A stretch of 64,000 bases of DNA, from the NCBI GenBank assembly GCA_051313645.2, contig JBNRSN020000005.1, positions 303,366,001 to 303,430,000 of the forward strand. The letters are read 5' to 3'. The translations under genes and the position numbers were made by a program. This document shows positions 1 to 64,000 of the stretch, in pieces. Positions within the stretch are counted from its first letter, which is position 1. Each line of letters begins with the position of its first letter. Source of the DNA: Centroscyllium fabricii (lineage: Eukaryota). The notes under the pieces are model-generated. The model searched no databases. It was given only the letters and a program-made list of their open reading frames with translations, and had not been told where the DNA came from.

Positions 1-330
1 GTAATGGTAATATCCTCAATTACCCCCCCTACACTCTGTCCGATTACGATGTCGGTTCCGTCCCTCTCTCTTGTGAATACTGAAGAGAAAAATTCGTTTA
101 GTACCTCCCCCACCGCCTCGGGCTCGACGCACAGCTTTCCGCTATCGTCCTTAATGGGCCCCACTCTTTCCCTCGTGATCCTTTTGTTTTTTATATAACT
201 GTAAAATGCCTTAGGGTTATCCTTGATTTTGCCGGCCATTGCAATCTCATGACCCCTCTTGGCTTTTCTTATCTCCTTCTTTAATTCCCCCCTATACTTC
301 TTATACTCCCCTAGCGCCTCCTCAGTTTTT
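1..330 (-). mobile_element. CR1 LINE ORF2 fragment (linker upstream of RT)
   Basis: Minus strand reads ...YIKNKRITRERVGPIKDDSGKLCVEPEAVGEVLNEFFSSVFT..., typical CR1 ORF2 sequence; runs off the window edge. Confidence 0.8.
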
Positions 331-2119
331 AGCCGTTTATATTCAGGTGACAAATCTGACATTTATTCATTTAACAGCCCATACTTAAACTTCAAACGTT
401 TCACAGAAAATGCTGGAGATCCACAGGTCAGTCAGCAGACGCCTTCCTGCCAAATGTTCAGGTTCACATTCTGCTGCTTTCCCTCCCACTTTGGAGCCAA
501 GTTGGACTTGGTCTTTGACTTTGCTTTTCAAATAGCTGACAGATTAACTGGAAATAGTATCTAGCCCTCCACACTTCTTTCCAGCATTTTAAATTCAATT
601 CAGAGTGACGACTAAATCCATTAGCAGTTTCTTTGTGAAAGTTAGCATATTTGCATTCTTGACCTTTACCTGCTCTTGTCCCTTCCCCGGTTTTATTCAG
701 TTATATAAAGGAGCTTCAGCCACCTAACTATAGCAGTTTTGATGCAAGGTCATCACCAAATCCATCTTTCTCAATCAGATGCTGCATTTTCAGCATTTTC
801 TGTTCTTGTTTCAGATTACTAGTATTCATTTTTTAATCTCTTAGTTTCATTTTGTTTCTACAAGTGCACCAATTGACATTTAACAGTTGACCTTATCAGG
901 GTGGGCGGAAGAAGAGTTGTATTTGTGCACACCACTGCAAATCATTAAAGCTTACCTTTTTACAACAACATCATGGATAGGAAGTTAGAATGGCCTAAAG
1001 TGTCACAGGCAAAACACCTTCATTGTACTTGACATTTGACCCTTAGCGGCCATAACTTCCTCTCAACGGAGTTTCAGGCAGCATTTAAGGGCTTAATGCT
1101 ACCGAAAATAAATAAGTAGATGATGACAAAAGTGTATGTTAGCACATGGGCCGATCAAATTTCAATGAATAGTTCCTTGTTGGCAAGCTGCTGACAAACC
1201 TATCTATGCAATTTTCAGTAGTTAGCTGTACTTTCCAGTCAGTTTACCCTAACATAACCTTAGCTCTTTCAAATTTTCTTGCGTAACTGTTGAGAAAATA
1301 GGTGATTAATTAAGCAAAACCCCTTTGCAGAGCTGCACAGAAATCTATCTGAACTAAAACAGCCTGCCCACAAACCACATCCACTTCATCGACATGAGAA
1401 ATTAAATTTCATTTGAACTTGTTTCCTGCGAGTTTCAGATACCTTGCAATTCAGGGTACTCTTGCAGATAAGGGGGTCAACAAGGCTTCCTTGATGAATT
1501 AACAGCCCATTTTCACATTACACTACTTGAATTCAACAGGAAATAAATAGCTTAACAGATAAAAGACTTCAGAAAAACAGCATTGCTGGAGCAAAAGATA
1601 GTAAAACAAGAATACTTTAATGTTAAATCTGAAATATTATTTCAAAAATTACAAAAAAGAAAAATGCTAGAAATAGTATGGAGAATTCCAGTAAGTTGTA
1701 ATTTTTAACTAATTTGTATAGCACATCAAACTTTTTGCAAGTTTTTTGACTATTTTTATTTACTTGCAAATTTTAAGATAATATACAATTTGTAATTCTA
1801 AATGCATCTGGTTATTGTTGGACTTATCGGGGGTCAAGCTTTGTTAAATCTCAATCTGAGACCACATTGCTAGGTAGATTGCACATTACATGAATAATAT
1901 GAAGATTAACAACTGAGAATAAGCACTGATCAACAGGAATCAGATACTCTGACTGAAGTCGAGTGCTGTAGCTTCAGTTAGAAGTTATCTACCATAATGG
2001 CAAAAGACTCAAGAAAATAATGGAAATATTCAAAGCAATTGTTCTTTTAAAAGGCGCAGTTGGGCTAAATTTTGACATTTTGCAAATGATCCTAAAATAA
2101 GAACATAAGAAATAGGAGC

Positions 2120-2445
2120 CATAGAGTCATAGAGTAATACAGCACAGAAAGAGGCCCTTCGGCCCATCGCATCCGTGCCGCCCATCAATCCCAGTCTATA
2201 CTACTCCCATTTTCCCGCATTTGGTCCGTAGCCTCGTATGCTGTGGCATTTCAAGTGCTCATCCAAATGCTTCTTGAATCTTGTGAGTGTTCCCGCCTCT
2301 ACCACCCTTTCAGGCAGTGAGTTCCAGACTCCAACCACCCTCTGGGTGAAAAAGTTCTTCCTCACATCCCCACGATACCTCCTGCCCCTTACCCTGAAAT
2401 TATGCCCCCTAGTTATTGACCCCTCTACCGAGGGCAAAAGTTCCA
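2120..2445 (-). mobile_element. CR1 3' end inserted in the tail of another CR1
   Basis: ORF 2201..2479 TRGHNFRVRGRRYRGDVRKNFFTQRVVGVWNSLP is the CR1 ORF2 C-terminus; a 3'UTR follows. Confidence 0.85.
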
Positions 2446-5400
2446 TGAGATCATGACTAATCTTCTGCCTCAACTCCATTCATCGGCCCTATTGCCATAT
2501 TCCTTGATGCCCTTACTAGTCAGAAATCTATCAACTTCTGTTTTGAATATACCCAATGACTGAGCCTCCACAGCCCTCTGGGGTAGAGAATTCCAAAGAT
2601 TCACCACCCTCTGTGTGAAGACATTTCTTCTCATCTCAGTCCTGAATGGCCTACCCTTTATCCTGAGGCTGTGGCTCCTTGTTCTAGACTCCCCAGCTAA
2701 GGGAAACATACTCCCAGCATCCATCCTGTCAAGCCCTGTAATAATTTTGTGTGCTTCAATGAGAGCCCCTCTCATTCTTCTGAATTCAAGAGAATACAGG
2801 CCTAATTTACTCAATCTCTTCTCATACGACAGTCCTGCTATCCCAGGAATCAATCTCGTTGCACTTCCTCCAAGGCAAGTATATCCATCATTAGGTAAGG
2901 AGACCAAAATTGTACACAGTACTCCAGGAGTGGTCTCACCAAGGCTCTATATAATTGGAGTAAGACGTCTTTACTCCTGTACTCAAATCCTCTTGTAATG
3001 AAGGCCAGCATACTATTTGCCTTCCTAATAGCTTTCTGCACCTGCACATTCACTTTCAGTGACTCATATACAAGGACACCCAGGTCCCTTTGAGCATCTG
3101 CATTCCCCATCTTTCACCATTTAGGAAATACTCTGCCCTTCTGTTTTTTCTACCAAAGTGGATAACCACATTTATCCACATTACATCCACAAAAAATTCC
3201 AATTAAATACATACTTTGGTTCTGTTTTCACAAAGGAGGACACAAATAACCTCCCGGAGATGTTGGGGAACATAGAGTCTGATGAGAGGGAGAAACTGAA
3301 AGAAATCAGTATTTGTAGGGAAATGGTGTTAGGGAAATTGATGGGATTGAAGGCTGATAAATCGCCAGGGCCTGATAATCTACATCATAGGGTACTTAAG
3401 GAAGTGGCCCTAGAAATAGTAGATGCATTGCTGGTCATCTTCCAAAACTCGATAGACTCTGGAACAGTTCCCATGGATTGGAGGGTAGCTAATGTTATCC
3501 CCACTGTTCAAAAAAGGTGGTAGAGAGAAAACGGGGAATTATAGACCAGTAAGCCTGACATCAGTAGTGGGGAAAATGCTAGAGTCCATTATAAACGGTG
3601 TAATAACAGAGCACTTGGAAAACAGTGACAGGATCGGACAAAGTCAACATAGATTTACAAAAGCTAAATCGTGCTTGACTAATCTACTGGAATCTTTTGA
3701 GGATGTAACTGGTAAAATAGATAAGGGAGAACCAGTGGATGTGGTGCATTTGGACATTCAGAAGGCTTTCGATAAGGTCCCGCATAAGCGATTAGCGTGT
3801 AAAGTTAAGGCACATGGGATTGGGGGCAAGGTACTGACTTGGATAGAGAACTGGTTGGCAGACAGGAAGCAAAGAGTTGGAATAAACGGGTCTTTTTTCG
3901 AGTGGCAGGCAGTGACTAGTGGGGTACTGCAGGGATTGGTCCTAGGACCCCAGCTATTCACAATATATATTAATGATCTAGACGAGGGAATTAGATGTAA
4001 TATTGCAGACGACACAAAGCTGGGTGGGCATGTGTGCTGTGAAGAGGATGCCAAGAAACTCCAGTATGATTTGGACAGGTTGGGTGATTAGGCAGAAGCA
4101 TGGCAGATGCAGTATAATGTGGATAAATATGAGGTTATCCACTTTCGTGGCATAACAGGAAGGCAGATTATCATCTGAACGGCAACAGATTGGAAGAAGG
4201 AGAAGTGCAACGAGATCTGGGTGTCCTTGTGCACCAGTCGCTGAAGGTAAGCATGCAGGTGCAGCAGGCAGTTATGAAGGCAAATGGTGTGTTGGCCTTT
4301 GTAGCGAGAGGATTAGAGTACAGGAACAAGGATGTCTTGCTGCAATTGTACAGGGCCTTGGTCAAACTACATCTTGAGTAGTGTGTGCAGTTTTGGTCGC
4401 CTTATCTGAGGAAGGATGTTCTTGCCATGGAAGGAGTGCAGCGAAGATTCACCAGACTGATACCTGGGATGGCAGGAATGACGTATGAGGAGAGATTGGG
4501 TCGATTGAGCTTATATTCGCTGGAGTTTAGAAGAATAAGAGGGGATCTCATTGAAACTTATAAAATTCTGTCAGGCCTGGACAGACTAGATGTAGGAAGG
4601 ATGTTCCCGATGGTGGGGGAGTCCAGTACCAGGGGTCACAATCTAAGGATAAGGGGTAAGCCATTTTGAACAGAGATGAGGAGGAATTTCTTCACCCAGA
4701 GAGTGGTGAACCTGTGGAAGTCTCTACCACAGAAGGCAGTTGAGGTCAAAAACATTAAATATATTCAAGAAGGAGTTAGATATATTTCTTAAGGCTAAAG
4801 GGATCAAGGGATATGGGGAGAAGGCAAGGACAAGGTACTGAATTTGGATGATCGGCCATGATCTCATTGAATGGCAGAGCAGGCTCGAGGGGCCGAATGG
4901 CCTACTCCTGCTCCTATCTTCTATGTTTCTATTCCATCGGCTATGTTCTCGCCCACTCACTGAGCCTGTCGAGATCCCTTTGAAGCCTCTTCACATCCTC
5001 TTTGCAACTGACACTGCCACTTAGCTTTGTATCAGCAGCAAATTTGGAAATGTTAATTTATTCCCCTCATCCAAATCATTGATAGAGATTGTGAATAGCT
5101 GGAGCCCAAGCACTGATCCTTGCGGTAACCCACTAGTCACAGCCTGCCATCCTAAAAAAGACCCATTTATTCCTACTCTCTGTTAACCAATTCTCAATTC
5201 ATGCTAGTATATTACCCCCAATTCCATGTGCCCTAATTTTGTTCACCAACCTCTTGCGTGGACCTTATCGAAGGCCTTCTGAAAGTCCAGATACACCACA
5301 TCTACCGGTTCCCCTTTGTCTACTCCACTAGTTACAGCCTCAAAGAACTCCAATAGTTTTGTTAAACAGGATTTCCCTTTCATAAATCCATGTTGACTCT

Positions 5401-5945
5401 GCCCAATCTTACTATTAGTTTCTGAGTGCCCAGTTATTGCATCCTTTACAATAGATTCCAGCATTTTCCCCAACTACTGATGTGAGGCTAACAGGTCTGT
5501 AGTTCCCCATGTTCTCTCTCCCTCCTTTCTTAAATAGCAGGGTTAAATTTGCTATCCTCCGATCTGCAGGAACCATTCCAGAATCTATAGAATTTTGGAA
5601 GATGACAACCAATGCTTCCACTATTCCAATGGCCACCTCTTTCAAAACCCGAGGATGTAGGTCATCCGGTCCTTGAGATTTGTCGACTTTTAGTCCCATT
5701 AATTTTGATTGTACTGGTTTTTTTTTTTACTGATAATAATTTCATTAAGTTCCTCATTCTCATCACATACTTGGTTTTCTCGTATTTCTGGGAGGCTTTT
5801 TGTGACTTCCTACGTGAAGACGGAAACAAAGTATTTATTTAATTTCTCTGCCATTTCCTCATTCCCCATTATAAATTCTCCCATCTCTGACCGGAAAGGA
5901 CCTACATTTACCTTCGCCAGTCTTTTCCTTTGCACATACGTATAA
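2445..5945 (-). mobile_element. Decayed CR1 ORF2, interrupted by a + strand CR1 at about 3195-4932
   Basis: ORFs 2470..2907, 2850..3110, 5243..5473 and 5415..5699 carry CR1 RT motifs (KSQGPDDLHPRVLKE, YLDFQKAFDKV, RPLLEYCVQFWSP). Confidence 0.85.
3195..4932 (+). mobile_element. 5'-truncated CR1 LINE (RT to 3' tail)
   Basis: ORFs 3158..3523, 3492..4091, 4190..4381 and 4385..4669 give contiguous CR1 RT (NYRPVSLTS, IADDTKLGG); ends in a ttctatgtttcta tail; the host minus-strand CR1 resumes after it. Confidence 0.9.
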
Positions 5946-6414
5946 ATGGCCAATTAATGTCAATTTATTTTTTGGGGTTGCCACACAGTTCTACTGGCTA
6001 GTACTCGTAGCACCACATGCCCTCAGCTTACACGATGCATTAGGTTTGCAATTGGAATGCTGAGGTGAGAAGCTGCAATTTTATAATTTTCAAATAATAA
6101 TCCCTATGCATCTCTGCAATAACTACATTTTAGATATAGCTATTATTTTCATGTTTTGAATTATAAGATGAGATGGATAAGCCTTTTTTTTTAAATGAAG
6201 TAAATAATTAAAACATAATTGAAGAGATGAATTTCATCACTTGAACTGAATGGGCAGCTAGATATGAAATTATTGATGCTTCACCACTTCAGTTAAAAAA
6301 AAGAAATTATACTGGTTAAAAGGAATGGCATATCTGATACTACGTGAAATGTAGAGTATACCTAAAATTGATTCAGAACCACAGAAGGAACCAATTTTCC
6401 TCATTGCATCTCTG

Positions 6415-7445
6415 AACATAGGTACAGGAGTAGGCCATTCAGCCCCTCGAGCCTGTTCCGCCATTCAATGAGATCATGGCTGATCTACGATCTAACTCCA
6501 TATACGCGACTTTGGCCCATGTCCCTTAATACGTTTAAGAACATAAGAACATAAGAAATAGGAGCAGGAGTAGGCCAATCAGCCCCTCGAGCCTGCTCCG
6601 CCATTCAACAAGATCATGGCTGATCTGATCCTAACCTCAATTTTATTTTTGCTCTCCATCCCGCCCAAACCCATGTGATCACCCAGGAGGGGCGAAAAAC
6701 CAGATAAAAAACCCAGTGGCCAATTTGGGAGAAAAAATCTGGGAAATTCCTCTCCGACCCATCTAGGTGATCGAAAACTGGTCCAGATCACATGGCCGAT
6801 CTGAACCTAGCCTCACGTCCACTTACCTGCCCGCTCACCATAACCCCTAATTCCCTTTACTTCCAGGAAACTGTCTAGCTCGGTTTTAAATTTATTCAAT
6901 GTAGTAGCTTCCACAGCTCTCTGGGGCAGCAAATTCCACAGCCCCACTGTGATGAACCATTTGGTGTGGTTCACACTGTGCTATTATTGTATATAGTTTG
7001 TGTTAATATATCTGTACCTTTCTGGATTATTGTATATAGTTTGTGTTAATAAATCTGTACCTTTCTGTAAGGACCTGGACCGGCTGACCCCGCCACTGGG
7101 TATGAGTATAAAGGAGAATGCTCCGCCCACCTGACTCTCATTCCGGGCGGACTCATCGCAGACTAGGTTCAGTTCTTTGTAAATAAAAGCCTTTCGTTAG
7201 AACAAGCTGTCGGCTCTGATTTGAGGCTCCTCACCCACCACCCTCTGAGTGAAGAAGTTTCTCATCTCAGTTTGGTTAACAAAGAGCTATCAATCTCGGA
7301 TTTAAAATTAACAATTGATCTAGCATCAACTGCTGTTTGCGAGGAAGAGAGTTCCAAACTTCCACCACCCTGTGTGTGTAGAAGTGTTTCCTAATTTCAC
7401 TCCTGAAAGGTCTGGCTCTAATTATTAGACTATGCCCCCGACCTA
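6415..7445 (-). mobile_element. Nested CR1 3' tails (one inside another, the inner one hit by a solo LTR)
   Basis: Two ggagtaggcca(t/a)tcagcccctcgagcctg tail motifs; the outer copy breaks at about 6535 and resumes at about 7272. Confidence 0.75.
6948..7233 (+). mobile_element. Solo LTR (TG...CA, 286 bp), 5-bp TSD CCCAC
   Basis: TGTGATG...CCTCA flanked by cccac/cccac; contains TATAAA and AATAAA; homologous copies at 22544 and 60054. Confidence 0.85.
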
Positions 7446-8302
7446 GCCCTAACTAAATTTGGATTTATGACTTTCTATGCCTTCATCTAAGTCGTTAATA
7501 AATACTGTGAATAGTTGAGGCCCCAACAGATCCCTGCGAGACACCACTAGTCACCTCCTTCCAATTTGAGTACCTGCCTATTATCCCTACTGCCCGTCTC
7601 CTGTCACTCAGCCAATTTCCTAACCAGGTCAATAATTTGCCCTCAATTCCGTGGGCTTCTACTTTAGTTAATAGTCTCTTATGAGGGACTTTATCAAATG
7701 CCTTCTGGAAATCCATATAAATAATATCCATAGACATTCCCCTGTCCACTACTTTAGTCACCTCCTTAAAAAATTTCAATCCGGTTTGTCAGGCATGACC
7801 TACCTTTCCCAAATCCATGCTAGCTCTCTGATCAACTGAAAAATTTTGGGGTGTTCAGTCACCCTATCCTTAATTATAGACTCCAGCAACTTCCCCATAA
7901 CAGATGTTAGGCTAACTGGTCTATAATTCCCTGGTGTCCCTCTCTCACCATTCTTAAATAGCAGAGTAACATGCACAATTTTCCAATCTAAAAGGAACGG
8001 TTCCTGAATCGAGAGAAGTTTGGAAGATTATAGTTGAGGCATCTGCAATGTGCTCACCTACTTTCTTTGAAACCCTGGGATGGAAACCATCTGGTCCGGA
8101 GGACCCGTCACTCTTTAGTGTCATTATTTTCTTCATTACTGTTATTTTACTTATGTTAATTTTATTGAGTCCCTGTCCCTGATTTAATATTAGTTTCCTT
8201 GGGATTTCTGGCACGCTCAGCTCTTCCTCTACGGTAGATACTGACGCAAAGTAATTATTCAACATGTCCGCCATTTCCTTATCGTCGACAATATCGCTCA
8301 TA

Positions 8303-8887
8303 CAGGTACACAACCCTTTATCCGAAAACCTCGGGACCGGGCGGGTTTCGGATAAATACGTTTTTTAGAGTTGGCCCCAGTGCGCATGCGCAGATTGCAT
8401 GCGCATGCGCATTTCCATGTTTGCGGCCCAGCTCACAGTCGGGGAACGGCATATCGGCCATTTAGAGCGGGGGATCGGCCGTTTGGAGCGGGGAACCGGC
8501 CGTTTGGAGCGGGGAACCGGCCGTTTGGAGCGGGGAACCGGCCGTTTGGAGCGGAGAATCGGCCGTTTTGGAGCGGAGAATCGGCCGTTTTGGAGCGGAG
8601 AATCGGCCGGTTTGGAGCGGAGAATCGGCCGTTTGGAGCGGAGAATCGGCCGTTTGGAGCGGAGAATCGGCCGTTTGGAGCGGAGAATCGGCTGTTTGGA
8701 GCGGAGAATCGGCTGTTTGGAGCGGGAGATTGGCCGTCTTTTCCTCAGCACGGCATCAATAGCACGAGATCGGGGTAGGAACGTGTTTTTTCTGCTGCAG
8801 CTTCAATTTATTTAAGAAAAAAATGATTATGTTGGCGCAACCCTGGACTTCGGTTTTTGGAGTTGCGGATAAGGGATTGTGTACCTG
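8303..8887. mobile_element. Tc1/mariner (Tigger-like) MITE, TA TSD
   Basis: TA|CAGGTACACAACCCTTTATCCG ... CGGATAAGGGATTGTGTACCTG|TA. Confidence 0.85.
8455..8737 (+). repeat. ~21-bp minisatellite (GGAGCGGAGAATCGGCCGTTT) inside the MITE
   Basis: About 13 tandem units visible; explains the repetitive ORFs at 8365-8815. Confidence 0.95.
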
Positions 8888-10866
8888 TATCAGTTTTTTA
8901 AGGGGCCAACATTGCTCCTGACTACCTTCTTTTTCCTAATATAATTTTAAAAATTCTATGCTGATTTGATATCCATTGTAAGTTTCTTTTCATACTGCCT
9001 TTTTGTAGCTCTATCGGTTTTGTGACTTTTGCTGTTCCTTGTATCTCTCCCATTCACCAGGATCTGTGCTTTTTTTTTGCATTTTTGTGTGCTTTTTCAT
9101 TTAGCTTTATGCTGCCTCTTACCTCTTTAGTCGTCCATGGCTGGGTTTTTTTGGTAAGTAGAGCTCTTGCCCCTCTGATATAAACTGGTTCTGCATCACC
9201 TTCAATTCTTTTTTGAACATCCCCCACTGATCTTCTGTCGTTTTACCCATTAACAGATTTGTCCAGTTTACTGTGGACAGTCTCTGTTTCATCCTGTTGA
9301 AGTCGGCCTTACCAAAATCTAGAATCTAAGCTGCTTCGAGTTTCTCCCTTTCAAATGTTATGTTGAACTTGGTCATGATGTGATCGCTACTGGATAAATG
9401 TTCACGCACAGTTAGGCTGCTAACTAAATCTGGCTCATTACTCATTACTAAATCTAATATGGCATGTCCCTTTGTTGCCTCTACGACATATTGTTGTAGA
9501 AAACTATCCCAGACACAATCAAGAAATTCATTACCTTTCTGACAGGTGCAAATCTGCTTATCCCAATCTATAGGAAAGTAAAAATTCCCCATTAAAACCA
9601 CACTGCCTTTACTACACGCTTGTCTAATCTCTGCATTTATCCAATCTAGCACGTCACAGCTGCTACCTGGGAGCCTATACACAACTCCCACTACAGTCTT
9701 AAATCCTTTCCTATTTCTGAATTCTACCCATAAAGTCTCCACTGCCTCCTTACCTCACGTTATATCCTCTCTGATCATTGAAGTGCTTTTATCCTTAATC
9801 ACTTAGGTTACTCCTCCCCATCTGTCATTTTCCCTGTCTTTCCTGTAGACCTTATAACCTGGTATATTTAGTTCCCAGTCCCGACCATTTTGCAGCCATG
9901 TCTCAGTAATGGCTACCATGTTATACCCTCCAACTTGAATTTGCACCCAGTTCATTCAATTTATTCCTTATGCTCCGTGCGTTTGTATAAAGAACGCTTA
10001 TTTGCGCCACCCACCCTAGCCTGTCCTTCAGCTCTGATGTTTTACACACGTGTTTCTTATTTCTCTCTCCTGATTTAATCACGTTACATCTTTTAATTTT
10101 CCCTTTACATGCAGTGCCGAAAGCACAATTTCTGACTCTGCTCTCTTCCCTTTTTTTTTTGTTTTTAAACGTCTATTTGTACTACTGAGCCCTCCCCCGC
10201 CATTTACCCGTTTAAAGACCTTGTGACCACCCTATTTATCCTTTCCACCTGGTCCTAGACCGGTTCAGGTGGAGTCCATCCCAATGGTACAGCTCCTTCC
10301 TGTCCCAATACTGGTGCTAGTGCCCCATGAAATGGAACCCCCCTCTTTCCCACACCATTCCTTTAGCCACGTGTCCACTTCCCGAATCAGCTTATCCCTA
10401 TGCCAATTTGCATGTGGCTCAGGTAATAATCCAGAGGTTATAACCCTGGCGATCCTGTTCTTTAATTTAGCTCCTAGTTCCTGGTACTGTTGCTGGTCCC
10501 AACATGGACCGCAACAATTGGATCCTTCCCCTCCCTCTCCAATATCATTTCAAACCGGTTCGAGATGTCCCTCACCCTGGCACCAGGTAGGCAACATACC
10601 ATGTGGGACTCTCGATCTTGCTTACAAAGGATGTTATCTGTCCTCCTAATTATAGAATCCCCTACAACTACCATGTTACACTTCCTCTCTTCCTTCTCTC
10701 CTCTTAGGACAGCCTCCTGCTCCACAGTGCCATGGTCTGCATTCTGACTGTCCTTCTGACAGTCTTTATCCTTATCCTCACGGGTAACAAGTGCTGTACA
10801 GTGTACCTGTTGGATAAGATCAGTTTCTGTGGATCCTCGTTCCCATTCTTACCTGGGTTCCCCTTA

Positions 10867-11544
10867 AGCCCCGCTTTCACTGGAGGCTACGAATTGCCGA
10901 ATCGTCCCGAATCTGAAATTTGTCCGATTCGTGGGTAATTCTTGCAATTCGTAAACGATTCGTGGTTGATTCGTAGAGGATTCGTAGAGTTCGCGTAAGT
11001 TCGCGGGATTTCTTTGATTTTTCAAGAAAGTTTTTGTTTGTCAAAAAATTTCGTGGGAGGGTTAACGAATTTCAAATTCGTGATAGATTCCTAAACAATT
11101 CGTGACCCTTTCTTATCGTTCTTAACCCTTTCTTATCCTTCTTAACCGTTTCTTAATCGCTTCTTCTGCATTCTTGTATATTCTTGGCGCATTCTTGACT
11201 CCCTCAAATTCGTGGACCCACGCCGAATACATCACGAAACAGGCACGAATGTCCACGAATCAGGTACGAATCAAGTACGAATCGGCCGTAGTGGATTCGT
11301 ACAGTAATTCGGCACATTCGTAAGTGAGTTCGTTAAATTCTTACCTGATTCTTTGAATTCGTACTTGTTTCTTAAACCATTCTTGACATTCGGCACGAAT
11401 AATTCGTAATCAATTCGTAGTGGATTCGTAGCTCCTCCCAAATCCACCACGAATTTTCACATTTTTTGCCGAATCGCCACGAATTTCGATACGTGACGAT
11501 TCTTGATATTCTTGATATTCTTAGCCTCCAGTGAAAGCGGGGCT
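10867..11544. mobile_element. PIF/Harbinger-type MITE (678 bp), 23-bp TIR, TTA TSD
   Basis: TTA|AGCCCCGCTTTCACTGGAGGCTA ... TAGCCTCCAGTGAAAGCGGGGCT|TTA; interior saturated with TTCGT/ACGAA/TTCTT words. Confidence 0.9.
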
Positions 11545-11789
11545 TTACTCTGCACACGATCGGTCACGCCAACCTCGTTCTGAACCTGCACCTCCTGACG
11601 AGGTGTGACTGAGGTCTGGAGCAAACTGTCCAGATACTCTTCCAACTCGCGCTCCAGCTCAATGATTCTGAGCCAGAGAGATGCTCAAGGAATCCAAAAC
11701 AAATCCCGCTGTCCACCGTCTCCACAGCCCATTAGCTTCCTCTGCTTCAAATATTTATCTACTTCTCCCCTTAAAAGATGCAACTGGCT

Positions 11790-12200
11790 GCCTCAAATGC
11801 CCCCTGCGACAAAATATTCCACGCTCAAACAACCTTCCGTATTGAGTAATCTGCTAATCTTTCTCCTCACCCTATTTTAAATAGATGACGCCTTGACACT
11901 GACTTCCCAAATAGAGAATTATTTTTCTATTCATCCTGCCAAACCTTTTGTAATTTAAAAACAAAATCAATATTAAATCTCCTCTTAGTCGACGTTCATA
12001 ACTATAGTTTCTCTTTCCTGCTATCATCCAGATGAATCTACACCATATGTTGTGCCTGGCTTTAATACCCTTTCTGTAAAGTGTCCAAAACTGCTTACAG
12101 TGCTCTAACTCTGGTCTAACCATTGCCGTATACAAATGTATTACCTCTTCGCTCTTGTGCTCTATGCCTCAATTGATAAAACTCAAAATGCTACTGATTG
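11790..12200 (-). mobile_element. Old CR1 3' fragment
   Basis: ORF 11872..12135 VRPELEHCKQFW...YSYERRLRGDLI is a degenerate CR1 ORF2 C-terminus. Confidence 0.7.
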
Positions 12201-12449
12201 GAACTAATGAAACTTGAGTGTTTGTTGACACCACACAGAGTCCTGGGGGAAAGATAAATGAAATGTAGTAAATTTATGAAGCTATTTGTATGACATTGTC
12301 AAGCACAGATTGTTTCAGGATTCTACAACGTTTTCTCCTTCCTCATTTTCACCTTTTATTGATCACAGCATCACTTGTAGTTTTTACCAAGGATACTCAC
12401 TCATTTTTGACAAGAACCACAATCCCGAGCAGTGAATTCCATGCATTAC

Positions 12450-12750
12450 TGAGAAAGTGCTGCAGTGTCAGAGGTGCTGCCTTCTGCCCATTCAAGTGGA
12501 GTTAAAAGATCGCATGGCTGTATGTGTGGAGGAGCAGGGATTCTAACAGTGCCCTGGCAAACATTCATCCCTCAACCAATACGGCCAAAACAGATTAACT
12601 GGTCATTTATCTCATTGCTGTTTGTAGGATCATGCTGTGCAAATTGGCTGCCGCATTTGCACACAACAGTAATTACATGCCAAAAGTAACTCTCCGGGGC
12701 TTTGGGACATTCTCTGCTCATGAAATGAACTATATGAATGCAAGTTCCTT
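12450..12750 (+). mobile_element. Deu-domain SINE (SacSINE1-like), decayed
   Basis: ctcattgctgtttgtaggatc..gctgtgcaaattggctgccgc core and an L2-type tail; homologous to 18305 and 39290. Confidence 0.7.
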
Positions 12751-13109
12751 ATTTGTTGCTCAGGCGCCATTTTCACAGAACTACCACGAATCAATTCCAA
12801 ATCGCTATTTTTTAAAGCTTTTTATGAATCTGTCTCTCGTTCTCTGAATCCCAGCTTCACCAACACTCTAGAGCTGGCAGGAGAGTGTGTTGCAGCCCAG
12901 AGAGATCGTGGGAATCCACAGGCGAGGAGGAAATGGAATATGACCGAGCTCTGGGCTGTACCAAGAGTATTTCTGCTTAAAAGGAGTACTTCAAGGAAGG
13001 CTGACAAAAACCATAATCGAGAGTTTTATTCCAGTAACTTCAAGTTCCTTACATCAACGTTGTTCAAAATAAATTGCTCATTCACTGCAAGTGTGGCTAC
13101 AGCAACATT

Positions 13110-13882
13110 GGCCCCAAAATTAGGGTGACCGCGGGAGGTTTTGGAGCCAGGTACTCACGCACACGGGCTCCGAATTGCAGGGAGCAGCTGTTTCCCGCTG
13201 CTACCTGTAATTCCGATGATGGCCAGTGGGGGATCGCGAGCTGCAGCAAGCTGTATCGCGTTCGCCTGCGCACCAGGAGGTGCGCAGTGGAATTCCAATT
13301 GTTTTCAGAGTTTTTTTTATCGGGGTAAGTATTGAAGATTTTACGCTGAAAAATATCAGCCGTAACGACCCTTTTTATCAGGTAAGTGTTTTATTTTAAA
13401 GAATGTAATTTTTTTTTTTTTTATTTTTTTTTTAAACAGGTTTTTACTTTTTTTAAACTTTAAAGACAGGTAAGTATTTTTTTAGGCCAGTTAAAAGCTT
13501 TAAAAAAAATCTAAATTTTTATTTTTTCTTTAAAATAGGTAATTTATGTTAGAGTATTGTTAAAAAATGGTGTTTTTTAATTTAATTTTTGTGTTTAGAT
13601 GTGTTTTTGAAGCTCTTCCTTTTCATAACTTACACAGATTTCTCCGTGTAAGTTATGAATGGAGGATTGCTTCCATTGATTGGCTCCCTGCAGATCACGT
13701 GGTCCCGTGCGAGATCTCCCACTAACTAAGATGTTGAGTTGCACCAGCAGGGCGCCTGGAGCTTGCAGCAGCTGTACAACTCGGGATTTCACATCCTAGA
13801 ATTGCAGAACGGCAGGAGCGCAGGGTAAGTGTACCTTGGAGGCATACACTCGCAGGAAGGCTCCGAGGCTAATATTTGGGCC
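13110..13882. mobile_element. Harbinger-like MITE, family A (GGCCC..AAATT TIR)
   Basis: ggccccaaaatt ... aatatttgggcc; GC-rich arms with an AT-rich core; related to 26272, 28590 and 56755. Confidence 0.7.
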
Positions 13883-14277
13883 AATGTTTTAGCCACATAC
13901 ACTAATTTTTGTAGGAAATGCCTTACATACACTCACAAAAGAGGTAGATGTGCATATTTACTTAAACTGTTACAGTTCAGGAATCAGGGAAGTAAAGCAC
14001 TTTCACAATAATCAAAACAACAATTCACATACTGCTTTTTGCCTTACTATTTTACCAACAAATTCACAAAAAGGTTGAAGTACACTTGCCTATGCCATGC
14101 GAATGCGTATTGAGGTCATATGCCTATTGCTCAATTTTGATTTATTAATCAGAAATGCAATTATCCACATCTGGATTCCCAATTATCCATATTTGCCGAG
14201 TGGCTAACATACTGGATAACACTGCCTTACACAAAGGTTGATGTTAAAACTTGCCTCTAATCAGCAGCAGCAGTCCA

Positions 14278-14420
14278 GGTGTCAGCCACGGCTCAGTGGG
14301 CAGCACTCTTGCCTCTGTGTTAGAAGTTTGCGAGTTCAAGTCCTGCTCCAGGCACTTGAGCACAAAATGTAGGCTGACACTCCAGTGCAGCACTGAGGGA
14401 GCAGTGCACTGTCAGAGAAG
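14278..14420 (+). mobile_element. tRNA-derived head of a Deu-type SINE
   Basis: ggctcagtggg (A-box-like) ... gagttcaagtcc (B-box) followed by gctgacactccagtgcag. Confidence 0.65.
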
Positions 14421-14624
14421 CAGAGCTCAATTTTCCCTCGGGTGCGGGGAATTGGCGGGTTCCCGGCATGTCAGGTTTCCCACACAAATCCAAATGGGTC
14501 TGGGAGATCAATGCAATTTTGGCTCAATTGGCCAATTGATTTCCAGCATGTGGGAACCTTGGCAATTGACTGTTTCTAGTCAGAAAGTCGGCGGGACCGG
14601 GATGGTGCTGGTTGATTAAACATG

Positions 14625-14853
14625 AGAGCCCCGTTCCACAGACAAGTGCTGCAGAGCCCCGTTCCACAGACAAGTGCTGCAGAGCCCCGTTCCACAGACA
14701 AGTGCTGCAGAGCCCCGTTCCACAGACAAGTGCTGCAGAGCCCCGTTCCACAGACAAGTGCTGCAGAGCCCCGTTCCACAGACAAGTGCTGCAGAGCCCC
14801 GTTCCACAGACAAGTGCTGCAGAGCCCCGTTCCACAGACAAGTGCTGCAGAGC
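14625..14853 (+). repeat. 28-bp minisatellite, 8 perfect copies
   Basis: (AGAGCCCCGTTCCACAGACAAGTGCTGC)x8 + AGAGC, with no spacers. Confidence 0.97.
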
Positions 14854-15071
14854 TATCTCTCAAACATAAAAAAGAGCTACAAGCTTGAGTTTATAAAAAG
14901 TAATATCCTCACTGATATTGTACACCCTGGGGATACAGTTGGCCCCCATTACTTGTTCTATGTTGAATGAAGCAGTTATTGATCAGTCAGCTGCTGTCAA
15001 ATAATCAGAATCATTCACAATACATCTGGTCTGGATGCTGCTTCACTGAAAGACCCTCATCTAGTGATGGA

Positions 15072-15378
15072 TCATTCTGCAGCATTCGAACCAGTATTTT
15101 TGCCATCACATGCTACAATTTTCACTTTGTCCACTTTCACCAGTTCAGTGACCTCTCGGAATTACACATCATTCAGGACAAATGTCCAAACGTTAGGTAT
15201 TCAAGGAGCCGCTGAAGTTGACCCAGTTGCGGACTCTCTGAGCTAAGGCGTTGTTGATTGCTTTGTCAAATTTTAGCAGGAGCTGCAGGGCCAGCTGAGG
15301 GGTGATCTACTGAGACTGTCTCAGCTTGTCCAAGCTCTCCTGCAGGCTGTTGCCCAGGGTCGAGTTCCGGTACAGCAG
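15072..15378 (-). pseudogene. GTF2A2: Processed pseudogene of general transcription factor IIA subunit 2 (TFIIA-gamma)
   Basis: Minus strand translates [98 protein letters not shown], matching TFIIA-gamma over almost its whole length. Intronless, with two in-frame stops (about 15308 and 15163) and a frameshifting deletion of YRFCD (about 15195). Missed by the ORF track. Confidence 0.95.
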
Positions 15379-15774
15379 GTTAAATCTCATCCTTTGACTT
15401 GCAGCTGATAGTCAGCAAGCCGATTGTGTTCACACCAGGTTTCACCGGTGGGGTTTCCCCACAGGTGGGTTTTGGGTGTGAAAGCGCTTAAAATAGCAAG
15501 GGTCCCTTAAAATGGCATTATAGATGCCAATAATTGCCGATTCAGGTCCCTAAAGACCAGTTCCGCCTGCGGCAGGCGGAACTGATTCGGGTCGATCAGA
15601 CACACCGGCTGGAACTTACAAAGTGTCGGGTTTCAGGCGGGGGGTGGGGGGGGGGGGGGCTCGCGACCCTCACATTTTGCAACTTTCACCCCCACACGCC
15701 TGAAAGCCCGCCTGACGGCCCGAGGAAAATTGACCCCACAATCTTTTGGAGGAAACGTTAAACCGAGGGCCCGT

Positions 15775-18300
15775 CTGCCCTCTCTGGTGGGCGTAAACCC
15801 ATATCCCCAAAACATATTCATGGCCACCCCTCGGCCTTGCCATCTCTCATGGCCTTGCTCCTCCCAGCATGTCAAATGCAGATAAGGCCATCTCTGACCA
15901 CTTCCTCGTATCACTCACCTCCCACTTCCTCCTTCCCCCACCGAACCGTACTTCCTTCTGTGTCCGCCCTTGAAAAAAACTCTCTTACAACTGCATTTAC
16001 GAAATCCCAACTGTCCAGCCTTTGGCCCTGCAGTTCACCATGACCTTTCTGCAGCTACCGATCTGCTCAACCACACCCTCACCACCACTTGTGATGCCCT
16101 AGTCTGTTCACACAATTACTCGCTCTCACCCTGGCCGGTCCCCCGGTACAGTCCTCGTCTTCCCTCCCTTAATTCCAAGGGACGCAGACTTGAACAGACA
16201 TGATGGACAACTGATTTAGCCATTCAGTTGGACCACATGAAGCATTATCGGGTCCTGCTCGTCTGCCAAAATTGCTCACCATTCTAGAATCATTCTGGAA
16301 TGCAAAGATAAACTCCGGCTTCTATTCTCTACTGCTGACTGTCTGCTTAAACCCCTCTCCCTTGTCTCCACCACCCCCACCTCTGAAAACAAGTGTGAGG
16401 AGCTCATGGACTTCTTTGTCTCTAAGATTGAGACCATCTGTTCACCTGCCTCAGTCACTTCCCTTCCTTCCCCATACTCACTGGGTCAAACTTCCTCTAA
16501 GATTTCTCTCTGCCCTAGTCCTGAACTTACATCTTTTTTCAGTTACTCTCCAATCTCCCCTCATGACCTCTCCACACTCATCTTATCCACGAGACCCACT
16601 TCCTGCTCCCTCAGCCCTATTCCCATCAAACTGCTGTCACCCAACTTCCTTTTCTGGCCCTCATGTTTGCTGACATTGTTAATGGTTCTCTCTCCTCAGG
16701 TATTGCTCCCCCTCCCTCAAATCTGCCATCATCACCCTCTCCTCAAGAGAGCAACCCTTGACCCCTCCGTCCTTGCAAACTACCGCCCCATCTCCAACCT
16801 CCCTTTCCTCTCCAAAGTCCTTGAACATGTTGTCGCCTCCCAAATCCGTGCCCATCTTTCCCGCAACTCCATGTTTGAATCCCTCCAATCAGGTTTCTGC
16901 CCCGCCACAGTACCGAAACGGCTCACATCAAAGTCACAAATGACATGAGACCATCATGAGGGGTGATCTGATAGAGGTGTACAAGATTATGACGGTTTTG
17001 ATTAGGCTAGACGGGGAAAGGCTGTTCCCACTAGTTGATGGTACAAGGACTGTGACAAAGGTAAACTATCCCTCCTCATCCTTCTTGACTTGTCTGCAGC
17101 CTTTGACATGGTTGACCACTCCATCCTTCTCCAACGCCTCGCCACCGTCGTCTAGCTGGGTGGGACTGCACTCGCCTGATTCCATTCTTATCCATCTAAT
17201 CGTAGCCAAAGAATCACCCGCAATGGCTTCTCTTCTCGCTCCCGTATTGTTACCTCTGGTGTCCCCAAGAATCTATCCTTGGCCCCTCCTATTTCTCATC
17301 TACATGTTGCCCCTTGGTGACATCATCTGAAAACACAGCATCAGTTACCACATGTACGCTGACAACACCCAGCTCTACCTCACCCTCTCGCGACCCCTTC
17401 ATGGTCTGTAAATTGATAAACTGCTTGTCCGACATCCAGTTCTGGTTGAACAGAAATTTTCTCCAATTAAATATTGGGAAGATCGAAGCCATTGTTTTCA
17501 GACCCCGCCACAAACTCTGTCCCCTTGCCACTGAATCCATCCCTCTCCCTAACATCTGACTGAGGCTGAACCACACGGTTCGCAACTTTGGTGTCATATT
17601 TGACTGTGGAATGAGCTTCCGACCACATATCCGTGGCATAACTAAGACTGCCTATTTCCACCTCCGTAACATCGCCCGTCTCTGCCCTGCCTCAGCTCAA
17701 TCCCTGCTGAAACCCTCATCCATGCCTTTGTTACCTCTAGACTTGACTATTCCAACACACTCCTGGCTGGCCTCCCAAATTCTACCCTACGTAAACTTGA
17801 GGTCATCCAAAACTCTGCTGCCCGTGTCCTAACTCGCACCAAGACCCATTGACCCATCACCCCTGTGCTCGCTGACCTACATTGGCGCCCGGTTACGCAA
17901 CACCTCGATTTCAAAATTCTCATGTGTGTTTACAAATCCCTTCCTGGCCTCACCCCTCCCTACCTCTGTAAGCTCATCCAGCCCCACAACCCCCAAAATA
18001 TCTGCGCTCCTCTAATTCTGCCCTCCTGAGCATCCCTGATTATAATCAACATTGGTGGCCGTGCCTTCTGTTGCCTGGGCCCGAAGATCTGGAATTCCCT
18101 GCCTAAACCTCTCCGCCTCTCTTTCCTCCTTTAGTGTGCTCCTTAAAACCTACCTCTTTGATTAAGCTTTTGATCATTTGCAATAATTTCTCCTTGTGAC
18201 TCAGTGTAAAAAAAATGTTGTCTTATAATACTCCTGTGAAGCGCCTTGGGACGTTTTACTATGTTAAAGGCGCTATATAAATACAAGTAGTAGTTGTTGT
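15775..18300 (+). mobile_element. L2-clade LINE, decayed (endonuclease end, RT, 3' tail)
   Basis: NYRPISNLPFLSKVLEHVV (16406..16948), YADNTQLY, NFLQLNIGK; tail aaggcgctatataaatacaagt(agt/tgt)n. Confidence 0.9.
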
Positions 18301-18304
18301 AAAA

Positions 18305-18560
18305 ATCCCCTGGTAGTATTTATAGAGGAGAAGAGGATCTAAGTGTCCTGGCCAATATTTAGCCCTCATTCAACATCACTAAAAACAGATTATCTGGCCA
18401 ATATCACGTTGCTGTTTGTGGGAGCTTGCTGTGCGCAAATTGGCTGCCGCGTTTCCTACATTGCAACAGTGGCTCCACGTCAAAAGCACTTCATTGGCTG
18501 TAAAGCGCTTTGGGGCGTCCCGAGGTCGTGAAAGGCGCTATATAAATGCAATACTTTCTT
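18305..18560 (+). mobile_element. Deu-domain SINE (SacSINE1-like), 3' part
   Basis: gtcctggccaatattt...ttgctgtttgtgggagcttgctgtgcgcaaattggctgccg...aaggcgctatataaatgcaa. Confidence 0.8.
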
Positions 18561-19080
18561 CCTTTCATAATCATTTTAGCTGTTACTGACTTACGACGAC
18601 ATTTTTGGAGCAGCGTTTTTCTCAGGAATTACTACTCAATAAAGGTGCGCTGAATGCAAGTTCCCACTTTTGCAATTTCAGCGTCGAGTCAGATGCGTTA
18701 ACTAAAATGTTATTACTGCATTACAGGGCTCTCCCAGTAGATAGTCCGCGCGACACTTTTCATGAGAGAGAGTGTGACAGTACAATGAAAATGAGCAGCT
18801 AGGGACCGAAAAACAAATTAGTTTTAATTTCAATTTGCAACCCAGCAAATTAACAATTAGTGAAGTAAAGCTCACCAGTACAATTTGTGTGAATCTTCCA
18901 TGGTGCACTCCTTCAATAACGGTGAGGTACCTGGCTACTCTCAAGAAATAACATAACTATTAGAGCACATTCTAGGTTGGTCCTGCTGTTCCATCCATAA
19001 TAATTAGTTTAATTCACTAATAAGGCAATTGCACAGAATAAACTGGAAAATTCAGTCCATTGGGCACTCTGGTGTATTAA

Positions 19081-19718
19081 AACATAGAAACACAGAAGAT
19101 AGGAGCAGGAGTAGGCCATTCAGCCCCTCGAGCCTGCTCCGCCATTCAATGAGATCATGGCTGATCATCCAAACCCAGTACCCCGTCCCTGCCTTCTCTC
19201 CATATCCCTTGGTCCCTTTAGCCTTAAGAAATACAGGTTGCGCACCATTAATCCGGCACCCTCGGGGACCAGGCCGGTGCTTGACCACTGAAAATTCCGA
19301 ACCACTGAAGGTTCGGGGGGAGCGCGCGGTAGAACACTCCCCGAGGCCCGGAGCGTGCGGCAGAACACTCCCCGGGAGGGAGCCAGGGGATAGAACACTT
19401 ACAAAACCTAAAAAAACAGAAATCCCCAAATGCCCGACGCCGTCGGCGCTCGCTCACCCTTCCTGAGAAATGGTGGCGCCGCCGAGTGGCCGCTCCGCAA
19501 GATGAAGAGCACCGGTTTCCAACCGTGCCGAACCACTGAAGCTGCCGGACCATCGGGTGCCGGATTACCGGTGCTCAACCTGTATATTTAACTCCTTCTT
19601 GAATATATTTAATGAATTGGCCTCTACGGCCTTCTGTGGTAGAGAATTCCACAGGTTGACCACTCTCTGGGTGAAGAAATTTCTCATCTCGGTCCTAAAT
19701 GGCTTACCCCTTATCCTT
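19081..19718 (-). mobile_element. CR1 3' tail interrupted by a MITE
   Basis: aacatagaaac..gataggagcaggagtaggccattc tail; resumes after 19584. Confidence 0.85.
19234..19582. mobile_element. Tigger-like MITE (CAGGTTG(C/A)GCACC TIR, TA TSD)
   Basis: TA|CAGGTTGCGCACCATTAATCCGGCAC ... GTGCCGGATTACCGGTGCTCAACCTG|TA. Confidence 0.9.
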
Positions 19719-20561
19719 ATTGGTTGCATTGTACCTTTAACTCTAATGCTAGAAATCAGACATGAAAAATGTCATTTACATTGGCATGGGAGTCAGACCG
19801 CCAAGCTTACAGATCAAAAAAAATCCATTATGGTAAAATTTATGAACTAGATTTCAACCTACTTATCTAGTTGTCTTGACAGCATCACAATATTAGCATA
19901 TATTTATAGTGTACGCCTGCATTTGTAGAATGTGTTTATTCTTTACTCTTTTAAAAGGATTTTATATCTAAACAAAATAAAGTTGATTATATTAATAAAA
20001 TATCTATCACTTTGAAGTTTCCACAACATAGTCAATGCGGTCATAGGCAATGCTGTCTAGCAAACATTGCCTCATACAAACATTAAAGAAGCAAATTCAA
20101 TAGTGAAGGTAAAAGGATTACTTAAAATGCATAAAGCATAAAACAGCAAATCAAAAGCAGTAATACTCAGAGGAGGTGGGATCTTAAAAGGTTATTTTCC
20201 TCAATCCTCTGTTTTGCTCTCAGTTACTATACAGTGCTTTCAGTTTTGAAAAAAATATCAAATGTTTTCTGATGAAGTCAGTTACCGAACTGTTACTGCA
20301 CAATCACAATTTCCAACTTTTTGTCCTTCATATATTCTACTGATTCTGAGGACTTGCTGTGGAGATTTTTTGAAAGCTAGACTTGCTGTATAGAGTCACC
20401 GATTCAGGGTCTTGTAACCAGTGTAAATTGCACTGGATTGCAGCAAACATCAACAATAACAACTTGCATTTATACAGCACCTTTAACATGGTAAAACGTT
20501 CCAAGGCGCTTCACAGGAGCGTTATCAGACAAAATTTGACAATACGTCAAATAAGGAGATA

Positions 20562-21025
20562 CAGGTTGAGCACCGTTAATCCGGCACCCTTGGGACCAAG
20601 CCGGTGCTGGACCACTGAAAATTCAGAACCAGTGAAGGTTTGGGGGGAGCACGCGGTAGAACACACCCCAGGGCCGTGAGTGCGCGGTAGAACACCCCCC
20701 GGGGCCCGGAGCGTGCGGTAGAACACTCCCCGGGACCTGGAGCGCACGGTAGAACACCCCCCGGGGCCCGGAGCGTGCGGTAGAACACTCCCCAGGGCCG
20801 GTTGTGCGCGGTAGAACACTCCACGGGAGCCCGGGGACAAAACACTTAGAACACCTAAAAAAAGAAACCCAAATGCCCGACGCCGTCGGCGCTCGCTCAC
20901 TCTTCCTAGGAAACAGTGGCGCCGCCGAGCGGCTGCTCCGCAAAATGAAGAGCGCCGGTTTCCAATCATGCCGAACCACTGAAGCTGCCGAACCATTGGG
21001 TGCCGGATTACTGGTGCTCAACCTG
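20562..21025. mobile_element. Tigger-like MITE with a ~31-bp internal tandem array
   Basis: CAGGTTGAGCACCGTTAATCCGGCAC ... GTGCCGGATTACTGGTGCTCAACCTG; GCGGTAGAACAC(T/C)CCCCGGGGCCCGGAGCGT repeated about 6 times. Confidence 0.9.
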
Positions 21026-21422
21026 GATTAGGACAAGTGACCAAAAGCTAGAAGGAAGAAGTGGTAGAGAGGCAGAGACATTTAGGAAGGGAATGCCAGT
21101 GCCTGAGGCCTAGATAACTGAAGGCACAACCACCAATGGTGAGGTGTAGGGAACCAGCAATGCACAAGAGGCCAGAATCGGAGCAATGCAGAGTTCTCCG
21201 AGGATTGTAGGGCTGGAGGAAGTTACAGAGGTCGGCAGGGGTAAACCAATGTACGGATTTGAACACAAGGAAGAGAATCTTAAATTTGAGGCATTGCTGG
21301 ACCGGGAGCCAATGTAAGTCAGCGAGCACAGGGGTGATGGGAGAACGGGACTTGGTGCAAGTTAGGATACGGGTAGCACAGTTTTGGATGAGCTCAAGTT
21401 TATGAAGGTTGGAGAATAGGAA

Positions 21423-21628
21423 TGCAAGAAGTCACACAACACCAGATTATAGTCCAACAGTTTTATTTTAAATCACAAGCTTTCGGAGCGTCTGCCCCTT
21501 CGTCAGGTGACGACTGGCAAAAGCTCCGAAAGCTTGTGATTTAAAATAAAACTGTTGGACTATAATCTGGTGTTGTGTGACTTCTTGCATTTGTCCACCC
21601 CAGTCCAACACCGGCACCTCCACATCAT
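21423..21628. mobile_element. Fold-back Penelope-type pseudo-LTR element, 12-bp TSD GGAGAATAGGAA
   Basis: ~66-bp inverted arms around a short loop, plus a ~40-bp unique tail; TSD at 21411-21422 and 21629-21640. Confidence 0.8.
21473..21510 (-). ncRNA. Minimal type I hammerhead ribozyme motif
   Basis: TCAC-CTGACGA-A-GGGGC(AGAC)GCTCC-GAAA-GC-TT-GTGA: intact CUGANGA/GAAA core, stem II, stem I TCAC/GTGA, palindromic AAGCTT in place of stem III. Confidence 0.8.
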
Positions 21629-22543
21629 GGAGAATAGGAAGCCAGCCGGTAAAGAATAGTCGAATCTGGAGGTGACAAAGGCATGGATGAGGGTTGCAGC
21701 AGCAGATGGGCTGAGGGGGGAGCGGAGACGGGCGACGGTACGGAGGTGGCAGGGTTACAGTGTCACAGGAGGCATTCACTACTACAGGCTGCAAACATCA
21801 TGCACCAATATTGGAGCATGTATATGACCTGCAAGCAACATATAGAAGAGGTGGTCATCATGTTGAAATTTAGCCTAGTGCAGCAAGTTCCACATAGCAC
21901 TAAGGAGGATTTTCTAACAGCAACAGAATTTGTTCTTTGAATAATTTTAGTAATTTTGTTCTTGTTATTTGATCTAAAAGTTAACAGCGTATGTAATGAA
22001 TTTAAGACCAATAATCTTTCCCATCAAAATAATGAACAAAGCCAATCCCACCCTCAAGCAGCACAGGCCCGGAGTTTATTTCAAGTAATTGAGAGGTTGG
22101 GGGGAGCTGAAGGTCGGGCAGAAGCCATTTAATTCACTCTTCTCAATTGGCTGCCATTTTCATGAGCAAGGGCATCCAGTGCATTTTATAACAATTATAA
22201 AACAAACATTCAGATTTAAGTGGAAGTATTTAAAATCCAGACATCTATTTGCCTCTTTTAATGCTTTCTTCCCCATATCTGGAATCTTGTTTCTAGTATG
22301 GTGGATAGGTGACTGTTTCACAGTCCTACATTCTTGTGTCCTTAACATGTCAAGTTTCCCTATCTATGGGAACACTGTAGGGTCTGGCTTACTTAAATGT
22401 CACCTTCTGACTAATACACCAATTATGCATGTCGTCCAATATCAAATAACTCAAATTACCAGAGCATTTCACAAGGTCACAAAGTAAACAAAGAGGAGGG
22501 TGGACACTCGGCTCATTTACACAGGATTTTGTTTTAAAAAACT

Positions 22544-22807
22544 TGTGATGAACCTTTTGGTGTGGTTCACACTGTACGGTTATTGTATAGTTTTGTTTAA
22601 TGTGTTTGTTATATATCTGTTAATATTTGTACCTTTCTGTAAGGACCTGTACCGGCTGACCCCACCTCTGGGTACTAGTATAAAGGAGAATGCTCCGCCC
22701 ACTTATCTCTCATTCCGGGCAGGCTCATCGGGGACACGGTTCAGTTCCTTGTTAATAAAAGCCACTTATTTAAGAACTCGCTGCCGTCTTTGATTTGAGG
22801 CATCTCA
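22544..22807 (+). mobile_element. Solo LTR (same family as 6948), TSD AAACT
   Basis: aaact|TGTGATGAACC...GAGGCATCTCA|aaact; TATAAA and AATAAA present. Confidence 0.85.
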
Positions 22808-24669
22808 AAACTTACATTTACTTCCCAACACATCATCCAGCTGGATCTTGAACTCGATCTTTTATTTAATCTAATTTAACCAATGATGTTGTGATCCCGC
22901 AGAAATTATATAGACAACTGATAAGTGTTTTTTTTTTTAAAAGCATCAATATAATTTAGTTTGTAATATAACTCTTATCAGTACAATGTCCTCGCATTTT
23001 TACTTCCACTATCCTAACCTGAAGACCACATGTTGATCTTATTTTAGGTGGAGGATCTTCCTGATCCAAGCCCCAATTTGATCTTTTACCAGTTTTGGTT
23101 TATAATTCATTGTTCCACTGTCATGGCTTATTCAAAACCTCTAGGAGGTGCCCTTTTGTGACACCTTTTTAAACTTGAAAAAGCCTCAGTTTCTCTAATA
23201 TCTCCTCATAGTCAGTCAATCATCTGATGCTAGAGGTCAGCCTTGTGGCTCTCTCTCCACCAGCTCCAAGGCTACATCTTTCCCTAGAATCTTAGTGACC
23301 AAAACTAGACAATGGTCATGGTGCGGACTACTGCACAGTTCTGGCATGACATTCTCCTTCAAAACATTTTATAAAAATGTAATTTGGCCAGTTGTTCGAC
23401 AGTTTTATTTTTCAGTTATCAAAACAGTTCACAAGTCCTGCATAGAAGGTGGTATCTGAGGTTACACCATGAAGGCTTAAGGTGTCATAATCTGTGGTCA
23501 CTGTGGTACCAGTAACACATTCCTGTTTTTAAGCACTTCACTAAATCCAGGTAGTTACTCAACTGTACAGTAAGTATACAGCAAACAATTCAAATCATAC
23601 ATTATTAATCTTTTATGCCAATGTCATGCCTTATGGCTAATTTCTGGAAAGTGGTGCATATTTCAACATGAAAAACATTGGAATCCAAGTCATATTCTGT
23701 GCAGGCCATTTTGAAAGCATATTGTATTTCAATTATTTTTTACAAATTGCAACTACATTGCAACAAATACTATGACTTTCAGTGCACAGATCACATTTTC
23801 ACATATGTATTTATGATGTGCCATCCTGGGATATATCTTATTCACAGGTGGAATGCCATTTTGTTGCAATTTGCATTCCAGATTTTATAGTAGGTATCAA
23901 TGCCTGGCAAAATGAACACTAGGTATTGCTGCAGCTCTATCAACTCAACAGGCAGGGGTGGAATTTCCTAACTTGGTCTGTACTACTAAATTTGTCCATA
24001 TATAGTAGTCGGAGAAAGACTAATTGCTTGAAGCTTTAATTTTTCAGCTTATTCAAAAAGAAGTATTAACTATCTTTCTAAAAATAGGTGAACCGAATCA
24101 CATTTAGACTTCTATTATGTGATCATTTGGAAAGTTAACAGTTATCACTGCATCCTTTAGGTTATGCTATTTCTTCTCAAACTCAAAGACAGGTTAGAAA
24201 ATGCACAACCCAAAAAGCTAAAAGACACAATGGTGGGTTTTTCCAAGTGTTTTCAAAAATGTAAAAGTCTGATGAGCTGAAGTTCTGGAATTGCTTTAAG
24301 GCCAAACAATCAGATAATCCGAAAGATCTAAATTTTATTTCATTTCAGACTTGGATGCGCCTGTTTCTTTAAGAAAAGCACCACATGCCGAGGGATTACT
24401 GACAAACTTGTGTCTCTCCTGCACTCACACACATCCATTTTCTAAGTTGCAAATCTGCGATGGGAGGGCTGGAGTTAAATAACTTCAATCATAAAGGAAT
24501 GAGTGGCAAAATGGTAGTGCTGTCATGTCATAATTCTGTATGCTCCCTCACCTGGTGCTTCAAGGATATGTGCCCAAACATCCAACTTCCCTGTAGTGAA
24601 GTGTGTTGCCTGTATGTAGGGGTAGAGTGGAAAGAGAAGAGAAAGAGGAGCAATCCCAGTTCTTTACAT

Positions 24670-24815
24670 GGATTTCAGTAAAGCTTTTTGACAAAGTCCC
24701 GCATAGGAGGCTGGTCAAGAAGGTAGGAGCCCATGGGATTCAGGGCACATTGACACAGTGGATCCAAAACTGGCTTAGTGGCAGGAAGCAGAGGGTGATG
24801 GTCGAAGAATGTTTC
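24670..24815 (+). mobile_element. CR1 RT fragment
   Basis: FDKVPHRRLVKKVGAHGIQG..WIQNWLSGRKQRVMV. Confidence 0.8.
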
Positions 24816-24817
24816 TG

Positions 24818-25468
24818 TGGGGGGGAGGGGAGGGGGGGGAGGTAGGTAGGAGGGGGTGATGGGGTGGGGGAGGGGGGTGGTGATGAGGTTGGGGGAGGGA
24901 AGGAGGGAGTGGGTGATGGGGGAGTGGGTGATGGGGAGGGAGGTGGGTGGGGAGTGGGAGGGGCTGGTGGTGGGGGGAGGGGGGTGATGGGGAGGGGGAG
25001 TGGGGATGGGTGGTGAGGGGGTAGGGTTGATTGGGGAGGGGTGGTGATGGGGAGGGGGAGGGGTGGTGATGGGGAGGGGTGGGGGTGGTTGGAAGAGGGG
25101 TGGGGGAGAGGGGTCGTGATGAGGAGGAGGCAGGGGAGGGGTGGTGATGTGGAGGGGTTGGTTGGAGGAGGGGTGGGTGAGAGGGGTGGTGATGGGGAGG
25201 AGGCAGGGGAGGGGGAGGGGTGGTGATGTGGAGGGCTTGGTTGGAGGAGGGGTGGGGGAGAGGGATGGTGATGGGGGTGAGGGGGTAGGGTTGATTGGGG
25301 AGGGGGAGGGGTGGTGAGGGGAGGCGTGGTTGGAGGAGGGGTGGGGGAGAGAGGTGGGGTGAGGGGGGAGGGTTGATTGGGGAGGGGAGGGGGAGGGGTG
25401 GTGAGGGGAGGGGAGGTTGGAGGAGGGGTGGGCGAGAGGGATGGTGATGGGAAGGGGGGGTTGGGGGG
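24818..25468 (+). repeat. G-rich low-complexity tract
   Basis: Degenerate GGGGAGGGGTGGTGAT-type units with almost no C on the + strand; source of the Pro-rich spurious ORFs. Confidence 0.9.
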
Positions 25469-26271
25469 AAAGAGACCGTGGACTGCCAGTTCTTTGCTGG
25501 CCATCTATCCTCACTTGTCTTGCACGTCTTTTTTCCCCAAACTTTCCAGTTCTGGTTCAAACCGTTGCAAATTCAGTTGTGTGATGCAATTTCTATTGTT
25601 TGTTGAAGGGAGTCAACTGCTGCACATTAAGATCATTTTTCAGCATGGTGTGTTAGCGTGTAATAAAAAGGTTAAATGGCTTGCTTTGAACCATTGCTTA
25701 AACATAGCTTGCTGCAGTATGTTGACACTTCCAATAGCAATTCCAAGGGAGAAACCTCCTTTGAGGTCAAAAAACAAGCTGGGGAAAAAAGTATGAGTTT
25801 CCAAAACACGGCAATATGTGAAATGTCCAACAGTATCCCAGAAACAATGAAATCTGCACAAATATTCATTTGTGCAGACTGTATGTATCTATGATAAATT
25901 ATAGCAAAATAAATAATGCAATTGGAAAAGACTGGTCTAAGTACATAAAACTGACAGGAATTCTGATTAATTTAAACAGGTTTGATCTCTTGCACTTTCG
26001 GCAGAAATCAACTCAATACATGGCTATATTTCCTTTATATTTCCTTTGTTGGCTTGCACAGTTAGTTTTGTAGAAAAACACATTTCGCAACTTCCATTGT
26101 GCTAATTGAAGCCTACTCAACACAAAAAGCACCCCACATCTACAGATCTAAGAACACAGTGATTCTGGCAGATGTTTTCTTCTGGATTCCATGAAACAAT
26201 TTCAGAAGTAATCAGGAAATGTCGTAATCAAGTTAGCTAGATTTCATCAACAGAAATATGGCAAATATATT

Positions 26272-27036
26272 GGGCCAGAAATTCCGATCGCCCCGAGTGA
26301 GCACGCGCTAGGTACTCACCTGTAGGCCCATCGGAAGTGCCAGTTTCCGGCATGCACCGCACATGCGTGTGAAACCGCCACTTCCGATCCCCTGAAAGAA
26401 GGGGTCAGGGATCAGAACGCTTGCGTGTGCGCGGCAGCGGGTGCGCAATGCACTTGCAATTTTTCTCCACAGGTTTTTATCCGGGTAAATATGGAGAAAG
26501 ATACGTCTGCTTTTTTCATGCGCAAAGACCCCTTTTCAGCAGGCAAGTGGTGAATTAATTCAATTTAAAAAAATATTTCCACAGGTTTTTCATTTTGAAA
26601 TACTTTAAAGAAAGCTAAGTTGATTTTTAGCCCTGTTAAATACTTCAATTATATTTTTCAAAATTTTTAATTTTTGTTTAAAATAGCTAATTTATGTAAT
26701 TGATAGTTATTTAAAAAATTGTTTTTTAATATTTATTTTAAGATTTACTGAGGTTTTGGGGTTGTACTACCTGTATTCATAAGTTTGACAGGTCTTCCCG
26801 TCAAACTTATGAATGGAGCATTCTGTGCTCCGACTGGCTCTCCGCGGCCCACGTGATCCCGCGCGATATCTCGCACTAACTGCGCCGCTGGAATCCGGGA
26901 GTGCAGCGCGCCGGCAGTTCAGGAGAGCCCAACATCGGAAGCCCATGCGGGGGCACTGCTCAATGGCCGGCGCGGTAGGTAAGTGTGGGTTGGAGGCTTG
27001 CACTCGCGGGAAGCCTCCAAACCGAATTTCTGGGCC
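26272..27036 (+). mobile_element. Harbinger-like MITE, family A
   Basis: gggccagaaattcc ... ccgaatttctgggcc; colinear with 56755-60038 once the nested insert is removed. Confidence 0.85.
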
Positions 27037-28319
27037 ATGGTTTCAATGTTGTCAATCAAGTACAAACAGCGACACAAAGAAAAGCATTTTACTAATTGTT
27101 TTGAACATTGCACAAAGATACTTAACTGAATGAGCTTTATGTTTAAGCTAGAATAATCAGTTACATTTCAAAATAAGTTTTGATTTGAATTAATTTATTC
27201 GCTTGTTTAAGATTTACACCAAACAAAGGCTAGGTTCATGTAGGCTGGACTATTTTTTGGTAATGCTCTCCTGCTCCCATGGTAATGAAATCAACAAGAG
27301 AAATGTTTTCATTGGCTGCTAAATATTACTAGTATTATTTTCTACAACTCAGAATTTTATACAATATAAATAATGCTTCCCATGCCTCTGATACATCCTC
27401 CAACACTGCAGGCAGTGGCTTAGGCTCCACCAATGCCACTGTGACTCAAGACAAATCTTTCAGATGCTTTCCTTCCTTCGAGAAGCAAGTACTGCACCTC
27501 TGTGAGATTGGGAACCGCACTGGGGATCATCAAGATGGAACGCATTCTACGTTTGCAAGAGGAATAGAAAATTCAACAGCGAAACAAGTGAATCAATTTC
27601 AAATATGCTACATTGATCCAAAATTGTACAGAACTACTTGGAAATAGCATATGGTGCTCTGACAATAACCCAACTGTGGAGGAAATGAGAAGTCAGATGA
27701 TTTCACATAACTTTTTCCATTTGTTCAGCTAGCTGTGAAGACCAAACCTGCTTGTAGCATGTGCCAAGCCAAACAGTCTTTGACCCGACCACTGCAGCAA
27801 ACATTCTATGGGCCACCCGTTAAGTTCAGTAACGGCTGTCCACAGAGTAACATGAAACTGCAGAGATGCAAGAGATAGCAGGAACCTGGCTGGAACTGAA
27901 TAGGAGAGTGTTATACAATGCTGATTGTAGGAGCTGATGCAATAACTGAAGTTTGTAATGTTCTCTTAAGGTGGAAACATATGAAAGTTATGGTGGAAAC
28001 ATATGAAGGTTATTTAATGCAGACATTTTTTGAAACATGCAACAAAATTCCAGAAAACAAGGTTATACACTGGCACAACTGTAAATATATAAAGGCACTC
28101 TACAGCCCTCTGGACTAAACATACAGTTCAACAATTTTAGATCATAACCTCGGCCCCTACCACAAAAATATATTATATATAATTTCTCTCTTTTTTCAAT
28201 CCTCACTTTTGTCTGGGCTTTTTTCTTTTTTTTTCTTTTTTCTTTACTCTGCCAGAGCTGTTCAGAGCCATCCTGTGTTCCTTCAATTTCTCCTAATATC
28301 GCTTACCTTTCCCGCCTTC

Positions 28320-28565
28320 TAGCCTGTTGCTGATCTTTTCTTTGTTCTTTCAGACTCCACCCCCACCCCCCCCCCCATCCCCTTTCCCCAGTCCCCACTT
28401 GCTTTAACATCTATCCCCCCTCCTGGTTTCTCCAGTTCTGACGAAAGGTCATCGACCTGAAACGTTAACTCTGTTTCTCTCACCACCGATGCTGCCTGGC
28501 CTGCTGAGTTGTTCCAGCGTTTTCTGCTGTTATTTCGGATTTCCAGCATCTGCAGTATTTTGCTG
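28320..28565 (+). mobile_element. Penelope-like pseudo-LTR fragment
   Basis: gaaacgttaactctgtttctctc..gatgctgcctggcctgctgag..ttccagc..ttccagcatctgcagtattttgct; related remnants at about 400-450, 770-830 and 61008-61135. Confidence 0.7.
28434..28470 (+). ncRNA. Minimal type I hammerhead ribozyme motif (second family)
   Basis: AGTT-CTGACGA-A-AGGTC(ATC)GACCT-GAAA-CG-TT-AACT: core intact, stem II AGGTC/GACCT, stem I AGTT/AACT, palindromic AACGTT. Confidence 0.8.
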
Positions 28566-28589
28566 TCGCATAAATGTACATACAAGGTA

Positions 28590-29289
28590 GCGATGTTGCG
28601 CTGTGCAAGCCTCCAACATGCACTTAACTTGCGCGCCGGCCGTTGAGCTGTAGGCCCACGTGGAATTCCGATGCGGGGCCCCCTCCAACTGCCGGTGCGC
28701 TGTGCTCACGTATCCCAGCGGCGCAGTTAGTGCGATGGATCATGTGGGATCACGTGGGCCACGGAGAGCCAATCGGAGCACAGAATGCTCCATTCAGAAG
28801 TTTGACAGGAAGAGCGGTCAAAAGTATGAAAACTACAAGCCCCAAAACATCACTAAATCTTCAAATATATATATTTTTTTAAATCACACTTTTTAAAGTA
28901 ACTATAAATTACATTAAATAACTATTTTAAACAATAATTTAAATTTTTGATAAAATTATTTATTTTTTCTGACGGGGCTAAAAATAAACTTACCTTTCTT
29001 TAAAGCATTTAAAAATAATAAACTTGTGGAAAAAATGTTTTTGAATTAATTCACCACTTAACTTGCTTTCCATCAGCCGTAACTTTTTCATACTTACCCA
29101 GACACAGAAGCTTATAAAAAAGCGGAAGTGCAGTGCGCACACGTTCCAACCTCTGAACCCTTCTGTCAGGGGATCGGAAGTGCCAGTTTCGCGCGCATGC
29201 GCTGTGCATGCATGAATCCGGCACATTGGATGGGCCTACGGGTGAGTACCCAGCGTGCACTCACCCGTTGGGACCCGAATTTCTGGGCC
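28590..29289 (-). mobile_element. Harbinger-like MITE, family A, reverse orientation
   Basis: Ends in gaatttctgggcc; the body is the reverse complement of 26272-27036. Confidence 0.8.
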
Positions 29290-29299
29290 ATTGCAACTT

Positions 29300-29575
29300 C
29301 CAAGCTTCTGATCAGACAAGGCCACCTCTGATCACTTCCTCCTCATCATCTGCATCCCCGTCTGTCTTGAATTCCGCCACGGTCACCCTCTACACCTGCA
29401 AAAAACTTCCAGCTTCCTCACCAAAACTATTCTCCTCTTGCCACAACATTGTTGCTGGTGTTGCCCTGCCCAACAATTTCCTTGCTTCTCGACCGTCAAC
29501 ATCCTTGAACCGAAGCGCCACATTGTATTCCACCTCCACTGTTTCGACTCCCACATCCACACCCTCAAGCTGAAG
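29300..29575 (+). mobile_element. Highly decayed L2 fragment
   Basis: gacaaggccacctctgatcacttcct resembles gataaggccatctctgaccacttcct in the L2 at 15881. Confidence 0.5.
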
Positions 29576-29970
29576 ATTTGAGTATAAGGTCTGATCGCCC
29601 AAGGTTGAATTCTCTCATAGCTTGGTCTTGTACATAATGCACAAAAGTACTTGAGGCATGGGAAGGAAGACGCAGCTATATTTACCGAGAGAAGAGGATG
29701 AAATACAAACAAGACATTAATGTAGTTTCAAGGTCTCATGCAAGGCCTTGTCCTGCAAAATTTCTGGCGGATAATTGAAGTGTGGCTAATGGACGTTCCA
29801 TTTACATTCATAAATGATCCATAAAATGCTTGCAAGATCTTGTTATGGCAGAAAATGAAACTCAGTAAGCAAACTCATTAACTTGTTAAAGCAAATCCAG
29901 CGCTTCATTTAAAAAAAATATATCTTCATATTCAGACTCAACAGTGGTCTTGATTTCTTAGAAACATATA

Positions 29971-30750
29971 GGGCTAGAGGTGTGGCTCCTTTGCGCCTGC
30001 CATTAGCACTACCAGGGGGCGCAAAGGGCTTATCGTCCGGGGGAGGCAGTTAGAAAAGCGCCTCCCGAGAAATTCGGCGGGGCATTGCTGAGGCATTAAC
30101 AGATAGCACCGCGCACCCACCGGTAGCACCCCTGCCGGCAGCGCCCCAACCCCTGCGCCACCAGCGGTGACATCATCGCTGTGCGCTGCGACCCCTTAGT
30201 GCCCCACCACATCCCCGTATCACCCCATGGCAGAAATTCGGCTGCACCCCATGAGGTTGCTGCAGGCAATGGCAGCGCCACCCTCACAGGTCGCGATCCG
30301 GGCTGACCGCCGCTTGTGGGGCGGTAATTAAAGGGGAGGTGTGGCCGCGACCCGCACCACCATTTTCTTTTTTTGGCCAACCTCCAGGTCGGCCCTCTGT
30401 GGTGGGCTGTGGCGTGGTCCTGGCTGCCATCGGGCAGCCCGGCACCGCATCTCAGTGCCGGGCTGCGGACGCGGCACCACGCCACCCTGGTGGGCCTAGT
30501 GTGGGCCATCGGAGGCCCTGCAGAGTACGCAGTGGCCCTTCCCTTTAACTGAAGGGGAGGGGCGTTGAAACACGGCAGCACTCCGCGGAGCCTCCACCGG
30601 GCGCTGCTGATCACGCCTCGCCATCGCCTCGGTTACCGCCCCAACAGGAAGTGGAGCGCCCGACATTGCGCTGCACTTATTGTGCAGGGCGGTAAGCTGG
30701 ATTTAGTGGCCGGGGCGGTACTTCCATGCCAGGCGTTAAATATCCAGCCT
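29971..30750. mobile_element. GC-rich MITE-like element
   Basis: gggctaga... / ...atccagcct ends, internal inverted aaggggagg/cttccctt motifs, and a sharp GC step against the flanks. Confidence 0.55.
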
Positions 30751-30939
30751 TACCTCAGTTACCACCCCCAAACGGCATTAGTAAGCCAACTCTGAATTTC
30801 AATTGACACTTCATAGCCTTTTGCATTGACTTATACTCACTTATAAAGAATAAATGGGAGGTTAGAGAAAATTCTTTATACCAAGAATAGTTAGAATGTG
30901 GAATTCTCTACCACCATTGTTTGAGTAGAGCCCATAATT

Positions 30940-31070
30940 TACCTTCACCACACGGACTGCAGCGGTTCAAGAAGGCAATTCACCACCACCTTCTCAAGGG
31001 CAATTAGGGATGGGCAATAAATGCTGGTCTTGCCAGCGACGCCCACATCCTGTGAATGAATTGGAAAAAA
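30940..31070 (+). mobile_element. 3' end of the CR1-clade LINE family seen at 39680-41235
   Basis: accttcaccacacggactgcagcggttcaag...gggcaataaatgctgg matches 41107-41225. Confidence 0.8.
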
Positions 31071-31461
31071 ATTCACAACTATCTTCTCACCATGTCTTAC
31101 AGGCGAAGGGCTCATCCATAATAAAGAAAACGGAGCGCATGGCAAACAAACAGGGGAAAAAAACTCGCAATGCCAACGATGTTCACATGAAAATAATTGG
31201 CTGTAGTGACATAAAACGTGTATAATTTTCAGGAAATACACAGGGATACTGACGTGAGACACAGAGCAAAAAGGAGATGGTTTGGAGTCTGTCATATTTT
31301 GAGGTGATCTATACTAGCCAAAAACCAACAAGCACCTTTAATTGTGTCATTTTATTCAAACTAAACAACCTATATTTGTCTTTATTCATGGAAAGATTAT
31401 CAGGTGCAGGTTGGGGCAAGGTGACTGCACAGATGCGGCAGCCACTGTTAGAAGGAACAAT

Positions 31462-32252
31462 GGCCCCGATTTTCACTGAGCCGTGGAGTCGGGATTGGAG
31501 GCGTGCGGGGGGTTCAAACCCCGAAATCAGGGGTCCCGACCCATCCCCAACTCCATGCCAGTTTCAAAGGAGCCAGGCACCCGCCCCGCACTGGGAATCG
31601 CCTACCCGGGGCGGGAAGGGGTTAGTGCCAATTAACTGGCTGTTAACGTTGAACTGTGAGTTTCCCCGACGGCTCCAAACCACGCCAAGTTAGAGTCGTC
31701 GGGCCGTCGGGTTGACGGACATTGGAAGGGTCGAGATGTCAGTGTTCAGGTGAGTGATGCGTGCATGCGTGCACAGGTAAGTGTGTTTGGTGTGTCTAAA
31801 GTGATTAAATAAGTTTAAATGACCTTTTCTTACCTTTTCAGCCTTCCTTCCTTTAGGTTTCGGGAGTCCCTCATCTCACCGGCAAAGAAATCAGAATGGC
31901 TGCGAACTGTCAAAAATGACAGCCTTCAGCTTTCTGTGCAGGAGAGATTTCTAACCAAGTCTGTGTAGAAGGACTCAGGTTAGAAGTAAGACTATCAGTG
32001 TTTGACAGCTTCAAACAGCTGTGAAACACAGATGTTTCATCAGTCAAAACCTCTTGACAGATGAAATTTCAGTCTGTGACGTCTCCCGTTGCCGGGTGGC
32101 CCTTAATTGGCCTGCTGAGCCCGCTGGGCGGGCTCAATAAGGTCAATCAAGTTACAATCGCGTGGATTGGCCGCATCTCGAGGGAGGCAGGACAACAACC
32201 CCGAAAGTTGCAGTCCCGCCTCCTTCCCGACTCCGGAGTTAAAATCACCCCC
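31462..32252 (+). mobile_element. Harbinger-like MITE, family C, TSD AAT
   Basis: aat|ggccccgatttt ... aaaatcaccccc|aat; reverse-complement homolog at 45763-46573. Confidence 0.8.
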
Positions 32253-32984
32253 AATGGGTTTGTGACTTGCCAGCTTCCGAAAACAATGGCCACTTAATGC
32301 CAAGGATGCAAAATTGCAGAAAATTCCAAACTTTCTGACAGAGGGACACCCAATTTACAGGGATAATATACAGGAGCTACTTTATACTCTTATTTATTCC
32401 CAGAAGATTATGGCTCTAACTTTCTAAGATGTTACAAGACTAAATTAGAGAGTTCTGTTGCAATCCAAGCTATTTTGTGGAGTGAACTGCCACAAAAATA
32501 CCATAAATCAGTCCTTTGTTACTAGTTTTAAGTTTGGAAGTGTCCCTTGCAAATCTGTCAAAAACTCACTTCCACATTTTGTCTATAACATAATTAGCTT
32601 TGGATACACATACCTTACGAGGAACTAATTATACAAGTTTTAAAATAATTCTCTCTCTGAAAAGGGAAATAACGGTTCGGACTCATCAGTGCAGCATTGC
32701 AACAATGGGGAAAAAGCTTCGCTGCACTCTCTCTATGGCAAGTATATCCTTTCTTAGGTAAGGAGACCAAAACTGTACACAGTACTCCAGGTGTGGTCTC
32801 ACCAAGGCCCTGTGTAACTGTAGTAAGACATCCTTGCTCCTGTACTCAAATCCTCTTGCAATGAAGGCCAACATACCATTTGCCTTCATAACTGCTTTCT
32901 GCACCTGCATGTTTGCTTTCAGTGACTGGTGTACAAGGACACCCAGGTCCCTTTGTACATCTACATTTCCCAATCTATCACCAT

Positions 32985-33865
32985 TGTACAGCCCGACACA
33001 GTAACAACCGGATAATAAAGTTTGCCGATGACACCACGGTAATTGCCCTGATTAGCAACGAGAATGAGACGGAGTACAGGGATGAGATAGTTCAGCTGAT
33101 GAGATGGTGTAATGATAACAACCTTGCCCTGAACATCAGCAAGACTAAGGAACTCATCGTGGACTTCAGATGCCATCAAGGGAACCACCGACCAATGATC
33201 ATAGACGGGACACCAGTAGAAATAGTCAGTTGCTTCCGATTCCTAGGTCTGCAGATCTCAGACGACCTGACCTGGAACTATAGCACCGAGGCAATGCTGA
33301 AGAAGGCACACCAGCACCTCTACCCTCTACAGTGCCTGAGGAAATGCGGCATAAGCACACAATGGCTTGTGAACTTTTACCGCGGCACCATAGAGCGCGT
33401 CTTGTCGGGTGGCGTCACTGTGTGGTATGGCAACACCAATGCTCAGGATAGGAAAGCCATTCAGAGGGTCGCGAGGACGGCAGAAAAAATCATCGAGTGT
33501 GCACTTCCATCCATCGAGGAGATCTTCCAGACCAGGTGTCGGAACAAGGCCCGCTCCATCATCAAGGACCCCAATCACCCTGGGCACGATCTGTTCTCCC
33601 TCCTGCGGTCTGGCTGTCGGTACTGCAGCATCCGAACCAGGACCAGCAGGTTCAAAAACAGTTTCTACCCACAGGCAGTGCGCCTACTTAATTGCTAACT
33701 GCACTCGTTACTTATTTGTTTATTTGCTTATTATTTTTTTCTATATTTATACTTGTTTTTTTTTACTTTTTTGCTTTTCTACATTTAGAATTGTGGGAGT
33801 GAATGGGGAGTAAGCATTCCATTGTACGAGTTACACATGGCAATAAAATTGTCTTGAATCTTGAA
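32985..33865 (+). mobile_element. Rex1/Babar LINE, 5'-truncated, with an open RT C-terminus
   Basis: ORF 32913..33698 IIKFADDTTVIALI...LNISKTKELIVDFR...RTRTSRFKNSFYPQAVRLLN; AATAAA followed by a (tcttgaa)n tail. Confidence 0.9.
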
Positions 33866-34298
33866 TTTAAATAAAACTCTGCCTTTCTGTTCTTCCTACC
33901 AAAGTGGATAACTTCACATTTATCCACGTTATACTGCATCTGCCCACTCACTCAACTTGTCTAAATCGCCTTGAAGCCTCTTTGCATCCTCCTCACAACC
34001 CCACCTAGGTTTCATATCGTCAGCAAACTTGGAAATTTTACATTTGGTTCCCTCATCCAAATCATTGATACATATTATGAATAGCTGGGGCCCAAGCACT
34101 GATCCCTGCGGTACCCCACCAGTCACTTCTTGCCACCCCAAAAATGACCCATTTATTCCTTTTCTCTGTTTCTTGTCTGTTAACCAATTTTCAATCCATC
34201 CCAACATATTACCCCCAATCCCATGTGCTTTAATTCTGCACACTAACCTCTTATGTGGGACTTTATCAAAGGCCTTCTGAAAATCCAAATACCCCACA

Positions 34299-34696
34299 GG
34301 GCGGCACGGTGGCACAGTGGTTAGCACTGTTGTCTCACAGCACTGGAGACCAGGGTTCAAATCCGGCCTCGGGTACTATCTGTGTGGAGTTTGCACATTC
34401 TCCCAGTGTCTGCGTGGGTTTCCTCCAGGTGCTCCGGTTTCCTCCCACAGTCCAAAGATGTGCGGGTTAGGTTGATTGGCCAGGATAAATTGACCCTTAG
34501 GTGTTAGGGGGATTGAATATGTGGGGTTACGGGGATAGGGTGGGATATGTGTCGGTGTGGGCTCGATAGGGATCGAGGGATATGGGGAGAGGGCAGGGGC
34601 GGGGTGCTGGGTTTGGATGGTCAGCCATGGTCTCGTTGAATGGCGGAGCAGGCTCGAAGGGCCGAATGGCCTACTCCTGCTCCTAGTTTCTATGTT
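34299..34696 (+). mobile_element. HE1-type V-SINE with an alternative CR1-derived tail
   Basis: tRNA head (ggtggcacagtgg A-box, ggttcaaatcc B-box), V domain gtggagtttgcacattctccc..gtgggtttcctcc, then a CR1 3' end from 34569. Confidence 0.85.
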
Positions 34697-35668
34697 ACAT
34701 CCACTGGTTCTCTCTTATCTATTCTACCAGTTACATCCTCAAAAAACTCCAGTAGGTTTGTCAAACATAGAGACATAGAAGATAGGAGCAGGAGTAGGCC
34801 ATTCGGCCCTTCGAGCCTGCTCCGCCATTCAATAAGATCATGGCTGATCTTTGGCTGAGATCATGGCTGATCTTTCAAGTTCAGTACCCCGTCCCCACCG
34901 TCTCTCCGTAACCCTTAATCCCTTTAGCCTGAAGAAATATATCCAATTCCCTCTTAAATATATTTAATGAACTGGCCTCCACTCCAGGGAGGTTATTTGT
35001 GTCCTCCTTTGTGAAGACAGAACCAAAATATGAATTTAATTGGTCTGCCATTTCCTTATTCCCCATTATATATTCCCCTGAATCGGACTGCAAGGGACCG
35101 TCAACACGATTTCCCTTTCATAAATCCATGTTAAGTTGGTCTAATCCCATTGATATTTTCTAAGTGTCCTGTTATCACATCCTTTATATTGACTCTAGCA
35201 TTTTCCCTACTACTGATGTTAGTCTGTAGTTCCCGGTTTTCTCTCTCCCTCCTTTTTTAAATAGTAGGGTTATATTTGCCACCCTCCATTCGGCAGGAAC
35301 TGTTCCATAATCGATAGAATTTTGGAAGATGACAACCAATGCATCCACTATTTCCATGGATACCTCTCTCCGTACTCTGGGATGCAGATTATCAGGCCCT
35401 GGGGATTTATCGGCTTTCAGTTCCATTAATTTTTCCCGCACTATTTTCTTACTAATACAGGTTGAGCACCGTTAATCCGGCACGGGCGGGACCAGGCCCG
35501 TGCCGGGATAGTGAAAATCCCGAACGATTGAAGCGTCGGTGAGCGCATGCGCAAACCATTTAAAATGGCCACCACGAAAGGCTGGTGGCCATTTTGAGTG
35601 GTCTGCACATGTGCTTGTCGTTTGGGGAGGCCCGGGGTTGGGCTCGGAGACGCGAGGCTGTGCTCCGA

Positions 35669-36085
35669 GAGGCTGGGCGGGGCTGGGCTCGGAGAGGCTG
35701 GGCGGGGCTGGGCTCGGAGAGGCTGGGCGGGGCTGGGCTCGGAGAGGCGGGGCTGGGCTCGGAGAGGCTGGGCGGGGCTGGGCTCGGAGAGGCTGGGCGG
35801 AGCTGGGCTCGGAGAGGCTGGGCGGGGCTGGGCTCGGAGAGGCTGGGCGGGGCTGGGCTCGGAGAGGCTGGGCGGGGCTGGGCTCGGAGAGGCTGGGCGG
35901 GGCTGGGCTCGGAGCGGCTGGGCGGGGCTGGGCTCGGAGAGGCTGGGCGGGGCTGGGCTCGGAGAGGCTGGGCGGGGCGGGGCTCAGAAAGGCTGGGCGG
36001 GGCTCAGAGGCTGGGCGGGGCTCAGAGGCTGGGCGGGGCTCAGAGAGGCTGGGCGGGGCTGGACTCGGAGAGGCGAGGCTGGGGT
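35669..36085 (+). repeat. 25-bp G-rich minisatellite (GGCTGGGCGGGGCTGGGCTCGGAGA)
   Basis: Tandem units visible directly, decaying to shorter variants at the 3' end. Confidence 0.95.
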
Positions 36086-36202
36086 CGGAGGGCCAGTGAA
36101 TGATCTGCGCATGCACTCACCGTTTGGCGGCGCATGCGCAGATCAGTCACCGAAGCATCAATCGTGGTGGCCATTTTGCGCATGCGTGGCGCAGTCGGGG
36201 AA

Positions 36203-37178
36203 ATTAACGATTTGGATATGGGAGTAGGGGGTACGATCAGCAAATTCGCTGATGATACGAAAATCGGAAGGGTGGTAAACAACGATGAGGATAGTAAGGG
36301 GCTTCAGGAGGATATAGATATAATGGTTAATTGGGCAGAAAAATGGCAAATGGAGTTCAACCCAGAGAAATGCGAGGTCATTCAATTCGGTAGACCAAAT
36401 GGGGTAAGGGAATATACCATGAACAACAAAACGTTAAATAGGACCGAGGAGCAGAGGGACCTGGGGGTACAGGTGCACAGCTCCCTGAAGGTTGCTGGAC
36501 ACGTTAACAAGGTGGTTAAGAAGGCATACGGAATTCTCGCCTTTATTAACCAGGGCATAGTATACAAAAGTAGGGAGGTAATGTTAAACCTGTATAACAC
36601 ACTGGTGAGACCTCAGCTGGAGTACTGTGTGCAGTTCTGGTCACCGCACTACAGGAAGGATGTGGCTGCCCTGGAGAGGGTGCAGAGAAGGTTTACCAGG
36701 ATGATACCTGGTCTGGCGGACCTATGCTACGAGGAAAGGCTGGACAGGCTGGGGTTGTTTGCCTTGGAAAAAAGAAGGTGGAGGGGTGACATGATTGAGG
36801 TGTACAAGATCATGAGGGGACACGATAGGGTAGACAAAGGGGCATTGTTTCCCCTGGTGGGAGAGTCAAGCACTAGGGGACATAGATTCAAGATCAGGGG
36901 GGGGAGGTTTAGGGGGGAGGTAAGGAGAAATTTCTTTACCCAGAGGGTGGTGGAAGACTGGAACTCCCTGCCTGTGAGGGTGGTGGAGGCAGGAACCATC
37001 ACAACATTTAAAAAATACTTGGACCAGCACATGAAGGACCATAACATACAGGGTTATGGGCCAGGTGCGGGCAACTGGGGTTAGAACAGTGAGGAGTTTT
37101 TCTGGGCCGGTGCGGACTGGATGGGCCGAATGGCCCTTATCCGCACTGTAAAATTTCTATGATTCTATGATTCTATGA
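36203..37178 (+). mobile_element. Young 5'-truncated CR1 with an uninterrupted RT C-terminal ORF
   Basis: ORF 36134..37084 from INDLD..ISKFADDTKIG through GYGPGAGNWG* with no stop; 3'UTR and (ttctatga)x3 tail. Confidence 0.93.
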
Positions 37179-37725
37179 TTGCCGGACGTTCAAAGCTGCC
37201 GGTTTTTTGGGAAACGGATTACTGGTGCTCAACCTGTACCAATTTCCTTTAATTCCTCCTCACTAGACCCTAGCATTTCTGGGAACATTTCTGAATCAGA
37301 ACAACAGATTTGGATCTCTCCATTCTTTCACAGATATCACCGCAATGGACAAACTATAGCTGACCTAAGCAAGTAGCTTTGTGAGAAAATGGAGATCTCT
37401 ACTGCCACAGCTCCTATTCTGCCTGTGGGAGTGAAGATAACGCGCTATCGAAACTCTTCCGGCATCACAGGAACCTTCCAAACACCAATGGTATCACTGC
37501 TTGAATTAGCTGGTGCAGCACATTCAAATGCAGTCAGAAACACTGCTGCTGCATTAGTCAACCCCACTGGACTATCAGTAGCAACATAATGTAGAAGGTG
37601 CATTATATGCCCTGGGTACGTTCCTCACCATCCTGTGCCAACTAACTGCATAAATGTTCACATATGTACATCTGTAAATGATCACCTCCAAAAGATTTCT
37701 ACTTCAAGAACCACCGAGCCACATA

Positions 37726-38062
37726 CAGGAAACTCTTTATTATCTGGCACCTAAATATCCGGAATTCTCTATTAACCGGCAAAATTCTCATCCGAAAACA
37801 ACACCTCAATAACCGGCAATGTTGCCGAGTCAGAGTCTCCTGTGGTGGCTGAGTTAATCAGTGGGGGTAGTTCTCCAAGCTGCCACAATCCACATCCATT
37901 TAACACAACATTCTGTAGGTGAGCACCCAATTACTGTATACTGCACATTTCTTGATTTTTTTTATTTTTGTTTAAAAAAGCCTCAGCAGATAACTCTCTC
38001 CGTTATCCGGAATTTTTGATAAACCGGCAACACGCCAGTCCCGGATAATAAAGAGATTCCTG
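37726..38062. mobile_element. Tc1/mariner-type MITE, TA TSD
   Basis: TA|CAGGAAACTCTTTATTATCTGG ... CCGGATAATAAAGAGATTCCTG|TA. Confidence 0.85.
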
Positions 38063-38099
38063 TATAATGCAAAGTGTGGTAGCCGTGTATCGCTGTACT

Positions 38100-38515
38100 T
38101 ACATAAGAATATAAGAAATAGGAGCAGGAGTAAGCCATTTGGCCCTTCGCACCTGCTCCGTCATTCAATGAGATCATGGCTGATCTTCTACCTCATCTCC
38201 ACTTTCCTGCACTAACCCCATATCCCTCGATTCCCTTAATATTCAAAAATCTATCGATCTCTGCCTTGAATATACTCAACGACTGAGCCTCCACAGCCCA
38301 CTGGGGTAGAGAATTCCAAAGATACACCACCCTCCGAGCGAAGAAATGTCTCCTCATCTCAGTCTTAAATGGCCGACCCCTTATTCTGAGACTGTGACCC
38401 CTGGTTCTAGACTCCCCAGCCAGGGGAAACATCCTCCCTGCATCTACCCTGTCAAGCCCTGTAAGACTTTTGTATGTTTCAATGAGATCACCTCGTTCTT
38501 CAAAACTCTAGAGCT
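38100..38515 (-). mobile_element. CR1 3' end
   Basis: ORF 38193..38432 TRGHSLRIRGRPFKTEMRRHFF; acataagaa tail. Confidence 0.9.
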
Positions 38516-39289
38516 ATGTAAGGCTTCTACTTTCCTGAAAATTCATGTGGCCGAGATATTCCACAATTGAATCATTGGTACCCGACATGAATCTAAGTGA
38601 ACTGCACACCAGCCAATCCTCTGGACATGTACTACATTCCCTAGTTACAACTAAAGTCAGACTACAGATAAAGGAGATGACCTTGGTGCATGCTATATTT
38701 ACCAGAGAGCCACTAATCTTTATTCTGTCGCCAAATGCATGGTCTGTCAAGAATCCTCCCTCACCAGTTGGACAGTCTTCCCTCACCAGTTGGACAGACT
38801 GACCTATTCCGATTGTTGCTGGTCACTGGGAAGGGCCTGACATGGTTGGTTTCTGGTGGACTGGTCCGTCTAGGTTTCAACTGTTCTGGCCAACATAATC
38901 ACTCTGGCATTATCAGATGGATTCTCTGCATCTTGGTGTTAATTCACTTAGCTATATGAATGAATTTGTTGTTGGATGATATAGTGGCGTGTGTGCTGCT
39001 GCTATCAAATAACTTGGCTCATGACTAGCTAACAGTTTCCACTAAAATCGGACTATCGTGCACCGACCAGCGAGCTAACCTTGCCGCAGCATAATCCTCC
39101 ACTCGTGTGATGGATTCTTGCTTGAAATATCACTAATCTAAAATGTTACAAAGTCTTGTTTGGAGTGGGGGGGAGGGAGCGGTGGTTGATCTTGGCCTGT
39201 TCAACCAACTCTCAAGCCAGCTCTGCACACTTAGAATTATTACAATGTGTAATATCATCGTTATCAAGAAACAGTTGAGCGCACGGGAT

Positions 39290-39680
39290 AGAAAAAAAAA
39301 GACTTGCATTTATATAGCACCTTTCACGACCACCAGGGGTCTCAAAGCACTTTACAGCCAATGAAGTACTTTTGAAGTGTAGTCACTGTTGTAATGTGGG
39401 AAACACAGCAGCTAATTTGCGCATAGCAAGCTCCCACGAACAGCAATGTGATAATGACCAGATAATCTATTTTTGTTATGTTGATTGAGGGATAAATATT
39501 GGCCAGGACACCAGGGATAACTCCCCTGCTCTTCTTCAAAATCGTGCCTTGGGATCTTTTATGTCCACTTGAGAGAGCAGACGGGACCTCGATTTAACGT
39601 CTCATCCAAAAGACAGCACCTCCGACAATGCAGCACTCCCTCGGAACTGCTCTGGAGTGTCAGCCTAGATTTTTATGTGC
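39290..39680 (-). mobile_element. Deu-domain SINE (SacSINE1-like)
   Basis: Reverse complement of the 18305 and 14278 sequences; L2-type tail gacttgcatttatatagc. Confidence 0.85.
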
Positions 39681-41235
39681 TCTGCAAAGGCTATGGGCCT
39701 AGACAGCATCCCAGCTGTTGTGCTGAAGGCTTGTGCTCCAGGACGAGCCGCGCCTCTAGCCAAGCTGCTCCAGTACAACTACAAAAATGGCATCTACCTG
39801 ACAATGTGGAAAACTGCCCAGGTATGTCCTGTCCACAAAAAGCAGGACAAATCCAATCCGGCCATTTACCATCGCATCAGTCTACTCTCAATCATCAGCA
39901 AAGTGATGGAAGGTGTCGTCGACGGTGCTTACTCACCAATAACCTGCTCACTGAAAGAAAGAGTTTGGGTTCCGCCAGGACCACTCGGCTCCAGATCTCA
40001 TTATGGCCTTGGTCCAAACATGGACAAAAGAGCTAAATTCCAGAGGAGAGGTGAGAGTGATTTCCCATGACACCAAGACAGCATTTGACCGAGTGTGGCA
40101 TCAAGGAGCCCTAGTAAAACTGAAGTCAATGGGAATCCGGGGGGGGGGGGGGTACGCTCCACTGGCTAGAGTCATACCTAGCACAAAGGAAGATAGTTGT
40201 GGTTGTTGGAGGTCAATCATCTCAACCACAGGACATCACTGCAGGAGTTCCTCAGGGCAGTGTCCTAGGCCCAACCATCTTCAGCTGCTTCATCAATGAC
40301 CTTTCCTCCATCATAAGGTCAGAAGTGGAGATGTTCGCTGATGATTGCAGGGTTCAACGCCATTCACAATGCCTCAGATAATGAAGCTGTCCATGCCCGC
40401 TGCAACAAGACCTGCACAACATTCAGGTTTGGGCTGATAAGTGGCAGGTAACATTTGTGTAACAGAAGTGCTCGGCAATGACTATCTCCAACAAGCAAGA
40501 GTCCAACCACCACCCCGTGACATTTAATGGCATTACCATCGCCAAATCCCCCACCATCAACATCCTGAGGGTTACCCTTGACCAGAAACTTAACTGGACC
40601 AGCCACACAAATACTGTGGCAACAAGAGCAGGTCAGAGGCTGGGTATTCTGCAGCGAGTGTCTCACCTCCTGACTCCCCAAAGCCTTTCCACCATCTACA
40701 AGGCACAAGTCAGAAGTGTGATGGAATACTCTCCACTTGCCTGGATGAGTGCAGCTCCAACAACACTCAAGAAGCTCAACACCATCCAGAACAAAGCAGC
40801 CTGCTTGATTGGCACTCCATCCACCACCTTGAACTTTCACTCTCTCCAGCACCAGTGCACCATGGTTGCAGTGTGTACCATCTACAAGATGCACTGCACC
40901 AACTCGCCAAGTTTTCTTTGACAGCATCTCCCAAACCCGAGACCTCTACCAGCTAGACAGACAAGGGCAGCAGGTGCATGGGAACACCACCACCTCCAAG
41001 TTCCCCTCCAAGTAACACACCATCCTGACTTGGAAATATATTGATGTTCCTTCATCGTCGCTGGGTCAAAGTCCTGGAACTCCCTGCCTAATAGCACTGT
41101 GGCAGTACCTTCACCACACGGACTACAGCAGTTCAAGGCGGTGGCTCACCACCACCTTCGCAAGGGCGCAATTAGGGATGGGCAATAAATGCTGACTTTG
41201 CCAGCGACGCTCAGATCCCAGGACAGAATAAAGAA
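39680..41235 (+). mobile_element. CR1-clade LINE of a distinct lineage, RT to 3' end
   Basis: KAMGLDSIPAVVLKACAP, RISLLSIISKVME, GVPQGSVLGP, MFADD, YKAQVRSVMEYSPLAW; several frameshifts. Confidence 0.85.
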
Positions 41236-43483
41236 AATCACCAGTGTTATATTTTCTGTAACTTGAATATACAGGAACAAATTACTTGATACAGATTATA
41301 AAATAAAATAGAGCAAAGCTTTTGAATGCATACTGTAAAAAATCCTCTCTTCCCTACTGGGCTTTCACTGATTCTAGACGATGTCATAGCACCATATTGC
41401 AGCGCCGATTTACCAAGTGGGAAAACATACTTTGTTACATCATGCACACCAGTTAAATGTAAGTTATTTCCAGGAACCTGCAATGAAATTCTCTTATGTT
41501 TTTAAATGACAGTGAATTATGGAACTGCTTTATTTACAACCTAATTTACCATTTTCTGATCAGACAAGGTAACCAACCATACATTGCTCTAATTGTGTGG
41601 TTAGGCTTTGTTACTTAATCAATACTTTCTCATGGCCATGCATTCTCTATGTTTACACTGTGGTTTCCTCAAAATATTCAATGAAATTAGTCACACATGA
41701 CCTGCCCTTTACAATTTCCTGCTGACTGCCCCTAATTAGTTCATGCATTTCTAATTATTACTAATTTTATTCCAAAGTTTACTTACTACCAAGGTAAGAA
41801 TAACTGGGCTGCAATTTGCTGGTTTGTCCCTTTTCCCTTTCTTGAACAGCAATCTACAATCTTTTGGCACAATTCCAGTTTCCGATATAGGTGTGCACAA
41901 TTACTTTTGATAGCTGTAGCAAACACAACTGACTATTTAACAGTTCTGATTGGTTAAGACTTACTTCAGACCGTTCAACAACTGCTAAACTAATTTTAAC
42001 AATTCTTATAATTTTGCGTGTCGATAAGAGTCTACTTTTTGGCCGATTGGTTAAATGCAGGTTTGCAGTTTTCTAATTGGTCATTCCACCAAAAAATGTT
42101 ACGTTTTACCAAAGGACGTTTCCCTGTCTGAAATTTATGATTCACCCAATCTACAAAATAAAAATGCAAACAGCCAACCGACCACGCACACTCTGGAAAA
42201 ATAAGACAGTTCCCTATCAATTAAACTTTGTATCTGGTCTCCTACTAAAAAAAAGACGCAGCCACCTTCAAAGTTTCCCCGCGAGACTAAAGCTGGGCTC
42301 CAGTCTCCCGCTCAAAACGGAAGCGGAGCCACTATGGCACTGCCTCCGCCTCGAATTGGACTCTCTCACAAGGCTCAGCGCCAGCTATTAGCAGCAGCTA
42401 GACAGAAATGAGTCTCTAAGGAACATTACAGGAGATGCGATGTGAAAAATGGTACTTCTGGACAACGCAATAGATCAAGCAGGGGATCAATGGATTCAGA
42501 AATACGGCCTAATATATCCTGAGACTTAGAATTCTAGTCTCAATTAATGGTCCATAAAGAAAGCTTGACCACTATGGTACTCATTCATCTCTATTAGGTG
42601 CACCATGTTCGATGCAGGTGCAAATAAATGTTCGGCTCAGTAATCATACTGAGCCCAGCAAGTGCCAAAGATGATAGGAAAAAGAGGAATGCTAAAACAT
42701 TTAGGAATGCTAAAACATTTTAAAAGAAAGTTCAGTCCTTCTCATCACAATTAGCATTTTCAGTGCTCGACAAAGCCTGCATTAAAATGGTGGAATCATC
42801 ACAGCCTTGTTTGGCAGGCTACACTTAAAGTCCATTGCTTGCTCCAGGGCTCAACATCGTCCCCATGACATTAAGACCAGTGAGACACTGCCTCAGGCAG
42901 CGTTCCTGCCTGGAATTCTGTTTCTGTATGCAGGTGTTCAAACACTAAGCCAGCGTTTTGGAAATCCTTGACTTGCCCTTGAATACTCCAATCCAAATTC
43001 TTTCCTCTTCGCAATCATATCAAGCGCACTTTTGCAAGACTCCGGTCTTCATTTGTTTCCTCTGGATACATCGCGTTATGCCAACGCTCTAACAAAATGA
43101 AACTTACTTACTATTGCAGGAGGAAGGGGGGAAAAAGGGAAGGCAGCGGCGAGGAAGGGAAGAGGGAAGTAAAGAGTGATGGTCTGGGAGGGGAGAGTGG
43201 TAGCAATACTTGAGAGGAAGGAGAGCAGAGAAAAAGAGTGTCATTTTGAACTGGGTGGGGAGGGAAAAGAACCATTTAGAATGTGTGCAGTGGGGAGAAA
43301 AATATTCCCAGCTTGAACAGGGAATGGAAGAAGAATACAAGCTTGAAATGGGTTGGAGGGGGATAAGAATGCCACGATGAACGCTAGCTTGAACTGGGAG
43401 GGTTGACTCTAAACAGAGTGGAGAGTTGATGGGAGTTGAACGTGCAAGAGTGCGACACAAGATAGTAACTGAAGTAGCTTTTC

Positions 43484-44190
43484 AGAGTTATACAGCACGG
43501 AAAGAGGCCCTTCGGCCCATCGTGCCCGCGCCGGCCATCAAGCCCTGTCTATTCTAATCCCATTTTCCTGCATTTGCTCCGTAGCCTTGTATGCTATGGC
43601 GTTTCAAGTGCTTATCTAAATGCTTCTTGAATGTTGTGAGGGTTCCTGCCTCGACCACCCTTTCATAGAAACATAGAAACATAGAAGTTAGGAGGAGTAG
43701 GCCATTCGGCCCCTCGAGCCTGCTCCGCCATTCAGTGAGATCGTGGCTGATCATCCAAACTCAGTACCCTGTACCTGCCTTCTCCCCATATCCCTTGATC
43801 CCTCTAGCCTTAAGAAATACATCCAGCTCCTTCTTGAATATATTCAATGAACTAGCCTCCACCGCCCTCTGTGGAAGAGGATTCCACAGGTTCACCAATC
43901 TCTGGGTGAAGAAATTCCTCCTCATCTCTGTCCTAAATGAGTTACCCCTTATCCTTAGGCAGTGAGTTCCAGATTCCAACCACCCTCTGGGTGAAAAAGT
44001 TCTTCTTCAAATCCCCTCTAAACATCCTGCCCCTTACCTTGAAACTATGCCCTCTGGTTATTGACCCCTCTACTAAGGGAAAAAGTTCCTTTCTATCTAC
44101 CCTATCTATGCCCCTCATAATTTTGTACACCTCAATCAGGTCCCCCCTCAAACTTCTCTGCTCCAAGTTAAACAACCCCAGCCTGTCCAG
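43484..44190 (-). mobile_element. CR1 3' end with a second CR1 tail nested at about 43665-43956
   Basis: ORFs 43942..44175 and 43761..43979 represent two different CR1 C-termini. Confidence 0.85.
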
Positions 44191-45062
44191 TCTGGTTTGT
44201 CTGAAGACCCAAATGTCACTTTGTTACTCTTTTTTTAAATTAAAAACACATCAATTGTGAAGTAGGAAAATGTTTAGCATTAACCAGAATGCACCATTAA
44301 TGTAAAAATTCAGAGCGTTGCCTCAGACCCCTCCCAGAAATGCACTCAGTTGCTGCACAGGTAAGGGTTGGGCACATTTGGAAGGATGGGGCACAATTAT
44401 AAATTTGTTGCCGACATCTGTAACTAGAATGATCTTATGATCAGTAACACAGGGATTAAACCCCGTATTTGCTCCCACTAATAGATCTGCTGCTGCTTTT
44501 GGGTGAAAGAAGTTTTAAGATATGAACAAAAATAATTAATTTCTAAAAGCCAGAGAGCAGTTTTCAATAAAATTCAGCAAATATCACTTTTTACATGATT
44601 TTTTTTTAATGTTCATTGCAGATTGTAAAATATAGCCCCCCTCCCCCCGCCACCCCACTCCACCCTGCAGAAAATTACATTTTGTGCCGTAAACATTTGT
44701 ATTTCACCTTCAGGCTTTCATGTGATTGCGTTATTTTCCCTCCCAAGTGAGGAATGTTGGATCTATCTGCAGCTTAAACTACAAGCCTGAGCAACTACTG
44801 GTTTTTCATATTCATAAACTTAAGATCAGGACTGTTTTGGTGGCTGCATAAGTTTTGTTGAGGCCGTTGGTCAGCTTTTGCTAGTTTTCCATGTTAGTAA
44901 AATTGACTATTCTTCGCTTGACCTCCTATATCAGACAAAACCATTGAAGTTTTACAAGGGCTCATTTTCTCGAGGTATGTATTGTAACCTGAATACACCA
45001 ACTTTGTGTTAGTGGAATGACACAAGGATTGCAAATCTCATAAAACAATGGATGAAAATTTT

Positions 45063-45252
45063 ACATAGAAACATAGAAGATAGGATCAGCAGTAGGCCAT
45101 TCAGCCCCTCGAGCCTGCTCCACCATTCGATGAGATCACGGCTGATCATCCAAACCGAGCACCCCGTACCTGCCTTCTCCCCATATCCCTTGATACCTTT
45201 AGCTCGAAGAACTACCCTGTATATCTAACTCCTTCTTGAATATATTTAATGA
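45063..45252 (-). mobile_element. CR1 3' tail
   Basis: acatagaaacatagaagatagga..gtaggccattcagcccctcgag. Confidence 0.8.
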
Positions 45253-45762
45253 CTTTATTTTAGGGTTAACATTTTTGTAGCAGAGCCAGTATAAATGGTC
45301 AGACGGATATCATCACAAAGATTGTAATAGCTGCCCGTACAGTCGACAGCCACTCAAGTAGCCAGCACAGCTTAGAATAAGACAGAAAGACAGACAGACT
45401 TGCATTTATATAGCGCCTTTCACAACCTCAGGACGTCCCAAAGCATTTTACAGCTAATGAAGTGCTGTTGAAGTATAGTCACTGTTGTAATGTAGGAAAC
45501 ACGGCAGCAAGAGGACATAGACAGGCTGGTGGAATGGGCGGACACGTGGCAAGTGAAATTTAACGCAGAAAAGTGCGAAGTAATACATTTTGGTAGGAAC
45601 AACGAGGAGAGGCAACATAAACTAAGGTGTACAATCCTAAAGGAGGTGCAGGAACAGAGAGACCTGGGGGTATATGCGCACAAATTGTTGAAGGTGGCAG
45701 GGCAGATTGAGAAAGCAGTTAAAAAAGCACACGGGATCCTGGGCTTCATGAATAGAGGCATA

Positions 45763-46573
45763 AGCCTGGATTTTGTCAATGGGGACGTGATGGAGGCGGG
45801 ACTCCCAATTTTTGGGTTGTAGTTCCACCTCCATCGATTTGTGACCAACCCATTCGATTTTTCCTTGATTGACCAGCCAGCAGGCTAATTAAGGGACACC
45901 CGGTTACAGGTGACGTCAGGGATTGACATTTCATCTGTCAAGAGCTTTTGACAGATGAAATAGCAGCGTTTGACAGCTTTGTGAAGCTGTCAAACACTGA
46001 CAATCTGACTTCTAACTTGAATCCTTCTCCACAGACTCAGTTAGAAATCTCTCCAGAACACAAAGCAGAGGCTGCAACTTTTGACAGCTCGCAGCCATTC
46101 TGCTTTCTGTGTCCGTGAGATGAGGGTCTCCTGAGACCTGAAGGAAGGAAACCTGCATTAGTAAGTAAAGGTAAGTAAAACTTATTTAAGCACTTTACAC
46201 AGACCAAACACACCTACCTCTGCACTCATTCACCCATCACTCACCTGAACACCGGACATCTCGAACCCTACAAGCCCTTCAGCCGACGGTCCGCCTCGCT
46301 AACTTGCCGTGGTTTGGAGCCGTCGGGCAGCCCACACTTCAGGGCTAAAAATAGGGATAAGGTCAAAAACTGCCTGTTAACAGGCAGTTAATTGGCACGA
46401 ATCCCCTTCCCACCTTGGGGAGGCGGCTCCCAGCACCGGTCGGGTACCCGCCTCCTGGGAAGCGGGTATGGAGGCGGGTTGGGGGCGGGAAGGGTTCGTG
46501 CCCCCTCATTCTGCAATTTTCCCCCCACTCCCACCTCCAAAACCACCTCCACGGGACTCAGAAATTTGAGCCC
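45763..46573 (-). mobile_element. Harbinger-like MITE, family C, TSD ATA
   Basis: Host CR1 aatagaggc-ATA|...|ATA-gagtgcaaaag shows a clean 3-bp duplication; homolog of 31462-32252. Confidence 0.85.
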
Positions 46574-46783
46574 ATAGAGTGCAAAAGCAAGAAGATTATA
46601 ATGAGCATTTATAAAACACTGGTTCAGCCTCAACTGGAGTATTGTGTCCAATTCTGGACACCGAACTTTAGGAAGGATGTGAAGGCCTTAGAGAGGGTGC
46701 AGAAACAAATGACAAGAATGGTTCCAGGGATGCAGGTCTTCAGTTACATGAATAGACTGGAGAAGCAGGGGCTGTTCTCCTTC

Positions 46784-46953
46784 GATGGGGTGCGATGTGT
46801 GTCGGTGCAGGCTCGATAGGGATCAAGGGATATGGGGACAAGGCAGGGACAGGGTGCTCGGTTTGGATGATCAGCCATGATCTCATTGAATGGCGGAGCA
46901 GGCTCGAAGGGCAGAATAGCCTACTCCTGCTCCTATCTTCTATGTTTCTATGT
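46784..46953 (+). mobile_element. 5'-truncated HE1 SINE/CR1-tail chimera
   Basis: gatgtgtgtcggtgcaggctcgata|gggatcaagggatatgggg has the same junction as 34561-34580. Confidence 0.75.
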
Positions 46954-47951
46954 TTGAGCAGAGAGGATTGAGAGGAGATTTGATAGATGTGTTCAAAATC
47001 ATGAGGGGTCTAGACAGAGCAGATAGAGAGAGAAACTGTTCCTGTTGGTGGAAGGATCGAGGACACAGATTTAAGGTGACTGGCAGAAGAACCAAAGACG
47101 ACATGAGGAAAAACTTTTTTACACAGCAAGTGGTTATGATCTGGAATGCACTGCCTGGAAGGGTGGTGGAGACAGATTCAGTCGTGGCTTTCAAAAGGGA
47201 ATTAGGTACCTGAAAGAAAAAAAAATGCAGGGCTACGGGGAAAGGGTGGGACTAGTGGAAGTGCTGTTGCAGAGTGCCGACGAGGGTTCAGCGGGCCGAA
47301 CGGCCTCCTGCTGTGCTGTAACGATTCTATGGTATAATGCTCCAATTGTAATAAAACCATGTATCCCCTGCTCACCATGGGCAATGCTATGGAAAATTCC
47401 TCAGTATGTACTTAAGCGTGGTACATCTAGCATGTGCTTTGTCTGTCATTCTTCAGGCATTACACTTGGGTGTCACATTTATTTATGTGCAAATTTTGCA
47501 TCATATTTAACCCTGATTGGCTCAACCTTTATATTGATAACAACAATGAATCACAACAAGTAGAAAACATACAAATCAAACATGAGCAAAGCTGGTAAAC
47601 TTCCAAGAAGGAAGTAGTGCGAACATAGGAAAACAATGAATGAAGCATTGAGTCAAAATCTAAATACAGTAGTGACAAAATCTAATAAGCAAAAATAGAA
47701 GGGCAATGAATCAAGTCACTGCAAATATACAGGTATTGTGAAAATCCTTTAGACCACCAACTTGGTCTCTGTACTTAGCCGAGTATATGCTATGTAAATA
47801 AGGTAAGCAACATGTGACATATAAAGATTCCACTTCCCTAAACAATAACTTTTTCCAACGGAGGCCTGTGCCTCAAGTTCATGCAGTTTCGCTGAAGTTT
47901 AGTTCATGCAGTTGCTCAGAAGTATCACAGTCAGCTGAAGAAACACAACAA

Positions 47952-48265
47952 GGTACGGTGGCATAGTGGTTAGCACTGTTGCCTCACAGCGCTAGGGGCC
48001 CGGGTTCAAATCCGGCCTCGGGTGACTATCTGTGTGGAGTTTGCACGTTCTCCCCGTGTCGGCGTGGGTTTCCTCCGGGTGCTCCGGTTTCCTCCCACAG
48101 TCCAAAGATGTGCAGGTTAGGTTGATTGGCCAGGATAAATTGACCCTTAGTGTTAGGGGGATTGAATATGTGAGGTTACGGGGATAGGGTGGGATGTGTG
48201 TCGGTGCAGGCTCGATGGGCCAAAATGCCCTCTATCTGCACTGTACGGATTCTATGATTCTATGA
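47952..48265 (+). mobile_element. HE1-type V-SINE, full length
   Basis: A/B boxes, V domain, and a tail gctcgatgggcc...gcactgta..(ttctatga)n. Confidence 0.9.
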
Positions 48266-49039
48266 AGGTAGCCAGCAATAACTCCCAGCATGCAACTGCG
48301 GCTGCAATTTCTTTTATGTTGTACAAGACTATCCAGAGTTTGCAAGGTCATGTCACGCTGCTTGGAAATCCCACCTTCTCCAATGGAAAATTACCGAGAG
48401 AAAAAAATCCCTCGGAGGTTCCATGTGCATCCTATATGCTAGCTGCATTATTACAGTTGGTGAGCACAATAAAAAGAGCTGAATGCACATGCAAAAGGAG
48501 AGAATTAGCGTTAGGGGAAGGACTCGAGGATGAATGACAGAGCAGGCCGTTATAGTCTGTAATGTATTCTAAACCATTACGCCAGTGTAAGTTCCTTTAT
48601 TTATATGCTTATACACCAAACTCAAAAGAATATTAAGTTCTGGCAAGACTGCTCAAGTTTGGAAGGAGGTTCTGAATGAAAGTCCTGAATTTATTTAAGC
48701 AGAACCTTTTGCAACACTATGCATTGTTGCAGAGATATTTGGCAAAGAGGGAAAGATGCAAATGAATTTAATTTTTTCTTAAATTTTATACATTCTTTCA
48801 GCTTCATTATAAAAACTATACCCTAATATTAAAGATTTATTTATTGATGTGTTATGCAAGCAGAGTAACTTTATTTATCTAACTGCAATGGATAAGAAAA
48901 ATGCCATTTTATTAAACTAAACACTAAGCTATCCCATAATTTCTATCTATTAGGCTATTACTTAGTTTTTTTTAAACTGCCATCTCTCACCCCAACTGTG
49001 TCGAATTGTTTCTACTGATATGTGTTGATGGACTAGAGT

Positions 49040-49865
49040 CCTGGGGGGGTGGGGGTTCATGTCCCCGTGAGGCGGGGTTTTGGGCGGCCCAGCCGGCAAA
49101 ATAGCAGAACCGGCAGGTCCCGCCCCTCCCCGCCGCTTTCTCATTTTCCCGCCCAGATTCCCCACCCCGAAACCTTCCCGCCGCCGACTGGCGGGGATGG
49201 GTTGTCACCTCGTTAAGGGCCCTTAATTGGCATCATTAATGACATTTTAAGGGCCCTCAGCCATTTTGCCCTGTTTCCCACCCTAACCTCGCCACCCTAA
49301 ACCCCGCTGGGTGAAACCCAGCGGGAGCACAGCGCTGGGCATTACTGTTGGACTATAACCTGGTGTTGTGTGACTTCTTGCATTTATTACTTTCTCCTTC
49401 AAGGTGTGAAGGACATGCTGCTAAATGCTTGGCATGCCTCCAGCACCTTAGAGGAGTAAGTAACTCCGTTCTGGCTGCAGCAGCAGCTCTGAGCAGAAAC
49501 TGAGCAATCTTAGCTTTGAACGTGTCCTCACAGCCACTGCGAGCTGTGAGGGATTCTGAGCTCGCCCGCCCACCTGTCAGTCACCAGCACTTGGCCTTTC
49601 CCATTGGCTCCACTCCACTGTGATGTCACAGTGGAGTGTTTCCATGGGGACTGACAACAACCAGTGCTGGAACTGTCAATCAAACTGCTCGCAGCCCCGC
49701 TGCAGCCGACTCGATTGACCTAATTACCTCCCGCTGCCGCCGACGGGGATTTAACAACCTAATTAAACTAAAATTGCATGGCCTTCCCAGCTGTTTGGGC
49801 GGGTGGGACCGGAGGCGGCCCAGACCAATCCCCGCCAGGTTCCCGCCCTTCCGGCAAAGTCCCCC
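49040..49865. mobile_element. Decayed GC-rich MITE related to 14423-15737
   Basis: The revcomp of 49210-49330 matches 15435-15540; contains a 40-bp piece of the fold-back element (49344-49385). Confidence 0.55.
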
Positions 49866-50248
49866 ACTAGTTTCAGCAACACCTGCACAAACACACAGGG
49901 ACAGGATAGTGTCGGAGGAGAATGGAAAAAGGGAGCGATTAAAATCACATATTGCTTCCTCATTTGTCCTGACGTGATCATTTGATTTTTTTTTCAATAC
50001 GATCCAATGTTCTAAAGAAAATAGGAATGGAATTTTCTTAGGAACAGGAGTAGGCCATTCAGCCCCTCTAGCCTGTTCCACCATTCTATTATCTCACGGC
50101 TGGGCTGTTCCTCAACTCCATTTATTCACCTTTTCCCCAGAGCTCTTGCTAACATTACCTAACAAAAAAACGTATCAATCTCAGTCTTGAAAATTTCAAT
50201 TGACTCAGCATTGCAGCCATTACCAATGAGAGCAGTACAGTTGCCCTT

Positions 50249-50660
50249 TCAATTCAATTCAAGTTTTATTGTCATTGCAGAGTACTAGTACAATACAACG
50301 AGACGAAGACTCGACGCTCCCGAGAGTAGTGCAAATAAATAAATTACATGCAAATTGCATACAGTAAAGTACATTATCAGGCGTGCAGGTACCGGAGTTT
50401 CTTTTTAGAGTTCAGGAGGCTGACAGCCCTGAGGAAGAAGCTGTTCTGAAATCTAGTCGTGCGGGTGCAAATTGCTCTGTAGCGTCTCCCGGAGGGCAGG
50501 GGGGCGAACAGACTGTGGCTGTGGCTGGGGTGTGTGGGATCTTTAATAATGTTCATAGACCACCGTAAGCAGCGTTTGAGGTAGATGCTTTCCATTGACG
50601 GTAGCTGTGTACCGGTAATTCGTTGGGCAGTTTTGACTACCCGCTGCAGGGTTTTCCTTG
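50249..50660 (-). mobile_element. Rex1/Babar 3' fragment
   Basis: ORF 50377..50595 IIKDPTHPSH..LPSGRRYR..RTTRFQNSFF..AVSLLN; (ttcaa)n tail. Confidence 0.85.
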
Positions 50661-51128
50661 TACTCTGGATGCCGTGGACACATCAAGGATTGAATCCAAT
50701 CACATGCCAGGCCCTCCTACACTGAACAGTGCTGATGGTTACTGATTGGCAGCTAAAAGGACAAACTTCATATTGTAATGTGAAAATTAGTGATCTGGAC
50801 AAGATATAAAATTAACTTTATTAGTGTAACGTCAGATTCAATTTTACATTGTAGTAAATGGGGAGCAATTTAAGCTCAAAGGGATCATCAGCTTATTAGG
50901 GAGGAAACTGAAATTATGCAACTGACATTTTCCTGTCACAGATGCCATCACATGATCAAGTGTTCAGCATATCAATACCACTTCAAAAATGATTTTTCTC
51001 GGGGTTGATTTGACATAGTCTTCACTCATGCTGCATTTATATAGTAATGCCAATTCTTCCACCCATGAAACAGGTCTTCACATGCATGGATACACTCTTG
51101 CCCAGGGTTCCTGTTTAAATATGTATAA

Positions 51129-51408
51129 TGTAGAGGCATGCAGGGCTGAAGAACCACACTGGACACAGAGGATTCGGAAAGTTATCATTTATTACTATCA
51201 CAGCTAGGGCCAGGTGGCGAAAGAAACTGAGCCACCTGGAACCACGGTATTTAAAGGTCCCGCGGTTGGTGACGTCACTGCCGGGTGTCCACCTGGCGAC
51301 GTCATCACGCCGGAAGTCGCGGTGATGTCATCACGCCGCCCGGCGGGCGGGGCCGTCTCGCAGTACTCCCGAGGCGGATTCGATGGTCCTGGTGGGCGTG
51401 TCGCCACA
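51129..51408 (-). repeat. 3' LTR (280 bp)
   Basis: 5 substitutions against 55478-55757 by my manual comparison; PPT (GGGGGGGAGCTG on the minus strand) adjacent at 51409-51420. Confidence 0.95.
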
Positions 51409-51618
51409 CAGCTCCCCCCCAGAATCCGTGAGGGAGAGCGAAGTTTGAGCTAGAGGAGAAAGGAGCATAAAGAAAAATAAAAAAATGGAGAATAAAAAGT
51501 TGAGTCTCAGGCGGGGTGTTGAGGTGGCCTGATGATGCGGTCCGCACGTGTCGTCTCAGGCAAGGCGTTGAGGTGGCCTGATGATGCGGCCAGCACGTGT
51601 CGTGCGCTGCTCCTTGTT

Positions 51619-53757
51619 CTACGTTGGAGTGTGGGCGGGCTTTGGTGCGGTAGGGCGTCCGCGCTTTGGTGGCTGCGCGGGGACTGTTGCCTCACCCGCC
51701 ATTACGTGTGCCGGTTTGAGCCGGTCGATTGAGACAGTCTCAGCTCTGTTACCCATTTTAATTTGGAACGTTTTAGGTCCCGCCCGAAGCACTCTGTACG
51801 GTCCGTCGTACGGTGGCTGTAGTGGTGTTCGATGTGCGTCGTGGCGGACAAACACATACTTGGCATTCTGGATGGTGTCTGGAACACGTGCTACCGGCTC
51901 TCCGTGCCGGGCCACCGGAAGTGGTTTGAACGCCGCTGCCTGGTTGTGAAAGTCTTTGAGGCAGCGTTCGGCTGACCAGGGGGCGTTTGTTTCTGCCACG
52001 AACTCGCCTGGTACGGTTAGGGGTTGGCCATAGACTAGTTCCGCTGCTGAGGCGTGCAGGTCTTCCTTGGCCGCTGAACGCAGGCCGAGCATTACCCAGG
52101 GCAGGCGGTCGGTCCAGGTCGCGTCTTTGAGGCTGGCCCGCAAGGAAGCTTTGAAGGAGCGGTGGAACCGTTCGCAGAGGCCATTGGCCTGTGGGTGGTA
52201 GGCGGTGGTTCGGTGCAGGGTTGCCCCGAGGTCGTGGGCGATGGTTGCCCATAGGGTTGAGGTAAATTGGGGGCCCCTGTCTGATGTGATGTCGGTGGGG
52301 ACGCCGAAACGTGCGACCCAGGTGGCAATGAAGGCCCTGGCCAGGTCCGCGGTGGTGGTAGCGGTGAGGGGGACCGCTTCTGGCCAGCGGGTGCTGCGGT
52401 CGACCATAGTCATGATATGTGTATGTCCCCGTGATGGTGGTAGTGGTCCGACCAGGTCGATGTGGACATGGCTGAAGCGTCTAGCTGGGATGGCGATCGT
52501 TTCCAGCGGTGCCTTGATGTGCTTGTGCACCTTGGCGCGCTGGCAGGCATTGCAGGAGTTGGTCCAGGCGCGGACGTCCTTGCGCAGGCCGCACCAAACG
52601 AATCGCGCAGAGATGAGCTTTGTGGACGCGCGGACACCGGGGTGGGACAGGTCATGGAGGGTCTGGAAGATGTGTCGCCTCCATGCGTGGGGGACGACGG
52701 GTCTGGGCTGCGGGAGGGAGACGTCGCAGCGGACCTCCGTGGCTGTGGGCCCGTGTGCTACGGTGGCCAATAGCAGGCCAGTGAGGTTGGTAGCTGGGTC
52801 GAGCAGATCGGGGTTGGTTAGTTGGTCGGCCGCCATTTTGGTGTAGTCGACGGCCGTTTGAACGGAGTTGATGGTGGGGCGTGAGAGGCAGTCAGCGACC
52901 ACGTTGTCGTGGCCGGCCATGTGCTGTATGTCGGTAGTGAATTCCGACACAGCCGCGAGCTGGCGCTGCTGCCTAGCCGACCAGGGTTCAGAGATCTTAG
53001 CCATTGCAGACACAAGTGGCTTGTGATCCACGAAGGCTGTAAAGTGGCGGCCCTCTAGGAGGAAGCGGAAGTGGCGCACCGCGAGGTAGAGAGCGAGTAG
53101 CTCCCTATCGAAGGCGCTGTACTTGACTTCCGGGGGCCGGAGTTGTCGGCTGAAAAAGGCCAGGGGTTGCCAGGAGTCGCCTGTCCACTGCTCAAAGACT
53201 GCTCCGACGGTGCGGTCGGAGGCGTCGGTGGTGAGGGCTACTCTGGCGTTGGGCCTAGGGTGGCTGAGGAGCGTGGCGTTGGCCAGGGCGGTTTTGGTTG
53301 CAGTGAAGGCGGTGGAGGCTTCGGCCGTCCACTCGACCGCAGCCTTGTTGGACTGGCCGCGGGTGGCGTGGTAGAGGGGGGCCATGAGAGCGGCTGCTCC
53401 TGGGATGAAGCGGTTGTAGAAATTAACCATCCCAAGAAATTCCTGCAGCCCCTTGATGGAGTGCGGGCGGGGGAATTCCTGGACCGCCTGCACCTTGGAG
53501 GGCAGGGTTATGGCCCCGGTCTGGGAGATGTGGTGGCCGAGGAAGTCGATCGTCTCGAGGCCGAATCGACATTTGGAGGGGCTTAATATAAGGCCGTGTT
53601 CGGCCAGGCGGTTGAAAAGGGCCCTGAGATGGAGGAGGTGTTCCTGGGGGGAGGTGCTGGCCACGAGGATGTCGTCGAGATAGACGAACGTGAACTGCAA
53701 GTCCCGTAGGACTGAGTCCATGAGGCGTTGGAAGGCCTGGGCCGCGTTTTTGAGTCC
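51619..53757 (-). CDS. Gypsy RT-RNase H-integrase (continuation after a 1-bp insertion)
   Basis: GLKNAAQAFQR, YLDD, TDAS, DHKPL, HDLSH..CNAC, DLVGP/SDRG/ERFH (DDE), GPY module. Confidence 0.92.
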   Translation of the reverse strand, partial: GLKNAAQAFQRLMDSVLRDLQFTFVYLDDILVASTSPQEHLLHLRALFNRLAEHGLILSPSKCRFGLETIDFLGHHISQTGAITLPSKVQAVQEFPRPHSIKGLQEFLGMVNFYNRFIPGAAALMAPLYHATRGQSNKAAVEWTAEASTAFTATKTALANATLLSHPRPNARVALTTDASDRTVGAVFEQWTGDSWQPLAFFSRQLRPPEVKYSAFDRELLALYLAVRHFRFLLEGRHFTAFVDHKPLVSAMAKISEPWSARQQRQLAAVSEFTTDIQHMAGHDNVVADCLSRPTINSVQTAVDYTKMAADQLTNPDLLDPATNLTGLLLATVAHGPTATEVRCDVSLPQPRPVVPHAWRRHIFQTLHDLSHPGVRASTKLISARFVWCGLRKDVRAWTNSCNACQRAKVHKHIKAPLETIAIPARRFSHVHIDLVGPLPPSRGHTHIMTMVDRSTRWPEAVPLTATTTADLARAFIATWVARFGVPTDITSDRGPQFTSTLWATIAHDLGATLHRTTAYHPQANGLCERFHRSFKASLRASLKDATWTDRLPWVMLGLRSAAKEDLHASAAELVYGQPLTVPGEFVAETNAPWSAERCLKDFHNQAAAFKPLPVARHGEPVARVPDTIQNAKYVFVRHDAHRTPLQPPYDGPYRVLRAGPKTFQIKMGNRAETVSIDRLKPAHVMAGEATVPAQPPKRGRPTAPKPAHTPT

Positions 53758-53758
53758 G

Positions 53759-55381
53759 GTAGGGCATTCGGAGGAATTCAAATAAGCCAAATGGGGTAAT
53801 GACGGCTGTCTTAGGGACGTCCGCCGGGTGCACTGGTACCTGGTGGTAGCCCCGTACCAGGTCGATCTTGGAAAAGACCGTGCAGCCGGCTAGCCTTGCT
53901 GAGAAATCTTGGATGTGGGGGACGGGGTACCTGTCCGGGGTGGTGGCGTTGTTGAGGCTGCGGTAGCCTCCGCAGGGGCGCCAGCCGCCGCCGGGTTTGG
54001 GGGCAATGTGGAGGGGGGAGGCCCAGGGGCTGCTGGAGCGGCGGATTATGCCGAGTTGTTCCATGATGTGGAACTCGGCGCGCGCGATTTCCAGCTTGGC
54101 CGGGTCCAGCCTGCGTGCGTGGGCGTGGACTGGGGGGCCTGTGGTGGTGATGTGATGCTCCACCCCGTGCTTGGCCGTGCGAGCTGTGAAGGTGGGGTTG
54201 GTGAGGGCTGGGAACTCCGCGAGCAGCGTCGCGTACGTGTCGGAGTTCCGGGCTCGGCAGTGGGACGCTGCGTGGGTCTGGTGTGCCGGCCTTGTGGAGC
54301 ATGGGATGGTCGACATGTTGTGGATGTCGACCAGGCGGCGTCGGGTAACGTCGACCAGTAGGCCGTGGGCGCACAGAAAGTCGGCCCCGAGTAGGGGTAT
54401 TTTGACTTGTGCTGTGATGAAGTCCCACTTGTACGTGTGGCCTGCTAGCTTGATGGTAAGCTGGCGGGTGCCGAACGTAACTATCTCGGAGCCGTTTGCG
54501 GCTTCAAGTGGTGGGCCTTGGGTGCCTTGCTTGGTTTCTGCGGGGGAGGCTGGCACGATGCTGTGCTGCGCGCCTGTGTCGCAGAGGAAGCGGAGGCCTG
54601 AGCCGCTGTCCGTGACGAAGAGCAGTGCTCCGGAGCGGCCTACGGACATGGTGGGGCTTGGGCTGGTTTGGGGTTTGAAGGTGCGGGGCTGGACGCAGCA
54701 CTGCGCTTTGGCTTCGAACCTGGTGTGGTAGTAGCACCAGCCGGGGCCTGTGGTGCGTGGCTTTTTGTGGGTCCGCACCGCTCTGGGTTGGGACCTGGGG
54801 CCGGGCCTGGGGTGCGCGTAGTACTGCTCCGGTGGAGCGGCAGTGGTTTGGCGCGTGGCGGCTCGGGTGCGCTCGGCCCTCATCAGCTTGTCGGCCTCGT
54901 GGGCCAGTTGCTCCTTGGTATAGTGCTCCAGGACCGTCAGAGCCGGTCTGATGGAGGGGGGCAGTTTAAGGAGGAACAAGGCGCGTTTAATGGTGGCCGG
55001 GTCGCAATTAAGCGCTTCAAATTGGTCCCAAAGATCCGATGGATCTGCGTCCCCGAAATCGGGGAGGTTAATGAGCTGGCAGTCGCGCTCAAATTGGGTG
55101 GGGGTAAATTTTTCTAGCAGCGCGGCCTTAAGCGTTTTGTACCTGCCAGCAGTTGGTTCTTGCTGGATTGATGCCCACATTCGGTCGATCGTGGGCTGCG
55201 AAAGGGCCGCGAAGCGCAGGCTGTAATGATCGTCCCCCTGCATGCCATAAATGCGGTAGGTGTTCTCCGTGTTGAGGAACCAGGCCGCTGAACGGAGTTC
55301 CCAGAACTCAGGTAAGTTTGGGATTTGGCCGTAGTGCTGGCCCCGTCTGTGGTGGCGTGCTGTTTCGATCCCTGCTGGCAT
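53759..55381 (-). CDS. Gypsy Gag-protease-RT (N-terminal part; frameshift at about 53758)
   Basis: FW...AWF Gag start, CYYH-x8-CC zinc-knuckle variant, protease LCDTGA, RT SSSPWASPLH, FSKIDLVRGYHQ, KTAVITPFGLFEFLRMP. Confidence 0.9.
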
Positions 55382-55464
55382 GGTGGTTGCGATTCAAATG
55401 AGGCAGCTTGGCCCTCAGTCCTGCAGCGACTGCTTCATTGTTCCCTTGGAATTCGTTCCAAGTA

Positions 55465-55476
55465 TCGAGGTCACCA
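55465..55476 (-). promoter_or_regulatory. Primer binding site complementary to the tRNA-Trp 3' end
   Basis: TGGTGACCTCGA one base inside the 5' LTR; the canonical Trp PBS is TGGTGACCCCGA. Confidence 0.8.
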
Positions 55477-55477
55477 C

Positions 55478-55757
55478 TGTAGAGGCATGCAGGGCTGAAG
55501 AACCACACTAGACACAGAGGATTCGGAAAGTTATCATTTATTACTATCACAGCTAGGGCCAGGTGGCGAAAGAGACTGAGCCACCTGGAACCACGGTATT
55601 TAAAGGTCCCGCGGTTGGTGACGTCACTGCCGTGTGTCCACCTGGCGACGTCATCACGCCGGAAGTCGCGGTGACGTCATCACGCCGCCCGGCGGGCGGG
55701 GCCGTCTCGCAGTACTCCCGAGGCGGATTCGATGGTCCTGGTGGGCATGTCGCCACA
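55478..55757 (-). repeat. 5' LTR (280 bp) with CRE/ETS/GC-box motifs
   Basis: Two TGACGTCA plus one CGACGTCA, CCGGAAGT, GGGCGGGG, then TTTAAAT and AATAAA in minus orientation. Confidence 0.95.
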
Positions 55758-55850
55758 ATAAAAAGGATGGCAAGGAAGTAGGTTAAAGAAGTGTCCAGGA
55801 GGTCCAAAGGACTCCCTCAGCACTTTCCCAGTGTCAATTACAAAGCAAGT

Positions 55851-56068
55851 GCAAGAAGTCACACAACACCAGGTTATAGTCCAACAGTTTTATTTTAAAT
55901 CACAAGCTTTCGGAGCTTATGCCCCTTCGTCAGGTGAAAGAGAGACTGACGAAGGGGCATAAGCTCCGACAGCTTGTGATTTAAAATAAAACTGTTGGAC
56001 TATAACCTGGTATTGTGTGACTTCTTGCATTTGTCCACCCCGGTCCAACACCGGCACCTCCACATCAT
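55851..56068. mobile_element. Fold-back Penelope-type pseudo-LTR element, 15-bp TSD AATTACAAAGCAAGT
   Basis: ~80-bp inverted arms plus the same unique tail as 21423; TSD at 55836-55850 and 56069-56083. Confidence 0.85.
55900..55937 (-). ncRNA. Minimal type I hammerhead ribozyme motif
   Basis: TCAC-CTGACGA-A-GGGGC(ATAA)GCTCC-GAAA-GC-TT-GTGA; the mirror copy on + (55946-55979) has GACA in place of GAAA and lacks the 5' strand of stem I. Confidence 0.8.
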
Positions 56069-57010
56069 AATTACAAAGCAAGTATGAGAACACCTCCTCC
56101 ATCAAGTAATTACATCAAGTAACTACAAAGCAGTATGAGAATACCTCCTCCAAGAAGCTTCGCAACATTTCTCCCCAGAGTTAGGCCGTGTCTGGATTTA
56201 CAACTTTAGCAGGAATGCTTCAGATTGGAGCTGCAATGCCTTTTTGAACAATTAAAACTCCAAAGATGAAGCCACTCCTTTCTCTCCCTTACACTATTTC
56301 TCAATGGTTTCTTATTCACGGAGACAAAAAGCAACAAAAAAAATTCACCGTGCTCACTTATCCTTAAAGTTCAAAAGAATAAAGAGCTCATTGTTGTCCA
56401 GGTGGCTTAAGTAGAGGATCAGAGAATGCCATTTTCAGAAGAACAATTGACAGATACCTGCACTAATTAACTGGAGAAACGCAGATGAATAGAAGCTTAA
56501 GTGGCCTAAACATATGACTGCAGTACATTGTAACCAGAGGAAATAGAAACATTCAAAATAGCTAAATTGAAAATTGAATAAGCCATGAATTAAAAACGCA
56601 AGTTTAGTTCCTAATTAACTATTTTTCCCTAAACCAAGCCAATCAGCAGAACCCCTGAGTTTTAAATGAATTTCTAGGCCAGTTACATTAGAATGCTGCA
56701 AAAGTGGCAAGGTGATGTTCACAAAGGATATTACAGTGCCACTTTTTTGTTAATGGCCCAGAAATTCCGGTCGCCCCGGGTGAGTACACGTCGGGTACTC
56801 ACCCGCAGGCCCATCCGAAGTGCCGGTTTCGTGCATGCACTGCACATGCGCGCGAAACCGGCACTTCCGATCCCCTGACAGAAGGGGTCAGGGGTTGGAA
56901 CGCGTGCGCAATGGACTTCCGATTTTACTTTTTACAGGTCTGTGTGCGGGTAAGAATGGAGAAAGATACGGCTGCTTTTTTCATGCGCAAAGACCCCTTT
57001 CAGAAGGTAA

Positions 57011-59566
57011 AGGCCCTGTCACACCTTGACGAATTAGCTAGCGCATGCCGACGTATGCAAATTTATCTAAAACGCTGGCGTTCGCTGAACTATCGATGTT
57101 TTTTTCAGTTTTGGGCGTATAATAGCATATTCATAACGAGTTGGACGTATGCATAACGTATTAGTAACGTACACAGAACGTATCGATAACTTACAGATAA
57201 CTTATACCAACTTATACCAACGAATGCTTAGCGTGTTGTCGGCGTTCACAACTTATGCCCAACGATAGTCTAACTTATGCATAGCGTGCGGCAGCGTTTC
57301 GCCGACGATCACGTGGCGTAGCCTATTCAAAGGCTGTCACTGGACGATTCAAATCATAACACTAGACATCGAAGTGCAGCTCCACCCACCCAAACTGATT
57401 CCAGTTCTACATCACAATCTGCCTTGCCAAGTCTCTACAACATCACCATCATGCCTAGGAAAAGTTCTAAGAATGCTGCCAAGAAGTCTCCTGGCCGTGG
57501 ACGCGGACGCATGGAGGATCCATCATCACCCACACCCTCCCCATCACGCTCACCCTCTGACGGAGAGGATGCTGGTTCCAACGCCTCTCGGGCATCGTCG
57601 GTGACATTGATAGCTGCGTCCGTGGCCTCCACCTCCTCTCAGCCAACCCTTGCGAAGAAGAGGGCCAAGAAGACACAGTTTTGTCTTGCTGTTGAAGACG
57701 AGCAGCTCATGTGCGATTTCCTTTGCGAGAACGCCATCCTCTGGGACATTAAGAAGACTGACTACCGGAGGGTGGACAAGAAGGCAAAGCTCTGGGAGGA
57801 TCAGGCAAAGGCTATGGGGAAGACTGTCGAGCGCCTTCAAGGGTGGTTCAAGTCCCTGCGAGACACCCACACCCGTCTCGACAAGAAGAAGAGCGGTGAT
57901 GGCGCCCCGGAACTGACAGAGAGGGAGCAGTGGGTGAAGGCAAAGTTCGGCTTCCTCAAGACTGTGGTCCGCCATCGTGCTGAGCCCGTCAACAGTGTAA
58001 GTATAAACACATATTAATATCAATACTAATATTTATTTATATTAGTTTTACTGTACTTTGCCTCGTATTTTTGCATTGTATTTTACTAATCAATTGTCAT
58101 AATTGCAGGTAAAGGAAACCATTGCAGCACACAGCGGGGACCTCGAGGCTGGCGAGGCTGCCTGTGCAGAGATGATGTTGCTTGACGACAGCACACCCTC
58201 CCCTGTCCCCAGGGGGAAGCGTGGCCAGGACAATGACCAGCTGCAGTCACTCCAGAAGAGGGTGCACGAGTCTGTGGAGCTCCTCAAAGGTCTCGCACAG
58301 CCTCAGCCCATCACAGCCACCTCAGCCTTCGCCAACTACGTGCGTGACAGCCTGGTCAGCATGTCGATGCGCAACTTCCGGAAGGCAAGGTCGCGCATCA
58401 ACACCATCCTCACTGAGCTGATAGATGAGGAGAATGATGAAGAACCCCCCATTTACGTGCGATCAAATTCAGCACCAGCTACCTACACCCCCACGGCGTC
58501 GGAGATGTACCAGCAACCTCCCCACATGTGGAGACACAAGGCACCGGCTGCGTCAGTCTGGGGCTCACAGACATGTGGACCGTACATGCAGCAGCCACTG
58601 CAGCCACAGTACCAACAGCAGCAGCCTCAGTACCAGATGATGCCTCCTCCCCCTCAGCATGTGTTCCAGCCTCCTCCTCCTCTGATCACGCAGCAGCCAA
58701 GCCTCGCCTCTTCATCTGCTGCTATAGGCTCGGCTGGCCAGGTACTGAACCAGAGCCAAAGCAGCTTTGACACTGATATATTTGGATTCTCAGGAGTGCT
58801 CAACATGTCCAGCGGTCCTGATGCTGCAAGCAGCCCGTCTGGGGAGCTGAAGACACCTCCACCATCAGAGCACTGAATAAAAGGTGACATTGTTTTGGCC
58901 ATGTTTGTGCCATTTTGTATATACGTTTTTAGACCATTGTTATCATGTTTCATTATTTAATAAAAGTTGAGCAAACTCTTGATATTTGTTGATGTTATTG
59001 TTTTAATATTTAAATCATAAACAATAATTAACAATAATAAATTCATACACTTTGAAAAAGGTATAATAATATAATGTACATGTATATTGAAAAGTGGATA
59101 ATTGAAAAAAAGGCTTTTTAAGATGTTCATTTCAGGAGCTGTAAGTTAGAAACACGTTCAGTAAGTTCTGTGGTCGTCCGGAAGACGTCAAATACGTCTA
59201 CATACGTCAATATGCGTTGGAGATACGTTACACATAGGTTCAAAGCACGTTACTCATAGGTTAGAAATAAGTTCCGGGTACGCTAGACATTATCTCGACG
59301 TATTTTGACTTATGACTAACTTACAAGTAACGTGTGTCAACGATCGCCTAACGTGCCTACAACTTATGGCCAGCGTATGCGGAATGTGTGAGTCATACGC
59401 TGGATACGTCGAGAAATTTTGTGCATGCTCAAAATTTCTCGACTCAACGACGTATGCCAGCGTGCTCTTAACGTATACAAAACTTACCCATAACGTATCC
59501 GACGTAAACCAGCGTTTTCGCCAAATTTGCATACGCTGGCTAAAACGTCAAGGTGTGACAGGGCCT
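57011..59566 (+). mobile_element. Non-autonomous PIF/Harbinger transposon (2556 bp), 21-bp perfect TIR, TAA TSD
   Basis: TAA|AGGCCCTGTCACACCTTGACG ... CGTCAAGGTGTGACAGGGCCT|TAA; subterminal ACGTA/AACTTA-rich arrays. Confidence 0.92.
57451..58876 (+). CDS. Two-exon MADF (Myb/SANT-like) DNA-binding protein with a BESS-like motif and Q/P-rich tail, about 437 aa; exons 57451-57996 and 58109-58876
   Basis: MADF signature ENAILWD..TDYRRVDKKAKLWE..LQGWFKSLRDTHTR..W..FGFL; phase-0 intron GTAAGT(57997)...TACTAAT branch...TTGCAG(58108) joins ORFs 57424 and 58103 in frame; stop TGA overlaps AATAAA. Confidence 0.85.
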
Positions 59567-60053
59567 TAAGTGGTGAATTTATTCAATTTAAAAGATTTTT
59601 TCCCCACAGGTTTTTTATTTTTAAATACTTTAAAGAAAGGTAAGTTTATTTTTAGCCCTGATTATTTTTTTCAAAATTTTTAATTTTTGTTTAAAATGGC
59701 TAATTTATGTAATTGATTGTTATTTTAAAAAATGTGATTTAAAAAAAAAAATCTTTTGAAGATTTACTGAGATTTTGGGGCTTGTAGTATTCATAAGGTT
59801 GACAGGTCTTCCTGTCAAACTTACGAATGGAGCATTCTGCTCTCTGTGGCCCACGTGATCCCACTCGATATCTCGCACTACCTGCGCTGCTCGGATCCGG
59901 GAGCGCGGCGCGCCGGCACTTCAGGAAGGCCCCGCATCGGGATTCCATGCGGGGGCACAGCTCAACGGCCGGCACGCTAGGTAAGGGTAGGTTGGAGGCT
60001 TGCACTCGCAGGAAGTCTCCAACCTGAATTTCTGGGCCATTTATTTTACATGT

Positions 60054-60339
60054 TGTGATGAACCATTTGGTGTGGTTCACACTGTGCTATTATTGTATAT
60101 AGTTTGTGTTAATATATCTGTACCTTTCTGGATTATTGTATATAGTTTGTGTTAATAAATCTGTACCTTTCTGTAAGGACCTGGACCGGCTGACCCCGCC
60201 TCTGGGTATGAGTATAAAGGAGAATGCTCCGCCCACCTGACTCTCATTCCGGGCGGACTCATCGCAGACTAGGTTCAGTTCTTTGTAAATAAAAGCCTTT
60301 CGTTAGAACAAGCTGTCGGCTCTGATTTGAGGCTCTTCA
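60054..60339 (+). mobile_element. Solo LTR (near-identical to 6948-7233)
   Basis: TGTGATGAACC...GAGGCTCTTCA. Confidence 0.85.
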
Positions 60340-60340
60340 A

Positions 60341-60538
60341 TTTTATTTACAAAGAACTGAACCTAGTCTGCGATGAGTCCGCCCGGAATGAGAGTCAGGT
60401 GGGCGGAGCATTCTCCTTTATACTCATACCCAGAGGCGGGGTCAGCCGGTCCAGGTCCTTACAGAAAGGTACAGATTTATTAACACAAACTATATACAAT
60501 AATAGCACAGTGTGAACCATACCAAATGGTTCATCACA
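60341..60538 (-). mobile_element. Inverted partial copy of the same LTR
   Basis: Reverse complement from TGTGATG through AATAAAA; lacks the internal duplication and the segment after the polyA signal. Confidence 0.85.
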
Positions 60539-61249
60539 CGTTTCCACCCCCCCCGCATTCAAAGTCATGCAGCCTCATTCAGTTTGAAGTTTGGGCCTAT
60601 CAGTCAGGGATTCTGTGCCAACACTGCCACTGACTCAGCGGGCAAGCATGCACCTGTTGCAGGCCCCACTTGTAAGGAGCACTACTCAAACACTCAGGAT
60701 CAGTCATCCAATAAAGTGGTTGAGACCGGCACAGAGTGGAAAAGGTGCCTATTAACACCTACACAGCGGAGTCAAATCATTTTGCATGGTCTAAATGGTA
60801 CATTATAAAACAATTGTACTTGTATTACTTTGTGCACACACACACACATCGGCACAGTCAGATCGTAGCATACATGCAAGGAAAGGATTGGAGAATGGGT
60901 CAGAAACGTTAAGCACTGCTGGATCAGCTGCTAAAGGGTTTTTATGCTGTGTGTGAAATTAAGCTCTATTTACAGAGCATCTGATTCAGAACAAATAGAA
61001 TAATGTCAAATAAAAACAGAACATGCTGGAAACACACAGCCGGTCAGCTCCACAGATGTTACCTGGCCTGCGGTGTTTCTCCAGCATTTTCTGTTTTTAT
61101 TCCAGATTTCCAGAATCCACAGTATTTTGCTTTCGTTTCAGAATAATGTGACCGTAGCTCGGCACAAAGCAACTTAAAAGCGTGAAATATCAGAATATGA
61201 TCGGACAATCATCACTACTGGAAGTAGCAAATATGTTTTACACTGCATG

Positions 61250-61378
61250 ATGAGGCGGGATGGAGAGTATAAATAAAATTGAGGTTAGGATCAGATCAGC
61301 CATGATCTCATTGAATGGTGGAGCAGGCTCGAGGGGCCGAATGGCCTACTCCTGCTCCTATTTCTTATGTTCTTATGA
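61250..61378 (+). mobile_element. CR1 3' tail
   Basis: gatcagccatgatctcattgaatgg...ttcttatgttcttatg. Confidence 0.8.
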
Positions 61379-62219
61379 TGGAGCAGACTTGGATCCTGAA
61401 AAGGCCCAACTGTTTGAACAGAACTTGTTGGAGATCTGAATCCATGTCAAGAGTATTCAATGAGATGATTAGAATTCACGGGAACATAAAAAGACTTCCT
61501 TTTTTGTGCAAGTACTAACCCCCCCACCCCCTCAGTTATTTTCTCCACCATTTCAGCGATCACTCAAGACCACGTATCAACGGTGAAAAAGATGAAAAGC
61601 CGGCAACTTGTTTCCCGGATTCTGCCAATACTCTGAACCGATCAGTAAAAGGGAATCATGAGTGGGCCAACCTTTTGGCTTTCCATTGCTCTGTACGGAG
61701 CTGCACCTGACCTCTGCTCAACATCTCCCTACAGCAGGGCAACACAGATCAGAAACTCGGGATCAGGCAGGAATTGCCGGCACAGCCTGTGTTCCACCAC
61801 TCAATCGCGTGCGTCATTTCTTCAGTCTACAGGATCACTATTTTCAAAGCTCATTTTTAAAAGAAAGAAAATGCCAAAGGTATTTAAAAGTAATGGAGAT
61901 AAGCACAGTGGTGGCCACAGCATGTTCAAGCACTGGGATTCAGGCTCATTGCTGCCAACATGTGATTCCCCAATCTCAGCAGCATAGCTGTGGAGAGACA
62001 CCAAGCAGAGGCAAGCTGCTTCATAAGCAGGAGGGTAGAACTGGGAGGTGCTATTCTCAGGTCATTTTTGAGGTTCTCTATTAGATATAAATAATGGTTA
62101 GAAGCTCACAGTACATATATTCTAAAGTTTTGAAACAAAAAACTTATAAAGCATGAAGGACATTTTCCTAAAATGTATGTTGGCCTTGTAGTTAATAATT
62201 GCATTATTTATACAAGTCC

Positions 62220-62490
62220 CATCAAGTTTCAAGTTTACTTTATTTGTCACATACATCATTAAACATGCACAAAGTGCAGTGAAATGCTTAATCTCAAGCT
62301 CCATGTCTGTGCTCTCCGGATAACAATAAATACAAATAATAATTTATAATTGCAAGAATAAAAGGCATTCAATCATCAGGGAGCAGTATACCGACCCTTG
62401 GCAGCATCTTCATTTAGGATCCAGATGGCTTGGGGATAAAAGTTCCGCCTAAGCCTCTCTGTGTTGGTCTTAATGCTGCGGTAGCTTTAT
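62220..62490 (-). mobile_element. Probable Rex1 3' tail remnant
   Basis: tcaagtttcaagtttactttatttgtcac tail and an RTNT..RRNFYP-like remnant on the minus strand. Confidence 0.5.
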
Positions 62491-63897
62491 CACACTTTAT
62501 CACAAAATTCTCACTCTGATATTAAGTAAATCTTAAGTCAAGCTTGCATATTTACATTTCCAATATGCATTTCAACAGGTTATAGTACAGGTATATACCG
62601 GTTTATTTATTATATGTTGCCTTTTGGAAGCTTAAACCAAAGAGATGGTCGGGGCAGGGTGGGTTCTAGTTTCCATTGGTTATGTGGCCTTAGTCCTTCA
62701 CTGCCTTTGTTTCCAAGAAACGGGTTTTCCATTATGCCATTTTGATTTTTTAAAAGCTATGATACTGAGCTATAAAGAACAGGACAACCACAGAATTGAT
62801 TCCTGGTCTGTGCTAAGCTCGCATTTGGCTGAAATTGCAATGGAGGTGCCACAATTGACCACCTAGGGAAAGACAATCATCAGCTAGGGTTCTCAATCCT
62901 GATTTGGATGGATATTGGCTAACAACAAAATGGTGCTCAGCTATGATACCACCCATGAGTCAAGTCATGTGCCAATATTCACTCATTTGAATAGCCACTC
63001 AAATGGGTTCAGAAAATGCACTGCAGAATTATACTCCAACATGAATCACTGCATTTGAGAGATGGGCAGGGAGCACAGGCTTGGTACTGTTAACATCAAA
63101 AACAAGTTGGTTTGGAAAGGTTAATGATGCCTACAACAAACTGAATTGAAAGATACACAGTCTTTATGGGAATAAAATGTTGGGGCAATATCTTTTATAT
63201 TCAGAGGCGCCAGGTTTGATTTGTCACAATGTCATGTCCAAATGATGTGGCTCAACAGGATTTGTCTTATTGTTGCACATGTGTTAAACAGGCAAAAGAT
63301 TTGACAAAAACTTTTTCAGAAAGACAATGTTTCTTTAACATACATCATTGAAACCAAACCATCCTCGAGCTAATGGCTTGCCGTTACTAGTGTTAATTCA
63401 GTTTGTTGCTTATCCATGCATGATCACGCATGTTACAGAAACTGTTTCTCAATGCAAAAACTCTTGAAATGCACCCCTGCTAGTCATATAATTGATATTA
63501 TGCATATACAATCGTTTTTGCCACAAAAGTTTCTACCATATTATGAGACTATAAAGAATTGACTACCTTTGATTTCTCGAAGCTGCACAAGTTTGTCAAT
63601 AGTTGCTTCAGCAGATTTGTACTATTAACTTTCATTCCCCAACAATAGTTATCAGTGTCAAGCATTGCATCTTTCTATCCCTTGCATATAGTTCCCACTA
63701 AATTCCTAACTTGTCTAACATGATGGTAACATTATGAAAGAAATATTCCACTTGGAAAGAGTCTCCCGAAGACATACATATATCTTTTGAAAGACGCAGC
63801 TAAATAATTCGCCTCGGGTTAAATACGAAACAAAAGTTGCATGATTCTGAATTGATGGTTTAAAGTTCATTAAGTGTGTGATGTTAAGTGGCTATAT

Positions 63898-63908
63898 TTA
63901 TTATTATT

Positions 63909-63986
<78 letters not shown>
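63898..63986. repeat. (TTA)n/(AAT)n microsatellite
   Basis: About 5 TTA units switching to about 25 AAT units. Confidence 0.95.
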
Positions 63987-64000
63987 TCAACTTTGTCTAT

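Follow-up and report, generated by a model that had tools for sequence, protein, structure and literature searches.

A PIF/Harbinger element with a spliced GTF2A2 passenger and its likely MITE descendants in Centroscyllium fabricii

How a spliced host sequence came to lie between the terminal inverted repeats (TIRs) of a DNA transposon is the question raised by a locus of Centroscyllium fabricii. The window, meaning the whole stretch of DNA analyzed here, spans 64,000 nucleotides (assembly GCA_051313645.2, contig JBNRSN020000005.1, positions 303,366,001 to 303,430,000 of the forward strand). The initial annotation left two readings, a MITE that captured and moved a GTF2A2 cDNA or a retrocopy that landed in a resident MITE. 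The best explanation, held here with considerable confidence, is a Harbinger element that carries a spliced, end-trimmed GTF2A2 passenger in hundreds of copies, that likely gave rise to MITEs by deletion, and whose master lineage would have changed faster through error-prone gap repair.

Boundaries of the window copy and its Harbinger carrier

The element was first placed at 14423–15737 as a matched TIR pair around a GTF2A2 cDNA, and both the coordinates and the pair hold: the similarity of 30 cargo-retrieved loci to the window breaks off consistently at ~14425 and 15737 (Table 1). The TIR arms (14423–14442 and 15719–15737) align over 16 bp with one gap; the pair was missed by a repeat search and is weak evidence taken alone. 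The perfect minisatellite reported inside the element is equally real, with 28 bp × 8.2 at 100% (14625–14853) and 1–42 units in other copies. The near-identical flanks, gca and aca, are a 3-bp target site duplication (TSD) mutated once, in agreement with a paralogous, uninterrupted flanking repeat that fits the window flanks once exactly 3 bp are removed. Elsewhere in the window, another inverted-repeat pair at 13100–13890 (13104–13123 with 13869–13888, 90%, internal hairpins) is probably a separate MITE, and an identical 43-bp two-unit tandem at 6983–7067 and 60089–60173, 53 kb apart, probably represents two copies of one repeat.

Table 1. Features of the window copy and its insertion site (window coordinates)
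Feature	Position	Strand	Basis or remark
Host repeat, 5′ part (SINE-like, not classified), insertion target of the window copy	14279..14419	+	resumes at 15741-15797
Left 3-bp TSD copy (gca)	14420..14422		multi-copy edges, shuffling test, uninterrupted paralogue
Left TIR	14423..14442	+	homologous end in autonomous elements L334, L340
Left arm	14443..14624		outer ~175 bp homologous to the Myb/SANT-ORF end of autonomous Harbingers; inner part weakly
28-bp minisatellite	14625..14853		8.2 units in the window copy
GTF2A2 3′-UTR	14854..15071	-	stops 7 nt before native AATAAA; no poly(A)
Segment lost by a single internal deletion common to shorter families C-G	14945..15338		subfamily comparison
Spliced GTF2A2 coding sequence, codon 3/4 to stop	15072..15380	-	exon joints ~15315, 15210, 15097
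Harbinger-to-cDNA joint	15375..15380	-	parent arm and element agree through ATCAGC, then diverge; 3-6 bp mRNA microhomology inferred
Right arm	15381..15718	-	homologous to the region upstream of the Harbinger transposase ORF; source of the in-frame ATG at 15390
Right TIR	15719..15737	-	arm alignment, family edges
Right 3-bp TSD copy (aca)	15738..15740		multi-copy edges, shuffling test, uninterrupted paralogue

Perfect 3-bp TSDs flank 44 of 80 elements with both flanks, against a shuffled mean of 4.4 and maximum of 13; duplications of 2, 4 and 5 bp occur at chance. The target site of the element shows a palindromic, AT-rich preference. The genome holds 72,583 first-look candidates for the transposase domain DDE_Tnp_4, and 3 of 30 fetched transposase loci carry an arm like the right arm of the element at a fixed distance upstream of the transposase. 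When extended, these three loci display both arms, the transposase and a convergent Myb/SANT open reading frame (ORF). The parent domains match DDE_Tnp_4 (PF13359, E 9e-41) and Myb_DNA-bind_5 (PF13873, E 5e-10 and 4e-9; L222 and L224), while a stop-truncated piece from L334 has no Pfam match. Among 16 loci extended, L334 and L340 are complete 5.2-kb autonomous elements flanked by att/att and act/act. Short TIRs starting with GG are common to the element and its autonomous partner.

The window copy at 14423–15737 is thus a copy of a non-autonomous PIF/Harbinger element, classed by its TSD, its TIRs and the domains of its partner. It is probably mobilized in trans by autonomous relatives, because its ends are shared with the autonomous partner. 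About 4.5 kb of Harbinger interior has been replaced by 530 bp of cargo plus the minisatellite. The proposal that a MITE captured and moved the cDNA is supported as to a Pack-TIR-like capture and needs refining as to the carrier, which is a Harbinger with its whole coding interior replaced and not a MITE with an insert.

The 3-bp TSD, the DDE transposase with a Myb/SANT ORF, and the short TIRs are shared with the PIF/Harbinger (PHIS) superfamily as excerpted in PMC9179366 and PMC4482050. In contrast to the strict TWA (or CWG) of named subgroups, which was not found, the TSD is loosely W-rich within a palindromic site, with A/T-rich, variable positions. The massive Harbinger amplification seen here also differs from the elephant shark, where none was detected according to an excerpt of PMC9179366. 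Many of the transposase candidates have open DDE domains, and the autonomous subfamilies are only 78–90% identical (L222–L224, L334, L340). The arms are mosaic, and those of subfamilies A and B resemble different autonomous subfamilies. Some 2.1–2.7 kb into autonomous elements L332–L344, a stretch resembles the 28-bp minisatellite unit with a 5-nt gap and is a possible source of the array.

The spliced cargo and its entry

Besides coding sequence, the cargo includes ~220 bp of GTF2A2 3′-UTR, down to 14854. Both Pfam domains TFIIA_gamma_N and _C are recognized in a cargo copy with an open frame (L008), and among database entries those of shark GTF2A2 are the best match to the family protein. 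Native exons 4 and 5, located 616 bp apart on G000:C711 near 471.007 Mb, are fused in the cargo and show 98% and 96% identity to the A majority. The exon 3–4 joint of the cargo is without an intron, and an intron acceptor precedes native exon 4. Intron loss is shown from the native gene at two joints and supported by database isoforms at one; the cargo came through RNA, as a spliced GTF2A2 cDNA. The parental locus is free of element ends, the nearest relative arm lying >100 kb from the native exons.

Native exons 1–3 were not found in the assembly. Exon 2–3 pattern searches returned nothing, one chance match, or six matches that are all element copies, and the 200 kb around native exon 4 contains an assembly gap and no exon 2–3 match. 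This gap (G000:C711:471016192-471016391) lies 8.5 kb upstream of exon 4, and exons 1–3 of the essential GTF2A2 are seemingly absent from the assembly.

The native start had been described as replaced by ATG AGA TTT AAC from adjacent sequence. The new ATG is indeed Harbinger arm sequence, since the right arm is homologous to an autonomous Harbinger arm. The final codon does not generalize: the family majority across the new start reads ATG AGA TTT AAT CAG, and AAC CTG represents private changes of the window copy.

The pre-capture form of the joint motif has 3,737 occurrences at ≤1 mismatch, and of 30 loci bearing it, 29 cease to be homologous to A at ATCAGC. Homeology between parent arm and cargo past ATCAGC is not significant (p 0.03–0.27, 4 loci). 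For the 5′ microhomology and three founder lesions, the evidence comes from the cargo itself, from proteins in databases and from a contig, probably of mRNA, that belongs to another organism; the 3′ joint of the cargo is hidden by the minisatellite and is without a matched parent. At G000:C712:93.28-94.25 Mb, the joint motif recurs on one strand every ~41–47 kb or multiples thereof, suggesting a large tandem array.

The cDNA would have entered when an excised or broken Harbinger was being repaired and synthesis switched, at a short microhomology, to a cDNA or retrocopy as template. RNA-derived patches at breaks and RNA-templated break repair are documented in an excerpt of PMC4516963. Evenly balanced with such a repair capture, or nearly so, is retrocopy insertion followed by deletion: a LINE-made GTF2A2 retrocopy would have landed in an autonomous Harbinger, an internal deletion would then have removed the poly(A), the TSD and the Harbinger genes, and later steps would be as in the best explanation. 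Taken by itself, this second route falls just short of an even chance. The genome does contain an independent processed pseudogene of GTF2A2, L190 (G000:C745:82666491-82666800), which is young, 5′-truncated and 100% identical to the gene over 321 bp; it has a poly(A) tail and its own TSD of 11–12 bp, so LINE-type retroposition of GTF2A2 mRNA occurs in this genome. L190 itself was rejected as the cargo donor because it is truncated in exon 4 and fully identical to today's gene. The abundant Harbingers, as counted by their transposase candidates, offer a large target, deletion derivatives of the parent exist (L338, L345), and short microhomology is frequent at the 5′ joints of retrocopies.

The 3′ side argues the other way, as a search for an intermediate, in which Harbinger arms would enclose AATAAA or poly(A), found none: of three matches at ≤2 mismatches to a 23-mer joining the end of the cargo to the native signal, one is the gene, one is L190 and one is due to chance. 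The cargo ends ~29 nt short of the poly(A) site used by L190. As the initial annotation had it, and as comparison with the native gene confirms, the cDNA carries neither an A tail at the poly(A) site nor a TSD of its own; these marks of LINE-type retroposition (a TPRT processed pseudogene) are absent from the cargo. The retrocopy route also needs two events, compared with one for repair capture.

Amplification of loaded copies and the shorter MITEs

The cargo query yields 980 first-look candidates, and all 40 that were scored cover the query at 92–100% (92–93% for the 39 outside the window). An exact cargo 18-mer occurs 308 times genome-wide, including the gene and a retrocopy, and its reversed control 0 times. 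Because the 18-mer is intact in only 47 of 67 top-scoring copies, loaded copies number at least about 440, and probably 450–650. Fifty cargo loci taken in position order comprise 27 of subfamily A, to which the window copy belongs, and 23 of subfamily B. The count of loci with both arms around GTF2A2, suggested at the outset as a BLAST-type check, came out as expected of a mobile unit: the right TIR is present in 45 of the 50, both ends fall within the fetched stretch in 31, and 21 of these 31 have a perfect 3-bp duplication. Distinct TSDs and dispersed sites demonstrate transposition after capture, and the picture expected of a simple retrocopy (one locus, poly(A), own TSD) was not observed.

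Contigs of four coded organisms, one of them possibly the window's own species, cover the whole stretch; the arm-cargo joint is bridged by a contig in three runs, and the deletion joint described below is shown in three. L103 and L104 belong to a second, independent deletion subfamily without window 15018–15197, which is seen twice. In L038/L078, inverted parts belonging to two copies make up a rearranged double element.

Like animal Pack-TIRs, this element encloses host sequence within a single pair of TIR ends, moved after capture and has distinct TSDs (PMC8277862, in excerpt). PIF-Harbinger carriers are represented in the table of Tan et al. 2021 by 21 rows with 'PIF' (PMC8277862). The genomic-DNA template rule of these authors does not apply, as exons 4–5 are fused and the exon 3–4 joint lacks an intron; the element works like a multicopy Pack-TIR and fails the DNA-template rule. 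According to the excerpted text, that survey discarded intronless copies of multi-exon genes and contained only four multicopy cases (1.4%), an example having three copies (PMC8277862). Here, by contrast, a spliced cDNA has reached several hundred copies, and thousands of probable descendants bear its remnants. Reports of gene capture by animal cut-and-paste transposons concern mostly single-copy, DNA-templated cases, whereas this case is RNA-derived and amplified hundreds of times.

Plant Pack-PIF elements likewise combine PIF-type TIRs with captured gene fragments and reach clusters of >100 members in maize; their cargo is described as chromosomal DNA, and 'cDNA' is absent from the excerpted text (PMC8903248). 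The same authors caution that diverged Pack elements may be misread as non-Pack (PMC8903248). The nearest precedent for cDNA cargo is the bat Helitrons, likewise DNA transposons that amplify cDNA copies, for which excerpts describe both retroposition into the element and TSD-less retrogene capture, with one family keeping only a UTR fragment (PMC4224331). Bat Helitrons are rolling-circle elements whose four retroposition cases amount to 118 copies with poly(A) and TSD, whereas here a cut-and-paste TIR element carries a cDNA trimmed at both ends in place of its coding interior (PMC4224331, in excerpt). Neither this family nor a shark TIR element that amplifies cDNA came up in literature searches, and the matches for GTF2A2 with a transposon were unrelated; the family may already have a repeat-library entry.

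The right-TIR 16-mer has 4,512 occurrences. Among 87 position-ordered right-TIR loci, 66 are full-length elements of 700–1,300 bp (21 partial loci were left out of scoring). The cDNA ends score above all 40 shuffles in 64 of these 66 MITEs, and not in two autonomous elements. In the 64, ~43 bp of the 5′ coding end is joined to ~90 bp of the UTR end, and all remnant-bearing MITEs share one deletion, about 15338 to 14945. It is likely that this one internal deletion gave rise to thousands of shorter MITEs. Comparison with empty MITE copies had been suggested as a way to find the junctions; such MITEs probably descend from the loaded element and cannot serve as the pre-capture state. An empty MITE as ancestor was rejected because 64 of 66 keep both cDNA ends around the shared deletion.

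GTF2A2 is conserved across vertebrates, so the remnant series must run from the gene outward. Identity of the native UTR piece to the subfamily majorities is 67/69 in A, 66 in B, 64 in C, 57 in D1, 52 in E1, 42/67 in F and 37/69 in G, a fall from 97% to 54% along the ladder. Family G has 3,993 first-look candidates of its own. MITE interiors of obscure source can thus be eroded host mRNA, as the outgroup shows. A distant relative of the right arm lies at window 49065–49331 and in the flank of L190; its interior may extend the ladder past G, although it scores no better than chance with the cDNA probe.

Rate of the master lineage and decay of the cargo

A conserved host gene supplies the outgroup that transposons normally lack, and makes it possible to measure directly how fast, and with what spectrum, an active DNA-transposon lineage accumulates substitutions. 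A tree built from 99 elements plus 3 autonomous arms has a long backbone, with short tips that are similar in every group. Non-CpG divergence from the own majority is 3.5% in A, 4.0–4.5% in B, 5.2% in C, 3.7–5.4% in D, 2.8–5.1% in E and 4.8% in F (94 of the 99 elements, with 5 outliers left out), and divergence is 3.9% in G (20 copies). The majorities, several of which rest on 4–9 copies, are up to 30% apart, and every subfamily lies 2.8–5.4% (non-CpG) from its own. Copies of F and G are 40–50% from the gene. Since A differs from the native gene at 11 of 369 sites, the capture is at most about 6.5% old on the resting-copy scale. Eight of the 11 founder differences fall within 75 bp (p 0.006), and assembly error was rejected as their cause, as the native states recur in L190 and in a contig of run X14. 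The rate excess is 6- to 7-fold from root to tip, or roughly 20-fold if confined to the interval before the bursts, and the master lineage appears to have changed roughly 6–20 times faster than resting copies.

Nested insertions follow the predicted order: one A copy is split within its UTR by a G copy, and one E copy by an element derived still further (L269). The order involving A rests on one case, in which the A host is 2.6% diverged and the G insert 3.8%, a difference within noise and not in the expected direction. A is closest to the gene and is not the oldest by copy divergence (3.5% vs 4–5% for C–F). D–F share some arm states with A, so that exchange as well as mutation enters into the arm distances.

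Backbone changes in the cargo comprise 41 transitions and 69 transversions, with 48 AT>GC vs 23 GC>AT, and differ from resting-copy decay (57% transitions; 395:712) at p 6e-5 and 2e-7. On balance, we lean toward a reading in which one mRNA capture founded a MITE radiation of many thousands and the gene serves as an odometer: the active lineage would have accumulated ~45% change, transversion-rich and GC-gaining, against a few percent in resting copies, by transposition-coupled hypermutation. The master lineage would most likely change through repeated error-prone gap repair synthesis, and GC-biased conversion among copies or selection to escape silencing may add to this. Error-prone repair as the cause is suggested by analogy with excision-linked mutagenesis, in which repair synthesis of this kind is likewise tied to Harbinger and Mariner activity (PMC5023962, in excerpt). 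That effect was measured in rice host flanks, whereas here the excess change lies inside the element and a host-gene outgroup is the calibrator. Should the rate excess hold, ages of DNA-transposon families read off the divergence between subfamilies with a host clock would come out several-fold too high.

The main rival for the remnant ladder is horizontal round trips: the ladder would have been built in a faster-evolving host and its descendants returned repeatedly by horizontal transfer, with no hypermutation in place. The unusual backbone spectrum would fit the mutation pattern of another host, the autonomous relatives are very diverse (78–90% identical), and Harbinger transfer between fishes is on record in an excerpt of PMC9179366. 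We nevertheless consider this unlikely, as rungs A–G coexist with similar copy ages, which would demand numerous independent returns, the protein of the cargo is shark-like, and the same family occurs under four other organism labels, three of them with the same deletion joint.

Less probable still is an ancient capture after which C–G aged normally, while A and B were later refilled or corrected from GTF2A2 mRNA with the remnants as homology arms. RNA-templated break repair (PMC4516963, in excerpt) would supply the mechanism, and A has the lowest copy divergence among large subfamilies. Against such a refill, B is uniformly derived rather than mosaic, with 26 differences from A over 540 bp spread evenly across the middle and ends of the cargo, and A and B keep a nonsense codon and 9 further changes in common. 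Identity shows no sharp step at the deletion breakpoints of A or B, one A copy was the landing site of a G copy, and C–G copies exceed A copies in age by 1–2% at most.

The initial description of a nearly full-length, intronless coding sequence stands as to the missing introns and does not mention that the frame is broken: the window copy has a family-wide TAG at 15309–15307, a private 14-bp deletion near 15196 and further stops. Of 75 distinct copies, 59 have TAG and 1 has CAG at codon 28; among the remaining 15, indels put several out of register. The probable mRNA contig from another organism shows a sense codon 28 and native UTR states, so the lesions arose in the element before amplification. 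A and B share a single origin, marked by the common stop codon. Over 88 A copies, omega (dN/dS) is 1.05 and stop gains are at the neutral share; an open frame under purifying selection, as in a functional retrogene, was not found in the cargo, which is a dead passenger in neutral decay. That the cargo was kept for its use to the element, for example as a TFIIA-gamma peptide or a regulatory RNA, is highly implausible: an in-frame arm ATG precedes it in the orientation of the lost transposase gene and a few frames are open via a changed stop (L008, L028, L041, L043), but the codon 28 stop predates amplification, the omega and stop gains are neutral, and the most numerous descendants deleted the coding core.

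Three near-identical copies, L105–L107 (C1039 and C1044:21.19-21.38 Mb), all have CAG at codon 28 and probably represent a segmental duplication of one reverted copy.

Follow-up and report, generated by a model that had tools for sequence, protein, structure and literature searches.

A MADF-only PIF/Harbinger element and its transposase-only, two-gene and MITE relatives in the genome of Centroscyllium fabricii

Transposition of PIF/Harbinger elements requires both a transposase and a Myb/MADF protein, which are also active when placed on separate plasmids; subterminal motifs are bound by the Myb/MADF protein, which also takes the transposase to the nucleus (PMC2836001, PMC9710019; these and the other publications are cited from the accessible parts of their texts). 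Because solo-ORF Harbingers are already in print for a sea krait and for Caenorhabditis inopinata, the helper-only layout as such is known. In the sea krait L. colubrina, Harbinger-Snek is present as 269 full copies, 2,263 transposase-only copies and 452 copies with the DNA-binding gene only, plus MITEs, and its solo variants are considered likely large deletions that may be non-autonomous (PMC8437027). Harbinger-1M_cIno of C. inopinata comprises 19 MADF-only elements (14 intact), five DDE-only elements (one intact) and one dead two-gene element; only the MADF side has expanded, and trans-complementation has been proposed (PMC13668399). The words 'purifying' and 'in trans' are absent from the accessible text of the former paper, as are 'purifying' and 'nonsynonymous' from that of the latter. 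In their accessible parts, a survey of teleosts (PMC9179366) contains no single-ORF Harbinger, and an account of an expansion in a newt (PMC5741667) describes no solo classes. In the literature covered, with Repbase and subscription journals outside its scope, we found no selection test on solo-ORF Harbingers and, including the accessible parts of PMC8437027 and PMC13668399, no report of matched ends between halves or of re-fusion.

The element described here (57011..59566, 2,556 bp) lies in the window, i.e. the whole stretch of 64,000 nucleotides of Centroscyllium fabricii DNA that was analysed. It is bounded by perfect 21-bp TIRs (57011..57031 on the + strand, 59546..59566 on the - strand) and flanked by a TAA TSD on the left (57008..57010) and on the right (59567..59569). 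A TWA TSD is the rule for PIF/Harbinger and an AT TSD for ISL2EU (PMC4482050), which is further defined by a YqaJ exonuclease (PMC9179366); with its 3-bp TWA TSD and MADF gene, the element falls outside ISL2EU. The TIR, which starts with A, agrees with the PIF/Harbinger pattern of TIRs shorter than 60 bp starting with A or G. The family shares with Harbinger3_DR and Ping/Pong the TWA TSD, the short A/G-starting TIR, the subterminal repeats and the combination of DDE_Tnp_4 and Myb/MADF genes (PMC4482050, PMC2836001, PMC9710019), DDE_Tnp_4 being carried by same-TIR elements elsewhere and missing from the window copy. The canonical two-gene form measures about 4.1 kb, and that of the present family is comparable. 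Unlike canonical two-gene PIF/Harbinger elements, however, the window element is without a transposase, and most coding copies of its family have a single gene. Within 57011-59566, the only ORFs of at least 170 aa are the two MADF exons, which confirms the statement of an earlier reading, made from the sequence alone, that there is no room for a DDE nuclease; the element is not an autonomous two-gene Harbinger.

Inside the left TIR lies an array of short words at 10-11 bp spacing (57051..57278), and the right subterminal region (59138..59545) contains the same short repeats. The commonest 6-mer of the element ends occurs 12 times in the ends and never in the gene, and by analogy with Harbinger3_DR these words are likely candidate binding sites of the MADF protein. 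The observed/expected CpG ratio is 0.84 for the element and 1.4-1.7 for its ends, compared with 0.35-0.86 in 4-kb blocks of the window.

The MADF gene lies on the + strand. Its exon 1 (57451..57996, 182 codons, ATG at 57451) encodes a basic N-terminus and a MADF domain, with a Pfam match to MADF_DNA_bdg (PF10545) at residues 93-156 (57727..57918; E 2.5e-7, above the curated cut-off). A phase 0 intron of 112 bp (57997..58108), which runs from the donor GTAAGT after 57996 to the acceptor TTGCAG before 58109 and contains a branch-like TACTAAT at 58084-58090, separates it from exon 2 (58109..58876, 255 codons plus the stop at 58874-58876). The spliced product has 437 aa and no internal stops, and two AATAAA signals are found at 58876 and 58959 (58876..58964). 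The anatomy proposed by the sequence-only reading, namely 21-bp TIRs, TAA TSD, two-exon 437-aa ORF, splice signals and polyA signal, is therefore correct. The intron ends are identical in the 26 elements parsed, and homologous proteins of other animals are in frame across the 57996/58109 point. The splice joint that the earlier reading had proposed to look for (57996->58109, GT..AG) is present in contigs of all four of four sequencing runs from other organisms (three organisms, two studies); their RNA status was inferred by the tool, most of the pieces are 82-99% alike to the element, and none comes from the host species.

Exon 2 encodes a conserved helical region followed by a disordered Q/P/S tail. 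MADF-BESS proteins are defined by a BESS domain at the C-terminus. The proposed MADF-BESS identity stands for its MADF half; no Pfam BESS match at E<=1 was obtained in exon 2 and six homologues, and a pair of predicted helices occupies this position. Structure prediction gave three confident helices at exon-2 residues 41-107 (58229..58429, + strand, pLDDT about 80-90) and then a disordered tail. A fold search with the exon-2 model returned generic helices only (best Z 5.2, rmsd 5.7), a PDB sequence search returned nothing under E 0.19, and a modelled complex between transposase exon 1 and the exon-2 helices, run without alignments, scored 0.01. The helices at 58229..58429 are put forward as a candidate transposase-binding region. 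It should be noted that a helix that is basic from priapulid to hagfish is acidic in MADF subfamilies C, D and E (L061, L107, L137), where the acidic tail is lost; this may possibly reflect a changed partner specificity or a loss of binding.

MADF-BESS transcription factors, and domesticated genes such as NAIF1, MSANTD and ADF-1L (PMC11893794), likewise combine a MADF domain at the N-terminus with a helical module at the C-terminus. In contrast to these, the present gene has no Pfam BESS match and is multi-copy, mobile and TSD-flanked, with no sign of a fixed host gene; a domesticated gene of the NAIF1/MSANTD type would be single-copy without TIR or TSD, and here there are thousands of dispersed copies with ends. 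It is very unlikely that the MADF protein serves mainly to repress or activate the family, MITEs or host genes instead of acting as a transposition subunit. A MADF domain with a low-complexity tail would suit such a role, the conserved helix drifts in the C/D subfamilies, and in a fish a MADF protein of Harbinger origin regulates an adjacent gene (PMC11893794), but thousands of dispersed, TSD-flanked young copies are the behaviour of a transposon and not of a host gene, and the tail is predicted to be disordered and varies in length among elements. Of the suggestion that the tail resembles an activation domain, the predicted disorder is what remains, nothing having been found that shows an activating role, and the idea of a mobile transcription factor found no support beyond the MADF domain itself.

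By its insertion, the element has split a host MITE of 727 bp with AT flanks (ISL2EU-type TSD; 56754..60039), which is not part of the Harbinger. The family of this MITE has internal hairpins and three more copies in the window, at 65-81% identity (26271-27037, 28603-29290 and 13436-13883). The window also contains a Gypsy-like LTR retrotransposon (51619-55393, - strand) with long gag-pol frames of 656 and 756 aa, and, at 60135-60500, two 160-nt arms that are 100% complementary and 46 nt apart, with a 43-bp tandem copy at the left edge, which are a very young MITE or fold-back. The neighbouring CR1 LINEs presumably resemble those of cartilaginous fish; the matches of one of them in a sequence search were classed as Eukaryota, with Chordata and Mollusca the most frequent.

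In the 7.2 Gb genome, the window element is a young member of a large PIF/Harbinger family. The best 40 of 4,165 DNA candidates are all 97-99% copies over at least 1.7 kb, the window copy included, and the best 150 of 7,838 protein-match candidates are 95-100% identical to the MADF protein. Thirty close copies were fetched and 29 could be cut out whole; the spliced MADF frame is open in 23 of the 29, and an identical 3-mer stands on both sides in 25, being TWA in 23 of these. The exact TIR has 12,972 matches genome-wide (6,492 + 6,480; control, 0), and near-identical TIRs bound four classes of element, i.e. MADF-only, transposase-only, two-gene and MITE.

The window copy has lost the whole transposase gene (about 1.6 kb, including a TATA-like box and a polyA signal) at a junction at 59130..59151. 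The word spanning this junction has 1,940 exact matches in the genome, the two words marking MADF loss in transposase-only elements have 1,144 and 589 (1,733), and the word at the transposase 3' boundary has 2,121; these counts are lower bounds for copies, and some of the words also occur in shorter derivatives or tandem repeats. The element is therefore not the single-copy internal deletion that would have spoken against the earlier interpretation, and, being multi-copy with both ends and one intact gene, it is a solo-ORF Harbinger variant. An unselected sample was drawn from 85 TIR-anchored sites on one contig (from the first 100 TIR matches), of which the first 60 were taken with their content ignored. 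It had 10 MADF-only loci (2.55-2.81 kb), 11 transposase-only loci (2.44-2.52 kb), 39 loci without a family gene (MITEs mostly 545-780 bp) and no two-gene locus, the sample being biased against the two-gene lineage because a single base sets most TIRs of that lineage apart. The MADF-only and transposase-only classes each run to about two thousand copies, mostly intact. The suggestion that the window element may be half of a bipartite system is supported by these same-TIR transposase-only partners.

Family members are often nested in or directly beside each other (L014, L028, L077, L139, L145, L155, L158, L217, L218), apparently through use of TWA sites in or next to the TIRs and subterminal regions. 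One MITE of the 775-bp type (L087) carries an inserted, unrelated Harbinger transposase element. A first look for DDE_Tnp_4 gave 72,583 candidates genome-wide, of which 150 were scored, indicating a very large Harbinger-like load; generic DDE_Tnp_4 loci were considered as partners and rejected, as the best 30 share neither DNA nor a MADF gene with the element and belong to other Harbinger families. In four sequencing runs from organisms C and F (X10, X13, X17, X18), the summed depth of the element ends exceeds that of the gene by a factor of hundreds to thousands, reflecting very large MITE expansions of the family there. In the DNA of four other organisms, pieces at the MADF-only junction have loose ends at 59137 with the transposase side present, and none of the listed pieces bridges the junction with 31 letters on each side.

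The transposase-only elements carry, on the opposite strand, a two-exon ORF of 429 aa with a DDE_Tnp_4 match (E 1.3e-29). This ORF is intact in 26 of the 33 copies parsed, and the catalytic words are kept in 25-27 of 27 copies. The two solo classes have both ends in common and overlap by about 180 bp of AT-rich sequence (58955..59138 in the window element, 91-97% identity), as expected from reciprocal deletions of a convergent two-gene element. The AT-rich stretch could also be the overlap through which the halves recombine.

The junction words of a long two-gene layout have two matches and one match in the genome. One of these loci, L124, is a two-gene element of 4,233 bp with both frames open, the left part of which is 98.5% identical to MADF-only subfamily B and the right part 98% identical to transposase-only copies; the other is a chimeric MADF-only element. 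As L124 is nested in both solo clades, it is most simply, and likely, explained as a two-gene copy re-fused through the overlap. That the two-gene form was almost gone, as these one or two matches had suggested, was overturned by a second junction word, of a compact layout noticed from L071, with 354 matches, of which 170 have transposase exon 2 at the expected spacing. All 20 compact loci fetched were two-gene elements of about 4.0-4.2 kb (two were longer because of nested MITEs), with both frames open in 14 and a nearest-neighbour distance of 0.5%, as young as the solo copies. The same lineage also gave rise to MADF-only derivatives through two additional deletions, seen at 18 of the first 30 loci. 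The TIR search proposed by the sequence-only reading hence led to the transposase-only partners and also to an intact two-gene sister lineage that it had not foreseen, and with such a source in the genome the split state is not established as obligate. The two-gene elements L203-L222 are streamlined: the transposase intron has 106 bp instead of 197 bp, about 185 bp less lie between the genes, the transposase stop abuts the MADF 3' UTR, and the Q-rich repeat of the MADF protein is enlarged (459-505 aa).

Outgroup-rooted protein trees were built with 13 solo and 8 two-gene rows each, L071 being left out of the MADF tree. In both, the rows of this genome all group together in a single clade with respect to the outgroups used (support 99/93 and 100/99), and the first split separates the compact two-gene lineage (100/100 and 100/99) from the solo lineages. 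Support for the solo clades is 87/92 (MADF-only) and 86/93 (transposase-only), neither of them starred, and the main MADF-only clade lies outside the two-gene lineage. The closest MADF proteins from outside are those of Priapulus caudatus (78% over 321 aa) and of a pipefish (80% over 257 aa), and both are closer to the window protein than subfamily C of the same genome is (77% in exon 1, 59% in exon 2); the closest transposase is that of the shrimp Palaemon carinicauda (87%). The horizontal transfer that the earlier reading had proposed to look for is thus a likely source of the family, among aquatic animals, as judged from these sequence relationships.

Selection was examined by pairwise and fixed-versus-private counts on 36 of 40 intact copies, grouped in four subfamilies, leaving out 8 broken copies. 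Overall dN/dS between MADF-only subfamilies ranges from 0.1 to 2.0 by pair and is near 1 for the comparisons of the window's subfamily, so that alone it would look neutral; split by gene part, it is not. The fixed changes of the MADF-only lineage include no stops in 240 as against 10.7 expected (P 2e-5), and 21 indel blocks separate the subfamilies in the codon alignment of intact copies. Exon 1 shows 42 N / 35 S along MADF-only branches, where neutrality would give an N share of 0.71-0.76 (p 5e-5 to 2e-3), and is therefore under purifying selection there; the neutral dN/dS named beforehand as an argument against function is not what the lineage displays. In exon 2, subfamilies A and B differ by 54 N / 5 S (p 2e-4 to 3e-3; 5e-5 against private changes), and their introns differ by 1.8%. 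This excess of amino-acid change is significant in one of four comparisons, B-D being not significant and D-C leaning towards purifying selection. The two-gene lineage leans to excess in the same exon (43 N / 8 S, p 0.04-0.19), so the excess is not specific to the split state. Between two transposase-only subfamilies, residues 1-45 show 10 N / 0 S (concentration p 3e-5), three of four comparisons being significant. The 12 N / 11 S counted along transposase-only branches give a weak signal of purifying selection (p 0.47 when private changes are the reference, 0.01-0.06 with the site ratio).

These counts bear on the reading that MADF-only copies are passive deletion derivatives which ride on the two-gene lineage and have open frames only through their youth. 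Such a lineage is at hand (at least 170 matches, 14 of 20 copies intact and young), and has shed MADF-only derivatives twice; the private changes in the window's subfamily include stops in 4 of 90, and shorter PIF/Harbinger elements are reported to be better movers (cited in PMC13668399). For the lineage, however, the absence of stops from its fixed changes and the purifying selection on exon 1 largely refute this reading; the position of the main MADF-only clade outside the two-gene lineage and the poor match of the C/D ends to that lineage also speak against it, and we consider it unlikely.

The window's junction is found in nine of the 10 unselected MADF-only elements, some of which are only 73-88% identical to the window element, and the identity of the right ends falls along with that of the MADF gene (A-B 94%, A-D 84%, A-C 81%). 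Since the junction is common to diverged subfamilies and the right ends diverge with the gene, the loss of the transposase gene predates the MADF-only subfamilies, which differ by up to dS 0.27. The 'recent arrival' read from retained CpGs consequently holds for this insertion, the close copies being 0.1-1.3% from the column majority by region, and not for the family. The selection signal might instead stem from two-gene parents that have since disappeared or persist in other hosts, if the junction right end had recombined onto their MADF genes or if the subfamilies had entered by repeated horizontal transfer. Recombination between classes is visible (L123, L124, and a tandem duplication in common with L126), close relatives of the family occur in distant phyla, and exact-word searches miss old, diverged two-gene ancestors. 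Nevertheless, this course of events appears rather unlikely, given right ends that diverge in step with the gene, the single clade formed by all copies of this genome, the long-layout words found at one or two places only, and the absence of two-gene elements at the first 100 matches of the transposase 3' end on one contig (83 assigned by an adjoining MADF-loss word, 17 read at 16 loci).

The ends of the solo subfamilies can be paired. Those of MADF-only A are 96-98% identical to those of transposase-only L106 and L152, and those of B are 96-98% identical to those of L145 and 92-97% to those of L084; the right ends of C/D are 91-95% identical to those of L144 and L069. Exchange of ends by recombination could also account for this pairing. 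The two-gene ends are 77-95% identical to those of A and B, and to C/D about 60% on the left and 78-85% on the right. To the window's subfamily they are 88-95% identical, so the two-gene lineage could supply both proteins to the window copy. For the C/D subfamilies, with ends so unlike those of the two-gene lineage, the split may be obligate, as far as end sequences indicate.

The window element is, in our view, probably a recent non-autonomous MADF-only PIF/Harbinger element of a long-lived lineage, the MADF protein of which is likely to work and which is likely trans-complemented by transposase-only or two-gene copies. The starting point would have been a single horizontal arrival of a two-gene element with convergent genes, about 4.2 kb long, from which reciprocal deletions would have produced a MADF-only and a transposase-only half, each of which is proposed to have stayed mobile because it kept both ends. 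The window copy would have been moved by transposase from other copies, its lineage providing working MADF protein in turn. Our best guess is that the MADF frame was kept by selection because the protein of a given subfamily would prefer ends resembling those of that subfamily. The interface may consist of the rapidly changing exon-2 helices together with the N-terminus of the transposase. A more tentative and rather doubtful extension is that the C/D MADF-only and T1/T2 transposase-only elements are a truly segmented DNA transposon, with two mobile halves, no two-gene form, matched ends, an interface co-evolving under positive selection, and occasional re-fusion via the overlap.

Harbinger-Snek of Laticauda resembles the present family in layout: both have a vertebrate host, marine horizontal transfer and all four classes together. 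They differ in that here the solo classes are about equal and have their own clades, a selection signal, matched ends and a likely re-fusion. MADF-only elements with a TWA TSD and DDE-only elements are shared with Harbinger-1M_cIno; unlike in C. inopinata, both halves are here present in thousands and mostly intact, and an intact two-gene sister persists. What the present family adds is the separate solo clades, the selection on the MADF-only lineage, the paired ends and the likely re-fused copy.

A single element of this kind is ordinary, and the point lies in the pattern of the family. The genes of DNA transposons are expected to decay inside a host, because, by the textbook argument, their proteins act in trans and give no edge to the copy that produces them. 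For sea kraits and a nematode, copy numbers of helper-only Harbingers are available, and complementation is termed hypothetical (PMC8437027, PMC13668399). The present family offers evidence, at the level of sequence, that a helper-only lineage may keep a working gene through several subfamilies, and it provides natural matched and mismatched sets of helper, cutter and ends for cross-complementation. If the segmented reading is true, the C/D and T1/T2 elements would be a natural test bed, with many subfamilies in one vertebrate lineage, for selection on trans-acting transposon proteins.
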